Source: an uncultured Eubacterium sp. (GTDB lineage Bacteria > Bacillota > Clostridia > Lachnospirales > Lachnospiraceae). From it: DNA of 64,000 nt. This document shows positions 1 to 64,000 of this stretch, in pieces. Where the stretch lies: positions 441 to 64,440 of the forward strand of contig CANDMV010000004.1 of assembly GCA_947385875.1 (NCBI GenBank), written 5' to 3'. The notes below the pieces were generated by a model that worked only from the letters and a program-made list of their open reading frames with translations, ran no database searches and was not told where the DNA came from. Positions within the stretch are counted from its first letter, which is position 1. Every line of letters begins with the position of its first letter. The translations under genes and the position numbers were made by a program.

Positions 1-1211
1 TTCATAAATTTTTTCTTTCCTCGTTTTAGTATGAATTCGTTATCAGATATATTTTCAGCTGTATAGGCTGTTTTGATATCTGTAACTTTTTCATTATTCA
101 CGGAAATACCCCCTTGTTCGATTGCACGTCGGCCTTCAGAGCGGCTGGATGCAAGTCCTGATTTGACAAGCAGGGAAATGAGGTCAATGGAGCCTTCAGG
201 AAGATCACTGGATGTTAATGTAACAGAAGGCATGTCTGTCCTGCTGCCTGATCCGGAAAATAGAGCTCTGGCACTATTTTGAGATTTTTCGGCTTCTTCT
301 TCACCATGCACAAGCTTGGTTAATTCATAAGCAAGTATTTCTTTTGCTGTATTCAGCTGGCTTCCCTCCCATTTATCCATTTCATCTATTTGTTCAAGAG
401 GTAGGAATGTAAGCATTCTTAAGCACTTTAGTACGTCTGAATCAGCTACGTTTCTCCAGTACTGATAGAAATCAAATGGCGAAGTTTTATTAGGATCCAG
501 CCATACGGCACCAGATTGAGTCTTACCCATTTTATTTCCTTCAGAGTTTAAAAGCAGATTAATGGTCATTGCGTAAGCGTCTTTCCCGAGCTTGCGCCGG
601 ATTAATTCTGTTCCGCCAAGCATATTGCTCCATTGATCGTCACCACCGAACTGCATGTTGCAGCCATATTTTTGATATAATACATAAAAATCATAGCTCT
701 GCATAATCATATAGTTAAATTCTAAAAAGCTGAGACCTTTTTCCATACGCTGTTTATAGCATTCTGCAGTGAGCATACGATTCACAGAAAAATGAGCGCC
801 TACTTCACGAAGTACATCAATGTAATTTAATCCTAACAGCCAGTCAGCATTGTTGACCATCATTGCTTTGCCATTTGAAAAATCTATAAAACGGCTCATT
901 TGTTTTTTGAAGCAGTCACAGTTATGCTGGATAATTTCGGTAGTCATCATTTGACGCATATCTGTTCGTCCAGATGGGTCTCCGATCATTGCAGTACCCC
1001 CGCCTATTAAGGCAATCGGTTTATTACCTGCTAACTGCAGGCGTTTCATTAGGCATAGAGCCATAAAGTGTCCTACATGGAGACTGTCCGCAGTCGGATC
1101 AAAGCCGATATAGAAAATGGCCTTTCCAGTATTAATTAATTCTTTGATTTCACTTTCATCTGTTACCTGAGCGATCAAACCTCTGGCAACTAATTCATCA
1201 TATAATGTCAT
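1..1211 (-). CDS. tyrS: Tyrosine--tRNA ligase (last few codons run off the left edge; missing from ORF track)
   Basis: Manual translation from ATG at 1211: [19 protein letters not shown]...[17 protein letters not shown] (HIGH-like)...KMGK (KMSKS-like); preceded by a Tyr T-box. Confidence 0.97.
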
Positions 1212-1237
1212 AATAAATATTCCTTTCTATATTAAAT

Positions 1238-1540
1238 ATAAAAACCCGTCCTCTTTGTATGTTAATATACATACGAAAAGGACGGGCATAGTTCCCGTGT
1301 TACCACCTTTATTTACAGCTGATTCACATCAGCTGCCTTATAAAGTATAATAATAACGCATCAATTTGTGTTGAAGTTATTACGATACTCATACACAATA
1401 ACGAGTGTAATCCGTTGCAGCCTACTGAAAGTTCGGTGCAAAGCTCAAGGATGTATTCATAATAAGCGTTCCACGTACCTCTCATCTGCCGGTTGCTTTC
1501 TGTCTGGTCTGCTTATCATTACTTGTTCCTGTCATAGCCT
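1238..1540 (-). promoter_or_regulatory. T-box riboswitch, Tyr specifier
   Basis: Minus strand has T-box AAGGTGGTAACACG (1309-1296), terminator stem CCCGTCCT/AGGACGGG + U-run (1286-1240), and specifier GAA-TAC-A with TAC at 1455-1453, directly upstream of tyrS. Confidence 0.92.
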
Positions 1541-1556
1541 ATATTTTATACAATTA

Positions 1557-2906
1557 TTATGCATTATAAGAGGTATTCTTTTTTTTGTCAAGATAAAATG
1601 CCGCAAATATAAATCCGATTACATCTGCAAGAATCCATCCGATCGGGACTGACCACCAGATACCAATTACGCCGATCGTGGGAATTGCTGATAATATGTA
1701 GGCTAATGCAACGCGTGTCCCAAGAGATATTACAGTCAGAACAACGGATATTCCTGGTCGTTCTAATGCGCGGAATAGGCCATACAGCAGGAAAAGAAAT
1801 CCGATGCCGCAGTAAAAGCTGCCCTCGATTCTAAGGTAACGGATTCCCTCTGTTATAATGGCAGTTTCTTCTGCGTTAACAAATAACAGCATAAATTGTC
1901 GCGCAAAGATCCATACGACTGCAGAGACAGTAATGCAGAAAATAAATGCTGTCGTAACAGCGCCTTTTAGACCTGTTTGTATGCGGTCGTCTTTTTTAGC
2001 ACCATAATTCTGGGCAATAAATGTAGAAAATGCATTGCCGAAATCCTGCACGGGCATATAGGCAAAAGCATCAATTTTAACAGCGGCTGCGAAAGCTGCC
2101 ATAACGGCAGGGCCAAAGCTGTTGACAACACCCTGGACCAGTAAAATGCCCAGATTCATAATAGACTGCTGAATACACGTCATAACAGAAAAACCAGCGA
2201 TTTCCTGCATACATTGCCAGGAAATTCGATATTCACCTTTATGTATTTTCAAATAAGGAATGCATATTATGGAGTATATTGTAATACCAATGCCAGAGAT
2301 ATATTGAGCAGCGACAGTTGCCGCGGCAGCTCCCCATACAGCCCAGTGCAGTCCAAGTATAAACCATAGATCAAGCATAATATTTAAAACAGTGGATACT
2401 GCTAAAAATATAAGCGGTATGATAGAATTTCCTATAGCCCTAAGCAGGGAAGCAAAATAATTGTATAAGAATGTAGCAGGTATTCCTATAAATATAATAA
2501 TAAGGTAACTGTGCATATCGTGCCATATTTCGTCAGGAACCTTTAAAAATACCTGAATTTTATCAAGGAAAGTGAATGCGAAGATATTTAATATGGCTGT
2601 CAGGGATAAAATAAGAAGGAAAGAAGCACATATCCCTTCTTTCATCCCTGTTTCATCATGTTCTCCATAACGGATTGAGAAGAATGTTCCACTTCCCATG
2701 CATAGTCCTAACAGTATGGAAGTCAAAAATGTCATCAGCGTGAAGGAAGAACCTACTGCCGCCAGTGCATTAGAACCAAGAAATTTTCCTACAATTAATG
2801 TATCAGCGATATTGTAACATTGCTGTAGAAGATTTCCTAAAATCATAGGGACTGCGAAATGCAGCATGGATTTCACAACAGGTCCCTTTGTCATATCTGT
2901 GTACAT
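1557..2906 (-). CDS. MATE family efflux transporter
   Basis: DMTKGPVVKSMLHFAVPMILGNLLQQCYNIADTLIVG N-terminus and internal duplication typical of MATE. Start moved to ATG 2906, which has AGAAAGG upstream. Confidence 0.93.
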   Translation of the reverse strand: MYTDMTKGPVVKSMLHFAVPMILGNLLQQCYNIADTLIVGKFLGSNALAAVGSSFTLMTFLTSILLGLCMGSGTFFSIRYGEHDETGMKEGICASFLLILSLTAILNIFAFTFLDKIQVFLKVPDEIWHDMHSYLIIIFIGIPATFLYNYFASLLRAIGNSIIPLIFLAVSTVLNIMLDLWFILGLHWAVWGAAAATVAAQYISGIGITIYSIICIPYLKIHKGEYRISWQCMQEIAGFSVMTCIQQSIMNLGILLVQGVVNSFGPAVMAAFAAAVKIDAFAYMPVQDFGNAFSTFIAQNYGAKKDDRIQTGLKGAVTTAFIFCITVSAVVWIFARQFMLLFVNAEETAIITEGIRYLRIEGSFYCGIGFLFLLYGLFRALERPGISVVLTVISLGTRVALAYILSAIPTIGVIGIWWSVPIGWILADVIGFIFAAFYLDKKKNTSYNA

Positions 2907-3319
2907 AGTGAACAGCCTTTCTGCAAAGAACCAGTGTTCCATCTAGCATAGCGTCCAGACTGCACAGAGCATGAGCTGCCAGACGAATCCGTGTCCCGTC
3001 AGACGCAGAATCGTCAGGGAGGCTGTAATAAAGTCTAATTTTCCTAGATGGAGCACTGAGGATTTCATAGTTTAGATTTTATTAAAACAAAGGTATTTTA
3101 CTGTATTTTGATTTTTAATTCAAGGGTATGAATGAAAGATCTTTTAGAAGTTTTCGAGCTATGAACAGGCCGATTGGATTATGATGTATTATCAGATAAG
3201 AAAAGGTGATGATACTTAATGAGAACAATGGAATTTGTAAAAGTGCCGTTTCTATTTTGGAGATTATATATTTAAAGTGTGTCATGATGGGCTAAAATGT
3301 TTTATGGTTTTGATATAAT

Positions 3320-3359
3320 AAAAATAGGCAGCTGTACAAAGGTAGTAACAGCTGCCTAT
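3320..3359 (-). terminator. Intrinsic terminator of the ECF/anti-sigma operon
   Basis: ATAGGCAGCTGT/ACAGCTGCCTAT 12-bp stem followed by a T-run on the minus strand. Confidence 0.8.
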
Positions 3360-3412
3360 CTTGACGATAAATTTGGCAAATCTTTAATTACGCGAGTATA
3401 AGTGTGGATATT

Positions 3413-4063
3413 TCAATCTAAATGTGTATAACTGTTCTGATCTGCTGGTGCAGTGGTGGAAACAGAATACCCGTAAGAATTATATTCTTTTCCATCTTCT
3501 TCATATTTGGATTTGGTGATATCAAAATATAAGATCTTGCCTTCGTAAGATGATTTTTTTTCATTATTTATCGAAACCTTACAGCTGTCTTTTTCCTTAA
3601 TCAGATCGGTAATATTATATTTTTTATCACAAAGATAAATCCATACATTTCCGTCTGAATCTTCGTCAACTTCGCTGGATGTCTTTTGTAATACTTCTTC
3701 AGCAGATAGCGGTATTTCGTTTCCATTATCGTCGATCTCAATACCGCCTGCTCCTCCTTCATGCATTTCTCCATTCTCATCTGTAAATGTATACGTATAA
3801 TTTCCATTACCATTATCAGTGACTGTCATCTCTGTCTCTGTTCCATGGAACCATGCATAGATTTTTTCCTGAATGCCGCCCAGGTCAGCTGCATATGCCA
3901 CAGTCATGCTTCCAAATGCTACAGCTACAGCTGCACAGGCTGCTAATGTTTTTTTCATTACATAAGTTTTTTTCATCTTTTCCATTATTTCTACCTCCAA
4001 AGAATTTATTTCGGAGGAATGAAGAGTTGAAAACGCTTTCTTATATTTTTCCTTATTCGTCAT
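3413..4063 (-). CDS. Putative membrane-anchored anti-sigma factor
   Basis: Overlaps the ECF sigma stop; short cytoplasmic N-terminus, one hydrophobic segment (TLAACAAVAVAFGSMTVAYA), acidic extracellular domain. Confidence 0.65.
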   Translation of the reverse strand: MTNKEKYKKAFSTLHSSEINSLEVEIMEKMKKTYVMKKTLAACAAVAVAFGSMTVAYAADLGGIQEKIYAWFHGTETEMTVTDNGNGNYTYTFTDENGEMHEGGAGGIEIDDNGNEIPLSAEEVLQKTSSEVDEDSDGNVWIYLCDKKYNITDLIKEKDSCKVSINNEKKSSYEGKILYFDITKSKYEEDGKEYNSYGYSVSTTAPADQNSYTHLD

Positions 4064-4535
4064 CTTCCCAGTCCTCCTTTAATGTTTGCTTGAGCAGCTT
4101 TCTTCCACGTGAAAGCCTGACTTTTACGTTGCTTTCTGTCATTTTTAATATTTTTGCAATCTCACGGATCGAATAGTCTTCATAATAATATAGGTGAATG
4201 ACAATTCGATATTTATCCGGAAGTGACATAACAGTTTCAAACAGAGTCTCATCTTGTGGTGTCTCAAAAGCCAGTGATTCCATATAATCTTCTAATGGCA
4301 TCTTGTTCTGACGCCAGAAAGACAGATTTACATTTTTAGCTTTGTTGATTGCCACTCGAATCAGCCATGCACGGATATGCTGCTCACTTTCGAACTTTTT
4401 TGTTGTAATATAGTACTGAAGAAACGTTTCTTGGACAATATCATCTGCGTCTGCCGCGTTTTTGCACACATTAAAAGCGACTGCGAAGATATTGTCACGG
4501 TAACGCTTCATCAGCTCATTTGTTGATTGTTTCAT
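4053..4535 (-). CDS. ECF RNA polymerase sigma factor (sigma-70 group 4)
   Basis: DADDIVQETF...AWLIRVAINKAKN (region 2) and LPDKYRIVIHLYYYEDYSIREIAKIL...VKVRLSRGRKLL (region 4). Confidence 0.95.
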   Translation of the reverse strand: MKQSTNELMKRYRDNIFAVAFNVCKNAADADDIVQETFLQYYITTKKFESEQHIRAWLIRVAINKAKNVNLSFWRQNKMPLEDYMESLAFETPQDETLFETVMSLPDKYRIVIHLYYYEDYSIREIAKILKMTESNVKVRLSRGRKLLKQTLKEDWEDDE

Positions 4536-4580
4536 GAGTGATCCCTCATTTTCTGATTTCTTTGAAAGGTCCTTTCACTA

Positions 4581-4611
4581 ATAATACAAATGAAAATACT
4601 AAAAAGTTACA
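4581..4611 (-). promoter_or_regulatory. Putative autoregulated ECF promoter
   Basis: Minus strand TGTAAC-TTTTTAGTATTTTCATT-TGTATTA upstream of the ECF gene resembles TGTAAC..CGTA-type ECF promoters. Confidence 0.55.
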
Positions 4612-4909
4612 ATTAAAAATTTTTTTATGAATATTTTCAATATATGATTGTAAAACGTTTTTTTCAAAATCTCAGTAAGCCTGAAGAGCATTATATATAA
4701 TATGATAATGAAGGTAATGGGTGCAGCATGGTTCTATTGGTATATATTTAGAATTATACTGTTTCATTGTGGGGCATTCAAATAATTTATTGTATTTTTT
4801 TGATAAAAAACCGCACAGTAAATCAGTTTCATCGTTATTCAATATAAATAATGTATTTATGAATAATCTGATGTAATGAAAAGTGGAATAAAAATGATAG
4901 CTTCCTAAT

Positions 4910-5020
4910 AACAGATAAAAGGATAATTTTGAAAACAGATAAAAGGATTATAATTTTGAAAACAGATAAAAGGATTATAAATTCTGAAAAAGAAGAAAAC
5001 TCTGAAAATGGATAAAAGGA
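4910..5020. repeat. Degenerate ~27-bp tandem repeat (3 copies plus a partial copy)
   Basis: ACAGATAAAAGGAT(TAT)AATT(T/C)TGAAA at 4911, 4935 and 4962, decayed copy near 5009. Confidence 0.85.
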
Positions 5021-5122
5021 AAATAAATTCAGATTATTGATCTTATTGAATAAATAGATGATAACGATTCAATTTTAAATATAGTTATACTAGAATGAAT
5101 CTCGGAAAGGGGGAAACCATGA

Positions 5123-5590
5123 GTGGCAATAGAAATAGAAGAACAGTATGACTGTATTTACAGATATTGTTACTATAGACTTCATCATGTGCAGAAAGCA
5201 GAAGACCTGACTCAGGAGGTATTTCTGCGTTATTTAGAAAGTGGATATTTAGAAAATGGACGTCCACTGGCGTATTTGTATACGATTGCCAGAAATCTAT
5301 GTATAGATGAATTTCGTAAGAAAAAGGAAGAATATATAGAAGATTGTTATAATGAGGAAAGATCTAAATATATGGCAGAAGTCGAATTTCAGGAGCTTCT
5401 GGTAGATACCATGACATTAAAGCAGGCTTTGTTATCTCTCAATGAAGAGGAAAGAGAACTGATAATGCTTAGATATGTAAATGAAGTGGGAGTTGCTGAT
5501 TTGGCGGAGATATTTGGTATTTCAAGATTTTCAATGTATAGAAGGATTAAAGGTGCATTAAAAAATTTGAAAAGGAAAATAAAGGAATGA
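5123..5590 (+). CDS. ECF RNA polymerase sigma factor
   Basis: AEDLTQEVFLRY...AYLYTIARNLCIDEFRK; LNEEERELIMLRYVNE...EIFGISRFSMYRRIK. Confidence 0.93.
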   Translation: MAIEIEEQYDCIYRYCYYRLHHVQKAEDLTQEVFLRYLESGYLENGRPLAYLYTIARNLCIDEFRKKKEEYIEDCYNEERSKYMAEVEFQELLVDTMTLKQALLSLNEEERELIMLRYVNEVGVADLAEIFGISRFSMYRRIKGALKNLKRKIKE

Positions 5591-5623
5591 GCATAAAATG
5601 AATAGTTAAAGGGGAGAGATTAC

Positions 5624-6325
5624 ATGAATAAAAAAATGAAGGATGAACTAAAAAAGCTGTATGAAGCACCGATGCCGATAAGAAAACGTGCATTTATGAG
5701 AAAATTATGTCCACAGCCAGTCAGTATTAGGTATATGCTTTGGATTCAAGTATCATATATTTCAAAATGGGAATGGCTGATTTCTCTTATATTATTTGGC
5801 ATTATCGTATTTTTTAGCCGGATGAATGAAATTGTTAAAGTATTTATTGCTGTGCTTGCTGTAATGCCGGTTTTAGCAGCTGGAAGCGTGTCTGAAAGCG
5901 TGCGTTCTGTTACTTATGGGATGAAAGAGCTAGAGAGGTCAGCGCGTTTTTCTGTTAAAAGTGTTGTATTAGCACGTATGTGTATCATGGGTGTGGAGAA
6001 CTTTTTATTTACATGTGCCTGTGCATTATTAATACAAGGAAGATTTCTGCATATTATTGTTTACCTGTTGGTTCCGTATCTGGCTGCAGTATACTTATGT
6101 CTGGTTATTGTAAGAAAAGTATCTGGCAGCGAAGGAATCTTTGCGTGTATTGGCTGTTCGATTGGAATCAGCATTCTTACAATAAGCAGCACTGTGTATA
6201 ATAATACATGGATTTTTCATGAACAATATATCTATGTCTGGGCAGCAGCAGCTGTAATATTAATATACATGAATTTAAAACAAAGCAGATGTATGATACA
6301 GTTTGTGGAAAATTATGCGCTCTGA
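5624..6325 (+). CDS. Multi-pass membrane protein, probable anti-sigma/accessory subunit of the ECF-ABC module
   Basis: GGGGAG RBS; about six hydrophobic segments; GMKELERSARFS motif; sits between the ECF sigma and the ABC ATPase. Confidence 0.7.
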   Translation: MNKKMKDELKKLYEAPMPIRKRAFMRKLCPQPVSIRYMLWIQVSYISKWEWLISLILFGIIVFFSRMNEIVKVFIAVLAVMPVLAAGSVSESVRSVTYGMKELERSARFSVKSVVLARMCIMGVENFLFTCACALLIQGRFLHIIVYLLVPYLAAVYLCLVIVRKVSGSEGIFACIGCSIGISILTISSTVYNNTWIFHEQYIYVWAAAAVILIYMNLKQSRCMIQFVENYAL

Positions 6326-6453
6326 ATTATATCTGCAAAAGTAAAATTTTTCTTGATAAATTATTGGTGTTCACGAGCATATACGGACAATAAATTTGGA
6401 AAATCTTAAATTACGCGAGTATATTAGAGTTATTAGGATGGGAGGAATTAAAT

Positions 6454-7143
6454 ATGGAATTACAGATAGACCGATTGACGAAACAGTATAAAAATAAGAT
6501 TGCGGTAGACCGGATTACTTACTGCTTTCATCAGGGAGTATATGGACTGCTTGGGTCAAATGGCGCCGGAAAGACTACTTTAATGAGAATGATCTGTGGG
6601 ATTTTGCAGCCGACAGGCGGTAACGTTACATTTGACGGAGTGGATGTATCGAGTGAAGAGTATCGAAGTGTATTGGGATATCTGCCTCAGGACTTTGGAT
6701 ATTATCCTAATTTTACTGGAATGGATTTTATGCTGTATATGGCTGCACTAAAAGGTTATGGAAAAAAATATGCTGTAAAGAGATCGAAAGAATTGTTGGA
6801 ACTAGTATCTTTAACAGAATCATCTGGAAAGAAAATTAAGACATATTCTGGAGGGATGAAACAAAGGCTGGGAATCGCGCAGGCATTGTTAAATGATCCT
6901 AAAATATTGATCTTGGATGAACCTACGGCAGGATTGGATCCGAAGGAGCGGGTTAGATTTCGTAATTTGATTGCTGAGCTAGGGAAAGACAGTGTTGTAG
7001 TCTTATCCACACATATCGTATCTGATATTGAACATATCGCAGATGTCGTATTAATGATGAAGGATGGACAGATGATATTTCATGGGAAGAGGGATCAGAT
7101 TAATGAAGATTTGGAAGAATTTTATCTAAAAAAAATAGGATAA
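6454..7143 (+). CDS. ABC transporter ATP-binding protein
   Basis: Walker A GSNGAGKTT, signature YSGGMKQR, Walker B ILILDEPT, H-loop LSTH. Confidence 0.97.
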   Translation: MELQIDRLTKQYKNKIAVDRITYCFHQGVYGLLGSNGAGKTTLMRMICGILQPTGGNVTFDGVDVSSEEYRSVLGYLPQDFGYYPNFTGMDFMLYMAALKGYGKKYAVKRSKELLELVSLTESSGKKIKTYSGGMKQRLGIAQALLNDPKILILDEPTAGLDPKERVRFRNLIAELGKDSVVVLSTHIVSDIEHIADVVLMMKDGQMIFHGKRDQINEDLEEFYLKKIG

Positions 7144-7179
7144 AATTTATATTAGTTTAGATTAGTAATTCTAAATGAA

Positions 7180-8442
7180 ATGATGGTAATTATTAATGAA
7201 CGTGTAATGGAGGAAAGAAAATTGAGACAATTTAACAGACTGGTATATTTTGAGTGGAAAAAGATCTGGAAAAGAAAAGGTACTTGGATCACACTGGCAA
7301 TTTTGGTTTTATTTTATTTTGTAATAGATTTTTCATATTTTTTTGGCTCTAAATATGTAGAGGGAGAATTTATGGAAACACATGTTGAAGGTACAAAGAT
7401 TGATATTGAAAATGGAAAAAGACTAAAGGGGAGAAAAATCGATCAAAAGTTATTGGATGATATGCAGTCAGCGTATACAGAGTATTTACAATCTGATAAT
7501 TTGAAATATCAGCTGACAGAGGATTATCAAAAGAACGTACGACCTTATGAAGATGTGTATTTGATTGTAAAGGAAATGATGTATGGATATTCATCAGGTG
7601 ATGGAGCGATGAGAGTGACAGAAGAGGAATTGTATCAGGCAAGAAATGAGAATGTGAAAGAATCATGGAAATCATACGGGTTGGCTGATTCAGAAATTGA
7701 TTATTGGCAGGAGAAGGAGAATCGTCTTCTAAAACCTTTTACCTATGAATATTCACATGGATATCAGGATCTGATCAGTATGTCAGGAGTCTACAGAGTG
7801 TGTCTTTTAGTCACATTTTTGATTGCGATATGTATGAGCGGAGTGTTTACGGAAGAACACGGGAGAAAGACCGATCAATTAATTTTATGCAGCAAGCTTG
7901 GAAGAAAGCAGATTTATTTTGCTAAAATTGCGGCAGGAAGCTTGTTTTCATTAGCTGTAACAGGCATTTTGCTGTTATGTGGAGTATTTACATCATTGTT
8001 TATGTATGGAACAGATGGTTTTAGTGCTGCGATACAGCTGATGGCACCTCATTATTCAATGATTCTTTCAATAGGTGATGTATTTTTGATTATGTCAGGT
8101 ATTTTGCTGCTGGCTTCTATATTAATGAGTATTTTTACTATGGTGTTATCAGAAATTACAAGAAGCAATATTGCTTCTATGGCAGTGGTTATAGCTTTTA
8201 TGTTTGCAGCAAGGCTGGTTACGATTCCATATGTGTATCGGGTGGTTTCTCAAGCATGGAATATGATACCGATTAATTTACTGAAATTTGATGCAGGATT
8301 CTGGGATTTGAGACTTATTTCTATATTTGGAATAAAATTGACGCTGTGGCAGTTTGCGCCGCTGATCTATGTGGTATTTGGAATTTTAATCATGCTGGCT
8401 GGTAAAAGGATATATTGTGGATACCAGGTAGATGGACGATAA
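7180..8442 (+). CDS. ABC-2 type transporter permease (start uncertain)
   Basis: FEWKKIW N-terminus, large extracellular loop, FTEEHGRKTDQLILCSKLGR EAA-like motif, C-terminal TM segments. Confidence 0.9.
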   Translation: MMVIINERVMEERKLRQFNRLVYFEWKKIWKRKGTWITLAILVLFYFVIDFSYFFGSKYVEGEFMETHVEGTKIDIENGKRLKGRKIDQKLLDDMQSAYTEYLQSDNLKYQLTEDYQKNVRPYEDVYLIVKEMMYGYSSGDGAMRVTEEELYQARNENVKESWKSYGLADSEIDYWQEKENRLLKPFTYEYSHGYQDLISMSGVYRVCLLVTFLIAICMSGVFTEEHGRKTDQLILCSKLGRKQIYFAKIAAGSLFSLAVTGILLLCGVFTSLFMYGTDGFSAAIQLMAPHYSMILSIGDVFLIMSGILLLASILMSIFTMVLSEITRSNIASMAVVIAFMFAARLVTIPYVYRVVSQAWNMIPINLLKFDAGFWDLRLISIFGIKLTLWQFAPLIYVVFGILIMLAGKRIYCGYQVDGR

Positions 8443-8795
8443 AATTGTGAATATCAGGCAGTTTATGTGCATAACGAGGCTATCTTATTTAATGATAGTT
8501 TATAAGTACCTAACTTCCAATGGGCCGGATGCCGTTACATTTTACAGCACAGCCGCTTTTTGGCTGGGGTGTGAAATGTAACAGCGGATGAAAAATTATC
8601 ATTTTATGTGTATATGATTGACACTGATATTATTTAATTATATTATATAATTGGTACAACATCCAAGAAGCACACTTTCGTTTTTTCGTGGAGTCGATAT
8701 TTTATAAGTGCAGTACACTATGAGAACATATGGAATCATTCGTGCTGTATCAAGGATATAGCGCTTGATTATATTATATGAGGGAGGTATTAATT

Positions 8796-9524
8796 ATGAA
8801 TCATTCAGCAGTTAGTCATGAAGCGGGGACAGACATATGGAACCTGGAGTTTTCACAGGATGATAATTTTTTTGGACAGATGCTTGCCGATTATAAGAAA
8901 ATGGGTGCTTACGCGATTGAAATTTCCCTTATCGATGGAACAAAATTTAAGCTTCTGCTAGAGGATTTGTACATTTATTTATGCAGTCAGGTGTATATAC
9001 CGGGATTTGCAGTGGAAGTAAGGGATACCCCGGATGGACAGATTCGATATTATAAGCCTGACAGGTATTATTATTATAATCAGGCAAAAGAGAAGAAAGT
9101 AATTCCAGAAAATAATTTTATAGATCTTATTCAGGAAGAAATCAAAGATTTTAAAAACAGCCGTGATTTTAAAAGCAATTATGTATTTCCTTCGAATAAA
9201 GAAATCTATTCTTTTATTATAAAAAAATTTTATCCGAATAAAGATAAAATCTACAAAAAATGGAATAAAGTCTCTTATAAGATTATCAATAATTTTGTGA
9301 TGGTCAATATAGCAGTATTTGATATTAATGGTGAGGATAATTATAGTGATTATGATATTACGATTGATGCAAAAGTGCCGGTAAAAGATTATGAGAATAA
9401 TTTCTGCTTTAATCTGAACTGTATTGCATCAATTAAGCCGTATTCAGACCAGACGATTGATGTCAGAAGAATTATGGATCAGGATTTTATGGAAGCGATC
9501 AGAGAATATGAGGATAATAAGTAA
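8796..9524 (+). CDS. Hypothetical protein, no recognised family
   Basis: Long open frame; GGGAGG RBS before ATG 8796; Tyr/Asn/Lys-rich soluble protein. Confidence 0.75.
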   Translation: MNHSAVSHEAGTDIWNLEFSQDDNFFGQMLADYKKMGAYAIEISLIDGTKFKLLLEDLYIYLCSQVYIPGFAVEVRDTPDGQIRYYKPDRYYYYNQAKEKKVIPENNFIDLIQEEIKDFKNSRDFKSNYVFPSNKEIYSFIIKKFYPNKDKIYKKWNKVSYKIINNFVMVNIAVFDINGEDNYSDYDITIDAKVPVKDYENNFCFNLNCIASIKPYSDQTIDVRRIMDQDFMEAIREYEDNK

Positions 9525-9630
9525 ATCAGAGTTATTTATGGAAGCGGTCAGAGAATGTAAGGGTAATAAGTAAACAGAATTATTTATGAAAGCGGTCAGA
9601 GAATATAAGGGCAATAAGTAAACAGAGTTA
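9486..9630 (+). repeat. Three tandem 48-49 bp copies of the gene's own 3' end
   Basis: TTTATG(G/A)AAGCG(A/G)TCAGAGAAT...AATAAGTAAA(T)CAGA(G/A)TTA starts at 9486 (inside the CDS, includes its TAA), 9535 and 9583. Confidence 0.9.
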
Positions 9631-9649
9631 TTAGGTTTAAGAAGTGCTG

Positions 9650-9687
9650 AGTGGCGGATTAGGTGAGTGCTGATCCGCCGCTTTTTT
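9650..9687 (+). terminator. Intrinsic terminator
   Basis: AGTGGCGGAT/ATCCGCCGCT stem followed by TTTTTT. Confidence 0.8.
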
Positions 9688-9790
9688 CTGCGAAGCAACA
9701 TTTTTCTCATTTTTTTTAATTTCATTAATTAGAATACTTGAAATCATGGAGTAATGTGATATATGATAAAACTGATGAAAAAATAAGGAG

Positions 9791-10768
9791 ATGAGCATGA
9801 TGCAGTACTGGATGTCTTATGTTATTTTAGTGATTGGTTTTGCACTTCTTACAAAGGGGGCAGATTTTTTTGTAGAAGGTGCGGCAGCAGTTGCAAAAAA
9901 ACTAAAAGTGCCCGCTTTTATTATCGGGATGACTATTGTTGCGATGGGGACAAGTGCGCCAGAATGTGCGGTCAGTGTTACAGCGGCATTGAAAGGCAAT
10001 AATCAGCTGGCAGTAAGTAATGCTGTGGGTTCTAATATTTTTAATCTTATGGTAGTCTGTGGAGCATGTGCTTTGGTAGTGCCATTAGCTGTAAAGACGA
10101 GTGTATTAAGAAGAGAATTCCCGTTTTCTATACTTGTGGCTGTTCTGCTGCTGGCAGTAGGGATGGCTGGAATGGAAATCGGGCGCGGGGATGGTATTTT
10201 ATTGCTGACCGTATTTGTGGTATTTTTATACTGGATGGTGAGAACTGCTATAAAAGCGCGAAGTCAGCAGGAAAGTGTGCAAAAGGAAGAGCAGGACGGT
10301 ATGGATGAGGATGTGCGTGACTTGTCTGCAATACGCTGTATCATCTATATTATCGGCGGATTGGCAGCTATTGTCCTGGGCGGCGACTGGGTAGTGGATG
10401 GAGCGTCTGTGATCGCGCAATCTTTTGGGATGAGTCAGAATCTGGTTGGATTGACAGTTGTAGCTTTTGGCACATCTCTTCCCGAACTGGTAACATCATT
10501 TACGGCAGCGAGAAAAAATCAGTCTGATATGGCGCTTGGCAATGTCATTGGTTCAAATATCTTTAATGTGCTATTAATACTCGGTCTTGCGGCAGCGATT
10601 AGTCCAATGACATTTAATATGGAAAATGTGATTGATACGATCATATTGGTTATTATGAGTATAGAAGTATACTTTTTTTCAAGAAAGGATCATGATATTA
10701 GGAGATCGGAAGGAATTATGATGTTGGCTGAATATGCTGCTTATGTAGTGTATATTTGCGTAAGGTAG
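9791..10768 (+). CDS. Calcium/sodium antiporter (CaCA, YrbG-like)
   Basis: Duplicated alpha repeats GTSAPE...GSNIFN and GTSLPE...GSNIFN. Confidence 0.95.
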   Translation: MSMMQYWMSYVILVIGFALLTKGADFFVEGAAAVAKKLKVPAFIIGMTIVAMGTSAPECAVSVTAALKGNNQLAVSNAVGSNIFNLMVVCGACALVVPLAVKTSVLRREFPFSILVAVLLLAVGMAGMEIGRGDGILLLTVFVVFLYWMVRTAIKARSQQESVQKEEQDGMDEDVRDLSAIRCIIYIIGGLAAIVLGGDWVVDGASVIAQSFGMSQNLVGLTVVAFGTSLPELVTSFTAARKNQSDMALGNVIGSNIFNVLLILGLAAAISPMTFNMENVIDTIILVIMSIEVYFFSRKDHDIRRSEGIMMLAEYAAYVVYICVR

Positions 10769-10878
10769 TATCTGGTCTGCATCTGACTCTTATCATAGTC
10801 TGATGTGTAGATGTGTGTTAAAAGTAGTATACTTGGATTGTTAAAGCTATAAAAAGAAAATAAATGAGAATTATATAG

Positions 10879-10977
10879 ATGAAAACTGGAATAAAAGAAA
10901 CAGTAATAAAAGAAATATGTCTGCTTGTTGTAAAATATCAGAAAGATAAGGTCATTTTATTTGATTCAATATTTTAG
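10879..10977 (+). pseudogene. Truncated minimal nucleotidyltransferase (MNT) N-terminus
   Basis: Manual translation MKTGIKETVIKEICLLVVKYQKDKVILFDSIF*; VILFDS sits where MNTs have VILFGS(RARG). The SDIDL motif and any HEPN partner are absent. Confidence 0.65.
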
Positions 10978-11181
10978 ATTTTGCTTTTAGTAATGAATTT
11001 ATAATGAGCGGGATGATTGATAAATTTTTCATACCGTTTGAATTAAAAACAGTATGACTTTTTTCCTTGCAAAAAGCATATGTGCATATTATAATGGCAT
11101 ATATGTAAAAATGACGAAGCAGTACACCGCATTTCACTTTGCAGTGCGTAAAGGAAGGAAAATGCAGAAAGGATGGGTAAT

Positions 11182-11697
11182 ATGGAACTATTTGACAAAT
11201 TAGGCGATACGTTGGTATCAGTATCTAAAGATGCAACACAGAAAGCGAAAGACATCTCTGAGCTGGCAAGAATCCGTATGGAGATACATTCTAAACAGGA
11301 TTATATCAATAAGCTGTATCAGGAAATAGGAAGGCTGTATTTTGAAGCACATAAAGATGATGAACAGCAGGAGTTTGAAGATGAGATTACACTGCTGAAG
11401 GATTCACAGGAAGTCCTGGAAGATCTGAAAAGACAGAAAAATCAGCTGAAGGGTACAATAAAATGCGATAACTGTGGGCAGGAAATGCCGTCGGATGCGG
11501 ATTTCTGCAGTAAGTGCGGCTCGAAGCTGGAGAAGACGAAGAAGGAAGAGGAAGTCGTAATAGATCCTGAAAGTGAAGAGTCAGCAGAAGACAGCACGGC
11601 ACAGTCAGAATCTGCAGAAGACAGCGCGACACAGTCAGATGGCGAGGCAGTAGAAAATAGCGCGGTACAGACAGAAAATGAAATTCAGGCAAAGTAG
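11182..11697 (+). CDS. Coiled-coil + zinc-ribbon protein with acidic repeat tail
   Basis: CDNCG...FCSKCG double CxxC; tail SAEDSTAQSE/SAEDSATQSD. Confidence 0.85.
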   Translation: MELFDKLGDTLVSVSKDATQKAKDISELARIRMEIHSKQDYINKLYQEIGRLYFEAHKDDEQQEFEDEITLLKDSQEVLEDLKRQKNQLKGTIKCDNCGQEMPSDADFCSKCGSKLEKTKKEEEVVIDPESEESAEDSTAQSESAEDSATQSDGEAVENSAVQTENEIQAK

Positions 11698-11770
11698 TGA
11701 AGCATCGGAAATGAAGAGAAGTCAGTAGAAATATAGACGAAAATTAGGTTTGTATTTAGTAAGTACTATG

Positions 11771-11867
11771 AACAATAATTAATAGAAGTTATTCATGGCA
11801 ATAGAAAGTCCGCGGAGCGTACTTTCTATTGTTTGCAATAAGTGAATACTTTCTATTATTTATTGTT
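11771..11867. repeat. Nested inverted repeat / REP-like element (related inverted copy at 51622-51665)
   Basis: Inner stem CAATAGAAAGT/ACTTTCTATTG around CCGCGGAGCGT; outer arms AACAATAA..TATTCA / TGAATA..TTATTGTT. Confidence 0.8.
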
Positions 11868-11898
11868 TGATCAAAAGAAAGGTTGATAAGAATCGGAT

Positions 11899-13869
11899 AT
11901 GAGCAGTAAGGGAAAATTTTATATGACAACGGCGATTGCATATGCATCAGGAAAACCGCATATTGGCAATACTTATGAGATTATACTGGCAGACGCGATT
12001 GCGCGTTTTAAGAGGCAGGAAGGGTATGATGTATTTTTCCAGACAGGGACGGACGAGCATGGCCAGAAAATCGAACTGAAGGCACAGGAAGCAGGGATTA
12101 CACCAAAAGAATATGTAGATAAAGTCGCTGATGAGATCAAAAGAATATGGGATTTGATGAATTGCTCTTATGATAAATTTATCCGAACAACGGATGAATC
12201 CCACGAAAAGCAGATTCAGAAGATTTTTAAAAAATTATATGATAAGGGTGATATTTATAAAAGTTCTTATGAAGGACTGTATTGTACGCCGTGCGAATCT
12301 TTTTGGACGGAGTCTCAGCTGGTGGATGGAAAATGTCCTGACTGCGGGCGTGAAGTAAAGCCTGCAAAGGAGGAAGCATATTTCTTTAAAATGAGTAAAT
12401 ATGCGGACAGACTCATTGCTCATATTAATGAGCATCCAGAATTTATACAGCCGGTATCCAGAAAAAATGAGATGATGAATAATTTCCTGCTGCCGGGGCT
12501 TCAGGATCTATGTGTATCCAGAACCTCTTTTAAATGGGGAATTCCGGTGGATTTTGATGATAAGCATGTGATTTATGTATGGCTGGATGCGCTGGCAAAC
12601 TATATTACTGGTATTGGTTATGAATGCGATGGAAATTCGACAGAGCAATTCGCAAAAGACTGGCCGGCTGACCTGCATTTGATTGGGAAGGATATTATCC
12701 GGTTTCATACGATTTACTGGCCTATTTTTCTTATGGCTTTGGATCTGCCGCTGCCGAAACAGATTTTTGGTCATCCGTGGCTGATTCAGAGTGATGGCAA
12801 GATGAGCAAGTCAAAAGGCAATGTACTGTACGCAGATGAGTTATCAGACTTTTTTGGAGTGGACGCGGTTCGATTTTTTGTGCTGCATGAGATGCCGTTT
12901 GACAATGATGGGCTGATTTCCTGGGAGCTGATGGTAGAACGCCTGAATTCTGAACTGGCGAATACGCTTGGCAATCTGGTAAACCGGACGATTTCTATGA
13001 GCAACAAGTATTTTGGCGGCATTGTAGAGTCTACGGGTGTGACAGATGAAATGGATGCAGATTTAAAAGCTGTTGTAACAGGTACGGCTGGAAAGGTGAC
13101 AGCTAAAATGTCAGATCTGCGTGTAGCTGACGCTATTACAGAAATATTTAATCTGTTTAAACGCTGTAATAAATATATTGATGAGACGACTCCGTGGATT
13201 CTTGCAAAAGAGGAGTCTTCTAAGCCGCGTTTGTCAGAGGTAATGTATAATTTAGTGGAAAGCATTACGATTGGGGCGACTTTATTGCAGAGCTTTATGC
13301 CGGATACTGCTGAGAAGATTTTTGCGCAGCTGAATACATGCAGCGTACCGTTTGAATGTCTGGAGTCATTTGGAAACTATAAAAGTGGCACAAAAGTGAC
13401 AGCTAAGCCTGAGATTTTGTTTGCCAGACTGGATATCAATGAAGTCATGGAGCGTGTGAATGTGCTTCATCCGGCTGCTGAAGCAAAGGAAGAGGCAGCA
13501 GTGGAAGAAAACTGTGAAAATGTGATTGATATAGAACAAAAAGATGAGATTACATTTGATGATTTTGAAAAAATGCAGTTTCAAGTAGGTGAGATTATTG
13601 AGTGTAAAGCTGTGGAAAAGTCTAAGAAGCTGCTGTGCTCACAGGTAAAAATAGGAAGCCAGGTAAAACAGATCGTATCTGGAATCCGTAAGCACTATAC
13701 GCCGGAAGAAATGGTTGGAAAAAAAGTAATGGTATTGGTTAACCTAAAACCGGCAAAACTGGCTGGGGTATTGTCAGAGGGAATGTTACTGTGTGCAGAA
13801 GATGCAGACGGCAGGCTTGCGTTGATGACGCCGGATCGGCCGATGCCTGCTGGGGCGGAGATCTGTTAA
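11899..13869 (+). CDS. metG: Methionine--tRNA ligase with C-terminal tRNA-binding OB domain
   Basis: YASGKPHIGN, CTPCESF/CPDCG zinc knuckle, KMSKS, C-terminal LKPAKLAGVLSEGMLL. Confidence 0.98.
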   Translation: MSSKGKFYMTTAIAYASGKPHIGNTYEIILADAIARFKRQEGYDVFFQTGTDEHGQKIELKAQEAGITPKEYVDKVADEIKRIWDLMNCSYDKFIRTTDESHEKQIQKIFKKLYDKGDIYKSSYEGLYCTPCESFWTESQLVDGKCPDCGREVKPAKEEAYFFKMSKYADRLIAHINEHPEFIQPVSRKNEMMNNFLLPGLQDLCVSRTSFKWGIPVDFDDKHVIYVWLDALANYITGIGYECDGNSTEQFAKDWPADLHLIGKDIIRFHTIYWPIFLMALDLPLPKQIFGHPWLIQSDGKMSKSKGNVLYADELSDFFGVDAVRFFVLHEMPFDNDGLISWELMVERLNSELANTLGNLVNRTISMSNKYFGGIVESTGVTDEMDADLKAVVTGTAGKVTAKMSDLRVADAITEIFNLFKRCNKYIDETTPWILAKEESSKPRLSEVMYNLVESITIGATLLQSFMPDTAEKIFAQLNTCSVPFECLESFGNYKSGTKVTAKPEILFARLDINEVMERVNVLHPAAEAKEEAAVEENCENVIDIEQKDEITFDDFEKMQFQVGEIIECKAVEKSKKLLCSQVKIGSQVKQIVSGIRKHYTPEEMVGKKVMVLVNLKPAKLAGVLSEGMLLCAEDADGRLALMTPDRPMPAGAEIC

Positions 13870-13962
13870 GGCAGATTCATGTGGAATGTATGACCGCAAT
13901 TTCATCCGACATGTATAAAGTCAAAAAACGGAAAGCTGAACGGGTAGTATAACCAAAATGGC

Positions 13963-13997
13963 AGGCCGGGAATCTTAATAGGTTCTCGGCCTTATTT
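13963..13997 (+). terminator. Terminator after metG
   Basis: AGGCCGGGAATCT/AGGTTCTCGGCCT stem followed by TATTT. Confidence 0.7.
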
Positions 13998-14163
13998 AAA
14001 AGTATTTAACAACTTATGTGAGATATGTAGAATGCTAATTACAAGCAGCATCCAACGTTTCATTTTGGCTAGATGGACGGTTAGGCGGTAGAGTCACGTC
14101 AGAGCAGCAATGCTCTGTTGATCTGATAGATACCCTTGCTAAGAAAGGAGGGTGATAGAAGAA

Positions 14164-14265
14164 GTGACATTTTGCGAATTACTAATATTTACGTCAGTAA
14201 CTGGCATTGTCAGCGGAGTAATATCAGCGTACATAGTAAGATTTCTGGATAGAGCACAAAAATAA
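14164..14265 (+). CDS. 33-aa hydrophobic peptide, candidate type I toxin (Fst/Ldr-like architecture)
   Basis: GTG start after AAAGGAGGGT; MTFCELLIFTSVTGIVSGVISAYIVRFLDRAQK*: one TM helix and a charged tail. Confidence 0.8.
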   Translation: MTFCELLIFTSVTGIVSGVISAYIVRFLDRAQK

Positions 14266-14297
14266 CCGCCGTGAGAAATAATGCGGTCATTTTTGTG
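14255..14297. terminator. Bidirectional terminator overlapping the peptide stop codon
   Basis: CACAAAAAT-AACCGC...GCGGTC-ATTTTTGTG, with A-run on one side and T-run on the other. Confidence 0.75.
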
Positions 14298-14356
14298 TTA
14301 ATATTCATTTATTAGCCATTAATCTACAAATTATGGCTCAATCGTCTAACGGTATA
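14258..14356 (-). ncRNA. Candidate antisense antitoxin RNA (~100 nt)
   Basis: Minus-strand TTGACA (14391-14386)-N17-TAATAT (14368-14363) promoter, no ORF, ending at a hairpin with a T-run. Confidence 0.65.
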
Positions 14357-14504
14357 AATATTATATTAAAGGAATCATATGCTGTTGTCAATAAATATTT
14401 CTATTGTAATTTTCCCTATAACAATTTAGAATAATAGCTTAGGCAGTGCCTAAATGGATTGTTACAATTTATAAATAAAATAGTATTTAAAAGGGGTTCG
14501 TGAT

Positions 14505-15281
14505 ATGATATTTGAAACACATGCGCATTATGAAGATAAAAAATTTGATCTTGACAGGGATGAGCTGCTGACATCTATGTCTTTGAATGGAATCTCACCG
14601 ATTGTCAATGTAGGCTCTTCGATAGAAACTACGAAGAAGAGTATCGAATTGGCAGAAAAATATGATTTCATCTATGCAGCTGTCGGCGTACATCCAAGTG
14701 ATATTGAATGTCTGAGTGAAGATGGCATGGAATGGCTCCGCAGGCAGGCTGAACACCCGAAAGCTGTAGCCATTGGGGAGATTGGACTGGATTATTACTG
14801 GGATAAGGAGGAAGATGTGCAGGAGAAGCAGCGTTATTGGTTTCGAAGACAGCTGGAGTTGGCGAAGGATGCAGGGCTTCCGGTTATTATTCATTCCAGA
14901 GATGCCGCAGAAGATACGCTGTCGATTATGAGGAATGCATATGAAATGCAGATCACAGGTGTCATTCACTGCTTTTCTTATTCAGCAGAAATCGCACAGG
15001 AATATGTAAAAATGGGGTATTATATTGGTGTGGGCGGTGTCGTCACATTTAAAAATGCGAAAAAGCTCAAAGAAGTTGTGGAAAAAATCCCTTTGGGAAA
15101 AATATTGCTAGAGACCGACTGCCCGTATATGGCGCCAGAGCCGTTTCGGGGGAAACGGAACAGTTCAATTTATCTTACTTATGTAGCAGACAAAATAGCG
15201 GAACTAAAGGACGTGACGCGGCAGGAGGTAATCGATGTGACAAGGCAGAATGCGTACCATATGTATCGAATAGAAGAATAA
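14505..15281 (+). CDS. tatD: TatD family hydrolase
   Basis: ETHAHY, GVHP, GEIGLDYY, IHSRDA, HCFS, ETDCPY motifs. Confidence 0.96.
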   Translation: MIFETHAHYEDKKFDLDRDELLTSMSLNGISPIVNVGSSIETTKKSIELAEKYDFIYAAVGVHPSDIECLSEDGMEWLRRQAEHPKAVAIGEIGLDYYWDKEEDVQEKQRYWFRRQLELAKDAGLPVIIHSRDAAEDTLSIMRNAYEMQITGVIHCFSYSAEIAQEYVKMGYYIGVGGVVTFKNAKKLKEVVEKIPLGKILLETDCPYMAPEPFRGKRNSSIYLTYVADKIAELKDVTRQEVIDVTRQNAYHMYRIEE

Positions 15282-15396
15282 CGTGCATGTGCAATCTACG
15301 CACCACCAAGAATAAAAGTCATGAGCGCATACGGATCCATGGATTAAAATCGCTTCACAATGGGACTTTCATAGTAAGAATAAGGATTAAGAAAAA

Positions 15397-16260
15397 ATGG
15401 GAGATTTGATACGGCCGCAGAATACGATCGCGGTATTACAAAAAAATAATTTTCGTTTTCAGAAGAGATTTGGACAGAATTTTTTGATTGACGGCCATGT
15501 GATGGATAAAATTATAGCGGCTGCCAATGTAGAGAAGGATGATTATGTCTTGGAAATAGGGCCGGGAATCGGTACTATGACTCAGTTTTTATGTGAAAAT
15601 GCTGGAAAGGTGGCAGCAGTAGAGATTGATCGCAGCCTGATTCCGATTCTGCATGATACACTGAGCAGTTATGACAATGTAGAAATCATACATAAAGATA
15701 TTTTAAAGATTGATTTGAAGAACTTTATACAAGAAAAAAATGATGGAAGACCAATAAAAATTGTAGCGAATCTGCCTTATTATATAACAACGCCGATTAT
15801 CATGGGACTTTTTGAAAATCATGTGCCGGCTGAGAGTATTACAGTAATGGTGCAGAAGGAAGTAGCTGAACGGATGAAGGCTGTGCCGGGCTCTAAGGAT
15901 TATGGCTCTCTGTCGCTTGCTGTGCAGTATTATGCCAGTCCGCAGATCGCTGCCAATGTGCCTCCGAATTGTTTTATGCCTCGACCAAAGGTCGGGAGTG
16001 CTGTGATCTGCCTGCAATGTCATGACAGGCCGCCTGTGCAGGTAAAAAATGAAAAGATCTTATTCGAAATCATCAGGGCTGCTTTTAATCAGCGCAGAAA
16101 GACGCTGCTAAATGCTTTGTATCATAATATGCAGATGGAATTAACAAAAGAGGAGATTCTAGAAAAGATCATCAAACTAGGTGTTCCACAGACTGTACGT
16201 GGTGAGGAGCTGACGTTGGAACAGTTTGCAAGGCTTGCTGATCTTTTTGAGGAAAGATAG
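15397..16260 (+). CDS. rsmA: 16S rRNA m6,2A dimethyltransferase
   Basis: FGQNFL, EIGPGIG, VANLPYYITTP, FNQRRKTL. Confidence 0.97.
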   Translation: MGDLIRPQNTIAVLQKNNFRFQKRFGQNFLIDGHVMDKIIAAANVEKDDYVLEIGPGIGTMTQFLCENAGKVAAVEIDRSLIPILHDTLSSYDNVEIIHKDILKIDLKNFIQEKNDGRPIKIVANLPYYITTPIIMGLFENHVPAESITVMVQKEVAERMKAVPGSKDYGSLSLAVQYYASPQIAANVPPNCFMPRPKVGSAVICLQCHDRPPVQVKNEKILFEIIRAAFNQRRKTLLNALYHNMQMELTKEEILEKIIKLGVPQTVRGEELTLEQFARLADLFEER

Positions 16261-16309
16261 TGAAAGGTAATTCGTAATATTTGGCGATCAGCTATCATAT
16301 ATTGATAGT

Positions 16310-17194
16310 ATGATGGAAAAAATAAAAACTTTGTTATCATTAATCATAATTATTATATGTCTGCCATATTTAGTCACATTTGTAGTACAAGGCGATTTCT
16401 TTAATGATTCAGATCAGGAAGAGGAAGCAGGGAAAATAGCAGATGAGGATACAGAGAGGCTGATTTTAATACTTGCAGCGGAAATGCCGGCTGTCTATGA
16501 GGAAGAAGCACTCAAAGCGCAGGCTGTCATCGCGCGGACCAATCTTGCATATGCGCAGGAAAACGATCAGGCAGAACCAGAAGGAATATCAAGAGATGAT
16601 TTAAGAGAGCAGCTGGGTGCGGAAGAATATCAAAAAAGGTATGAGAAGTTAAAAAGCTGTATTGAAAAGACAGCAGGAGAAGTCGTTACTTGTCGTGAGA
16701 AGATTGTATACCTGCCTTATCATTTTGTGAGTGCAGGTAAGACCAGAGAGCTGTCAGATGAAGAACAAGAAGAGGCCATGCCATATTTAAAATCAGTATC
16801 CAGCTCAAATGACCTGCGCAGTGAGCATTTTTTGAAGATAGAGTTTTTTAGTAAAAAGCAGTATCGAAACAAGCTGCGCGCTGCATATCCAGATCTGGAA
16901 TTTCCGGAAGAGGATTTGGAAAAAATGTCGTCTGTTGTCAAACGCGACAATGCTTCTTATGTGTTAAATGTCAGTCTGCCAGGGAAAAAAATAAGCGGAG
17001 AAGAATTTAGAAGAGTATTTTCACTGAATTCTGCTTGTTTTTCGATCAAAGAGATAGATGGGCAGGTGCGTATCGTTACGAAAGGGTATGGGCAGGGATA
17101 TGGCATGAGTCAGTATGGTGCGAATGAGATGGCGAAGGAAGGGAGCAGTTATAGGGAGATTTTGGAATATTATTACAGCGGGATTGATCTTTGA
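16310..17194 (+). CDS. spoIID: SpoIID/LytB domain protein (stage II sporulation protein D-like)
   Basis: AAEMPA..EEEALKAQAVIART, LNSACF, GYGQGYGMSQYGANEMAKEG..YREILEYYYSG. Catalytic-region conservation not verified. Confidence 0.75.
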   Translation: MMEKIKTLLSLIIIIICLPYLVTFVVQGDFFNDSDQEEEAGKIADEDTERLILILAAEMPAVYEEEALKAQAVIARTNLAYAQENDQAEPEGISRDDLREQLGAEEYQKRYEKLKSCIEKTAGEVVTCREKIVYLPYHFVSAGKTRELSDEEQEEAMPYLKSVSSSNDLRSEHFLKIEFFSKKQYRNKLRAAYPDLEFPEEDLEKMSSVVKRDNASYVLNVSLPGKKISGEEFRRVFSLNSACFSIKEIDGQVRIVTKGYGQGYGMSQYGANEMAKEGSSYREILEYYYSGIDL

Positions 17195-17273
17195 AATTTC
17201 TAAGATAAATATATTGATTTTGTTTACTTTTAAAATAAAGTTGATATAATATAAACAGAAGGAGGGTGATGGG

Positions 17274-17687
17274 ATGTTCAGTAAAAATTTAAAATATTAC
17301 AGATTAAAGAAAAATATGAATAAGAAAGAACTTGCTTCTTTAGTTGGTGTAACTCCCATGGCCATCAGTCATTATGAGAACGGCATGAGAAGGCCAGGAA
17401 TGGAAGTAGTAAAGGCGCTTGCAAAGGCTTTGGATGTCAGGGTTGCAGATTTCTTGAATAGTCGTAATAAAAATCTGGTATTTATGCATGGTGAGTTTAG
17501 AAAAGGAAGCAGATTGACTGAAAAACAGCAGGAATATGTTCGAGAGTCAGTTGAAGAATACATGAGCAGATTTTATACGATTGTTGATATTTTGGGCGGA
17601 GAAGTGCTGCCGGAAGCTCCTGCATGTCATGGTGTGTGCTTGTCTAGCAATAGCGAAGATGAGAGGTATCATTCTTTTGACAGGTGA
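17274..17687 (+). pseudogene. XRE helix-turn-helix protein, truncated (lost a probable ImmA/IrrE peptidase domain)
   Basis: XRE HTH (KELASLVGVTPMAISHYENGMRRP) followed by the FR..(LT)..QQ linker typical of HTH-ImmA fusions, then an abrupt end. Confidence 0.7.
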
Positions 17688-17889
17688 TGAACCTCTTAGG
17701 AAAGCTGCAAAAGCTGAAGGCGTACAAGTTATGGGAACGATAGGAATTTTGGATCAGCTGTTTGAAGGACAGTATATTGATTTGAATGAATTTCGACATT
17801 GTATGAATGAATTACTAAAACATAACAATGGAAAGGTACGGCTGCCGGAAAATGAGTTAATAAAGCGATTGCAGAAGTATGATGGGTAG
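17634..17889 (+). pseudogene. C-terminal fragment of a PIN-domain (DUF3368-like) protein
   Basis: LAIAKMRGIILLTGDEPLRKAAKAEGVQVMGTIGIL; the N-terminal PIN acidic residues and a start/RBS are missing. Confidence 0.7.
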
Positions 17890-17924
17890 GCTATCTCTTA
17901 TAGACACAAGAGATAGCCCTTTTA
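17889..17924 (+). terminator. Intrinsic terminator
   Basis: GGCTATCTCTT/AAGAGATAGCC 11-bp stem followed by TTTT. Confidence 0.8.
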
Positions 17925-17983
17925 AATTCTATTAAAAATGTCTACACCATCCAGATCTGGAAAAAAATTTTATAATGAATTCT

Positions 17984-18012
17984 GTATAGATACATGTTTT
18001 CAGGTAACACTA
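17984..18012 (+). promoter_or_regulatory. Possible sigma-F-type forespore promoter
   Basis: GTATA-N14-GGTAACACTA upstream of the spoIIQ-like gene; spacer is one base shorter than the usual consensus. Confidence 0.45.
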
Positions 18013-18079
18013 TCTCTAAAAATATAACATGCCCAAGCGGTTATATGGCCCAAGGGTGTAGAAGGTGGATGGTGTTGAG

Positions 18080-19030
18080 ATGAAAAGAAACAGATTTCGA
18101 AGATTTTTTCAGCAGAAACAATATGCAATCGCCTCACTGATCTTGTTTGCAGCAATCGCAGCCATGACAGGCGTATATTTTTCAAACAGAATCACGAGCG
18201 AACGGCAGGAAGAGGAAATGGCTCAAAAAGAAGCCGAATTATCTGAATCATTAAATAATGAAAACAAAGATTTAGCTTCTCTGGATTCAGATAATATAAA
18301 AAATACCGATAAAGATAATACTGATAATATTGATAAAGACACAAAGGATACGGAGAATAAAGATTCCAATAATACTCAGGATAATCCACAAGAAGATGTC
18401 GCAAGTGTAACAGCTGTCATCAAGCCGCAGGAAACAAAAGATCGTACGCAAAAGGAACAGACCAAAGCCAATCAGGAAAATACAGAGACTAAGAATCAGA
18501 AAACAGATGTACAGTCAGAGCAGAAAAATCAGAACGATACATCTGGAGAACAGAATGCAGAACAAAAAGAGGATACTGCGACGCAGGGAAAAGCAGCGTC
18601 TGTGGAAGCTTTACATTTTTCACCAGAGTCGGATCTGGGATGGCCGCTGCAGGGTGATGTGATCTTAAATTATAGTATGGATCAGACTGTCTATTTTGCG
18701 ACTCTTGAACAGTATAAATATAATCCGGCATTAATTATAGCAGGAAAAGTAAATGATCCGGTACAGGCAGCCGCTACGGGCAAGATTACAGATATATCTA
18801 CGAATGAAGAAACCGGCGTGACAGTTACAATGGACCTTGGTGATGGATATACGGCGGTCTATGGACAGCTCAAAGAAGTGTTGTATAATGAAGGAGCGAT
18901 CGTTGAGACGGGCAATACGATTGGATATATTGCGGAGCCGACGAAATATTACTCTGTAGAGGGCAGTAATCTATTCTTTGAATTGAAAAAAGATGATCAG
19001 CCTGTGAATCCAATGCAGTTTATTGAATAA
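18080..19030 (+). CDS. M23/LytM family membrane protein, SpoIIQ-like
   Basis: N-terminal TM, long Q/N/D/K/T-rich linker, C-terminal degenerate M23 domain (WPLQGDVILNYS...YNPAL...GSNLFFEL); follows spoIID. Confidence 0.8.
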   Translation: MKRNRFRRFFQQKQYAIASLILFAAIAAMTGVYFSNRITSERQEEEMAQKEAELSESLNNENKDLASLDSDNIKNTDKDNTDNIDKDTKDTENKDSNNTQDNPQEDVASVTAVIKPQETKDRTQKEQTKANQENTETKNQKTDVQSEQKNQNDTSGEQNAEQKEDTATQGKAASVEALHFSPESDLGWPLQGDVILNYSMDQTVYFATLEQYKYNPALIIAGKVNDPVQAAATGKITDISTNEETGVTVTMDLGDGYTAVYGQLKEVLYNEGAIVETGNTIGYIAEPTKYYSVEGSNLFFELKKDDQPVNPMQFIE

Positions 19031-19067
19031 ACCATTAGCACAAATGATGAAGACGGCATATAATAAA

Positions 19068-19287
19068 ATGTAACGACCAATCAGGAATGAAACAATGACA
19101 TTCAGACAACGCCGGCTAGGATACAATGTAAGTGAAGTACACAGTGTACCGGCTAGGCTGTAAAATTAGAATTTGCGCAAAGCAGCCGTACACAAATTGG
19201 TCGATTGCATATAAGAAATATAGGAGTCCGGCAATTACAATCTGGCTTAGTACTCTGCCAGACTGTAACGTGCGTTAGGACTCCTTA
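19068..19287 (+). ncRNA. Candidate structured RNA, unassigned
   Basis: TATAAT at 19059-64; closing helix ATGTAA-CGACCAAT/ATTGGTCG-A-TTGCAT; internal hairpins; long downstream hairpin 19221-19287. Confidence 0.4.
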
Positions 19288-19330
19288 CATAAATTTATAA
19301 TTGGTATTGTATATAGAGGTTGCTAATACG

Positions 19331-19621
19331 ATGGAAACTCGAAATTATACTTATATTGTAGAATGCAGTGACGGGAAGCTGTATACTGGCTGGACAAACT
19401 GTATCGAAAAGCGTCTGATCCAGCATAACAGCGGCAGAGGCGCAAAATTTACCCGCTGCAGAATCCCGGTACAGCTGCGTTATTTAGAAATATCTGAAAC
19501 AAAATCAGATGCTATGAAGCGTGAAGCGCAGATCAAACAGATGAGCCGTTCACAGAAAGTAAAGCTGATTGCTGAAGGGCATCTGAAAAAAATTTTGGAA
19601 GAAAATAACATTAACATTTGA
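19331..19621 (+). CDS. GIY-YIG nuclease family protein (YazA/UPF0213-like)
   Basis: YTYIVECSDGKLYTGWTN...HNSGRGAKFTR...AMKREAQIK. Confidence 0.93.
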   Translation: METRNYTYIVECSDGKLYTGWTNCIEKRLIQHNSGRGAKFTRCRIPVQLRYLEISETKSDAMKREAQIKQMSRSQKVKLIAEGHLKKILEENNINI

Positions 19622-19646
19622 CAATTCTATTTTGTTTTGTTATTAT
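19618..19646 (+). promoter_or_regulatory. sigma-A promoter of the DEAD-box helicase
   Basis: TTGACA-N17-TATTAT, about 95 nt before the ATG. Confidence 0.8.
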
Positions 19647-19744
19647 GAAAACCGTTGCAGTTTATCGAAAACATATATCAAAACATAGATGAAAAACAAT
19701 TACGTATATCATGGATATGTTTGACACATAAAGAAGGAGAATAC

Positions 19745-21328
19745 ATGAAATTTGATGAATTAGAAATATCGCCAGTCATCATGCGCGGGATTACAGAGAT
19801 GGGATTTGAAGAGGCGACGCCGATCCAGGCAAAAGCAATTCCGGCTATGATGGAAGGCAAGGATGTAATCGGACAGGCTCAGACCGGAACCGGTAAGACA
19901 GCAGCCTTTGGAATACCGATACTACAAAAAGTAGATGCTGACAGTAAGAATACGCAGGCAGTGATCTTATCTCCGACCAGAGAGCTGGCGATTCAGGTAG
20001 CGGATGAGCTTCGAAAGTTAAGTAAATATATGAGCGGGATAAAAGTGCTGCCAGTATATGGAGGACAGGAAATTACAAAGCAGATTCGTTCATTAAAAGA
20101 TGGATGTCAGATCATCGTAGGTACGCCGGGTCGTGTGATGGATCATCTGCGCAGGAAGACCGTGCGGTTTGAGCATGTGAATATGGTGGTTCTGGATGAG
20201 GCAGATGAGATGCTGGACATGGGATTTCGGGAGGATATCGAGACGATTCTTGATTATATCACAAACGAGCGGCAGACAGTATTGTTTTCAGCGACGATGC
20301 CAAAGCCGATTTTGGAGATTACCGATAAGTATCAGCATGACGCAGTTACGATTAAAATCGTGAAAAAGGAACTGACGGTTCCAAGCATCGAGCAGTATTA
20401 TTATGATGCCAAAAGGCGTGATAAAGTAGATATGCTGACAAGACTGCTGGATTATTATAATCCAAAGCTGTCGTTAATTTTCTGTAATACGAAGCGGCGT
20501 GTCGACGAATTGACAAAGGAGCTGTCTGACAGAGGATACTTTGCAGAAGGGCTTCATGGAGATATGAAACAGCAGCAGCGTGACCGCGTGATGAAGAATT
20601 TCCGAGCCGGCAAGACGGAAATACTGATTGCGACAGACGTAGCTGCAAGAGGAATCGATGTAGACGATGTAGAAGCAGTATTTAATTATGACCTGCCGCA
20701 GGATGATGAATACTATGTACACCGGATCGGCAGAACCGGACGAGCTGGCAGGACAGGAATGGCTTTTTCATTTATCAAAGGAAAAGAAGTCTACAAGCTG
20801 AAGGAAATCGAGCGTTACTGTAAGACAAAGATCCTTGCGCGCAAGCTGCCGTCTATGGATGATGTCACAGTCATAAAGACAGAAAAAATCATGGAACAGC
20901 TTGAAAATATCATGGAAGAAAATGATCTGTCCCGTATGATTGACCTGATTGAGGAAAAAATTAACGAAGCTGATTATACAGCGATGGATATAGCAGCAGC
21001 TTTTCTGCGTCAGGCATTATATGGTTATGAAGAAGAGCAGCGTTCAAATGACGATTTGTTCGACTTTGGAGATACTGGTGCGGAAGAGGGAATGGTAAGG
21101 CTGTTTATCAATATCGGGAAAAACCAGAGAGTACGTCCAGGCGACATATTGGGCGCTATCGCGGGAGAATCGGGAATATCCGGGGATTTAGTCGGCGCAA
21201 TCGATATGTATGACAAATATACGTTTGTCGAAGTGCCGCGTGAATACGGCAAAGATGTGCTTAGGGCGATGTCAAAGGCAAAGATCAAAGGAAAATCGAT
21301 CAATATCGAGCCAGCGAATCAAAAATAG
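19745..21328 (+). CDS. DEAD-box RNA helicase (DeaD/CsdA-like, with DbpA RNA-binding domain)
   Basis: AQTGTGKT, PTRELA, GTPGR, DEAD, SAT, ARGID, HRIGRTGR; AAGGAG RBS before ATG 19745. Confidence 0.96.
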   Translation: MKFDELEISPVIMRGITEMGFEEATPIQAKAIPAMMEGKDVIGQAQTGTGKTAAFGIPILQKVDADSKNTQAVILSPTRELAIQVADELRKLSKYMSGIKVLPVYGGQEITKQIRSLKDGCQIIVGTPGRVMDHLRRKTVRFEHVNMVVLDEADEMLDMGFREDIETILDYITNERQTVLFSATMPKPILEITDKYQHDAVTIKIVKKELTVPSIEQYYYDAKRRDKVDMLTRLLDYYNPKLSLIFCNTKRRVDELTKELSDRGYFAEGLHGDMKQQQRDRVMKNFRAGKTEILIATDVAARGIDVDDVEAVFNYDLPQDDEYYVHRIGRTGRAGRTGMAFSFIKGKEVYKLKEIERYCKTKILARKLPSMDDVTVIKTEKIMEQLENIMEENDLSRMIDLIEEKINEADYTAMDIAAAFLRQALYGYEEEQRSNDDLFDFGDTGAEEGMVRLFINIGKNQRVRPGDILGAIAGESGISGDLVGAIDMYDKYTFVEVPREYGKDVLRAMSKAKIKGKSINIEPANQK

Positions 21329-21448
21329 TTATGAACAGTTCAGCCTTCTATTCCAAAACGATGGAAAAAACTGTTAAAATAAAGGTTGCTGTACGCTCTG
21401 AGGGCTTGTAAATATATTATAAAATTTTTAAAAAATGTAAAAAAAATG

Positions 21449-21477
21449 TTGTAATAAGTTTTGAAAGAGAGTATAAT
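21449..21477 (+). promoter_or_regulatory. Strong sigma-A promoter of the surface protein
   Basis: TTGTAA-N17-TATAAT with upstream A-tracts. Confidence 0.75.
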
Positions 21478-21532
21478 GATAAAGCAACGATAAAAATACC
21501 CATTGTGGGTAAAAAATGTGAGGAGGATGATG

Positions 21533-23242
21533 ATGAAGAAGAATCTCATGAAAAAAGTGTTTGCAGTTACTTTATCCGTTGCAATGGCATGCTCTATAAT
21601 TCCAGCAACTAACCCTGTGACTGCATCCGCGGCAGCGTCAGTAAAACTGAAAGCGTCTACTAGTAAGACACTGACAGTTGGACAGAAATCTAAATTGACG
21701 CTGAAAAACAACACCAAAAAGTGGAAAGTTGTTAAAGCTACATCTAGCGCAAAGAAAGTCGTTAAGGTGTACAAGACAGCAAATAAGTACGCAAAGGTAA
21801 AAGGCAAGAGTGAAGGAAAGGCAGTTATTACAGTAAAAGTTAAATCAGCTCAGACAAACAAAACAAAGAAGCTGAAAATGACATTTAATGTAAAAGATAA
21901 TACTACACCGACACCAACACCGGATCCTACACCAGATCCAACACCGGTTCAGACAGACGCAACTGTTAAGAATCAGGAAGAACTGGATGCTGCTTTAGCT
22001 GATTCTAATATCACGAAGATTACAGTAGCTACAGAAGATGAAGCTAAATTTGTAATCAAAGAAGGTTCTTACTCAGCTGTAGATTTGACAGTAAATGCTC
22101 CAAAGGCTGATGTTGAGAACAGTGCTACATTTAAGAGCATTACGATCAATGCAATCAAAGACGAGACTTGGGTTGAGAAAGCAAAAGGTAATGCAATCAA
22201 ATTGTTAGCAAAGCTTGCTAGAATCATTGTTGACAAAGATGCTTCTTTAAGCAAACTTGAAATTCTTACAACTGATTCTGAGATTAAGCTGACAGTAAAT
22301 GGTGAAGTTGCAAATCTTGCAATTTCTGCAAAGACTGCTCTTACAATCGACGGCGACTCCAAAGCACCTATTAAGACAGAAGTTGGTTCAGCTGCAAAAG
22401 GTACTAAGGTAGACACAAAGGTACCTGTTGATGTAGCGGCAAGTGCAGATATGGATCTGAATCTTCAGGAAGGCGCTGAAGGAAGTAAGTTAACATTTGC
22501 AGCAGCTGATATTAACGTAGCAGTTGATAATAAGACAAAAGAGGCTGTTCAGATTACTAAGTTTGATAAGACAACAGATAAAGTAAATGCTGGACAGAAG
22601 AAGACAGTTACTTCTCCTTCTAAGGGTGGCAATACAACAACGAATCCTGTTTATCCGGGTTCTGGCAGCTCCACTAATAAGTTTGCTGCTTCTGATAAGC
22701 CAATTTTAACAGATGCTAAAATTGCTACAGGTGCTTCTATTACAGTAACATCAGGAGGTTCAGGAGTAATTAGTGGCGGTTCATTAACATTTACTGTACA
22801 GGGTATCACAAATACTTCTGGTTCTGCAATGGAATGCTCAGCAATGATTACATCTGACGCGGGAATGAGAAGATATATACCTTGGGTAACTTATAATAGT
22901 GATCAAACAGCAGCTTTCAAAACAGCAGCTTCCAAGAAAGAAGATGCTAAGGTGGTAGGAAGTGCTACATTTACTGTAAATGATCTTGATTCATGTAATG
23001 GTACAATTAATATAGATCTTTCAGTTAGAATTAAAGAAACAGCTACAACATTAGCAAGTGCTTCAGAATCAATACCTCTTAAGATTACGATGGCTCCTCC
23101 AACAGATTTCACGGAGAAAGATACGGTATATACTTATAGAACAGAGGCAGAGGCAGTTGAGGCTAACGCTTTACCTTATGCTAAATATGCTGGTGGTAAA
23201 AGTTACAAGTATGACGAAGGCGAGTGGGTAGAGAAGAAATAA
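21533..23242 (+). CDS. Secreted/surface protein: signal peptide, basic Ig-like (Big_2-like) domain, Pro-Thr linker, beta-rich body
   Basis: AGGAGG RBS; MKKNLMKKVFAVTLSVAMACS...ASA signal; TPTPTPDPTPDPTP linker. Confidence 0.8.
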   Translation: MKKNLMKKVFAVTLSVAMACSIIPATNPVTASAAASVKLKASTSKTLTVGQKSKLTLKNNTKKWKVVKATSSAKKVVKVYKTANKYAKVKGKSEGKAVITVKVKSAQTNKTKKLKMTFNVKDNTTPTPTPDPTPDPTPVQTDATVKNQEELDAALADSNITKITVATEDEAKFVIKEGSYSAVDLTVNAPKADVENSATFKSITINAIKDETWVEKAKGNAIKLLAKLARIIVDKDASLSKLEILTTDSEIKLTVNGEVANLAISAKTALTIDGDSKAPIKTEVGSAAKGTKVDTKVPVDVAASADMDLNLQEGAEGSKLTFAAADINVAVDNKTKEAVQITKFDKTTDKVNAGQKKTVTSPSKGGNTTTNPVYPGSGSSTNKFAASDKPILTDAKIATGASITVTSGGSGVISGGSLTFTVQGITNTSGSAMECSAMITSDAGMRRYIPWVTYNSDQTAAFKTAASKKEDAKVVGSATFTVNDLDSCNGTINIDLSVRIKETATTLASASESIPLKITMAPPTDFTEKDTVYTYRTEAEAVEANALPYAKYAGGKSYKYDEGEWVEKK

Positions 23243-23278
23243 CCATAATGTAGTTATGTTATTGTTAATGTAGTATAC

Positions 23279-23321
23279 AAAGGTGCAGGTATTGTCAGAG
23301 ATGATAGCCTGCATCTTTTTT
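23279..23321 (+). terminator. Intrinsic terminator
   Basis: AAAGGTGCAGG/CCTGCATCTTT stem followed by a T-run. Confidence 0.8.
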
Positions 23322-23818
23322 GTATTTTATATTTCTTTTAAGGTAGAGAGCTATTGGATAACAATCAGCAAAAAATATATCGTTAGACTAAGAATCGATA
23401 GAGAGGTCATTAAGTTATAATATAAAGTACATAGTATAATATCTGAATAGGTATGCATAACTTATTGACAGTTATATTGAGGCAATTAGAATGTCTAACA
23501 TGATATCTGGCAGGGTTGATGGTTGTGAGAGTAAAGGCAATGATGCTTAAGTAAAGGTAAACATGATGTAATGTCAAAAGCACCACTAGGGAGGACGGGG
23601 ATGTGCAGAATATTTATATTATAATTGGAAGAAAAAATTGCAGAACCTATTAAAAAAGAGGGTGCCGAAATGGTATCTTCTTTTTATTGGAAAAATATAG
23701 CTGATTACTCTTGCTTTTCTAATTGATAGTTATTATAATATAACTATATAATTTAGGAAATATTATTAATATATAATTATATAATTACAAGAAAATAATT
23801 AAAGTGTGGAGCAATTTT

Positions 23819-25279
23819 ATGTCTATTGTAAATGATGAACAGATCATTAAGATTCTGCGGAAATATAACCCATGGTGGCGCAGTCCGTCTGCAGTCAAGG
23901 AGGAAAGCAGGCCTCAGAAACGGCTTGCGTATTATGAAGCGCTGAAGATCATTAAGCATAAGACAATAAGACGGTTTGCAGTGCTGTCTGGAGCAAGGCG
24001 GGTCGGCAAGACGACGATTTTATACCAGATGATAGACCATTTGATTGATGAAGGAATCAATCCTAAAAATATTTTATACGTATCATTTGATAATCCGATA
24101 ATAAAGCTTGTCAATGTAGAAGCTGTTCTTTCAATTTATGAGACGATCTATCCATTAGAAGGAATACGCTATATATTCTTTGACGAAATCCAATATACGG
24201 ATCATTGGGAATTGTGGATGAAGGTCATTTACGACAGCAGGAAGGAGCTGCGTCTGACTGCAACAGGCTCTGCAAGTCCTATACTGGAAAAAGGTACAGC
24301 AGACAGCGGCACGGGCAGATGGAGTGTTTTGAGGATCCCGACAATGTCTTTTTATGAGTACTGCAGAATCCTTCAGCTGGAAGAGCCAAATCTGCTTGAT
24401 AGACTAAGGCTTACAGAGCTTGTAAAAATGAATGATTCTGAGCTGGGCGATCTAATGGAGCGTTTTGTTCCTTTGTCAGGGCATTTTAACCGCTACCTGA
24501 TGATTGGAGGTTTTCCAGAGCTTGTATTGTCAGATGATGATGTATATGCGCAGAGGATGCTGCGAGAGGATGTAGTAGAAAAGGTAATTAAGAGAGACGT
24601 GCTTACCCTGTTTAATATTCGAAGTCCGCTTTTAATGGAAAAACTATTTTTATACCTATGCATGAATTCGACAGAGATTTTTAGCATAACTACCGCTGCG
24701 AAGGAAATGGAAAATACTTCTGTTGCTACAATTGACAGCTATATTGAAGCGCTTAGAATGTCTAACCTGATCTATCTGGCAAAGCCGATGGATGTGGGGA
24801 GCAAAGGCGCATTAAAGGGAAAACCTAAAATCTTTATTGCTGATGCAGCGATACGAAATGCGGTATTGATGATTGACGATGTATTGTCTGATGAAAAAGA
24901 GCTTGGTGTTATGGTGGAAACAGCTGTGTATAAGCATATGGTGTCTTTTTATCAGAGTAGTACAGCACAGATTGGTTATTTTAGAAAGGCAAAGGACAAT
25001 CAAAAGGAAGTTGATGTGGTGATCGAGCTGCCCCGTGAGAAAATTCTTTGTGAGGTCAAGTATAGGGGAAATTCACATATTTCGGCTGCTGACGCCATTG
25101 TTGATTTATGCAGGGATGAAAAATCGAAGGTTACAAATGCTTTTCTGATAACAAAGCAGCTGGATGATTTTGGTATTACAAAGCACGAAACGAAAGTACC
25201 GATTCTGCGTATACCAGCGATAGCGTTCCTTTATCTTTTGGGCAGGGCGGAAGCAGATGGGCAGAATGGTAAATTGTAA
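23819..25279 (+). CDS. ATP-binding protein, AAA_14 + DUF4143 with C-terminal PD-(D/E)xK-like motif
   Basis: GARRVGKTT, YIFFDEIQ, ATGSAS, GGFPE, KPKIFIADAAIRN, EVDVVI...CEVKY. Confidence 0.9.
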   Translation: MSIVNDEQIIKILRKYNPWWRSPSAVKEESRPQKRLAYYEALKIIKHKTIRRFAVLSGARRVGKTTILYQMIDHLIDEGINPKNILYVSFDNPIIKLVNVEAVLSIYETIYPLEGIRYIFFDEIQYTDHWELWMKVIYDSRKELRLTATGSASPILEKGTADSGTGRWSVLRIPTMSFYEYCRILQLEEPNLLDRLRLTELVKMNDSELGDLMERFVPLSGHFNRYLMIGGFPELVLSDDDVYAQRMLREDVVEKVIKRDVLTLFNIRSPLLMEKLFLYLCMNSTEIFSITTAAKEMENTSVATIDSYIEALRMSNLIYLAKPMDVGSKGALKGKPKIFIADAAIRNAVLMIDDVLSDEKELGVMVETAVYKHMVSFYQSSTAQIGYFRKAKDNQKEVDVVIELPREKILCEVKYRGNSHISAADAIVDLCRDEKSKVTNAFLITKQLDDFGITKHETKVPILRIPAIAFLYLLGRAEADGQNGKL

Positions 25280-25303
25280 TATGAATAAAGAAATTAACAT
25301 TTT

Positions 25304-26130
25304 TTATTGCCAGTATTTCATACAGTGATTTTCTGTCATTTCACCGTGATTAATCAGAAGATACTTCGCTTTCTGTAAAGCCAAAGAAAGCGAAGTATCT
25401 TCTGATGTCGTTGTGATAACCTTTAAATTATTTAAATCAGAGAAAATGGATTCCTTACCTATTCTTGTGATTCCGGTCAGCAGGCCGCGTTCTAGAAATG
25501 GATTTGACTTAAATGTCAGATTAAATAAACCACTCATGAAGGAGGCCATTTTGTTCCAGTAGCCACATGAGTAAGCTTCCTGCATCGGTGTGTCATATTC
25601 ATCCAGCATAATGATTGCTTTTTTACCATAATATCTGGTTAAATATTCAGAAAGATAATTAATGGAAGAGCCTATATCTTCTTCTTGTAAGCCGTCAGAT
25701 AGAATTAAAAAATAATTGTCTTTCTCACTCTGTGACAGAGCCGCTGACTCTGTCAAATAAATATGTCTCTGGTATTCGCGGATAATTAACTTACCGATTT
25801 CCCTGCACGCTTTTTTATAGCTGTCTTTTTTAATTCCGGCAAAACTCAGGAAAATTACGGGATAAGTGCCTTGTAGATTTCTATATTTCTCATCCTTCCA
25901 AATGGAAAGACCGTCGAATAAAGCAGCCTGATCTTTATGCTTGATAGAAAAAAATAGTCTATGGTGCTCATAGTCAGAGTTTTACCGAATCTTCTTGGGC
26001 GGGTTATCAGAGTTACTTTGGCTTTATTTTCCCACCATTCTTTAATAAAATTGGTTTTATCTATATAAAAACAGTTTTCATCTCTAATTTCGTCGAAATA
26101 CTGTGCGCCTACTGCTACTGCCCTTGCCAT
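25304..26130 (-). pseudogene. AAA-ATPase-like (PD-(D/E)xK-associated) protein, frameshifted and truncated
   Basis: MARAVAVGAQYFDEIR...YIDKT...LITRPRRFGKTL; -1 frameshift in a T7 run (25948-25954); resumes QGTYPVIFLSFAGIK...DEYDTPM...LTGITRIGKESIFSDLNN; C-terminal half absent. Confidence 0.88.
25353..25406. repeat. Perfect 22-bp inverted repeat with 10-nt loop
   Basis: ATCAGAAGATACTTCGCTTTCT (25353-74) / AGAAAGCGAAGTATCTTCTGAT (25385-406). Confidence 0.95.
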
Positions 26131-26566
26131 GTTACTTTCTCCAATCTTGATATAATTATGAATGATAAAATGTAAAGCCTGACGATGACCACAAGTTAGG
26201 AAATGGATCAAGCTGCGGTCTTTCATCAGATCAATATATATGAAATAGCCGCCACTGTGCGAATAGCGACGGCTGATTCCCTATGAGGTTTTTAAATTGA
26301 TTAGTGAAAGGGTAGAGTTGTTTTTAGAGTTTCTTTTATTTATTTTCAATATAGCATATAAGAAAAGTGTTTTCAAGTCTGCTTTACAATTTTATTTTAA
26401 TTCTTCTTCAAAAGCGAATTGTCTTCGATTTTTGTCAAAAAATATAAATTTACAAAAGATTTATAATATTTCTTTCCAGAAATGGTTTTGAAAAGATTAA
26501 AAGTATGATAAAATAAATCGTTATAAATGGAGAATTCAGTATTTGTGAAAAAAGGGAGATCATTAC

Positions 26567-27691
26567 ATGGGAAAATCAAAAGTTTATTATACTTCGTTTA
26601 AGACAGTCGGTCAGGAAAACCTTCTCGGTAAGCTGCGCAGGCTGATGATTACTGCGGGCATGAAAGAGATTGATTTTACAGATAAGTATGCAGCGATAAA
26701 GATTCATTTTGGAGAATACGGAAATCTGGCTTTTTTAAGGCCGAATTACGCAAAGGTCATGGCTGACCTTGTAAAGGAGTGCGGCGGAAGACCGTTTTTG
26801 ACGGATTGTAATACATTATATGTGGGCAGCAGGAAGAACGCGATCGATCATTTAGAAACTGCATATATGAATGGATTTACGCCATATGCAACCGGATGTC
26901 ATGTATTGATTGGAGATGGATTAAAGGGAACGGATGAGACGCTGGTTCCGATTGACGGGGAGTATGTAAAGGAAGCGAAGATCGGTTCTGCGATTATGGC
27001 AGCGGATGTGATTTTGTCCCTGACTCATTTTAAAGGGCATGAGATGGCAGGATTTGGAGGAGCTTTGAAAAATCTGGGGATGGGATGTGGTTCCAGAGCT
27101 GGTAAGATGGAAATGCACAGTGACGGCAAGCCGAAGGTAGTGAACACAGATGAATGTATCGGCTGCGGGAGCTGTCTGAGAATCTGCGCGCATGGAGGGC
27201 CGATTATTGAAAACAAAAAAGCCCGTATCGATCATGATAAATGCGTGGGCTGCGGCAGGTGTCTGGCTGTCTGCCCGAAGGATGTGATTGCATCAGATTT
27301 TGATGATTCGATTGCTAGGCTGAACTGCAAGATGGCAGAGTATAGTCTGGCAGTGTGCAAAGACCGGTCGAATTTTCATGTATCCTTGGTATGTGATGTA
27401 TCACCGAATTGTGACTGCCATGCAGAAAACGATATTCCTATTATCCCGGATGTGGGGATGTTTGCTTCTTTTGATCCGGTTGCGCTGGATGTGGCATGTG
27501 CAGATGCTGTAAATAAAATGCCTGTGGTAGAAGGCAGTATTTTAAGTGAAAATATTAAGTCGGATCCACAGCATAATGAGCAGCATGACCATTTCCATAT
27601 GACTCATCCAGATACAGAATGGAGATCTTGTATAGATCATGCAGTAAAGATCGGGCTTGGCTACGATGAATATGAATTAATAGAAATTTAA
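26567..27691 (+). CDS. DUF362 domain protein with 2x[4Fe-4S] ferredoxin insert
   Basis: AIKIHFGE, HFKGHE..GFGGALKNLGMG, CIGCGSCLRIC / CVGCGRCLAVCP. Confidence 0.92.
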   Translation: MGKSKVYYTSFKTVGQENLLGKLRRLMITAGMKEIDFTDKYAAIKIHFGEYGNLAFLRPNYAKVMADLVKECGGRPFLTDCNTLYVGSRKNAIDHLETAYMNGFTPYATGCHVLIGDGLKGTDETLVPIDGEYVKEAKIGSAIMAADVILSLTHFKGHEMAGFGGALKNLGMGCGSRAGKMEMHSDGKPKVVNTDECIGCGSCLRICAHGGPIIENKKARIDHDKCVGCGRCLAVCPKDVIASDFDDSIARLNCKMAEYSLAVCKDRSNFHVSLVCDVSPNCDCHAENDIPIIPDVGMFASFDPVALDVACADAVNKMPVVEGSILSENIKSDPQHNEQHDHFHMTHPDTEWRSCIDHAVKIGLGYDEYELIEI

Positions 27692-27706
27692 ATAGCGCTG
27701 AATGAA

Positions 27707-27940
27707 TGCAGTGTGATGAATCAGCCTAATTTTTATAAGTATGCAGATGCTGGATCATGATAGGTGCAGTGTGATGAATCAGTACAATTTTTATAAGTGT
27801 GCAGATGTTGGATTATGATAAATGCAGTGTGTGGTTAATCGGCGTAATTTTTATAAGTATGCAGATATTGAATCATGATAAATGCAGTAAATGATGAATC
27901 AGCATAGTTTTTATGAGTGTATAGATGGTGTATCATTATA
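27707..27940. repeat. Four degenerate 58-60 bp tandem repeats
   Basis: TGCAGTGTGATGAATCAG..TAATTTTTATAAGT(A/G)TGCAGAT..TGGAT(C/T)ATGATA units start at 27707, 27765, 27823 and 27883. Confidence 0.92.
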
Positions 27941-28307
27941 TGTAGAAATTAAAAATTATCATCTGCCTATATTGTCAATCATGTGCAGAAGAGTATATTC
28001 ACGAATGATAAATAAAAAAGAATCCACATCGTGAGTATGATACTCATGAGCGATATAATTTTCTGTATAGATTCAGATATTGATGCTCGTGAGTCGGCAT
28101 TGTTGGCAAATTTTATTGCCCGTCAGTATATATTATTGAAAAATAAGTGCTTTTTTTCAATAATCAAAAATTATGAAAAAGAGGATTAGAAAGCATGTAA
28201 TAGCTCAGTCAGACCTGTTGATCTTGTGCAGGCAGGAAGGTGCTTTAAGCGATAAAGTCTCATTGTAGATTATACGGCTGATCTGAGCTGGAAGGCAGGG
28301 CAGGAAA

Positions 28308-29249
28308 TTGAGGGAGAAATTTGGATTAAAGAGTTTGCAAAATGAAATTAAGCTGGAACGTTTTCGAACGATGAGCGAGCCGGTATTAGTTTCAAAGACA
28401 AATGGAGTCAGCGGTAAGCTGTATATAGCATCAGAAATGGACCGTATGGATAAGATCGGGTATGACTGTGTAGCTGCTTGTGTAAATGACATGGCAGCGC
28501 TGGGGGCAGAGCCTTTGTTTTTCTATTCTAATATATCTTGTGTAAGGCCGAAGGCTGATAAGATCAGGATTATCGAGGATGGGATTACTGAAGCCTGTGA
28601 ACAGGCCAAGCTGCAGTTTGCGGGCAGCGAGATCGTGGAGCTGCCGGATAAGTATGCATTTGACCAGTATGAGCTGGCAGGATTTATTGTTGGGATTGTA
28701 GATCAGAAGAAAAAGATTGGTTTAAAAAGGCTTGAGGATGGAGATGTGATTGTTGGGCTTACTTCGGACGGGCTGCATAATAATGGATATGTACTGGCTA
28801 AAAAGCAGCTGTTCTTATCTAAGGGAACGATGGAGGTCTATTATGATACGCTGGGCGGGACTCTGGGGGACCTGCTGCTTCGTCCGACAAAAATGTATCA
28901 AAAATGCATGAAGCATCTGCTGGATACTGAGATTGAGATAAAATCGTGCATACAGGTGGCTCATGGCGGTCTGGACAGAGCGCTTCAGCTGCTTTTGCAT
29001 GATGAGTACGGAGCAGTGGTAAAGCGCCGGACGGATACGATACCTCCGCTGTATCAGATGCTTCATAAAGATGGCAATATAGATCTTCAGCAGATGCGCC
29101 GGACATTTAATATGGGTATCGGTATGCTGCTGATTGTATCGGAGGAAAATGCTGATAGAGCGGCGGAATATCTGGAGGAGACAGGTGAAAATCCAATTTT
29201 TTTAGGGCTGGTGGAGTCAGGCCAGAAAATCATCCGTTATTTGGAATAA
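28308..29249 (+). CDS. Diverged PurM (AIR synthase)-like protein, N-terminus short or uncertain
   Basis: EPVLVSKTNGV, DCVAACVNDM, GAEPLFF, GLHNNGY, LLRPTKMY, TFNMGIGM align with PurM, but several motifs are altered. Confidence 0.8.
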   Translation: MREKFGLKSLQNEIKLERFRTMSEPVLVSKTNGVSGKLYIASEMDRMDKIGYDCVAACVNDMAALGAEPLFFYSNISCVRPKADKIRIIEDGITEACEQAKLQFAGSEIVELPDKYAFDQYELAGFIVGIVDQKKKIGLKRLEDGDVIVGLTSDGLHNNGYVLAKKQLFLSKGTMEVYYDTLGGTLGDLLLRPTKMYQKCMKHLLDTEIEIKSCIQVAHGGLDRALQLLLHDEYGAVVKRRTDTIPPLYQMLHKDGNIDLQQMRRTFNMGIGMLLIVSEENADRAAEYLEETGENPIFLGLVESGQKIIRYLE

Positions 29250-29358
29250 TGTTGCGCCGTATTCTTTGGATTTGGACAGACAGCAGATGTCTGTCCATGG
29301 TGTGAATAGTAGCGGAATAATTGCTTTGCGTTTCTAAGCTAAGGAAAGAGGAATATGA

Positions 29359-30942
29359 ATGAGTTCACAGGATAGACTCGAAAATGTATTAAGAGACATA
29401 CATGTAATGATTTCTAAAAGTGAGAAATATGACGCGGATCGGATTGTTGTCAGCAAAAATGATATATTTAACCTGATAGACCGCTTAAATGCCAGTATTT
29501 ATGAGATAATGGATGAGTATGAGCTGACGCAGCAGAGCAGAGACCGTGCACTTCGGGAAAATAAGAAGGAGGGCGATAAGATCATCTGGGATGCCAGCCG
29601 TCAGGCAGAGGATATCTATGCAGCGTCTGTCATGTATACAGAAGAGGCGTTGAATCATCTAAATGTCATGGTGGAAGAGGCGGATCAAACGATCGGCAGA
29701 CTGTACAAAGAATTTCAAAATAATATGAAGCAGCAGCAGGAAACGATCAGGGAAAATCATCTAGAGCTAAAAAGCCAGCTGCAGCTTTTGGCAGATACAG
29801 AAAAGTATTTAAAGCTGATTGAAGAGCGCAATCGGGAGATTGAGCGTGAGCGGTCTGATAAAAAGAAGGGCAGGAAAACACTAGATAAATTTGGCGAGAG
29901 GCGTGCGGTGATAAAACCGGAGATTAAGATTAATGAAGAGTACTTCCGCAAGGCAGGAATCCCGATCATAAAAGATGAGGATGAAAAAAAAGACGATGAT
30001 CCAGAGTATATGGAGCCTCTTCCCGATGAGGGGGTGATAGAATCTACGCTTAAAAAAGCAGAAGAGGAAATGAGCCATACAGTATTGGAGGAAAAAATAC
30101 TAACTGATAACGCAGATTCTGTCAATAGTATGGCCGAAGTGAACGAAGGGCGTGGAAATCCGGCAGCTTCAGGCGCAGGGAAAAAGACAGCATTAGGAGC
30201 AGATGATGTAAGTGCTGAAGGAATGAGTGTATCTGTTCGGGCAGGTAATGGAATGCCGGCTATGAATAAATTAGAAGGATCGGAGATAGCGTCAGGGGAT
30301 GTAGGCTCTAGATTATCAGCAGCAGGATATGCAGATTCAGAATCAGGGAGAGCTGTGAGTTCAGGATCAGCATCAGGAGAATATATAGTACCACAAATAA
30401 CATCAGGAGAATTTGTGAGCTCTGGTATAACATCAGGCGAAGCTATGAGTTCTGGAATAACATCAGAGGAATATACAGATTCTGAATTATTACAAGGAAG
30501 ATCCGTGGATGCAAATATAACGCCGGGAAGATATACAGATTCTGAATTATTAGCAGGAGGTTCAGTAACTTCAGAAGGGGTTTCAGATTCAGGAGCTGCA
30601 CCAGTAAAATATGAAGATACAGAAGTATTATTAGGGTCTGTGGGAAGTAAAATATCATCGTCAGGAGAGTATTCAGACTTTGAAGAATCATCGAAGGGAG
30701 CAGCAGACAATGGAAGGATGTCACCAGTTACTGAAATGTCGGCATTAGATAGTCTTTCGTCTGAAGCTTATGCCGGACAGATGATTCAGGAAGATGAAGA
30801 AATCAGTGAAACTGTAAAAGCTGACCTGGATGAAGAGTATTTTAAGTGGAAAAATAATGGACAGAATGAAGAATCGGTGCACCCTCATCATGAAAAATTA
30901 TCTCTATTGGATAAACTTATGGGAAAGAAAAAATCTTTTTAA
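29359..30942 (+). CDS. Conserved coiled-coil protein with long acidic Ser/Gly low-complexity insert
   Basis: Coiled-coil N-half; 10-aa repeats ITSGEFVSSG/ITSGEAMSSG/ITSEEYTDSE; short C-terminal DLDEEYFKWK motif. Confidence 0.8.
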   Translation: MSSQDRLENVLRDIHVMISKSEKYDADRIVVSKNDIFNLIDRLNASIYEIMDEYELTQQSRDRALRENKKEGDKIIWDASRQAEDIYAASVMYTEEALNHLNVMVEEADQTIGRLYKEFQNNMKQQQETIRENHLELKSQLQLLADTEKYLKLIEERNREIERERSDKKKGRKTLDKFGERRAVIKPEIKINEEYFRKAGIPIIKDEDEKKDDDPEYMEPLPDEGVIESTLKKAEEEMSHTVLEEKILTDNADSVNSMAEVNEGRGNPAASGAGKKTALGADDVSAEGMSVSVRAGNGMPAMNKLEGSEIASGDVGSRLSAAGYADSESGRAVSSGSASGEYIVPQITSGEFVSSGITSGEAMSSGITSEEYTDSELLQGRSVDANITPGRYTDSELLAGGSVTSEGVSDSGAAPVKYEDTEVLLGSVGSKISSSGEYSDFEESSKGAADNGRMSPVTEMSALDSLSSEAYAGQMIQEDEEISETVKADLDEEYFKWKNNGQNEESVHPHHEKLSLLDKLMGKKKSF

Positions 30943-31063
30943 ACGATTCATCATGCGAGCGGACGAATTATTTTTCAGTTCTAAATTTACATAGGAAGCT
31001 ATGGGAATATAAATATATTTTTGAGATTTTTTAGGCATCAGATTAAACAAGGAGGATTTTAAA

Positions 31064-33349
31064 ATGAAGCTATATGATAAGGGAGTATTTCTGGTAAATG
31101 GTACAGATTTAGTAGAAGATACTCCGAAGGCAGCAGAAATATTAAAAACAAAGACGGGTGAAGATTTCACCTCAGAAAAAGCAAAGACACAGACAATCGC
31201 TTATCGTATTTTAAAGGATCATAATACATCCGGCAATATGGACAAGCTCCAGATCAAATTTGATAAGCTGACTTCTCACGATATTACTTTTGTAGGAATT
31301 ATACAGACTGCCAGAGCATCGGGATTAGAGAAGTTTCCGATTCCTTATGTATTGACGAACTGTCATAACAGTTTATGCGCGGTAGGAGGTACGATTAATG
31401 AAGATGACCATATGTTTGGGCTTTCCTGCGCGAAGAGGTATGGAGGGATTTATGTGCCGCCTCATCAGGCTGTTATTCACCAGTTTGCCAGAGAAATGCT
31501 TTCCGGCGGCGGAAAGATGATTCTTGGCTCGGATTCTCATACCCGTTATGGTGCGCTGGGCACGATGGCTATGGGAGAAGGCGGGCCGGAACTGGTAAAA
31601 CAGCTGCTGGGCCAGACTTATGATATTAATATGCCGGAAGTAGTTGGAATTTATCTGACTGGAAAGCCAGAGAAAGGCGTAGGGCCGCAGGATATTGCGA
31701 TTGCGATTATTAAGGAAGTATTTGCAAACGGATTTGTGAAAAATAAAGTAATGGAATTTGTAGGGCCTGGTGTGGAAAATCTGAGCGTTGATTTTAGAAT
31801 CGGAGTGGATGTCATGACAACAGAGACTACCTGCTTGTCATCGATCTGGAAGACGGACGATCAGGTGAAGGAATTTTATGATATACATGGCAGAGTAGAT
31901 GAGTATACCAGATTAGAGCCGGGACAGGCAGCATATTATGACGGAATGATTGAGCTGGATTTAAGTACGATTAAGCCTATGATCGCGATGCCGTTCCATC
32001 CAAGTAATGCGTATACGATAGAAGAGCTGAATGAGAATCTGTTGGATATACTAGAGGATTGTGAGAAAAAGGCGCAGGTGAGCTTTAATGGTACGGTAGA
32101 CCTGAATCTGAAAGAAAAAGTACGTAATGGAAAGCTGTATGTAGATCAGGGCATCATCGCAGGCTGTGCCGGAGGCGGATTTGAAAATATATGTGATGCT
32201 GCTGATTTATTAGACGGGGCTAGTATCGGAAGTGATGAATTTACATTAAGTGTGTATCCGGCAAGTATGCCTGTTTATATGGAGTTGGTGCGTAATGGAG
32301 CCGCAGCAAAGATTATGGCAGCAGGCGGTGTTATGAAGACTGCGTTCTGCGGGCCTTGTTTTGGTGCTGGGGATACGCCGGCAAATAACGGATTTTCGAT
32401 CAGGCATTCGACACGTAACTTCCCGAACCGTGAAGGCTCGAAGGTACAGAGCGGGCAGATTGCCTCTGTGGCATTGATGGATGCGCGGTCGATTGCAGCA
32501 ACAGCAGTGAACAAAGGATATTTGACTGCAGCGACTGACATCGATGTAAATTATACAAAACCAAAATATTTCTTTGATAAGAAGATCTATGAGAACCGTG
32601 TGTTCGACAGTCATGGGAATGCAGATTCGTCGGTAGAAGTTAAAATGGGGCCAAATATCAAGGACTGGCCGAAAATGTCTGCTCTGACAGAGCATCTGGT
32701 ATTGAAGGTTGTATCAGAGATTCATGATCCGGTAACCACTACGGATGAGCTGATTCCATCTGGTGAGACATCTTCTTACCGCTCAAATCCATTGGGACTG
32801 GCAGAATTTACACTTTCCAGAAAGGATCCAGAATATGTAGGACGCGCAAAGGAAGTGCAGAAAGCAGAAAAGGTGAGAGAAGACGGCGGTCATCCATATG
32901 AGGTTCTGCCAGAATTAAAAGATGCGGTAGACGTGATCCTGACCAAATTCCCGGATGCAGATGAGAAGAATACAGGCATCGGAAGTACGATATTTGCGGT
33001 AAAGCCGGGTGATGGTTCCGCACGTGAACAGGCTGCGTCCTGTCAGAAGGTATTGGGCGGATGGGCAAATATCGCCAATGAATATGCTACAAAGAGATAC
33101 CGTTCTAACCTGATTAACTGGGGTATGCTGCCATTATTAATTTCAGAGGGTGAGCTGCCGTTTGCAAATGGAGATTATATTTTCCTTCCGAATATCCGAA
33201 AGGCGGTAGAGGAGAAGAATTCAGATCTAACAGCTTATGCAGTAAAAAATGGCGGTTTGACAGAGTTTCATATGACATTGGGCGAGCTGACGGATGATGA
33301 ACGTGAAATAATACTGAAAGGCTGTCTGATAAATTATAATAGGAAATAA
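31064..33349 (+). CDS. Aconitase-family hydratase (YbhJ-like)
   Basis: [55 protein letters not shown]. Confidence 0.93.
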
Positions 33350-33369
33350 AAGCGGGGCGGGCGCAGATC

Positions 33370-34692
33370 ATGGAGCAGGAAGAAAAAAAACAGACATCAA
33401 AAATATCAAAACGAAATAAAATATCAGATTCAGATTGGAATATACGGCCTTATCTGGCAATAGGACTGATTTTCTTTATAGTGTTCTGCTGCTGTATACT
33501 AGTTGTGTGCGTGTTATTCCGATTTAATGCGATTAAAGAAGCCTTTAGAGCTTTTGCAGGTATTCTGCAGCCGATTTTGATCGGGCTTGGGATTGGCTAT
33601 CTGATGAATCCAATTATGATGTTTTTTGAAAGCATACTGCTGAAGCTGGCAGACAGAAAGCATTTGAAGAAAAAATTAAATCATTTGATACGTACAGTCT
33701 CAAGTATTCTGTCAGTGCTGGTTTTTATAATGGTCATTGCTATACTGTTATCGATGGTTATTCCAGAAGTATCTGCCAATGTCTCGCACCTTGTAGATAC
33801 TCTGCCGGCACAGATTAATTCTTTTATCGTGCATATGAGAGACTGGGAATTTGGCAATCAGGAGATTACATCTTTCATAGAGACATATTTAGAATCAGCC
33901 GTAGATTTTTTTGATGACTGGCTGAAAAATTCTCTGCTGCCTCAGACAAAAGAATATGTAGAGACGTTTACAAGCGGTGTCATTAATGTACTGGTTGCAT
34001 TTAAAAATATTGTAGTCGGTCTGATTGTTTCGATTTATGTCATGTGTGAGAAAGAAAATTTTGAGGGACAGACGAAAAAAATTATTTTTGCCTTATTCCC
34101 TCCTCGTGCCGCAAATCAGGTGATACAGTTATTTCATACGACAAATGATATATTCGGAGGCTTTATAAAAGGCAAATTACTCGATTCGCTAATCATAGGC
34201 ATTTTATGCTATATTGTATTATCAATAATTAAAATGCCTTATACGCTTTTAGTCAGCGTGATTGTAGGAATTACAAACATCATTCCGTTTTTCGGCCCAT
34301 TTATAGGAGCAATCCCTAGCGCATTTTTAATTTTGCTGGTAGATCCTATGTACGCATTATATTTTGTCATTTTTATTATCATCTTACAGCAGGTTGACGG
34401 AAATATCATCGGACCGAAGATTCTGGGAGACTCAACGGGCTTGTCCTCCTTCTGGGTTATGTTTGCGATTTTAGTCGGCAGCGGACTGTTCGGCGTAATG
34501 GGAATGCTGTTAGGATGCCCGGTATTTGCAGTTATATATTATATTACACAGAAGCTGGTACATTTCTTTTTAAAGAAAAAGAAGCTGCCAGTGGAAACAG
34601 GAGTTTATATAGAAGCAACAGGTGTAGAGCCTGGAGAAAATAAACTCTGGTATGGCAGATATGCAGATGAAAAGGATAATCATTGCGACTAA
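33370..34692 (+). CDS. AI-2E family transporter
   Basis: GITNIIPFFGPFIGAIP, QQVDGNIIGPKILG, GMLLGCP. Confidence 0.93.
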   Translation: MEQEEKKQTSKISKRNKISDSDWNIRPYLAIGLIFFIVFCCCILVVCVLFRFNAIKEAFRAFAGILQPILIGLGIGYLMNPIMMFFESILLKLADRKHLKKKLNHLIRTVSSILSVLVFIMVIAILLSMVIPEVSANVSHLVDTLPAQINSFIVHMRDWEFGNQEITSFIETYLESAVDFFDDWLKNSLLPQTKEYVETFTSGVINVLVAFKNIVVGLIVSIYVMCEKENFEGQTKKIIFALFPPRAANQVIQLFHTTNDIFGGFIKGKLLDSLIIGILCYIVLSIIKMPYTLLVSVIVGITNIIPFFGPFIGAIPSAFLILLVDPMYALYFVIFIIILQQVDGNIIGPKILGDSTGLSSFWVMFAILVGSGLFGVMGMLLGCPVFAVIYYITQKLVHFFLKKKKLPVETGVYIEATGVEPGENKLWYGRYADEKDNHCD

Positions 34693-34997
34693 ATTCTGTA
34701 ATTGTTTGATTAGGATGCAGATTTTGCCAAGAGGGAATCATTACTATGAGCGGCCTTTAGGCCGTGAATAGTTATCCGAAGTCTGAATATAACAAATTAT
34801 TTTGCTTAGTAGTTTTGACATGTACGATATCCTATGGTAAACTAGCTTTGGATTGTAATGCTACATTACGATTAATAATGGGGATGATTTTATAAAATAA
34901 TTATTAGAATATACTTAAAGCTGAAAATTAATATATGAGTTTTGATAGAATATGTAGTTTTTTGATATATATAAAGGGATCATCCCTTGATAGATAG

Positions 34998-37900
34998 ATG
35001 GTGACGAGTGTGGATAAATACGAGTTTAAACTTAAAGTTGATGAAATGAAAGCGTTGGTAAGTGCGCGTAATTATAATGCAGCAGCAGAGATCGCCGAGA
35101 CTATTAACTGGCGAAAGATTCGTAATTTGAATGCCCTCGTGCTAGCCGGAGAGGTCTTTGAGCAGGTGGAGCGTTATGAGGAGAGCAAGGAAATTCTGCT
35201 TATGGCGTATGATAAGTCTCCGATTGGCAGAAATATCATTTATCGTTTGGCGGAAATAGCTATAAAGACGAGAAATTTTGAAGAGGCACAGGAGTATTAT
35301 GATGAATTTGTTGATATTGCGCCGCACGATAATCTAAAATTTGTCTTAAAGTATAAGATGACAGCTGCTCAGGGACTTCCATATGAGGATCAGATTAAAA
35401 TATTGGAAGAACTAAAAGAGCAGGAGTATTCTGAAGAATGGGCATATGAGCTTGCATATCTGTATCATAGGGATAAGCAGCCTGAAAAATGTGTAGAAGC
35501 ATGTGATGAGCTGATTCTGTGGTTTGGTGATGGCATCTATGTAGAAAAAGCGTTGGAACTGAAAATGCTCTATCAGCCGCTTACAAAGTCACAGGAAGAA
35601 AAATATCGATTATTTCGTCAGAAACGTACAGGTGTAATAGAAGTAAAGCCAAATGATTTCCTAGAGTCTGGAGAAATTGTCAATGAGGCAGTAGAGATCC
35701 CTTCCGTAGAGACAAATGCCGGGCGATATAATACGGCAAATCTGCAGCAGGAAATCGCAAAGGGAATGCAGCAGATTGCAGAGGCAGCCGGCAAAGATGA
35801 ATTGTCTGACGGTATGAACAGTATTCAAAGAGCAGTGGAAGAGATGCCATATCAATCGATGGATAAGTTCACGCAGGATCTGCATTCGATCCTTCATGGG
35901 GGTTCCGGCAGAAATAATTATCAGCAGTCGAAGAAATATAATGGTCAGCGTCGGTTTATGCAGCAGGGATTGTATGGACAACAGAATCAGTCTCGCATGT
36001 CGCAGGAATGGAATCATCAGGAACAGTACATGCCTCAGATGCCGCAAGGACAGGGGCAGCAGAGACAGCTGACATCTCAAGAACAGACACAGCAGCGACA
36101 ATCAATCCTTCAGGGGCAGGATTGGCAGAGACGGCAGACGGTTCAAGAACAGGGCCGATATGTGTCTCAGCTGCAAGGTCAAGACCGATATATCTCTCAA
36201 ATGCCGCAAGGACAGGGGCAGCAGAGTCCATATATGTCTCAAATGACACAGGACAGATTTGGTCAGCCAGAGGATCAGCAGCCGGTGCAGCTGGTAAACC
36301 AAATGAGTATCGAAGAAATTCTGGCTGAATGGGAGAAGACAAAACAGGCTACGCAGGAGGCATTGCAGGAGACAGAAGAGCATAGCCTGGATGAGGTGAA
36401 AGAAAGGGGTTTATTAGATGCAGAAAAGCTGATGGACCGTTTGATGAATATGATTCCGCAGCTGGCACAGAAAGCAGATTCGCAGGAAGGATCAGATTTA
36501 AGGTCACAGTCAGAATCGCAGTCAGAAGAAGTAGAAATAGGCATTGAGGAAGCAGGCAGGATTGTGGCAGGAATGAATAAGCTTCTTCAAGAGCAGATCG
36601 ACAGTCTGACAGCGGAGCAGTCACAGGAGCAGACAGAAGGTCTTCAGGAACAAAAGCAGCAGGAGCAGGCTCCAGCGTCACACCGTGTATCAGATCCGAC
36701 TAGAAAAATGCCAAAATTATCAGATTATGTGATGGAAAAAGAAGCTGCATCAGCAGAAAGGAAAATCAATAACGAAAGCTTAAAAGATTTTAATAATATG
36801 GAAATAAGTAAAAATGAGCCGGAAGCAGTGCAGAAATCAGATATATCAGATCGTAAGAAGCCGGAAGCAGTCAGGACATTTGAGACTGAAAGGCAGGAAA
36901 TGATGAATGCAGTGCAAAAAGAACGGATGGAAAATAGGATGAACGAATATTCTCAGGAGAATGACAGTAATAAGGATGTAGGCCAGAGGTATGTTTCTGA
37001 GAATGGAATACGAGAATATATTTCAGAGAATATAGGACAGGAGTATACTGCTGGGAATGCGGTACAGGAAAATCTTTCTGAAAATGCTCAGAAATATGTT
37101 ACTGAGAATGAATTGCAAAAGTATCTTTCAGAGAATATAGGTCAGGAATACGAAGAAGCTAAGATAAATACAGCGCAAAGATCGGCAGTCGAAGAAGCTG
37201 TGATAAATACAGTGCAAAGATCGGCAGTCGAAGAAGCGAAGATGAATATGGCACAAAGATCGGCAGTTGGAAAAGATGAGATGAATGCAGTGCAAAGATC
37301 ATCGGTTGAAGATGTAGATATAAATACAGTGCAAAGATCATTGGCCGAAGAGACAGGAATAAATATGAAGAGATCATCAGTTGAAGATGCGGGAATAAAT
37401 ACAATGCAAAGATCATCGGCCGAAGAGACAGGAATAAATACAATGCAGGGATCATCAGTTAATGAGGCAGGAATCAATGCAGTGCAAAGATCATCAGCTG
37501 ATAAAGAGGAAATGAATACAGAGCAGAGATCTGTGTCAGAAGGCAGGGACAGTGACTTAAGCAGAAAATATCCGCCATATAGTGAAAGCATGGCAGAGGA
37601 AGAATACCCAGCAAGGAATCCAGATGTGGATTTAAGACGAGAACATCCATCAGATTACACAGATATGGATAAAGAAGCGGATTTTTCAAGCAGGACGTCA
37701 CAGCCTCATCCATCTCTGGCATCCAGGCCTCATTTTCGTACGCAGGCACAGATTCAGGCAGAGGAAGCATCGAAGACAATGAATAGGGAAGAGGTTGAAG
37801 AATTTTCAGAAGAAGATATGGAAGCAGCAGCACAGGCAGCAGGTTTTTATCAAAATGCTCCTTTGGCAGATGTGCCGCAGGGCGACAAGGAAAAACATCT

Positions 37901-38654
37901 TACACCAGAGCAGAAACAGATTTTTTCATATTTTGTATTGATTTCAGGAATGGAAAGCCAAATTTTTGACTTAATTAAAGGAGTTTCTGATCATTTACTA
38001 TTTGATAAAAATTCATTATCTGGTAATATTATTGTAGAGGGTATCCAGGGAAGCGGCAAGACAGTATTAATAAAAAATATTATCATGTGCCTGCAGAAGC
38101 AGGTAAAGCGTCCAAATGGTAAGATCGGCAAGATAGACGCTAACGTACTGAATCAAAAGGATCTGGCAATACTGACAGAAAAGGTAAGCGGCGGATGTCT
38201 GATTATTGAATCTGCCGGAAAAATAACCAGAGATACGGCAGTCAAGCTGTCGCAGTGCATGGAAAATGACCATTCGGGTACACTGTATATATTAGAAGAT
38301 ACAAAGCAGGGAATACAAAAAGCATTAGAGCGGGACAGCTCTTTTGCTGCGAAGTTTACGGAGAAAATATCTATACCTTTGTTTAAAAGTGATGAGCTGG
38401 TAGCTTTTGGCAGGGCCTATGCAAATGATCTGGATTATGATATTGACGAGATGGGAGTACTGGCACTATATAAACGGATTAACAGCATTCAGACGCTGGA
38501 GCATGTCACCACACTGACTGAGGTGAAGGAAATCGTAGATGAAGCGATTGAAAATGCAGAAAAAGGTGTATTAAAGAAAGTATTTAGTATACTGACTTCA
38601 TCCAGGTCAAACGAGGAAAATTACGTAATTTTACGAGAGAAGGATTTTGAGTAG
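34998..38654 (+). CDS. Large protein: N-terminal TPR region, repeat-rich disordered middle, degenerate C-terminal AAA-like domain
   Basis: TPR-like helices in the first ~200 aa; Q-rich and 13-aa repeats; GIQGSGKT P-loop followed by LIIESAG. Confidence 0.85.
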   Translation: MVTSVDKYEFKLKVDEMKALVSARNYNAAAEIAETINWRKIRNLNALVLAGEVFEQVERYEESKEILLMAYDKSPIGRNIIYRLAEIAIKTRNFEEAQEYYDEFVDIAPHDNLKFVLKYKMTAAQGLPYEDQIKILEELKEQEYSEEWAYELAYLYHRDKQPEKCVEACDELILWFGDGIYVEKALELKMLYQPLTKSQEEKYRLFRQKRTGVIEVKPNDFLESGEIVNEAVEIPSVETNAGRYNTANLQQEIAKGMQQIAEAAGKDELSDGMNSIQRAVEEMPYQSMDKFTQDLHSILHGGSGRNNYQQSKKYNGQRRFMQQGLYGQQNQSRMSQEWNHQEQYMPQMPQGQGQQRQLTSQEQTQQRQSILQGQDWQRRQTVQEQGRYVSQLQGQDRYISQMPQGQGQQSPYMSQMTQDRFGQPEDQQPVQLVNQMSIEEILAEWEKTKQATQEALQETEEHSLDEVKERGLLDAEKLMDRLMNMIPQLAQKADSQEGSDLRSQSESQSEEVEIGIEEAGRIVAGMNKLLQEQIDSLTAEQSQEQTEGLQEQKQQEQAPASHRVSDPTRKMPKLSDYVMEKEAASAERKINNESLKDFNNMEISKNEPEAVQKSDISDRKKPEAVRTFETERQEMMNAVQKERMENRMNEYSQENDSNKDVGQRYVSENGIREYISENIGQEYTAGNAVQENLSENAQKYVTENELQKYLSENIGQEYEEAKINTAQRSAVEEAVINTVQRSAVEEAKMNMAQRSAVGKDEMNAVQRSSVEDVDINTVQRSLAEETGINMKRSSVEDAGINTMQRSSAEETGINTMQGSSVNEAGINAVQRSSADKEEMNTEQRSVSEGRDSDLSRKYPPYSESMAEEEYPARNPDVDLRREHPSDYTDMDKEADFSSRTSQPHPSLASRPHFRTQAQIQAEEASKTMNREEVEEFSEEDMEAAAQAAGFYQNAPLADVPQGDKEKHLTPEQKQIFSYFVLISGMESQIFDLIKGVSDHLLFDKNSLSGNIIVEGIQGSGKTVLIKNIIMCLQKQVKRPNGKIGKIDANVLNQKDLAILTEKVSGGCLIIESAGKITRDTAVKLSQCMENDHSGTLYILEDTKQGIQKALERDSSFAAKFTEKISIPLFKSDELVAFGRAYANDLDYDIDEMGVLALYKRINSIQTLEHVTTLTEVKEIVDEAIENAEKGVLKKVFSILTSSRSNEENYVILREKDFE
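37152..37540 (+). repeat. Intragenic 39-bp (13-aa) tandem repeat, about 10 copies
   Basis: EEAKINTAQRSAV/EEAVINTVQRSAV/.../DKEEMNTEQRSVS; ATAAATACAG at 37164 and 37203. Confidence 0.9.
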
Positions 38655-38687
38655 AATGAAAAGATTAGTTACAGGAGGGCTATTTTA

Positions 38688-40595
38688 ATGAGAAACATGA
38701 CAGAACTGGATATGTATTTATTCGGTCAAAGTACACATTACGACATCTATAAGAAGATGGGATCACATCCGATGACAGTGGATAAAAAAGAGGGTACAGT
38801 CTTTGATGTATGGGCTCCTCATGCGGAAAAGGTATGGGTAATTGGATCCTTCAATGACTGGGACGAGACGAGCCATGAGATGGAGCGTTTAGAGCCTGAA
38901 GAAATGGGAATCTATGAGCTGTTTATTCCGGGTGTAAAGAGCGGGGATATGTATAAATATCTGATCGAGACGCCGGATGGAAAGCGTCTTTACAAAGCGG
39001 ATCCATATGCAAACTATTCAGAATTAAGACCGGGTACTGCATCGATTGTTACAGATGTTTCCCATTTGAAATGGACAGATAAGGCGTGGATGGATGAACG
39101 CGCGCAGTCGGATCCATTTGAAAAGCCGATGGCAATCTATGAAGTGCATCCAGGCTCATGGAAGCGTCATCCTGGCAGAGAAGATGAAGGCTTTTATACA
39201 TACCGTGAGTTTGCGAAAGCGCTTACTGAGTATGTGAAAGAGATGGGATATACTCATGTAGAGCTGATGGGCATTTCGGAGCATCCATTTGAAGGATCAT
39301 GGGGATATCAGGTAACAGGGTATTATGCACCTACTTCCAGATATGGAACGCCAGAGGATTTTGCGTATTTAATTAATTATCTGCACCGCAATAAAATCGG
39401 TGTCATTTTAGACTGGGTGCCGGCACATTTCCCAAGGGATGCGCACGGACTGGCTGATTTTGACGGCTGTCCATTGTATGAGTATCCGGATCCTAGAATG
39501 GGAGAACACCCGGACTGGGGTACGAAGATCTTTAATTATGGCATGAGTGAAGTGAAAAACTTCTTAATCGGCAGTGCTCTGATGTGGATTGAGCATTTCC
39601 ATGTAGACGGACTGCGTGTGGATGCAGTAGCATCCATGCTGTATCTGGATTATGGCAAAAATGACGGACAGTGGGTAGCAAATAAATACGGTGAAAATAA
39701 GAATCTGGAAGCTATCGAATTCTTCAAGCATATTAATACATCATTAATTGGAAGAAATCCAGGTGCGATCATGATTGCAGAAGAATCTACTGCATGGCCG
39801 CATGTAACAGGCAAGGCAGAAGAGGATGGACTGAATTTTACATTTAAGTGGAATATGGGCTGGATGCATGACTTCCTGACCTATATGAAGCAGGATCCAT
39901 ATTTCAGAAAAGGATGTCATAATAATCTGACATTTGCCATGAGCTATAATGAAGCTGAAAAATACATCCTAGTACTTTCGCATGATGAAGTAGTTCATTT
40001 AAAATGTTCCATGATTAATAAGATGCCAGGTGAGGGCAGGGACAAATTCCGCAATCTTATGGTCGGATATGCTTTTTATATGGCACATCCGGGCAAGAAG
40101 CTGCTGTTCATGGGTCAGGATTTTGCGCAGATGAGAGAGTGGAGTGAAGAGCGTGAATTAGACTGGTTTGTACTGGCAGAAGAGCCTCACAGACAGATTC
40201 AGGAATTCTTTAAAGAGCTGCTTCATATATATCGCAAATATCCTTCTATGTATGAGCTGGATCATTCATGGCAGGGATTTGAATGGATTAATGCAAATGA
40301 CGCTTCACGCAGCATATTCAGTTTTGTACGTAAGAGCAAAAATGGAAAGCATTGTCTGCTCTTTATCTGCAACTTTACACCGGTAGAGAGAGACGATTAT
40401 CGTGTAGGTGCACCTACAAAAGGCACTTACAGATTGATTTTGAACAGTGATGATGAACGCTTCGGCGGTTCTGGCAGACAGCGCCCGACAAGATATAAGA
40501 CAGTCAAGGCAGAATGTGATGGAAGAGATTATTCCTTTGCTTATCCGCTTCCTGCTTATGGTGTGGCTGTGTTTGAATATAGTTATAGAGCATAA
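38688..40595 (+). CDS. glgB: 1,4-alpha-glucan branching enzyme
   Basis: WAPHA, IYEVHPGSW, SWGYQ, DWVPAHFP, DGLRVDAVASM, AEESTAW, LSHDEVVH. Confidence 0.97.
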   Translation: MRNMTELDMYLFGQSTHYDIYKKMGSHPMTVDKKEGTVFDVWAPHAEKVWVIGSFNDWDETSHEMERLEPEEMGIYELFIPGVKSGDMYKYLIETPDGKRLYKADPYANYSELRPGTASIVTDVSHLKWTDKAWMDERAQSDPFEKPMAIYEVHPGSWKRHPGREDEGFYTYREFAKALTEYVKEMGYTHVELMGISEHPFEGSWGYQVTGYYAPTSRYGTPEDFAYLINYLHRNKIGVILDWVPAHFPRDAHGLADFDGCPLYEYPDPRMGEHPDWGTKIFNYGMSEVKNFLIGSALMWIEHFHVDGLRVDAVASMLYLDYGKNDGQWVANKYGENKNLEAIEFFKHINTSLIGRNPGAIMIAEESTAWPHVTGKAEEDGLNFTFKWNMGWMHDFLTYMKQDPYFRKGCHNNLTFAMSYNEAEKYILVLSHDEVVHLKCSMINKMPGEGRDKFRNLMVGYAFYMAHPGKKLLFMGQDFAQMREWSEERELDWFVLAEEPHRQIQEFFKELLHIYRKYPSMYELDHSWQGFEWINANDASRSIFSFVRKSKNGKHCLLFICNFTPVERDDYRVGAPTKGTYRLILNSDDERFGGSGRQRPTRYKTVKAECDGRDYSFAYPLPAYGVAVFEYSYRA

Positions 40596-40632
40596 TCAGC
40601 GTTGGTAATTTGCGTCTGATTAAAAATATGGG

Positions 40633-40664
40633 AACCCTCAGAGATGTATTTTTCTGAGGGTTTT
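40633..40664 (+). terminator. Terminator after glgB
   Basis: AACCCTCAGA/TCTGAGGGTT stem followed by TT. Confidence 0.75.
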
Positions 40665-40940
40665 ACAATGAAGTAAATTAATATCGCCTTGCATCGTTAC
40701 TTTTTACATCGCAAAATATAAAATATTTATCAAAAATCACTAATTTGTTATATAGAAAAAGAGAATTCAAATTGTTTACAGTTTGTTTATAAAATGTTAC
40801 AATGAATACAAGCCGTGAATACCGGTAATGATGATGAAGCTTTTGGTGATATTAAAGTTCCAGTCCGCATCAATGTTATTAACGAAAGACTTTCTTAATC
40901 AAATGTAGAATCATTTGGGAAATTCAAAGGAGGGAAAAAT

Positions 40941-41642
40941 ATGCTGCACATAGCCGTTGTAGAAGATGAACTGGAATGCAGCAGCATGATCCAAGAAATG
41001 CTGCACCAGTATGAGCTTGAATATCAAATTCAGATGAAAATAACTGTATTTTCTGATGGCAGCGAGCTTATGATTCAGTATAAAAATAACTTTGATATTC
41101 TTCTGTTGGACATAGAGATGCCTCAGCTGAACGGCATGGAGGCAGCGGAGCAGATTCGAAAAATGGATGAAGATGTCGTAATTGTATTTATTACAAATAT
41201 GGGTCAGTATGCGATTAAGGGATATGAAGTAGAAGCTTTGGATTTTATTGTAAAGCCTCTCAATTATTATACATTTTCTATGCGTTTTACCCGAGCAGTA
41301 GGCAGGGTAAAGAAAAAAGAGGAAAAATATATCTGTCTTACTTTGACGGATGGTCTAAAAAGACTGGATATTAATCAGATTTATTATGTAGAAATACAAA
41401 ATCGTATGCTGCATTATCATACAAAGGAAGGTGAATTTATTGTAAGAGGAACATTGAAAAATGTTCAGGAGCAGTTGGGGACGAGTAATTTTGTAAAATG
41501 TAATCATTGGTATCTGGTCAATCTTCAGTATGTGTCAGAGATTAAAAAAAATATTGTAGTAGTAGCAGGGGAAGAATTAGAAATCAGCCGGAGAAACAGA
41601 ACAGCTTTTTTATCAGCGATGACTGATTATATGGGGCAATGA
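40941..41642 (+). CDS. LytTR family response regulator
   Basis: AVVED, LLDIEMP, FIVKP receiver motifs; LytTR domain IYYVE...FVKCNHWYLVN...ISRR. Confidence 0.96.
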   Translation: MLHIAVVEDELECSSMIQEMLHQYELEYQIQMKITVFSDGSELMIQYKNNFDILLLDIEMPQLNGMEAAEQIRKMDEDVVIVFITNMGQYAIKGYEVEALDFIVKPLNYYTFSMRFTRAVGRVKKKEEKYICLTLTDGLKRLDINQIYYVEIQNRMLHYHTKEGEFIVRGTLKNVQEQLGTSNFVKCNHWYLVNLQYVSEIKKNIVVVAGEELEISRRNRTAFLSAMTDYMGQ

Positions 41643-41696
41643 TGCTGATATGTGATCTGTTATGCGAAATAAAAGGATGTGTATGCAGACTGCTAT

Positions 41697-41901
41697 AAAG
41701 CAGCTGTGTAACAGTGAAATTGTGGAGTGTAAAGCGTCTGTGTAATCGTTAAGTTAAATGAAAGCTGCAGTAATGGGGTGTGTATCAAAGCAGCTGTGTA
41801 ATAGTAAGTTAAATGTAGAGCTGCTGTGTAATAGTAAGTTAAATGCAGGGGGACACTGTGTAATAGTTAAGATATGAGAATGTAAAGCAGCTGTGTAATA
41901 G
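41697..41901. repeat. Irregular array of about 7 copies of AAAGCAGCTGTGTAATAG
   Basis: Core CTGTGTAA at 41704, 41738, 41794, 41824, 41856 and 41891, plus CTGCAGTAA at 41765; spacing 27-35 bp. Confidence 0.9.
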
Positions 41902-41955
41902 AGAGAAGGTCTGATATACTGCTGTAGTGCATGTTTGTTTTATAGGAGATCGTGC

Positions 41956-43254
41956 ATGGATGGAAATTTTGAATATGCATTTCCGTATATTATTAATGGA
42001 GTAAATCTATGGCTGACCTGTCTGGTATTTATGATCCCGCTGAAATGGCGTAATAAGTATATGGTTCGCTTGGTTTTGACAGAGGTTGGCGTGATAGTAA
42101 TGACTATATTCATGCTGAGAATTGTGAATCGCATATGGCCGGGACATCGGCTTGTCTGGATAGAGGTTTATATGATTACGTCTTACTTCTGCAGCGTTCT
42201 TGCCATTATGATTTGTATGGAAGTAAAAGGATTTGAGGCATGGTACTGTGGGATCTGGATTGGCGTGACTTATATGTTTACTCAGGAATTGAGCAGGATA
42301 GCGATCTATATGCTGCCGGATTCAATATCAAAAAGAACGAAAGATGTGATATGGCTGTTGATATTTGCCGCATGTATTATAGCTGTAGGATTTACGATTG
42401 CCAGGTGGATGCCGGAAAAAAGACACTATGTGGTTGGGCCGAGGCAGATGATTTCAGCATGGGTCTTAGGATTCATGTTTAATACTCTTTGCATGTTTAT
42501 ATCGAATGGTGAAGGAAATGTGATAATTAATTTGATGATGCAGTTTTACTGTATTACTTTATTGTATCTGCAGAATGTGCTTTTTAAAAAGAGCAGTATA
42601 AGTAAAGAGCTTGACACAATTCAGATGTTATGGCATCAGCAGAAGGAACAGTACCAGATTTCAAAAGAGACGATCGAAATCATTAATCACAAGTGTCATG
42701 ATTTGAAGCATCAAGTGCGTGCGATGAGTACAATGAAGGATAGCTCTGGGAAGGAAAAGTATTTGACAGAAATCGAAAACTCTGTCCAGATTTACAACGC
42801 GATTATTCATACTGGAAATGATATTTTGGATGTAATACTTACAGAAAAAAGCTTATTATGTGAAAACAGCGGGATACATATTAATTGCGTGGCGGATGGA
42901 AAACTGCTTTCCTTTATGGATTCTGTTGATTTGTATGCTTTATTTGGCAATGCAATCGATAATGCGATTGAAGCTGTCAGGGATTTGGAGCAGAAGGATG
43001 CCCGATTAATTGACCTGATGATTTATGAAAAGCAGAACTTTTTGATTGTACAGGTAGTTAATCCTATATTGAATCAGATAGAATTTGAGGATGGACTGCC
43101 AAAAACGACAAAAGTAAAAAATGGTTATCATGGGTATGGGATAAAAAGTATGCGGCATACGATTCAAAGATATGGTGGATATCTTACGGCTGAGGTTAAA
43201 AACGGCTGCTTTTATTTAAAAATGATGGCACCGCTTCAAAAAACGGCTGAATAG
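41956..43254 (+). CDS. Membrane GHKL sensor histidine kinase (AgrC/VirS-like, HATPase_c_5)
   Basis: Multiple TMs, KCHDLKH H-box, FGNAIDNAIEA N-box, HGYGIKS; AGGAG RBS before 41956. Confidence 0.93.
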   Translation: MDGNFEYAFPYIINGVNLWLTCLVFMIPLKWRNKYMVRLVLTEVGVIVMTIFMLRIVNRIWPGHRLVWIEVYMITSYFCSVLAIMICMEVKGFEAWYCGIWIGVTYMFTQELSRIAIYMLPDSISKRTKDVIWLLIFAACIIAVGFTIARWMPEKRHYVVGPRQMISAWVLGFMFNTLCMFISNGEGNVIINLMMQFYCITLLYLQNVLFKKSSISKELDTIQMLWHQQKEQYQISKETIEIINHKCHDLKHQVRAMSTMKDSSGKEKYLTEIENSVQIYNAIIHTGNDILDVILTEKSLLCENSGIHINCVADGKLLSFMDSVDLYALFGNAIDNAIEAVRDLEQKDARLIDLMIYEKQNFLIVQVVNPILNQIEFEDGLPKTTKVKNGYHGYGIKSMRHTIQRYGGYLTAEVKNGCFYLKMMAPLQKTAE

Positions 43255-43368
43255 AGTAAAAAGCTGAATAAGGTACATTCAGGCAGAATTGATTTGTTTA
43301 AAGATGAAGTTAGTTTACCTTAAAATAACATTTGTTTCAAAAAATTAAATAAAGTATAAACAGAAAGA

Positions 43369-43405
43369 AACAGGGAAAACTTGACAAAGTAATCCCTGTT
43401 TTTTT
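43369..43405 (+). terminator. Terminator after the two-component system
   Basis: AACAGGGA/TCCCTGTT stem followed by a T-run. Confidence 0.7.
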
Positions 43406-43564
43406 GGTTATTTCTACCACTTAGGAAAGAATAAAAACCAGTTAGGTATATCCAGTTGAATCTGGCGGAAATTGCCAATATAATAAACAAAAATAAGAAA
43501 AAAATCAAAAATATATACAATTATAACAGTGAAAATGGAGAGGTGGTTATGTGAAGTGTTGAGG

Positions 43565-45487
43565 ATGAAACAAAAATTAAGTCAGGGATGGTTTTTTACC
43601 GGTTCTGACGGCAGAGAAATCAGTGTAAATCTGCCTCATACATGGAATGCACTAGATGGTCAGGATGGAGGAAATGATTATTATAGAGGAACGTGCAGCT
43701 ATCGTACTTCATTTTCAAAACCATCCTTTGACAGCGGAAATCAGAGGGTTTATTTAGAATTTCAGGGAGTAAATGCATCAGCAGAAGTACAGCTGAATGG
43801 TAATAAAGTAATGGAGCATGATAATGGTTATTCTACATTTCGCGCAGACATTACAGATTTTCTCGAGGAGGAAAATAATCTGGTAGTACTGGCTGATAAC
43901 AGTGTGAACCAGAAAATCTATCCACAAAAAGCAGATTTTACTTTTTATGGCGGTATTTACCGGGATGTCCTGCTTCGCATTGTACCGAAGGAGCATTTTG
44001 AGCTAGATTATTTTGGAGGGGAAGGAATCAAAATAACTCCAAAAGTAGAGGGAAGAGACGGAAAAATACAGGTAGAATGTTTTCATAAAACGGAAGGAGC
44101 TAACGTACATGTATCTCTGCTGGACGCAGAGGGCGCTTGTGTAGCACAAGGAGACGGAGATAATATTACGCTTACAATCGAAAATGTTCATCTGTGGAAT
44201 GGCATCGATGACCCATATTTGTATAAAGCTGCTGCGGTTCTTGTAAAAGATGATGTGACGCTGGATGAGGTGAAGACACATTTTGGAGTACGGTCATTTC
44301 ATGTAGATCCTAAGAAAGGATTTTTCTTAAATGGACGGTCTTATCCGCTGCATGGTGTATCAAGGCATCAGGATCGAAAAGGAATCGGAAATGCGCTGAC
44401 AAAAGAGCATCATATCGAAGACATGAAATTGATGCGTGAAATGGGCGTCAACACGGTACGTCTGGCTCATTATCAGCACGATCAGTTTTTCTATGATCTA
44501 TGTGACAAGTATGGAATGGTTGTATGGGCTGAGATTCCTTATATCTCCGAGCATATGCCGAGCGGGCGTGATAATACGATGCATCAGATGAAGGAACTGA
44601 TTATTCAGAATTATAATCATCCCTGCATTGTAACTTGGGGAGTTTCAAATGAAATTACGATTTCTACAAAAGATACAAAAGACATGCTGCACAACCACTA
44701 TGAATTAAACGATCTGTGTCATAAGCTTGATCCTGCGAGAGTGACGACGCTTGCTTGTTATGCGATGTGCAACCCATTTAGTAAAGTAGTGCATATTACA
44801 GATATTGTAAGCTATAACCTATATTTGGGATGGTATGTGCCGGGATTGTTTTTAAATGATGTATTTTTCCGGCTGTTCCATATGAGATACCCGGATCGAT
44901 GTATTGGATATTCAGAGTATGGAGCTGAGGGAATGCCGAATCTTCATAGTGAAAATCCGCATAGGGGCGATCATACGGAAGAGTATCAGGCTATTTATCA
45001 TGAATACATGCTGAAATGCTTTCAAAGGTATCCATTTATCTGGGCAACGCATGTGTGGAATATGTTTGATTTTGCGGCAGATGCCAGAGACCAGGGCGGA
45101 GAGCCGGGGATGAATCATAAAGGTCTGATTACATTTGACAGGAAGATAAAAAAAGACAGCTTTTATTTATATCAGGCGTATTGGACGGATAAGCCGATGG
45201 TGCATATATGCAGCAAACGTTTTGTAGAGCACGGTACTGACCAGATTACAGTGAAAGTGTATTCGAACCAGCATCAGGTTGCATTATACCGGAATGGAAA
45301 GCTGCAGGAGAAAAAGAGCGGTAATAAGGTGTTTAAGTTTAAGGTAAGGCTGGATTTGAATGAAGATACGAAGATCGGGGTCAAAGCGTCAGGAGGAGTT
45401 TCAGATCAAGCAGTATTTAAATATCTGGAGAATCCTGAGCGCTATCAGTTGGAAAAGAAACGGTCGAAAAGCGCTAACTGGGTATAG
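43565..45487 (+). CDS. Glycoside hydrolase family 2 (beta-galactosidase-like)
   Basis: LPHTWN, FYGGIYRDV, GVSRHQD, RLAHYQH, WGVSNE (acid/base), SEYGAE (nucleophile), NHKGL. Confidence 0.95.
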   Translation: MKQKLSQGWFFTGSDGREISVNLPHTWNALDGQDGGNDYYRGTCSYRTSFSKPSFDSGNQRVYLEFQGVNASAEVQLNGNKVMEHDNGYSTFRADITDFLEEENNLVVLADNSVNQKIYPQKADFTFYGGIYRDVLLRIVPKEHFELDYFGGEGIKITPKVEGRDGKIQVECFHKTEGANVHVSLLDAEGACVAQGDGDNITLTIENVHLWNGIDDPYLYKAAAVLVKDDVTLDEVKTHFGVRSFHVDPKKGFFLNGRSYPLHGVSRHQDRKGIGNALTKEHHIEDMKLMREMGVNTVRLAHYQHDQFFYDLCDKYGMVVWAEIPYISEHMPSGRDNTMHQMKELIIQNYNHPCIVTWGVSNEITISTKDTKDMLHNHYELNDLCHKLDPARVTTLACYAMCNPFSKVVHITDIVSYNLYLGWYVPGLFLNDVFFRLFHMRYPDRCIGYSEYGAEGMPNLHSENPHRGDHTEEYQAIYHEYMLKCFQRYPFIWATHVWNMFDFAADARDQGGEPGMNHKGLITFDRKIKKDSFYLYQAYWTDKPMVHICSKRFVEHGTDQITVKVYSNQHQVALYRNGKLQEKKSGNKVFKFKVRLDLNEDTKIGVKASGGVSDQAVFKYLENPERYQLEKKRSKSANWV

Positions 45488-45489
45488 GT

Positions 45490-45981
45490 GTGGTATATAT
45501 CAAGCACTATGCATTTAATGACAGTGAGACAGGATGCCGCTGTATCTCTACATTTCTTAATAAGCAGGCAGCACACGAAGTATATTTAAAACCGTTTGAG
45601 ATAGCTGTAGTAGAAGGCGGTGCAAAATGTGTCATGAATGTATTTGCACGTGTAGGTACTACATGGTCAGGAGCGCATAAAGGGCTTATGACTGAAATAC
45701 TTCGTAATGAGTGGGGATTGGATGGCTTTGTACTGACTGACTTTTCTGGAAACTCTGTGTTTGCGGCATATGGAATTATGTTAAGAAGCTTTGATGTCGC
45801 TCATGGTGTCCTTGCAGGTACGAATGGATGGGACAGCTCTGCTGAGCAGTGGACAGACGATTTGATGACGAAGTATAAGGATGATTCGGCAATCGCACAT
45901 GCTTTGAGAGAATCAAGCCATAGAGTATTGTATACGGTAGCGAATAGTCATGCAATGAATGGACTTTCCTCCAGTGCATAA
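45490..45981 (+). pseudogene. Fragment of a GH3 beta-glucosidase (C-terminal part of the catalytic barrel only)
   Basis: YIKHYAFNDSET, YLKPFEIAV, ILRNEWGLDGFVLTD nucleophile motif; only 163 aa and no RBS. Confidence 0.8.
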
Positions 45982-46000
45982 AAGAAAGGGGATGAGTGTT

Positions 46001-47551
46001 ATGAACGAAAAAAATGGGGCAAATACATCTGTAAACCGTGCTAAAACGTACCAGTTGGTTTTATTTCCTATGAATAATGGAGCAACGAATGTTTATTATA
46101 TTCTGACAATGAACTTTATTGCTTATTATGCAAACGGAGTACTTGGGCTGTTTTTAATGTTTGCGACAACCATGGTTACGGTAATGCGACTGTTTGACGC
46201 TGTAACAGATCCAATCATAGGGGCCCTGATTGACCGGACATCGACAAAGTTTGGTAAGTTCAGGCCATATATGGTGCTGGGAAATGTGATTATGATTATA
46301 TCATCGATACTGCTGTATTTTGGAACCAGACTGATTTCATCTGACATGGAATGGCTGAAATATGTCTGCTTTGTATTATTTTACGCATTATATGTAATCG
46401 GATATACATTTCAGACAGCTTGTACAAGGTCTGGTCAGACATGTCTTACGAATGATCCAAAGCAGCGTCCGCTGTTTACAGTATTTAATACAGTAGCGAG
46501 TTTGATTGGAATGGGGATGGTTCAGTTTTTAGCGCCTGTGATCGGTGAGAGGATGGGCGGATATAACAGTGAATCGTTTTTTAATTTTATGATACCTCTG
46601 GCAATCGTGGTATCTGCTGTCCTGACCCTTCTGGCAGTCATCGGCATAGCAGAAAAGGATCGGCCGGAATTCTTTGGCGTAGGAGGTACACAGAAAAAAG
46701 TCGAGTTAAAAGAATATGTTGCTATATTAAAGGCGAATAAAGAACTGCAGCGTCTGATGGTAGCAGGAGCGGGATGTAAGCTGGCATTTTCCATTGCTAC
46801 GAATATGACAGTTTTATGTATGCTGTATGGAGCTATGATGGGCAATTATGGAGGACTATATCTTCCGATGATGATTGTGGGATACGTATTTTCCGCGCCA
46901 TTTTTCCTGCTGACAGTCCGTACTTCACAAAAGCATGGGCAAAAAGCTTCTTTAGTTCGGTATACGAAGATTGCGTTAATTATGTATGTAGGAGTATTAA
47001 TACTTTTACTGCTCTGGAAACAGGGAAATACAACATTTTTGCTGAGCCTGTCTTCGATTAATATCTATACAGTGCTGTTTATACTCTGCTTTGGAATTGG
47101 ATATGGCGCTTATTATGCGACGGCGGATATGCCGATTCCAATGGTAGCGGATTGCTCCGATTACGAGACTTATCGTTCGGGACGTTATATACCGGGAATT
47201 ATGGGAACACTGTTTTCACTTGTGGATAAGCTGGTGAGTTCTTTAGGTTCTACGATTGTAGGCGCAGCAGTGGCAATGATTGGAATCAGCACTCTGCCGG
47301 ATGGAAATACACCTTATTCAGATGGAATGCATATGGTAGTTGTTGTATTGTTCTGCGTCATCCCGATGCTGGCATGGGTGGCTACTTTGATTGCAATGAA
47401 AGGATATTCTCTGACTGGTGAAAGGATGAAAGAGATTCAGGCAGTAAATTCTGCGCGTAAGGATGCGATTGGTAAAGGGATGAGTCTGGAAGAAGCTATG
47501 AATAGATGGCAGAAGTACGATCAGGTGCCAGATCGTTTCAAGGAATCATAA
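46001..47551 (+). CDS. MFS sugar transporter (GPH/MelB-like)
   Basis: FDAVTDPIIGALIDRTSTKFGKFRPY; ADCSDYETYRSGR. Confidence 0.93.
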   Translation: MNEKNGANTSVNRAKTYQLVLFPMNNGATNVYYILTMNFIAYYANGVLGLFLMFATTMVTVMRLFDAVTDPIIGALIDRTSTKFGKFRPYMVLGNVIMIISSILLYFGTRLISSDMEWLKYVCFVLFYALYVIGYTFQTACTRSGQTCLTNDPKQRPLFTVFNTVASLIGMGMVQFLAPVIGERMGGYNSESFFNFMIPLAIVVSAVLTLLAVIGIAEKDRPEFFGVGGTQKKVELKEYVAILKANKELQRLMVAGAGCKLAFSIATNMTVLCMLYGAMMGNYGGLYLPMMIVGYVFSAPFFLLTVRTSQKHGQKASLVRYTKIALIMYVGVLILLLLWKQGNTTFLLSLSSINIYTVLFILCFGIGYGAYYATADMPIPMVADCSDYETYRSGRYIPGIMGTLFSLVDKLVSSLGSTIVGAAVAMIGISTLPDGNTPYSDGMHMVVVVLFCVIPMLAWVATLIAMKGYSLTGERMKEIQAVNSARKDAIGKGMSLEEAMNRWQKYDQVPDRFKES

Positions 47552-47556
47552 ATGGT

Positions 47557-47606
47557 AACTGCTATGAAATAATCTGTGTAAACTAATTATTTTATAGCAG
47601 TTTTTT
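47557..47606 (+). terminator. Intrinsic terminator
   Basis: AACTGCTATGAAATAAT/ATTATTTTATAGCAGTT stem followed by a T-run. Confidence 0.8.
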
Positions 47607-47641
47607 ATTTTATACTGCTGAAAACACTGCCTTCATGTATT

Positions 47642-47670
47642 TCATATTATCCTTAACTTCTGCATAAGAT
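47642..47670 (+). promoter_or_regulatory. sigma-E-type mother-cell promoter
   Basis: TCATATT-N14-CATAAGAT immediately upstream of spmB. Confidence 0.7.
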
Positions 47671-47693
47671 ATAAGAAATAAAATGAGCAGGAT

Positions 47694-48230
47694 GTGAAAA
47701 AGATGAAGCTGCTCTTATTTTTATCAAATACCATCATTCCTATCATGATATTTTATATAGTAGGAACAGGTTTGATTCAAAAGCAGAATATCTATGAACA
47801 GTTTATACAAGGCGCTGAAGATGGATTTAAGACTGTAATAAAAATAATGCCGACACTGGTGGGGCTTATGGTGGCAGTGGGAATTTTACGGGCATCCGGC
47901 CTTCTAGATGCAGTGTCTGGTTTGTTTGGAAGTCTGATTGGACAGAAAATTGTTCTGTCAGAGATTATTCCTGTCTTTGTAGTGCGATTGTTTTCAAATT
48001 CTGCGGCTACGGGTTTAGTGCTGGACATATTTAAAAAGTATGGGACGGATTCTATGATTGGGACGATTGCTTCGATTATGATGAGTTCTACGGAGACAGT
48101 ATTTTATACAATGTCTATTTATTTTATGTCTGTAAAGATTAAAAAGACGCGCTGGACACTTGCAGGAGCTATGGCGGCAACTGTGGCAGGGGCAGCGGCT
48201 AGTGTTGTGATTGCTCATTATATAGTATAA
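47694..48230 (+). CDS. spmB: Spore maturation protein B
   Basis: FIQGAEDG, PTLVGLMVAVGILRASG, SSTETVFYTMSIYF..VKIKKTRW. Confidence 0.88.
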   Translation: MKKMKLLLFLSNTIIPIMIFYIVGTGLIQKQNIYEQFIQGAEDGFKTVIKIMPTLVGLMVAVGILRASGLLDAVSGLFGSLIGQKIVLSEIIPVFVVRLFSNSAATGLVLDIFKKYGTDSMIGTIASIMMSSTETVFYTMSIYFMSVKIKKTRWTLAGAMAATVAGAAASVVIAHYIV

Positions 48231-48305
48231 ATTTTAATCATTCTTCATCGGGAGGTCTAAATCTTTATCAAAGATTTGTTTTCGGGTGTTTGCCATACAT
48301 TCTCC

Positions 48306-48611
48306 TTATCGTATTATTGGTTCAGAATATGCTTCTAGTACATCGCAGTTTTCATCAGGGTCATCAAAATCAAGCCACTGCCATGAATCAACACAGGGTA
48401 AAACACCTTGTGCGCGAGCTAACATTGCGATACCCAAATCAAGGCATCCATAATCGTTTTATCCTCCCTCGAAAACGAGCCTGTATGGATCTCTGCTTGA
48501 GTTTTTAACGCAGCCAGATCGATTAGAAAAAGCATTTTCTGCTAAGAAATGTAATTTGTTTAAAAAATCTTTTGAAATACTCTTTTTGATTTCTAAAACT
48601 GTACTATACAT
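48306..48611 (-). pseudogene. ~100-aa hypothetical protein interrupted by one in-frame TAA
   Basis: MYSTVLEIKK...FEGG*NDYGCLDLGIAML...WQWLDFDDPDENCDVL...IIR*; stop at 48461-48459, frame continues cleanly to 48306. Confidence 0.65.
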
Positions 48612-48967
48612 AAATTTACACACTTCATTTAAATTTATTTTTATGTGATGTTTTAGTATATAAAGTTTTTTGATAAATTTCAAGATAAAGTTCGAAACAA
48701 AAAAATGATCCAGACTTTCAAAGATCAGTTGATCTGTTATAAATTAAAATTCAACGCTTCTTTGGCTTGTTTAAATAGTTTGTTGATTGTTTATTTACGA
48801 TCTTAGAAGATTGTGATATGATAGATAAAACTTGATTAGCTTGTCAATGATTATTGAAGAATCATTGGCATATCGGAATAAAGAGTATAGCAATTCAGAC
48901 AAGCTGAATTGTTGCAAAACAGCTTTACATTACTAAAAATAAACTAATATAGAAAGAAGGAAATAAT

Positions 48968-49723
48968 ATGCCGGCCAATAATGAAAATTCTGAAAACATC
49001 AAGAATTTAATAGAGCAACTGCAAAAATTAATCGATACATCCGACAATATCGTATTTTTTGGCGGAGCAGGCGTATCAACCGAAAGTGGAATCCCGGATT
49101 TCCGCAGTGTGGATGGATTATATAATCAGACCTATGACTATCCACCGGAAACGATACTCAGCCATTCCTTTTACATGAGAAATACAGAAGAATTTTATCG
49201 GTTTTATCACGATAAAATGCTGTGTCTGGATGCACAGCCGAATGCTGCGCATAAAAAACTGGCTGAATTAGAAAAATCCGGAAAGCTGAAGGCGGTTATT
49301 ACACAGAACATTGACGGACTTCATCAGATGGCAGGCAGTAAAGAAGTATTAGAGCTGCATGGAAGCGTGCATCGCAATTACTGTAGAAAATGCGCAAAAG
49401 AATTTAATGCACAGTATATGAAAGAACACACAGGAGTTCCGCGCTGTGATGAATGCGGCGGAGATATTAAGCCAGATGTCGTATTGTACGAAGAAGGACT
49501 GGATGCACAGACTATGCGCAAATCCATCGATTATATTTCAAGAGCAGATGTATTGATCATTGGGGGAACATCCCTGGCTGTATATCCGGCTGCAGGCCTG
49601 ATTGATTATTACGGTGGAAATAAGCTGGTATTAATCAATAAATCGGCGACTCCTATGGACAGGCGTGCTGATTTGCTGATACAAGGAAGCATCGGCGAAG
49701 TATTGGGCCGGATTCAAGTATAA
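48968..49723 (+). CDS. cobB: NAD-dependent protein deacylase (sirtuin)
   Basis: GAGVSTESGIPDFR, TQNIDGLH, HGS, CRKC/CDEC, KPDVVLY, GGTSL. Confidence 0.95.
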   Translation: MPANNENSENIKNLIEQLQKLIDTSDNIVFFGGAGVSTESGIPDFRSVDGLYNQTYDYPPETILSHSFYMRNTEEFYRFYHDKMLCLDAQPNAAHKKLAELEKSGKLKAVITQNIDGLHQMAGSKEVLELHGSVHRNYCRKCAKEFNAQYMKEHTGVPRCDECGGDIKPDVVLYEEGLDAQTMRKSIDYISRADVLIIGGTSLAVYPAAGLIDYYGGNKLVLINKSATPMDRRADLLIQGSIGEVLGRIQV

Positions 49724-49763
49724 AATCCTTAGTCTATAGTCGCTTTGAAAGGAATGAAACCTG

Positions 49764-49958
49764 ATGGATATAAACCCAGATGATCTTGTAAAACTGAAAA
49801 AAAAACACCCTTGCGGCAGCTTCGAATGGCTGGTATTACGGTCTGGAGCAGATTTTAGGCTAAAATGCAGCGGCTGTGGCAGACAAATCATGATTTCCAG
49901 AAAAGAATTAGAAAAAAACATAAAAAAAATAATAAAATCCGACAAAAGAGAGCCATGA
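49764..49958 (+). CDS. DUF951 (YyzM-like) protein
   Basis: KKKHPCGSFEW..LRSGADFRLKCSGCGRQIM. Confidence 0.9.
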   Translation: MDINPDDLVKLKKKHPCGSFEWLVLRSGADFRLKCSGCGRQIMISRKELEKNIKKIIKSDKREP

Positions 49959-50201
49959 TGGCAGCTTGCTTCTTATTACGAGGAAAGGTATGGAGATAAT
50001 AGCAGATACAAAGTAATACTGTGGACCATCTATTAAAACGAATTCCATATGAAGATAATGCCAGAAGTATTATTTTATCATGTAAGAAAAAGAAAATTAA
50101 TGGTTGTATTGCAGCACATTTTGCTTCTAATATCTTTTACACTCTGCATATTGCAATTTTTAATGTGTTTATATTTTACATTGTAAAGCTTGTCAAAAAC
50201 A

Positions 50202-50409
50202 GCCGGGTGAGAGGAGATGTCCCGCCTTCCGCTTAGTATTCTGTTTGATAAACAGGCGGCGAAGCAGCAGCACCTTTAGCTTCTGGCGTTTTGCCGGGGC
50301 GAACTAGGTGCCGCGACCGTTCGGTGCCATAGCGTAATAACAGAATACTAAGGGCTTCTTAGCATTCTGGAAAAGTCATAGGAAGGCGGGACATCTCTTC
50401 TCACCCGGC
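50202..50409. mobile_element. MITE-like / REP-like element with nested inverted repeats
   Basis: 29-bp terminal IR (50202-230 / 50381-409, one G-T mismatch) and perfect 14-bp inner IR (50232-245 / 50339-352); GC-rich against an AT-rich background; no TSD identified. Confidence 0.65.
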
Positions 50410-50459
50410 GTAATGTTTCACAAAATATATAAAATCTGTAAAAAAATATGAAAAACCCC

Positions 50460-50556
50460 TTGCAACTATCCATAAAACATGCTATCATATTTATTCGTGA
50501 TATGACAAATTCCTTGCTTTTTCCATAAGGAAGAGGCCAGAGACCAAAAGGAGGTA
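50460..50556 (+). promoter_or_regulatory. sigma-A promoter and probable S6:S18 autoregulatory leader of rpsF
   Basis: TTGCAA-N17-TATCAT (50460-88); leader TCCTTGC...GGCC..AGACC..AAGGAGGT resembles the rpsF leader RNA. Confidence 0.6.
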
Positions 50557-50564
50557 CAATTCGC

Positions 50565-50855
50565 ATGAACAAGTATGAATTAGCGCTCGTTGTGAATGCT
50601 AAAATCGAAGATGATGCGAGAGCAGCAGTAGTTGAGAAGGCAAAAGAGTATATCGCTCGTGCCGAAGGTACTGTTACCGAAGTAGAGGAATGGGGAAAGA
50701 AGAAATTAGCTTATGAAATTCAGAAAATGAGCGACGGTTTCTATTATTTCATCCAGTTCGATGCTCCAGCGACTGCTCCAGCTCAGATCGAGCATAAAGT
50801 TCGTATTATGGACAATGTTCTTCGATTCTTATGCGTTAGAAAAGACGAGGCATAG
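50565..50855 (+). CDS. rpsF: 30S ribosomal protein S6
   Basis: MNKYELALV...WGKKKLAYEIQK...GFY...VLRFL. Confidence 0.98.
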   Translation: MNKYELALVVNAKIEDDARAAVVEKAKEYIARAEGTVTEVEEWGKKKLAYEIQKMSDGFYYFIQFDAPATAPAQIEHKVRIMDNVLRFLCVRKDEA

Positions 50856-50872
50856 TCGATAAAGGAGATCGT

Positions 50873-51322
50873 ATGAATAGAGTAATACTGATAGGACGAT
50901 TGACGAGAGATCCTGAGATCCGTTATTCTCAGGGCGAGCAGTCAACAGCAGTTGCCAGATATACATTAGCAGTAGACAGACGTTTTACCAGAAGTAACGG
51001 TACAGACCAGCAGTCAGCTGATTTTATCGGATGTGTTGCGTTTGGACGTTCCGGTGAGTTTGCAGAGAGATACCTGCGCAAAGGAATGAAAATCGCAGTC
51101 ACAGGCCGTATTCAGACCGGAAGCTATACAAACCGGGATGGACAGAAGGTATATACGACAGATGTTGTTGTCGAAGATCATGAGTTTGTAGAGAGCAAAA
51201 ATGCAAATCCTGATAATGCCGGCGGCGGATTTGCGCCGATCGACAGACCGTCACCGAGTGCAGCCAGTGATGGATTTATGAATATTCCAGACGGAATTGA
51301 TGAAGAGTTACCATTTAATTAA
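50873..51322 (+). CDS. ssb: Single-stranded DNA-binding protein
   Basis: MNRVILIGRLTRDPE, ADFIGCV, C-terminal DEELPFN. Confidence 0.98.
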   Translation: MNRVILIGRLTRDPEIRYSQGEQSTAVARYTLAVDRRFTRSNGTDQQSADFIGCVAFGRSGEFAERYLRKGMKIAVTGRIQTGSYTNRDGQKVYTTDVVVEDHEFVESKNANPDNAGGGFAPIDRPSPSAASDGFMNIPDGIDEELPFN

Positions 51323-51365
51323 TAGATGCCAGTCTTTGACTGGATTTTAGCAGGAGGTAATAGTC

Positions 51366-51623
51366 ATGGCTTTCAATAGAAATGAGAGAGGCGACAACCC
51401 GCGCAGAAGAACCATACACAGAAGGAAAAAAGTATGTGTATTCTGCGGCAAGGACAACGTCATTGATTATAAAGATGTCAATAAATTAAAAAGATATATT
51501 TCCGAAAGAGGAAAGATCTTGCCGAGAAGAATCACGGGAAACTGCGCAAAGCATCAGAGAGCTCTTACAGCAGCAATTAAAAGAGCTCGTCATGTAGCGT
51601 TAATGCCATACGTACAGGATTAA
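51366..51623 (+). CDS. rpsR: 30S ribosomal protein S18
   Basis: [35 protein letters not shown]. Confidence 0.98.
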
Positions 51624-51665
51624 CAATAGAAAGCACGCTGCGCGGACTTTCTATTATCATGAATT
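51622..51665. repeat. REP-like hairpin, inverted copy of the 11797-11833 element
   Basis: AACAATAGAAAGCACGCTGCGCGGACTTTCTATT versus the reverse complement of the metG-upstream copy AACAATAGAAAGTACGCTCCGCGGACTTTCTATT (2 mismatches in 34). Confidence 0.85.
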
Positions 51666-51706
51666 AAGAGCTATCACATGGACATACTGCCGTGTGATAG
51701 CTTTTT
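51666..51706 (+). terminator. Terminator after rpsR
   Basis: AGCTATCACATGG/CCGTGTGATAGCT stem followed by TTTT. Confidence 0.85.
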
Positions 51707-51726
51707 GTGATAAAAGGTGATAAAAT

Positions 51727-52704
51727 ATGAACCCATTACAATTAGTAGAACTGTTAAAAGGGCATAAAAGTTATATACAGACACATGACTGTCCTGACCC
51801 GGATGCAGTCGCAAGCGCATTTGGACTTCAATATTTTTTAAAGCAGCATGGCGTGGATGCGCAGATTTGTTATGATGGTACAGTAGAAAAGCTGAGTATT
51901 AATAAAATGTCCGAAGTCTTTGGGATCGAAATACTTCAGGCGGATACGATTCAGAATATGACTAAGGATGATTTTATCGTTGCAGTGGATGCGCAGAAAT
52001 ATAATGCAAATATGACTGATCTGGCAGGAGATGAAGTAGGCTGTGTCGATCATCATCCAACTTTTATCTCTTGTTCTTATCGATATAAGGATGTACGTAT
52101 TGTAGGCGCATGTTCTACGCTGATTGCAGAATATTTTTATCAGACTGATACACCAATGAATCCTTCCGTGGCAGCAGCACTTGCATATGGGATAAAGATT
52201 GATACGAATAATTTTATACGTGGTACGACAAATCTAGACATTGACATGTTTGCCTATGTATACAAACAGGCGGATGTGGATAAGATAGAGACCATGTATA
52301 ATAATGTCATGGAGCTTAGCGATTTAAAGGCGTATGGAGCTGCGATTGACAATATTCATATTATTGATGGTGTCGGTTTTGCTTGTCTTCCAATGGACTG
52401 TCCAGACTCTTTAATTGCCATTATCTCTGATTTTATTTTGTCTTTGAATGTCGTAGATCTTTCAGTCATATATGCAGTACGCAAAGATGGAATTAAATTT
52501 TCTGTACGCAGCGAACGCAGAGATATAAACGCAGGCAAGCTGGTTGCAGAAGTTTTAAAAAACTATGGAAATGGAGGCGGTCATCAGGCAATGGCAGGGG
52601 GATTTATTCCCAAAGATCATATTGACAGGTTGCATGGGCTTCAGGGACCGATTGAAGAAGGATTTATGAAGCAAGTATATCATATGAAAAGAGGAAATTT
52701 ATGA
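51727..52704 (+). CDS. DHH/DHHA1 family phosphoesterase
   Basis: HDCPDPDAVAS, AVD, VDHH, GIKIDT, FSVRS, GGGHQAMAGG. Confidence 0.93.
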   Translation: MNPLQLVELLKGHKSYIQTHDCPDPDAVASAFGLQYFLKQHGVDAQICYDGTVEKLSINKMSEVFGIEILQADTIQNMTKDDFIVAVDAQKYNANMTDLAGDEVGCVDHHPTFISCSYRYKDVRIVGACSTLIAEYFYQTDTPMNPSVAAALAYGIKIDTNNFIRGTTNLDIDMFAYVYKQADVDKIETMYNNVMELSDLKAYGAAIDNIHIIDGVGFACLPMDCPDSLIAIISDFILSLNVVDLSVIYAVRKDGIKFSVRSERRDINAGKLVAEVLKNYGNGGGHQAMAGGFIPKDHIDRLHGLQGPIEEGFMKQVYHMKRGNL

Positions 52705-54347
52705 AAAAAGTGGTTCGAAAAATTTTAATAGCGGTTGTAATCCTGCTGATTCTTGGAATATATTACTATATTACTCTTCCGGCAGTAAACATCCATTCAC
52801 AGGGGTTCTGGTCAGTGCTGATGGTGCTCATTTTATTTTTTACTGTGATTTGTGCTTTTAGTCAGGCAAGGAAGAACTCTAAGAGCAATGTCGTACAGAT
52901 GAAGCCGTTTGAAAACGCTTGGAAAGAATTAAAGTCTGTGAAAATTGGATTTGGACTGTTTTTGGCAGTATTGGCTGTATTCTGTATTGGCTCCGTCTTA
53001 TCTTCGCCGATTGTCAATGCTTCGAAGTATCAAAAGCTGATGAATGTGGAAGAGAGCGATTTTATTCGGGATATTCAGCAAACAGACTATAATACAATTC
53101 CTCTGCTGGATAAGGATTCAGCTGAGCTGTTAGGAAACCGTAAGATGGGCAGTATGGTAGATATGGTTTCTCAGTTCGAGGTTGGTGCTGATTATACACA
53201 GATTAATTATAAGGATATGCCTGTGCGTGTAACACCGCTTGTCTATGCAAGTGAGATTAAATGGCTGACGAATCAAAAAGAGGGAATCCCGGCATATATC
53301 CGTATTGATATGGCTACACAGAATACAGAATGCGTGAAGCTGGAGAACGCGATTAAATATTCAAAGGCTGAGTATTTTAACCGCAATATTTACAGACATC
53401 TGCGTTTTCATTATCCTACGTATATTTTCGACGACCAGATCTTTTTTGAAATCGACGATGAAGGCACACCTTACTGGGTATGTCCTGTGAAAAAATTCAA
53501 CATTGGGCTGTTTGGAGGCCAGACTGTCGGAAATGTAGTATTGTGTAATGCAGTGACAGGAGAATGTACTGATTATGCGGTAGAGGATGTGCCGAATTGG
53601 ATTGATAAAGTGTATTCTGCAGAGCTTTTGACACAGCTTTATAATTATTATGGAATATACAAGCATGGATTTTTTAACAGTATACTCGGTCAGAAGGACT
53701 GCTTAAAAGCTACAAACGGCTATAATTATATTGCGCTGGATGATGATGTATGGGTATACACAGGCGTAACCTCTGTCAGCGGCGACCAGTCTAACGTCGG
53801 TTTTGTACTGATGAATCAGCGTACTATGGAAACAAAGTACTATAAAGTAGAAGGCGCTATCGAAGATTCTGCGATGTCTTCAGCGGAAGGGCAGGTACAG
53901 AACCTGGGTTATCGTGCTACATTTCCACTGCTTTTGAATATATCCAATGAGCCTACGTATTTTATGGCGCTAAAAGACGGTGCAGGACTTGTGAAGAAAT
54001 ATGCAATGGTAAATGTACAAAAATATCAATGGGTTGCGATTGGTGATACGGTAGGTGAATGTGAAAAATCATACGTACAGCTGCTTGCGACAAATGGAAT
54101 ATCAAATACTGGAGACAGCAGTTTGTATGAAGAAGTGACAGGCACGATTGAGGTCATAGCACCAGTTGTAATTGAGGGAAATACCCATTATTATGTCACA
54201 TTGAAAAATTCAGATGCGGTGTATGATGTAAATATGGCTGATACAAGTTTGATCGGAATCATTCATTATCAGGCAGGAGATACCATAAAGCTGAGCTATT
54301 CAGCTTCGGAAAATGGACTATATCCGGTACTAAAGATCGGATCTTAG
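52701..54347 (+). CDS. Conserved membrane-anchored protein (3 N-terminal TMs, large extracellular domain), function unknown
   Basis: ATGA overlap with the DHH gene; hydrophobic N-terminus; C-terminal OB-like segment. Confidence 0.8.
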   Translation: MKKVVRKILIAVVILLILGIYYYITLPAVNIHSQGFWSVLMVLILFFTVICAFSQARKNSKSNVVQMKPFENAWKELKSVKIGFGLFLAVLAVFCIGSVLSSPIVNASKYQKLMNVEESDFIRDIQQTDYNTIPLLDKDSAELLGNRKMGSMVDMVSQFEVGADYTQINYKDMPVRVTPLVYASEIKWLTNQKEGIPAYIRIDMATQNTECVKLENAIKYSKAEYFNRNIYRHLRFHYPTYIFDDQIFFEIDDEGTPYWVCPVKKFNIGLFGGQTVGNVVLCNAVTGECTDYAVEDVPNWIDKVYSAELLTQLYNYYGIYKHGFFNSILGQKDCLKATNGYNYIALDDDVWVYTGVTSVSGDQSNVGFVLMNQRTMETKYYKVEGAIEDSAMSSAEGQVQNLGYRATFPLLLNISNEPTYFMALKDGAGLVKKYAMVNVQKYQWVAIGDTVGECEKSYVQLLATNGISNTGDSSLYEEVTGTIEVIAPVVIEGNTHYYVTLKNSDAVYDVNMADTSLIGIIHYQAGDTIKLSYSASENGLYPVLKIGS

Positions 54348-54659
54348 CCGTAGTTCGCAATGAGTCTGCCGGAGTGTTGTTCCTGTTTGCTTAGAGTATG
54401 AGACATCGGACAAATCCTCCGTCAGACACAGAATCGTTTGGAGGTCGTAACTGTAACTGGAAATTTAACGATAGCATAGAAAACTCTTTCATTAAATGCT
54501 TTAACATGGTATAATAAAAGATATTTATTGTAACGGTTCAGGTAAGTCTATGTGCAGACAGCAGTATCGGTATGTCTGAGCTGTTACATAGGATCTTAAT
54601 GGAAAGGGATAAATCGTAATAGTTCAGCACATCTGAGCTGCTGCGAGAAGTCAGCGGAA

Positions 54660-56711
54660 ATGAAAAAAAATATAAAGTTTAAAGGACGCCTGAAGAGTTA
54701 TATGATAAGTCCGATGCTGCTTACTATCCTGCTGATATTAATGAATATTCCTATATATATTTATGAGATAAAAGCAGGATTGATGGTATCAGCGTTTACA
54801 GCTATTTATTTTATTATTGTAACTGTGAATTTTCATAGAAATAAGACAGCGTTTGTAAACGAATTGATTAATTTTGCTACACAGTACGGCACTGTCCAAA
54901 AAAAGCTGTTAAATGAATTTGATGTAGCTTATGCGCTTATCGATTATAATGGCAAGATTCTTTGGGTAAATGAGAAATTTACAGAGCTGACCGGCAAGGA
55001 TAAGGATTATCATAAATCCATTACATCTGTATTTTCTCATATAACAAAAGAAATCATACAGAAAAATAAAGATAATACGCAGCTTGAGATCTCATATGGA
55101 GAGTACGATTTTCGTGCGCGGATAAAAAAGATTGAATTTTCCAGCATTACTCCAGAGAATGATCTGGTATCGATCGATGGAGATGACGAGTATCTGACGG
55201 CTCTTTATCTGTATGATGAGACTCAGCTGAATCAATATATCCGTGAAAACGACGACCAGAAAATGGTTGCAGCTTTGGTATATATTGATAATTATGAAGA
55301 AACGATGAACAGCATCGAGGATGTGAAGCAGTCGCTGCTGACAGCTTTGATCGACAGAAAAGTAAATAAATATTTTGCCAGTATGGATGGCCTTGTAAGA
55401 AAGATTGAAAAAGATAAGTATTTTGTAATTTTCCGCAATTATTACCTGTCTAAAATGGAAGAGGACAAATTCAGCTTAATCGAAGAAGTCAAGACAGTCA
55501 AGGTCGGAAATAAAATGGCTGTGACACTCAGTATAGGGATTGGTAATACAGGAACTACTTATAATCAGAATTATGAATATGCCCGTATGGCAATCGGACT
55601 GGCACTTGGACGCGGCGGCGATCAGGTCGTAGTAAAAGAAGGCGAGCAGATCACATATTTTGGAGGAAGATCAAAACAGGTGGATAAAAATACACGTGTA
55701 AAAGCCCGCGTGAAAGCACATGCTCTGCGGGAGATTTTAGAAAGCCGCAGTCAGGTGATTGTAATGGGGCATCATATTGCAGATGTAGATTCTTTCGGAG
55801 CTGCGATCGGCGTATACTGCGCAGGACGTATCCTTGAAAAAAAGGTGCAGATTGTATTAAATGAAGTCACGACATCTCTTCGTCCATTAAAAGAATGCTT
55901 TACTGTTGAAAACGGATATGCATCGGATATGTTTATCAACAGTGAGACAGCAATCGAAATGACGAATGGAAATACACTTGTCATGGTGGTAGATACAAAC
56001 CGTCCTAACTATACAGATTGTCCAGAGATACTTAAAAAGACAAAAAATATTGTCGTTTTTGACCATCATAGACAAGGAAGCGAGGTCGTTGAGAACCCGA
56101 TTTTGTCTTATATAGAACCGTATGCTTCCTCTACCTGTGAGATGATCGCTGAGGTACTGCAGTATTTTGCGGAAAATATCAAGCTGTCTTCCTGTGAAGC
56201 AGATGCAATTTATGCTGGTATTCTAATAGATACGAATAACTTTATGCAAAAAACTGGGGTACGTACGTTTGAAGCGGCTGCATATTTACGAAGATGCGGT
56301 GCAGAAGTCACAAGAGTGCGTAAAATGCTGCGTAATGATATGGAAGACTATAAAGCAAGGGCAGAGGTCATGCGGGATGCGGAAGTATACCGCGGTGCAT
56401 TTGCGATATCGACTTGTCCGGCGGACAAAGTGGAAAGCCCGACGGTTGTATGTGCCCAGTCTGCAAATGAATTATTAAATATTATTGGAATTAAGGCTTC
56501 TTTTGTAATGACGGAATATCAGAACAAGATCTTTATCAGCTCCCGCTCTATTGATGAGATTAATGTTCAGCTGATTATGGAGCGTCTGGGCGGCGGCGGA
56601 CATGCAAATATCGCCGGTGCGCAGCTGACAAACTGTAGTATTGGAGAAGCAAAACAACGGATTCGTAATATATTAGACGAAATGATCGAAAAAGGAGAAA
56701 TAGAGAAATGA
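54660..56711 (+). CDS. gdpP: Cyclic-di-AMP phosphodiesterase (TM-PAS-degenerate GGDEF-DHH-DHHA1)
   Basis: YIDNYEE, LALGRGGDQVVVK, DVDSFGA, FDHHR, GGGGH; upstream of rplI-dnaB. Confidence 0.93.
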   Translation: MKKNIKFKGRLKSYMISPMLLTILLILMNIPIYIYEIKAGLMVSAFTAIYFIIVTVNFHRNKTAFVNELINFATQYGTVQKKLLNEFDVAYALIDYNGKILWVNEKFTELTGKDKDYHKSITSVFSHITKEIIQKNKDNTQLEISYGEYDFRARIKKIEFSSITPENDLVSIDGDDEYLTALYLYDETQLNQYIRENDDQKMVAALVYIDNYEETMNSIEDVKQSLLTALIDRKVNKYFASMDGLVRKIEKDKYFVIFRNYYLSKMEEDKFSLIEEVKTVKVGNKMAVTLSIGIGNTGTTYNQNYEYARMAIGLALGRGGDQVVVKEGEQITYFGGRSKQVDKNTRVKARVKAHALREILESRSQVIVMGHHIADVDSFGAAIGVYCAGRILEKKVQIVLNEVTTSLRPLKECFTVENGYASDMFINSETAIEMTNGNTLVMVVDTNRPNYTDCPEILKKTKNIVVFDHHRQGSEVVENPILSYIEPYASSTCEMIAEVLQYFAENIKLSSCEADAIYAGILIDTNNFMQKTGVRTFEAAAYLRRCGAEVTRVRKMLRNDMEDYKARAEVMRDAEVYRGAFAISTCPADKVESPTVVCAQSANELLNIIGIKASFVMTEYQNKIFISSRSIDEINVQLIMERLGGGGHANIAGAQLTNCSIGEAKQRIRNILDEMIEKGEIEK

Positions 56712-57154
56712 AAGTAATCTTATTAGAAGATGTAAAATCAGTCGGAAAAAAAGATGAAGTCGTAGAGGTCAGTGATTCTTTTGCACGTAATATGCTGATT
56801 AAGAAAAAACGCGGCGTAGAGGCTACCAGTCAGGCATTGAATGACTTGAAGCTGAGGAATAAAAGAGCAGAAAAGGTAGCAGCTGAGAATCTGGAGGCGG
56901 CAAAACAGCTGGCAGAGGATTTGAAAGAGAAGAAAGTAGAAGTAAAAATTAAGGCCGGTGAAGGAGGCCGGACATTTGGTTCCGTGTCAACAAAAGAAAT
57001 TTCAGAGGCAGTCAGACAGCAGCTGGATTTGGAGCTTGACAAAAAGAAGATGCAGCTCACAGAGCCGATCAAAGCACTTGGTTTTTATGAAGTGCCTGTA
57101 AAATTACATCCCCAGGTAACAGCGACACTAAATGTACATGTCATTGAAGGCTAG
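56708..57154 (+). CDS. rplI: 50S ribosomal protein L9
   Basis: MKVILLEDVKSVGKK, GRTFGSVS, LHPQV. Confidence 0.97.
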   Translation: MKVILLEDVKSVGKKDEVVEVSDSFARNMLIKKKRGVEATSQALNDLKLRNKRAEKVAAENLEAAKQLAEDLKEKKVEVKIKAGEGGRTFGSVSTKEISEAVRQQLDLELDKKKMQLTEPIKALGFYEVPVKLHPQVTATLNVHVIEG

Positions 57155-57160
57155 AATCGT

Positions 57161-58492
57161 ATGGAAGAAGCGCTTATAAAAAGAACAATGCCAAACAGTA
57201 TCGAAGCGGAGCAATCGGTAATCGGTTCTATGATGATGGACCGTGCAGCGATTATTGCCGCTTCTGAGACTCTTATAGCCGAAGATTTTTATCATCATCA
57301 ATATGCGGTTGTATTTGATTCTATCATAGAGCTGTTTAATCACGATGATCCTGTGGATTTTGTTACACTACAGAATAAGCTCAAGGAAAAAGATGTACCT
57401 CCGGAAATCAGCAGTCTTGAATACATAAATAATCTGGTAGCAGCAGTACCGACTTCCGCAAATATACGTTATTATGCGAATATTGTAAAAGAAAAGTCAA
57501 TGCTGCGCAAGCTGATTAAAATTACAGAAAATATTCAAAATGATTGTTATGCGGGAAATGAAGATTTAGAGACAATTTTTGCTGATACAGAAAAAAGTAT
57601 ATTTCAGCTGCTGCAAAGCCAGAACAGCGGAGATTATGTGCCAATTAAGCAGATTGTCATTAACGCACTTGACCGTATTGAAATGGCGTCTAAAATACAA
57701 GGCAATGTCACCGGCATTGCGACAGGGTTTATTGATCTGGATTATAGGATGTCAGGCTTACAGCCGTCAGATTTGATCCTGGTAGCGGCTCGACCTTCTA
57801 TGGGAAAGACTGCATTTGTATTAAATATTGCTCAGTATACAGCGTTTCACAGTAATCTGGCGACAGCTATATTCAGCTTGGAAATGTCAAAGGAGCAGCT
57901 GGTGAACCGTCTGTTTTCACTAGAGTCAAGGGTAGATGCGCAGGCGCTTAGAAACGGCAATCTGTCAGATACTGACTGGGAAAAGCTGATTGAAGGAGCT
58001 GGGACAATCGGACGGTCGAATCTGGTTATTGATGATACGCCGGGCATATCGATTGCAGAGCTGCGTTCAAAATGCCGTAAATATAAGCTGGAAATGGATA
58101 TTAAGCTGATTATTATTGATTACTTACAGCTGATGTCTGGTTCTGGAAAAATAGATTCCAGACAGCAGGAAATATCTGAAATCTCCCGTTCGTTGAAGGC
58201 GCTTGCCAGAGAGCTGCATGTACCGGTAATCGCGTTATCACAGCTGAGCCGTGCCGTAGAACAGCGACCTGATCACCGACCGATGTTATCAGATCTGCGT
58301 GAATCAGGCGCGATCGAACAGGATGCCGATGTGGTGATGTTTATTTATCGTGATGATTATTATAATAAAGACACTGATAAAAGGAATATCGCGGAAATTA
58401 TTATCGCAAAGCAGAGAAATGGCCCGATTGGTACAGTCAATCTTGTCTGGCTGCCTCAGTATACAAAATTTGCTAATATGCAGAAGGATTAA
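57161..58492 (+). CDS. dnaB: Replicative DNA helicase
   Basis: AEQSVIG, AARPSMGKT, FSLEM, IDYLQL, QLSRAVEQR, DLRESGAIEQDAD, KQRNGP. Confidence 0.98.
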   Translation: MEEALIKRTMPNSIEAEQSVIGSMMMDRAAIIAASETLIAEDFYHHQYAVVFDSIIELFNHDDPVDFVTLQNKLKEKDVPPEISSLEYINNLVAAVPTSANIRYYANIVKEKSMLRKLIKITENIQNDCYAGNEDLETIFADTEKSIFQLLQSQNSGDYVPIKQIVINALDRIEMASKIQGNVTGIATGFIDLDYRMSGLQPSDLILVAARPSMGKTAFVLNIAQYTAFHSNLATAIFSLEMSKEQLVNRLFSLESRVDAQALRNGNLSDTDWEKLIEGAGTIGRSNLVIDDTPGISIAELRSKCRKYKLEMDIKLIIIDYLQLMSGSGKIDSRQQEISEISRSLKALARELHVPVIALSQLSRAVEQRPDHRPMLSDLRESGAIEQDADVVMFIYRDDYYNKDTDKRNIAEIIIAKQRNGPIGTVNLVWLPQYTKFANMQKD

Positions 58493-58934
58493 GACACAAG
58501 CTGAGACAGATAAAGTGATATTTACAAGATGATAGTTCTTGAACTGATGCCCTGTGGGGACATCTCTTATCAGAAGCTATCATATATTTAGAAAATATAT
58601 TATACTCTGTCAGAGCAGTATCATGTAAAAAAGTTATCGCATAGTTTTTATTAATACGTGTTTTTATAGGATCAGTCGACAAAATAAGAACAGATACGCT
58701 TAAAAAAATAAGTGTATCTGTTTTTTTCTGTCATTTTTACCCGATGAAATAAAATTGTACATAGACATGCAGTCAGCTATACTTGTTAAAAGAGGTAAAA
58801 AGCTAGTAACAGGCCAGCTTAGCATTTTTGCAGTAACAGATTAGCTAAGGGATAGACTGTAATCCTGTTACGAAGGTTACATATTATTATAATTGCTTCG
58901 ATCCCGCCAGCATTAGAAGAAGGAGGTTTTCTAA

Positions 58935-59615
58935 GTGGAAAAAGTACGTTATATGATTTCAGATGCAGCGAATGCTGTGCAGGTAGAATCACATGTATTG
59001 CGGTACTGGGAAGATGAGCTGGAATTAGATATTCCGCGCAACGAGCTGGGACACCGCTATTATACACAGGAAAACTTACAAGAATTTTTAAGAATAAAGG
59101 AACTGAAAGAACGGGGGTATCAGCTCAAGGCAATCAGGCTGATTCTGCAGGATGAAAAGGAAAGAAAGGAGGAGAGTATTATGGAGCCGGCAATACGAAT
59201 CGAAAAAGTGGACGGCGTGGAAATCGGTGAGGAGGTAAAAGAGAAAGCGATGACTAAGAATGAAGTAATTCATGTAACGCAGAAAACAAATCAATTAACA
59301 GATGAAGAACAGCGCGCGAGACGCATGGAACAGTTTCAGGCTATGATGACAGAAATTGTACGTAAGGCAATCAGCGAAAATAATGGGGAGCTGGGGCAGG
59401 AAGTAGGCATTCAGGTGGGCGAGCATGTAATCAAAGAAATGAATTACCTGATGCGTACACAGGAGGAGCAGGAAGAAGAGCGCTTTCATAAGCTTGATGA
59501 GGCAATACGCAGTTTAGGAAAAGGCGGGAGGAGGGCTAAGAAAGAACGATTGAGCAGAAAAGAACGCAAGCTGCTAAAGATGCAGAATGAAATGGCACCT
59601 GACCTGACGATTTGA
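58935..59615 (+). CDS. MerR-type HTH + coiled-coil protein (RacA-like architecture)
   Basis: GGAGG RBS + GTG; YMISDAANAVQVESHVLRYWE...RNELGHRYY; coiled coil; basic C-terminus. Confidence 0.85.
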   Translation: MEKVRYMISDAANAVQVESHVLRYWEDELELDIPRNELGHRYYTQENLQEFLRIKELKERGYQLKAIRLILQDEKERKEESIMEPAIRIEKVDGVEIGEEVKEKAMTKNEVIHVTQKTNQLTDEEQRARRMEQFQAMMTEIVRKAISENNGELGQEVGIQVGEHVIKEMNYLMRTQEEQEEERFHKLDEAIRSLGKGGRRAKKERLSRKERKLLKMQNEMAPDLTI

Positions 59616-59641
59616 TAAGGGACAAATGAACTTTTAAAATG

Positions 59642-59669
59642 AAAAACCGCCGGATAAACCGGCGGTTTT
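59642..59669. terminator. Bidirectional terminator
   Basis: AAAACCGCCGG/CCGGCGGTTTT between convergent genes. Confidence 0.88.
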
Positions 59670-59692
59670 ATAATGTTATTAACTCTTCGTGA

Positions 59693-59863
59693 TTAACCTT
59701 CTTCAATAGCGCCTGTAGGACATGCACCTGCACAAGAACCACAGCTTACGCATGTATCTTCGTTAATTTCGTATTTTCCATCTCCTGCAGAAATAGCTCC
59801 TACTGGACATTCTCCTTCACATGTTCCACAGCTTACACAAGCATCTGTAATTTTGTATGCCAT
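59693..59863 (-). CDS. 2x[4Fe-4S] clostridial-type ferredoxin (56 aa)
   Basis: MAYKITDACVSCGTCEGECPV...CVSCGSCAGACPTGAI; AGGAGG RBS. Confidence 0.96.
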   Translation of the reverse strand: MAYKITDACVSCGTCEGECPVGAISAGDGKYEINEDTCVSCGSCAGACPTGAIEEG

Positions 59864-60176
59864 ACTTTTAATCCTCCTTAAAATATTGATAGATACGAAC
59901 ATCGTCCGTTGGTCCTATTCTAATACAAAAATAGATTTTATACAAGTGGAAAAATGAATCAGATTTTGAATTGTCTGTATTATTTTTGATACAAAAAAGC
60001 AAATGCAATCCCTTTTCAGTGTCCAGTAGGTTAATATGAAATACTTTGTAATAAACCAATATTTGACATTAAAAGTAGTGTATAGTATATTTATTAGAAA
60101 GTCGGGCAGATTATATAAAAACGCCACGCATTTATTTTTTTAAAATAAACATAACAGAGAAAAGGAGAATTTAAAA

Positions 60177-60383
60177 ATGGCACAGCAGGTTACAAAGACT
60201 ACTATGATAGGTGAATTGCTTCAGATTAACGAAAACATAGCACCGCTTTTGTTAAATATCGGTATGCACTGTCTGGGATGCCCGTCTTCGCAGATGGAAA
60301 CGATTGAAGAAGCAGCTATGGTGCATGGAATTCAGCCAGATGAGCTGGTAACTCAGATTAATGATTTTTTGGCTAATAATTAA
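60177..60383 (+). CDS. DUF1858 (hybrid-cluster-associated redox disulfide domain) protein
   Basis: IGMHCLGCPSSQMETIEEAAMVHG. Confidence 0.92.
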   Translation: MAQQVTKTTMIGELLQINENIAPLLLNIGMHCLGCPSSQMETIEEAAMVHGIQPDELVTQINDFLANN

Positions 60384-60445
60384 GGATAAAGCAATGAAAT
60401 GCATGATGCTAAGAGTATTGGCATAGATGTGAGGAAGCAGCTGCA

Positions 60446-60481
60446 AAAAGCCGGATATGGTAATTACCATATCCGGCTTTT
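60446..60481. terminator. Perfect 36-bp palindrome acting as a bidirectional terminator
   Basis: AAAAGCCGGATATGGTAA|TTACCATATCCGGCTTTT with no spacer. Confidence 0.85.
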
Positions 60482-60502
60482 AAAGTATACAGCAGACTGC
60501 AG

Positions 60503-61318
60503 CTAAATGGCAGCAAACTGCTGTATTGCCTGACTGTGAATCATGCAGTCAAAATGTTCCTGAAAGTAAGCTTCTATTGCTTTTGAAAAATTAAGCTGTG
60601 TGGAATATTCAGATAGAATATTGCATACTTTGTTAAATTCTTCTGGTGTATGGGAGCTCTTATGGACTACCAGATAGAATAAATGAGACTGGGAGTCACG
60701 GAATAAAGAATTGTCCCCATGATAATATCCATTTAATACAGTAGAAATCTTGGACATAGTATCCAGATTTTGAATCAGGAATAATTTTGTCAGGTCTACA
60801 GGTACTTCTATTGCAGGAGAGCTTGGGATTGTCTCTTTTGTTTCATGCTTGACAGCCTGATCTAAAGGGATGAAATCGTTCGGGCCTGCTTTTTTCTTTT
60901 TTGCATTTTCTGCATTGGTACCAGCCTCCTGCTGGATTTTTTGAAATAGATCCAGTATATCATTTGCGCTCGCTGCCTCGTAAGGTTCCCCCTGGTCAAG
61001 AGCATATCCAGAAAAAGCATCATCATAATCCATATCCGAAAATTTTGAAAAGCGTGTATCCAGTTCTTCTGGATATTCTACTTTAGTAATCAGAAGAATG
61101 ATTGTATCCGCGGATACAGGAATGGCTTCGATCATCAAAGGAATATCGTCTGCTTCAAACCCGAATTCATAAGAAGCCTGCTGCATCATATCACGAAACA
61201 GATTTTTGGCTTTTTCTGTACCATATGCAAGTTCACTGATTTTTAAGTGGCGGTCTGCCAGATCTTCTTTTGTCAGTGTGCATCGAATCTGGGTATCACT
61301 TACTTTTTCGATTTTCAT
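60503..61318 (-). CDS. mecA: Adaptor protein MecA
   Basis: MKIEKVSDTQIRCTLTKEDL..R...FRDMM...GF...PLMIEA. Confidence 0.9.
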   Translation of the reverse strand: MKIEKVSDTQIRCTLTKEDLADRHLKISELAYGTEKAKNLFRDMMQQASYEFGFEADDIPLMIEAIPVSADTIILLITKVEYPEELDTRFSKFSDMDYDDAFSGYALDQGEPYEAASANDILDLFQKIQQEAGTNAENAKKKKAGPNDFIPLDQAVKHETKETIPSSPAIEVPVDLTKLFLIQNLDTMSKISTVLNGYYHGDNSLFRDSQSHLFYLVVHKSSHTPEEFNKVCNILSEYSTQLNFSKAIEAYFQEHFDCMIHSQAIQQFAAI

Positions 61319-61486
61319 AGAATCACTCCCTTAATAAATGTCTTATGGTATATACTATTATTTTAAGATTGTAAATGTCAGCTTGAAGTAACCAAAGTAT
61401 ATAAAAAATAAATATGATAGTCAAGCGCATAAAGCACATATTTTTTTAAATTTTTATAAAATATTAAAAAAAATAAAAAAAAGTAC

Positions 61487-61515
61487 TTGCAAAATACATG
61501 ATGCCATGTTATAAC
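61487..61515 (+). promoter_or_regulatory. sigma-A promoter of the kinase operon
   Basis: TTGCAA-N17-TATAAC with a TGn extension; A/T tracts upstream. Confidence 0.7.
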
Positions 61516-61575
61516 AGTTGCAAGAGATGCTGACACCCTTAGTCAGAAAGGAGTTTAAGCATTATAAATTCACAT

Positions 61576-62883
61576 TTGTTCGATAAATACCGCATTATTT
61601 CCAATTTAGGATATGGGAATAGCAGCGAAGTATTTTTAGCCGAACATATAAAGCTTAAGGCGTATCGAGCTATCAAATGCGTGGATAAGACAGCCCGTGA
61701 TGACAAGCAGCCTCAGCTTTATCTGGAAGCAGATATTCTTAAAAATCTGAAACATCCCGGTATCCCCACTATATACGATGTAGAAGAAGATGATAAGTCA
61801 TATTATATCATTGAGGAATATATCCAGGGACAATCTTTGGAAGCATTTGTGCTTCATCAAGATCGTATTTCCATAGATACAGTAATACATATGGCACTGC
61901 AGATTTGTGATGTGATAAAATATCTGCACGATCAGAAACCAGAACCGATTATACATCAGGATCTGAAGCCTGAACACATTATATTATGTGGAAAACGTAT
62001 TGTTTTAATCGATTTTGGTATTTCATCTTATATTACCAGCGATGGAAATACTTTCCAAAATTATGGAACGCAGGGCTATGCTCCGCCTGAAAAATATCAA
62101 GGAATTTCTTGTGATGTCAGGGCAGACTTATATGGCATCGGTAAAGTCTTGGAGTATATGGCGGCAAAAATGCCAATAGATGAGTTCCAATCTCTAAAAC
62201 CGCTGATTGGAAGAGCAACAGCTTATTCCAGAGAAGATCGCTATCCATCTGTGGAGGCGTTAGCAGCACAGTTAGAGGAATTGCTGCAGAGCGGTTATCA
62301 GAAAATTCAGCAAAAACAAAATCAGCATCTCTTAACAGAATTAGCAGTAGCAGGAACGCAGGAGAGAGTAGGAGTGACACATTTTGCCATATCTCTGACC
62401 TGTTTTTATAATCAATATCGAAGTCCCTGCATCTATCAGGAATATTACAAATCTGAATGCATGAGGCTGCTTGCAAAAGAAGACGGCAGCTGTGTGAAAA
62501 AGGATGGAATGATAGTCTATGAAAAGTTTCGGGGAATGCCGTATTATGGCGAAGGAATTGAAGGATGGAACAGGTCGGAAGGTGTATATGTGCAGGATTA
62601 TGGAGTACAGCTATTAAGACTGTTGGAAGAAGACAAGAGAATGATTGTCATTATGGGAAGCAGGCCTTGGGAATGTGAACAGACAAAAAGTGTTCTAGAG
62701 AGAATCTGCTTACGTGAGAATCTGACTCTAATATGCAACTACGGAAATAATATGCAAGCAAAAAAGCTGGCTCGAATGTATCATCATCGCGTATACTGTT
62801 TTCCTTTGGATGTTGATCCGTTTCAAATGACAAGGGAGAAGCGGAGATTATTTCAAAAGATGCTGCTTCAGGAAAGGTGGTGA
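61576..62883 (+). CDS. Hanks-type Ser/Thr kinase fused to a degenerate ParA/MinD-like domain
   Basis: LGYGNSSEV, AIK, HPGIP, HQDLKPEH, LIDFG, GTQGYAPPE, DLYGIG; C-terminal AGTQERVGVTHFAISL. Confidence 0.9.
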   Translation: MFDKYRIISNLGYGNSSEVFLAEHIKLKAYRAIKCVDKTARDDKQPQLYLEADILKNLKHPGIPTIYDVEEDDKSYYIIEEYIQGQSLEAFVLHQDRISIDTVIHMALQICDVIKYLHDQKPEPIIHQDLKPEHIILCGKRIVLIDFGISSYITSDGNTFQNYGTQGYAPPEKYQGISCDVRADLYGIGKVLEYMAAKMPIDEFQSLKPLIGRATAYSREDRYPSVEALAAQLEELLQSGYQKIQQKQNQHLLTELAVAGTQERVGVTHFAISLTCFYNQYRSPCIYQEYYKSECMRLLAKEDGSCVKKDGMIVYEKFRGMPYYGEGIEGWNRSEGVYVQDYGVQLLRLLEEDKRMIVIMGSRPWECEQTKSVLERICLRENLTLICNYGNNMQAKKLARMYHHRVYCFPLDVDPFQMTREKRRLFQKMLLQERW

Positions 62884-62887
62884 ATGT

Positions 62888-63469
62888 ATGGGTGGATTTT
62901 CATTCAGTAGGCTGAAAGAAAAAGTCAGCATAGGGATTATTGGAATTGGAATGGGCTGCGGGGTGACTCATCTGACGATTGCGCTGGCAAATTATCTGCA
63001 GTCAGGAATGGGAAAGAAGACCGCAGTGATCGAATTGTCAGGGCAGAATGCGTTAAAAGATATGATTCAAGAGGAGGGAAACGAGCGGCATGAGCTTTTA
63101 GGCATACATTATTTTACCGATGTCAGCATTGGGAAAATAGCTGAAGTAATCAACAGCCGGTATGAAGCATTTGTGCTGGATCTTGGTGGGGATTATGCCG
63201 CTGCCCGTGAAGAATTCCTTCGATGCGACCGTAAAATTGTGATTGGGAGCATCAGTCCATGGAGAATTACAGCTTATGAACGCTTCTTAAAAAATATTAT
63301 TGCATCAGAAAACTACGAAAGATGGGAATTTCTGGTTTATTTACCTAACCTGGTGGACAAGAAAAGTATACAAAAAAGATATGGAGTAAATATGATAAGC
63401 GTACCATTGATTGAAAATCCATTTTATTTGAAAAAAGAAGATATGATATTTTTACAGAAAATAATATAG
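62888..63469 (+). CDS. Degenerate ParA/MinD/CpaE-like P-loop protein
   Basis: IGIIGIGMGCGVTHLTIALANYL, AVIE, VLDLG; lacks the Walker A lysine. Confidence 0.75.
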   Translation: MGGFSFSRLKEKVSIGIIGIGMGCGVTHLTIALANYLQSGMGKKTAVIELSGQNALKDMIQEEGNERHELLGIHYFTDVSIGKIAEVINSRYEAFVLDLGGDYAAAREEFLRCDRKIVIGSISPWRITAYERFLKNIIASENYERWEFLVYLPNLVDKKSIQKRYGVNMISVPLIENPFYLKKEDMIFLQKII

Positions 63470-63506
63470 GGGGATCAATTAGATATTACGATTTCGAACA
63501 AAAGCA

Positions 63507-63845
63507 ATGATGCTGTATGGAATAGCAGGAGCATGTATTGCGGGAATTCCGCTTGCTTTGGCATTGGTCTATCAGTGTTGCTTGAATGCAGGCTTAAATC
63601 AGCAGATCATAGATTACAAAGAGAAAGAGAAAAAGTATCTGTATCTGTCTGTGTGGACATTGAAGGAAGATATTGACGCAGGAGAAAAAGTAACCAGAGC
63701 TAGTCTGGAAAAAAGAGAAAGATGGGTTCCAAAAGCAGACAATGTTGACGAAATGTTGGACATTAAGCAGATTGCAGGATGTAGGGCAAAGATAGATTTG
63801 AAAAAGGGAGTGGTTATGCAGACTGATTTATTATATGAGAAGTAG
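63507..63845 (+). CDS. SAF-domain (CpaB/RcpC-like) membrane protein, apparently truncated
   Basis: N-terminal TM, VWTLKEDIDAGEKVT...AKIDLKKGVVMQTDLL SAF pattern; downstream sequence still looks protein-like but in broken frames. Confidence 0.65.
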   Translation: MMLYGIAGACIAGIPLALALVYQCCLNAGLNQQIIDYKEKEKKYLYLSVWTLKEDIDAGEKVTRASLEKRERWVPKADNVDEMLDIKQIAGCRAKIDLKKGVVMQTDLLYEK

Positions 63846-64000
63846 GGCTGGAAAATAATGAACCGAGGTTTTATACGTATCAAAGTTAAGCGGCAAAGGG
63901 GATACTGCCGCAGAATACGTAGAATGGTGGTTTGTCATAAGAAACAGCTGTTAGAATAAAGATCAGAGTTATACTGCAAAAGAGAAACTGATGTAACAGT

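Follow-up and report, generated by a model that had tools for sequence, protein, structure and literature searches.

A candidate type I toxin-antitoxin module of mouse-gut Lachnospiraceae and their prophages, inserted between metG and tatD

The window analyzed here is a 64,000-nucleotide stretch of DNA from an uncultured Eubacterium sp. of the Lachnospiraceae. At 14000-14395, between metG and tatD, it carries what is probably (we put this at about 0.72) a solitary chromosomal copy of a type I toxin-antitoxin (TA) module of about 400 nt. Comparison with 37 other copies, present in the same genome, in the same genus, in about 12 Lachnospiraceae genomes and in 30 viral contigs, pointed to a previously undescribed, prophage-associated toxin-antisense-RNA family of mouse-gut Lachnospiraceae. 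Two RNAs appear to be under selection, namely a read-through toxin mRNA that would fold back on itself and an antisense RNA of about 100-130 nt lying over its 3' tail. The module was found to combine a small hydrophobic peptide ORF under selection, a gene for an antisense RNA complementary to the toxin mRNA, as judged from the sequence, and an intrinsic translational lock on that mRNA, and these features agree with the hallmarks of type I toxin mRNAs defined in PMC8594479. Its assignment to type I is thus one of architecture, and the peptide is not filed as Fst. A preliminary description had proposed a candidate type I locus at this place on the basis of six features, all of which are present at the positions it gave. 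The proposal is now supported, at the level of sequence, by the coding signature of the ORF, a covarying leader, a conserved promoter and an asymmetry in G·U pairs.

An insertion between metG and tatD

metG (11899-13869) is followed by a terminator of its own (13961-13999), and the start of tatD is at 14505. Between the two, the plus strand carries a predicted promoter, a leader of about 120 nt, a Shine-Dalgarno sequence (SD), a 33-codon ORF and a hairpin flanked by A- and T-tracts. The metG-tatD spacer is 635 nt long in the window, as compared with about 100-160 nt in most relatives of the same genus, in which synteny is kept, indicating that the window copy is an insertion of about 400 nt.

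Both predicted RNAs fold well. The 317-nt plus-strand RNA (14040-14356) had a folding z-score of -4.3 and the 106-nt minus-strand RNA (14357-14252) one of -4.8. The minimum free energy (MFE) fold of the former comprised hairpins at 14056-79, 14100-17 and 14131-54 and a long-range helix between 14080-96 and 14334-50, while the latter folded with a single-stranded 5' part followed by a stem-loop and then the terminator. A search of Rfam with positions 13500-15000 at a permissive threshold yielded chance snoRNA and sRNA matches alone, no antitoxin family coming near its gathering score.

The ORF encodes a small hydrophobic peptide

The toxin ORF runs on the plus strand from a GTG at 14164 to a TAA at 14263-65 and encodes a 33-residue peptide, MTFCELLIFTSVTGIVSGVISAYIVRFLDRAQK, with a transmembrane (TM) helix, a TXXXG motif and a short basic tail. 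The peptides of relatives, which share the TM helix and basic tail, are 37-43 residues long. In 28 distinct units the peptides were diverse yet alignable, as exemplified by MTFCELLIFTLVTGIVSGVISAYIVRFLDKRHKNNRHEK, MTFVVEFIIGILGRIVSGLFTTYIVRLVDKFTHKNDRHE, MIRDALEILIPGIVSGVTSTYIVRVIDILLHKNNRHE and MIICELIADIVIGVISSYIVKFIDKKRKNNRHE. Among the toxin ORFs of the module copies, the entropy at the three codon positions was 0.87, 0.43 and 1.09 bits, and 61% of the single-nucleotide codon differences were synonymous. By these codon statistics the ORF is evolving as a protein under purifying selection. The preliminary description had held that a lack of conservation of the ORF in relatives would speak against it; the ORF is present there and bears a coding signature.

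The tail contains a KNNRHE motif, conserved in the family and encoded by the terminator stem. The P/D/S/T-XXXG motif reads TSVTG in the window peptide and PLVIG in relatives. At the signature Trp position the window peptide has Phe, and KWLD is found in distant relatives from Lachnospiraceae; Fst itself has Val at this position (PMC7472228). The distant relatives, which share the core VAGVISHYICKWLD and occur in other Lachnospiraceae genera, have anti-SD hairpins and convergent extended -10 promoters of their own.

No profile of Pfam, NCBIfam or PHROG matched the peptides above its cutoff. The search against Fst, Ldr and other type I toxin models, which had been recommended earlier, gave recurrent best matches to type I toxin models (NF047374, Fst and Ldr), all of them below threshold. 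The commonest was NF047374, seen with 12 of 22 members at 13-15 bits for a cutoff of 60 bits (best E = 0.0016); the best scores with Pfam Ldr_toxin and NCBIfam type_I_tox_Fst were 14.3 bits (cutoff 27) and 14.4 bits (cutoff 26), respectively. The earlier suggestion of a distinct family agrees with this outcome, as no Pfam, NCBIfam, PHROG or Rfam model reached threshold. A profile search of the PDB with the peptide family returned spurious PTEN matches alone and did not recover Fst. One member of the family is labelled 'toxin' in nr (DAH30140.1). We infer that the peptide is a membrane toxin. In PHROG, weak matches of the peptides to holins were also observed.

Plus-strand promoter and locks on translation

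The candidate toxin promoter, TTAACA-N16-TAGAAT (14006..14033, plus strand), scored 10/12 and predicts a transcription start at about 14040. In all 37 other units scanned, a promoter scoring 11-12/12 or 10/12 was present at the same place, with TTGACA as its -35 box where the window has TTAACA.

The leader would fold into several local structures. Hairpin HP1 (14056..14079, plus strand), present in the MFE fold, has a near-invariant loop UGGCU (14066-70), three compensatory pairs and 95.6% pairing across copies. The 7-bp hairpin CAGAGCA-GCAA-TGCTCTG (14100..14117, plus strand), closed by a GNRA loop, had been noticed previously; it was paired in 100% of cases with compensatory changes at 5 of its 7 pairs, and it covaries in a second family of modules (see below) as well. 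The SD, AGGAGGGT (14146-53), is predicted to be sequestered in a further hairpin (14131..14154, plus strand), in which UACCCUU (14131-37) pairs across a 10-nt loop with GAGGGUG (14148-54). The earlier proposal that the SD can be hidden thus holds for this pairing, though the 'GCT' that it had counted in the stem belongs to the loop. This hairpin is invariant in every copy, but the copies had been gathered by that very pattern and its invariance is therefore uninformative.

A second lock would act on the start codon. The leader segment GUCAC (14093..14097, plus strand) is an alternative partner of the start region GUGAC (14164-68) and was paired in 100% of cases. The variable pair of this helix occurs as C-G, U·G and U-A, the last in L051, a copy whose start codon is ATG. 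The GNRA hairpin, the second leader hairpin and the start-codon helix all covary. Translation initiation thus seems to be doubly locked, by the anti-SD/SD hairpin and by the GUCAC helix over the GUG. Invasion of the anti-SD by the 5' end (GCAAG with CUUGC), as by a hok tac-like activator, was considered and discarded, the 5' motif not being conserved across copies.

A 5'-3' clamp and the functional strand of each helix

Two leader segments find partners about 250-330 nt downstream. The 5'-terminal segment 'a', ACAAGCAGCATCC (14041..14053, plus strand), has its partner, GGATGCTGTTTGT, about 330 nt downstream in other copies. The resulting outer helix (helix 1), formed by the first 13 nt of the mRNA with GGAUGCUGUUUGU, showed compensatory changes at 7 of 13 pairs and was paired in 93.4% of cases. 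The inner helix is formed by GUUAGGCGGUAGAGUCA (14080..14096, plus strand) and, in the 3' UTR of the toxin mRNA, by a strand at 14334..14350 (plus) that is the complement of the single-stranded 5' part of the antisense RNA. Folding, covariation and G·U bias all argue for this helix, which in the window copy counts 16 bp, including 3 G·U, and 1 mismatch. The pairing of the leader sequence CGGTTAGGCGG with TCGTCTAACGG, put forward in the preliminary description, is accordingly backed by covariation.

Covariation was analyzed on an alignment (A3) extending from the predicted transcription start to the 3' U-tract (GGAUGCUGUUUG in full copies). In 28 copies, 93.9% of the cells of the proposed structure were paired, as compared with 42-49% in slid controls; pairs changed on both sides numbered 20 versus 11.6 ± 2 in shuffles, and none of 500 shuffles reached 20. 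As the copies are related, such cell counts exceed the number of independent events, and distinct positions or versions are given where possible. Covarying 5'-3' pairing of the toxin mRNA (helices 1 and 3-5) is a trait of hok/sok-type systems, a likeness in the way of working and not one of membership. A further pairing that had been suggested, of TGGCTA (14066-71) with TAGCCA (14313-18), did not find such support. Both sequences exist, but those few changes that are informative either lack compensation (L033) or are inconsistent; a covarying leader hairpin has TGGCU as its loop, and TAGCCA forms an arm of a hairpin in the antisense RNA.

A transition in one arm of a helix may leave a G·U pair in the RNA from one strand or from the other. 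Each leader arm was matched to its reverse-complemented downstream partner and the transitions were sorted into classes, a procedure that is blind to strand. Arms were aligned segment by segment, since comparison of duplex energies and local alignment across a 26-nt leader insert were too noisy. In the long-range helices, 84 transitions gave a plus-strand G·U pair and 4 a minus-strand one (64 versus 3 when unique versions were counted), and helix 1 had G·U at 12 of its 13 positions. The terminator stem and the adjacent AGCCAU/AUGRCU hairpin behaved in the opposite way: plus-strand G·U was absent, and minus-strand G·U occurred in 7 unique versions. A mutational strand bias was rejected as the source of this asymmetry, because neighboring helices are biased oppositely. 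These opposite signs in adjacent helices indicate that a plus-strand mRNA would pass the ORF-proximal hairpin and fold onto its own 5' end, whereas the exclusively minus-strand G·U pairs at that hairpin indicate that a minus-strand RNA would end there. Read-through of the toxin mRNA to 14352, which had been conjectured earlier, is thus made probable by covariation and the plus-strand G·U bias. The reciprocal asymmetry reveals the functional strand of each helix without a transcriptome and can be reused for other overlapping convergent RNAs.

The predicted antisense RNA

The candidate antisense promoter, TTGACA-N17-TAATAT (14391-14363, minus strand), scored 10/12 and would drive, in the window, an RNA of about 100 nt from about 14356 to about 14255. 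In 71% of the units, as compared with 8% of shuffles, a minus-strand promoter scoring 10/12 or more was present at a constant position, its spacer measuring 17 nt, so that the convergent promoter of the preliminary description is both present and conserved in position. The putative terminator hairpin of this RNA (ACCGC/GCGGT, 14255..14297, minus strand) has A- and T-tracts and overlaps the toxin stop codon. It had been described as a bidirectional terminator; the hairpin over the stop codon is indeed there, but its family-wide signals are those of the minus strand, where the tail AUUUUUG occurs in 25 of 28 copies, and the plus-strand tail varies (e.g. ATTAATG, ATTTATG).

Next to the terminator, a stem-loop AGCCAU...AUGGCU (14314..14338, minus strand) displays A-U/U-A compensatory changes and G·U pairs on the minus strand only. 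The 3' strand of the clamp finds a perfect complement in the unpaired 5' region of the antisense RNA, a region that consequently repeats the sequence of the leader. A coding role for the minus-strand RNA was dismissed, since ORF frame and length differ between copies. Convergent promoters and a shared terminator hairpin are found in par as well, but the layout departs from the claimed likeness to par in its key feature, the repeats being inverted and not direct.

Distribution of the module and a second family

All copies were collected with one 26-nt pattern. The exact-pattern scan for the SD module identified 13 loci in genome_contigs and a further 30 among the viral contigs of IMG/VR, the genome loci including Eubacterium sp. 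14-2, Roseburia sp. 1XD42-69, Kineothrix and Lachnospiraceae MAGs. A unit of about 350 nt recurs at 81-88% identity in unrelated sites of the window's own genome. Within the genus, the module was found in 4 of 22 species. That genome has three copies, of which one lies at C70 and another, an ORF-less leader, at C13; these two adjoin tRNA genes and ordinary chromosomal genes. In viral and metagenomic contigs, the module adjoins the 3' end of a convergent tyrosine integrase gene, with Bro-N/ANT anti-repressor genes on the opposite side. The family is present in a few mouse-gut Lachnospiraceae and more often beside the integrase of their prophages.

A blastn search of 50,697 GenBank phages with the module gave no match. 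A covariance model of the SD/GNRA core (R1) detected no more-divergent copies in 22 genomes of the genus and 400 genera of the family, with few candidates scored per genome and hence limited sensitivity. A second family, found in viral contigs, has the SD/GNRA core in common with the first, but its ORF and clamp sequences are different. Its clamp sequences are again complementary to each other, with plus-strand U·G pairs, and a canonical plus-strand terminator directly follows the clamp, which supports the reading of a long mRNA.

Alternatives to a toxin-antitoxin module

We considered the possibility that the peptide is a non-toxic prophage membrane protein, involved in lysogeny or exclusion or acting like a holin, which the leader and a cis-antisense RNA would merely tune. 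The toxin models all scoring below threshold, the weak PHROG holin matches and the location of the module in the lysogeny region, beside the integrase, would all fit such a protein. Yet the combination of a triple lock, made up of the SD hairpin, the start-codon helix and the 5'-3' clamp, with a dedicated convergent sRNA is a signature of type I toxin mRNAs (PMC8594479) and rare for harmless genes. Furthermore, the best of the weak matches were to type I toxins, and the occurrence of multiple, patchily distributed and eroded copies is typical of addiction modules. We therefore regard a non-toxic peptide as unlikely.

That the inverted repeats are the ends of a small non-autonomous, MITE-like element, its RNA features being incidental, appears far less probable still. 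Such an element would account for a unit of about 350-400 nt at unrelated sites, for homology that stops at the two promoters and for arms that are inverted repeats. It would not account for adjacent helices with opposite strand-specific G·U bias, since repeats acting at the DNA level should be symmetric, nor for a helix that begins at the predicted transcription start, the coding signature of the ORF or the fixed integrase neighbor in phage contigs; neither a target-site duplication nor a transposase was seen.

Comparison with known type I systems

The type I module favored here shares with par/Fst of the Enterococcus faecalis plasmid pAD1 the convergent promoters, a hairpin terminator over the end of the toxin gene, and a GUG-initiated TM peptide of about 33 residues with a (P/T)XXXG motif and a charged tail. 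Both also have an intramolecular stem-loop over the SD and conceal the extreme 5' end in a helix (PMC7472228); in function, the clamp of the module parallels the 5' upstream helix found in par RNA I (PMC7472228). The two differ in that the 5' end pairs nearby in par, but with the 3' UTR beyond the hairpin in the module. [quoted passage not shown] Finally, the module peptide has Phe at the signature Trp position, and the Fst and Ldr models score far below their cutoffs.

With C. difficile prophage systems such as CD0977.1/RCd11 and CD0956.2/RCd10 (PMC7699646), the module has in common a clostridial host and a prophage site, a convergent arrangement with the antisense RNA over the toxin 3' region, an AGGAGG SD, and a peptide with a hydrophobic N-terminus and a basic tail. 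The module is not a member of the C. difficile family NF047374 by the curated test (60-bit cutoff). Its peptides are shorter, and a 5'-3' clamp is not mentioned in the available text of PMC7699646.

In bsrG/SR4 and txpA/RatA of B. subtilis, as in the module, the gene for the antisense RNA lies on the 3' side and its product overlaps the 3' end of the toxin mRNA, though peptides and RNAs are unrelated to those of the module. SR4 binds the 3' end of bsrG mRNA, tightens a distant SD helix and promotes decay (PMC3834814). Remodeling of the SR4 type is what we modeled for the module, with the difference that in bsrG the SD helix is remodeled, whereas in the module a leader segment is predicted to be released from the clamp onto the start codon. 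Closure of the full-length mRNA into an inert form by 5'-3' pairing is known from hok/sok (fbi-tac) and aapA1/isoA1 (PMC5416894, PMC8594479). These Gram-negative systems have no sequence relation to the module, and their antisense RNAs bind the 5' region of the 3'-processed mRNA whereas that of the module covers the 3' strand of the clamp. The module thus resembles the 3'-overlapping systems of Bacillus and C. difficile combined with a fold-back of the hok/AapA1 type.

A model for regulation

In the mechanism that we propose, a sigma-70-type promoter would direct synthesis of an mRNA for a single-TM peptide of 33-43 residues with a basic tail. This mRNA would read through the ORF-proximal hairpin, after which its first ~13 nt and a second leader segment of 14-17 nt would pair downstream, creating a stable, translationally inert store. 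The antisense RNA would invade the 3' UTR and displace the leader, which, once freed, would clamp the start codon while the 5' end is left exposed. The long duplex of mRNA and antisense RNA would be cut by RNase III. The toxin mRNA would thereby be both repressed and degraded, as bsrG is by SR4. Upon loss of the module or prophage, the short-lived antisense RNA would disappear and the stored mRNA would be translated.

Partition-function models in which the 3' UTR was masked are in keeping with this scheme. Masking lowered the accessibility of the start codon in 6 of 7 copies, e.g. from 0.81 to 0.01 and from 0.50 to 0.01, and from 0.36 to 0.20 in the window, the effect being opposite in 1 of 7. 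Exposure of the 5' end rose in 5 of 7 copies and was unchanged in L006; in the window, where the partner is deleted and the 5' end already free, it went from 0.99 to 0.79. The SD stayed sequestered throughout. According to these models, opening of the clamp would repress translation.

The position next to the integrase suggests, by analogy, a role in prophage stabilization, which has been shown for C. difficile (PMC7699646), and such modules probably stabilize lysogens. A bolder version of the model can be offered as a tentative idea, which we consider doubtful as it stands: the antisense RNA would be a strand-displacement antitoxin, a leader mimic of about 30 nt that competes with the leader for the 3' UTR and, by binding well downstream of the ORF, at once unzips the 5' end for decay and hands a freed leader segment to the start codon, and the module would also define a wider, unannotated superfamily of toxins in Lachnospiraceae and their prophages, with the core motif ..VSGVISxYIV(R/K)(F/W)LD. 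We know of no description of such a leader-mimic mode among type I systems.

In the dominant Firmicutes of the gut, type I TAs have hardly been charted, as gene callers miss the peptides and Rfam misses the RNAs. The present family supplies a defined peptide, a leader model and an antisense RNA for Lachnospiraceae and their prophages. It also joins ideas from separate systems, a hok/AapA1-like clamp and a 3'-overlapping antisense RNA, with the clamp itself as the target of the antisense RNA. Small modules of the same sort have found use as counter-selection markers in C. difficile (10.1101/2020.03.04.976019) and have been employed as portable RNA regulatory devices (PMC12721322).

State of the window copy

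The locus had been called complete, a description that no longer applies: the window copy is eroded in its -35 box and in its tail frame, and by a deletion of about 37 nt. A 2-nt deficit shifts the frame of the tail, so that K-R-x-H-K-N-N-R-H-E-K is replaced by AQK. The ~37-nt deletion removes the partner of the extreme 5' end together with the 5' hairpin of the antisense RNA, and places the antisense promoter beside the inner clamp.

It is conceivable that the family is a type I TA and the window copy a decaying, non-functional relic, a sub-case of the main reading and not exclusive of it, which we hold to be possible but the less probable state of affairs. The -35 box TTAACA, where other copies have TTGACA, the loss of the KNNRHE tail by the 2-nt frame shift and of the outer clamp partner by the 37-nt deletion, the orphan ORF-less leader on C13 of the same genome and a scrambled remnant in the same metG-tatD spacer of one relative all lean towards a relic. 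Against this, the ORF is intact with a strong SD and an unchanged TM core, Fst is tolerant of losing its charged tail (PMC7472228), each promoter still reaches 10/12, and neither the inner clamp (16 bp) nor the antisense RNA is damaged, both folding well. Seen as a member of the type I family, the window copy still has its predicted ORF with the SD lock, the two promoters, the antisense RNA and the clamp's inner half; without the clamp's outer half and the conserved tail, it may be attenuated. Its ORF-proximal hairpin has a good T5 tract on the plus strand and also resembles a plus-strand terminator, and most toxin transcripts of the window may, given this tract, stop short of the clamp partner.

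Similar loci in other Lachnospiraceae and in viral contigs

Peptides of 28-32 aa with the pattern M..VVAGVISHYICKWLD(R/S)D.. were found in other Lachnospiraceae genera (loci L013, L018, L020, L028, L029 and L031). They are accompanied by anti-SD/SD hairpins (CCACTCCCC...GGGAGGGG) and strong terminators, and the opposite strand carries a conserved convergent extended -10 promoter element, TATGCTATAATG. These loci probably represent a wider, unannotated type I toxin-antitoxin superfamily to which the peptide of the window is related.

A second module family was recognized in IMG/VR contigs (L045, L046, L047, L053, L056, L059, L066, L070 and L073), in the stretch that begins about 150 nt upstream of the SD pattern used to collect copies and reaches about 330 nt downstream of it. 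The SD/anti-SD and GNRA core is common to this family and the module of the window; the rest differs. Its closing helix is GUCGCA:UGCGAC, the sequences of its 5'-3' clamp, by which the leader pairs with the 3' tail, form a set of their own, the ORF-proximal hairpin is minus-strand-biased and a canonical plus-strand terminator directly follows the clamp. Near the SD, the conserved ORF of the family (..DTYTIVNDSNLLSTIVAGTILMFLQNIVPTKKDR) lacks an ATG, GTG or TTG; the codon at the corresponding position is ATA, and it is overlapped by a 10-codon uORF.

Genomic setting of the module copies

At L048, L050, L052, L055, L057, L067 and L100-L105, a convergent tyrosine integrase (PF00589) is the constant neighbour of the module, and Bro-N/ANT anti-repressor genes flank it on the opposite side. 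These surroundings put the module in the lysogeny region of prophages. Two further copies in the window's own genome, on contigs C13 (134-262; L008/L076) and C70 (508-874; L006/L075), each adjoin a tRNA-Lys(UUU) gene, with no integrase or phage genes near either. The C13 copy retains the promoter and the leader as far as the SD and has lost the ORF.

In a same-genus relative (G006, locus L089), the metG-tatD spacer (944-1501) spans 557 nt, is GC-rich and includes TTCTGTGAATTACT ('VVFCELLFLVAL'). This is likely what is left, in scrambled form, of a related toxin ORF at the chromosomal site that the module occupies in the window.

Additional features of the window

A 32-codon ORF (MNINTKMTALFLTAVIFVLYPEILLCTLILLR) lies on the minus strand at 14210-14308, inside the predicted antisense RNA and extending past it. 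It is probably fortuitous, since neither its frame nor its length is conserved across the other copies of the module.

Beside the module, the hairpin TTAGGCAGTGCCTAA (14438-14468) scores as a minus-strand terminator; such a terminator would shield the module against transcripts from the tatD side. A promoter-like TAGGCA-N17-TACAAT (with TG), directed at tatD, overlaps this hairpin.
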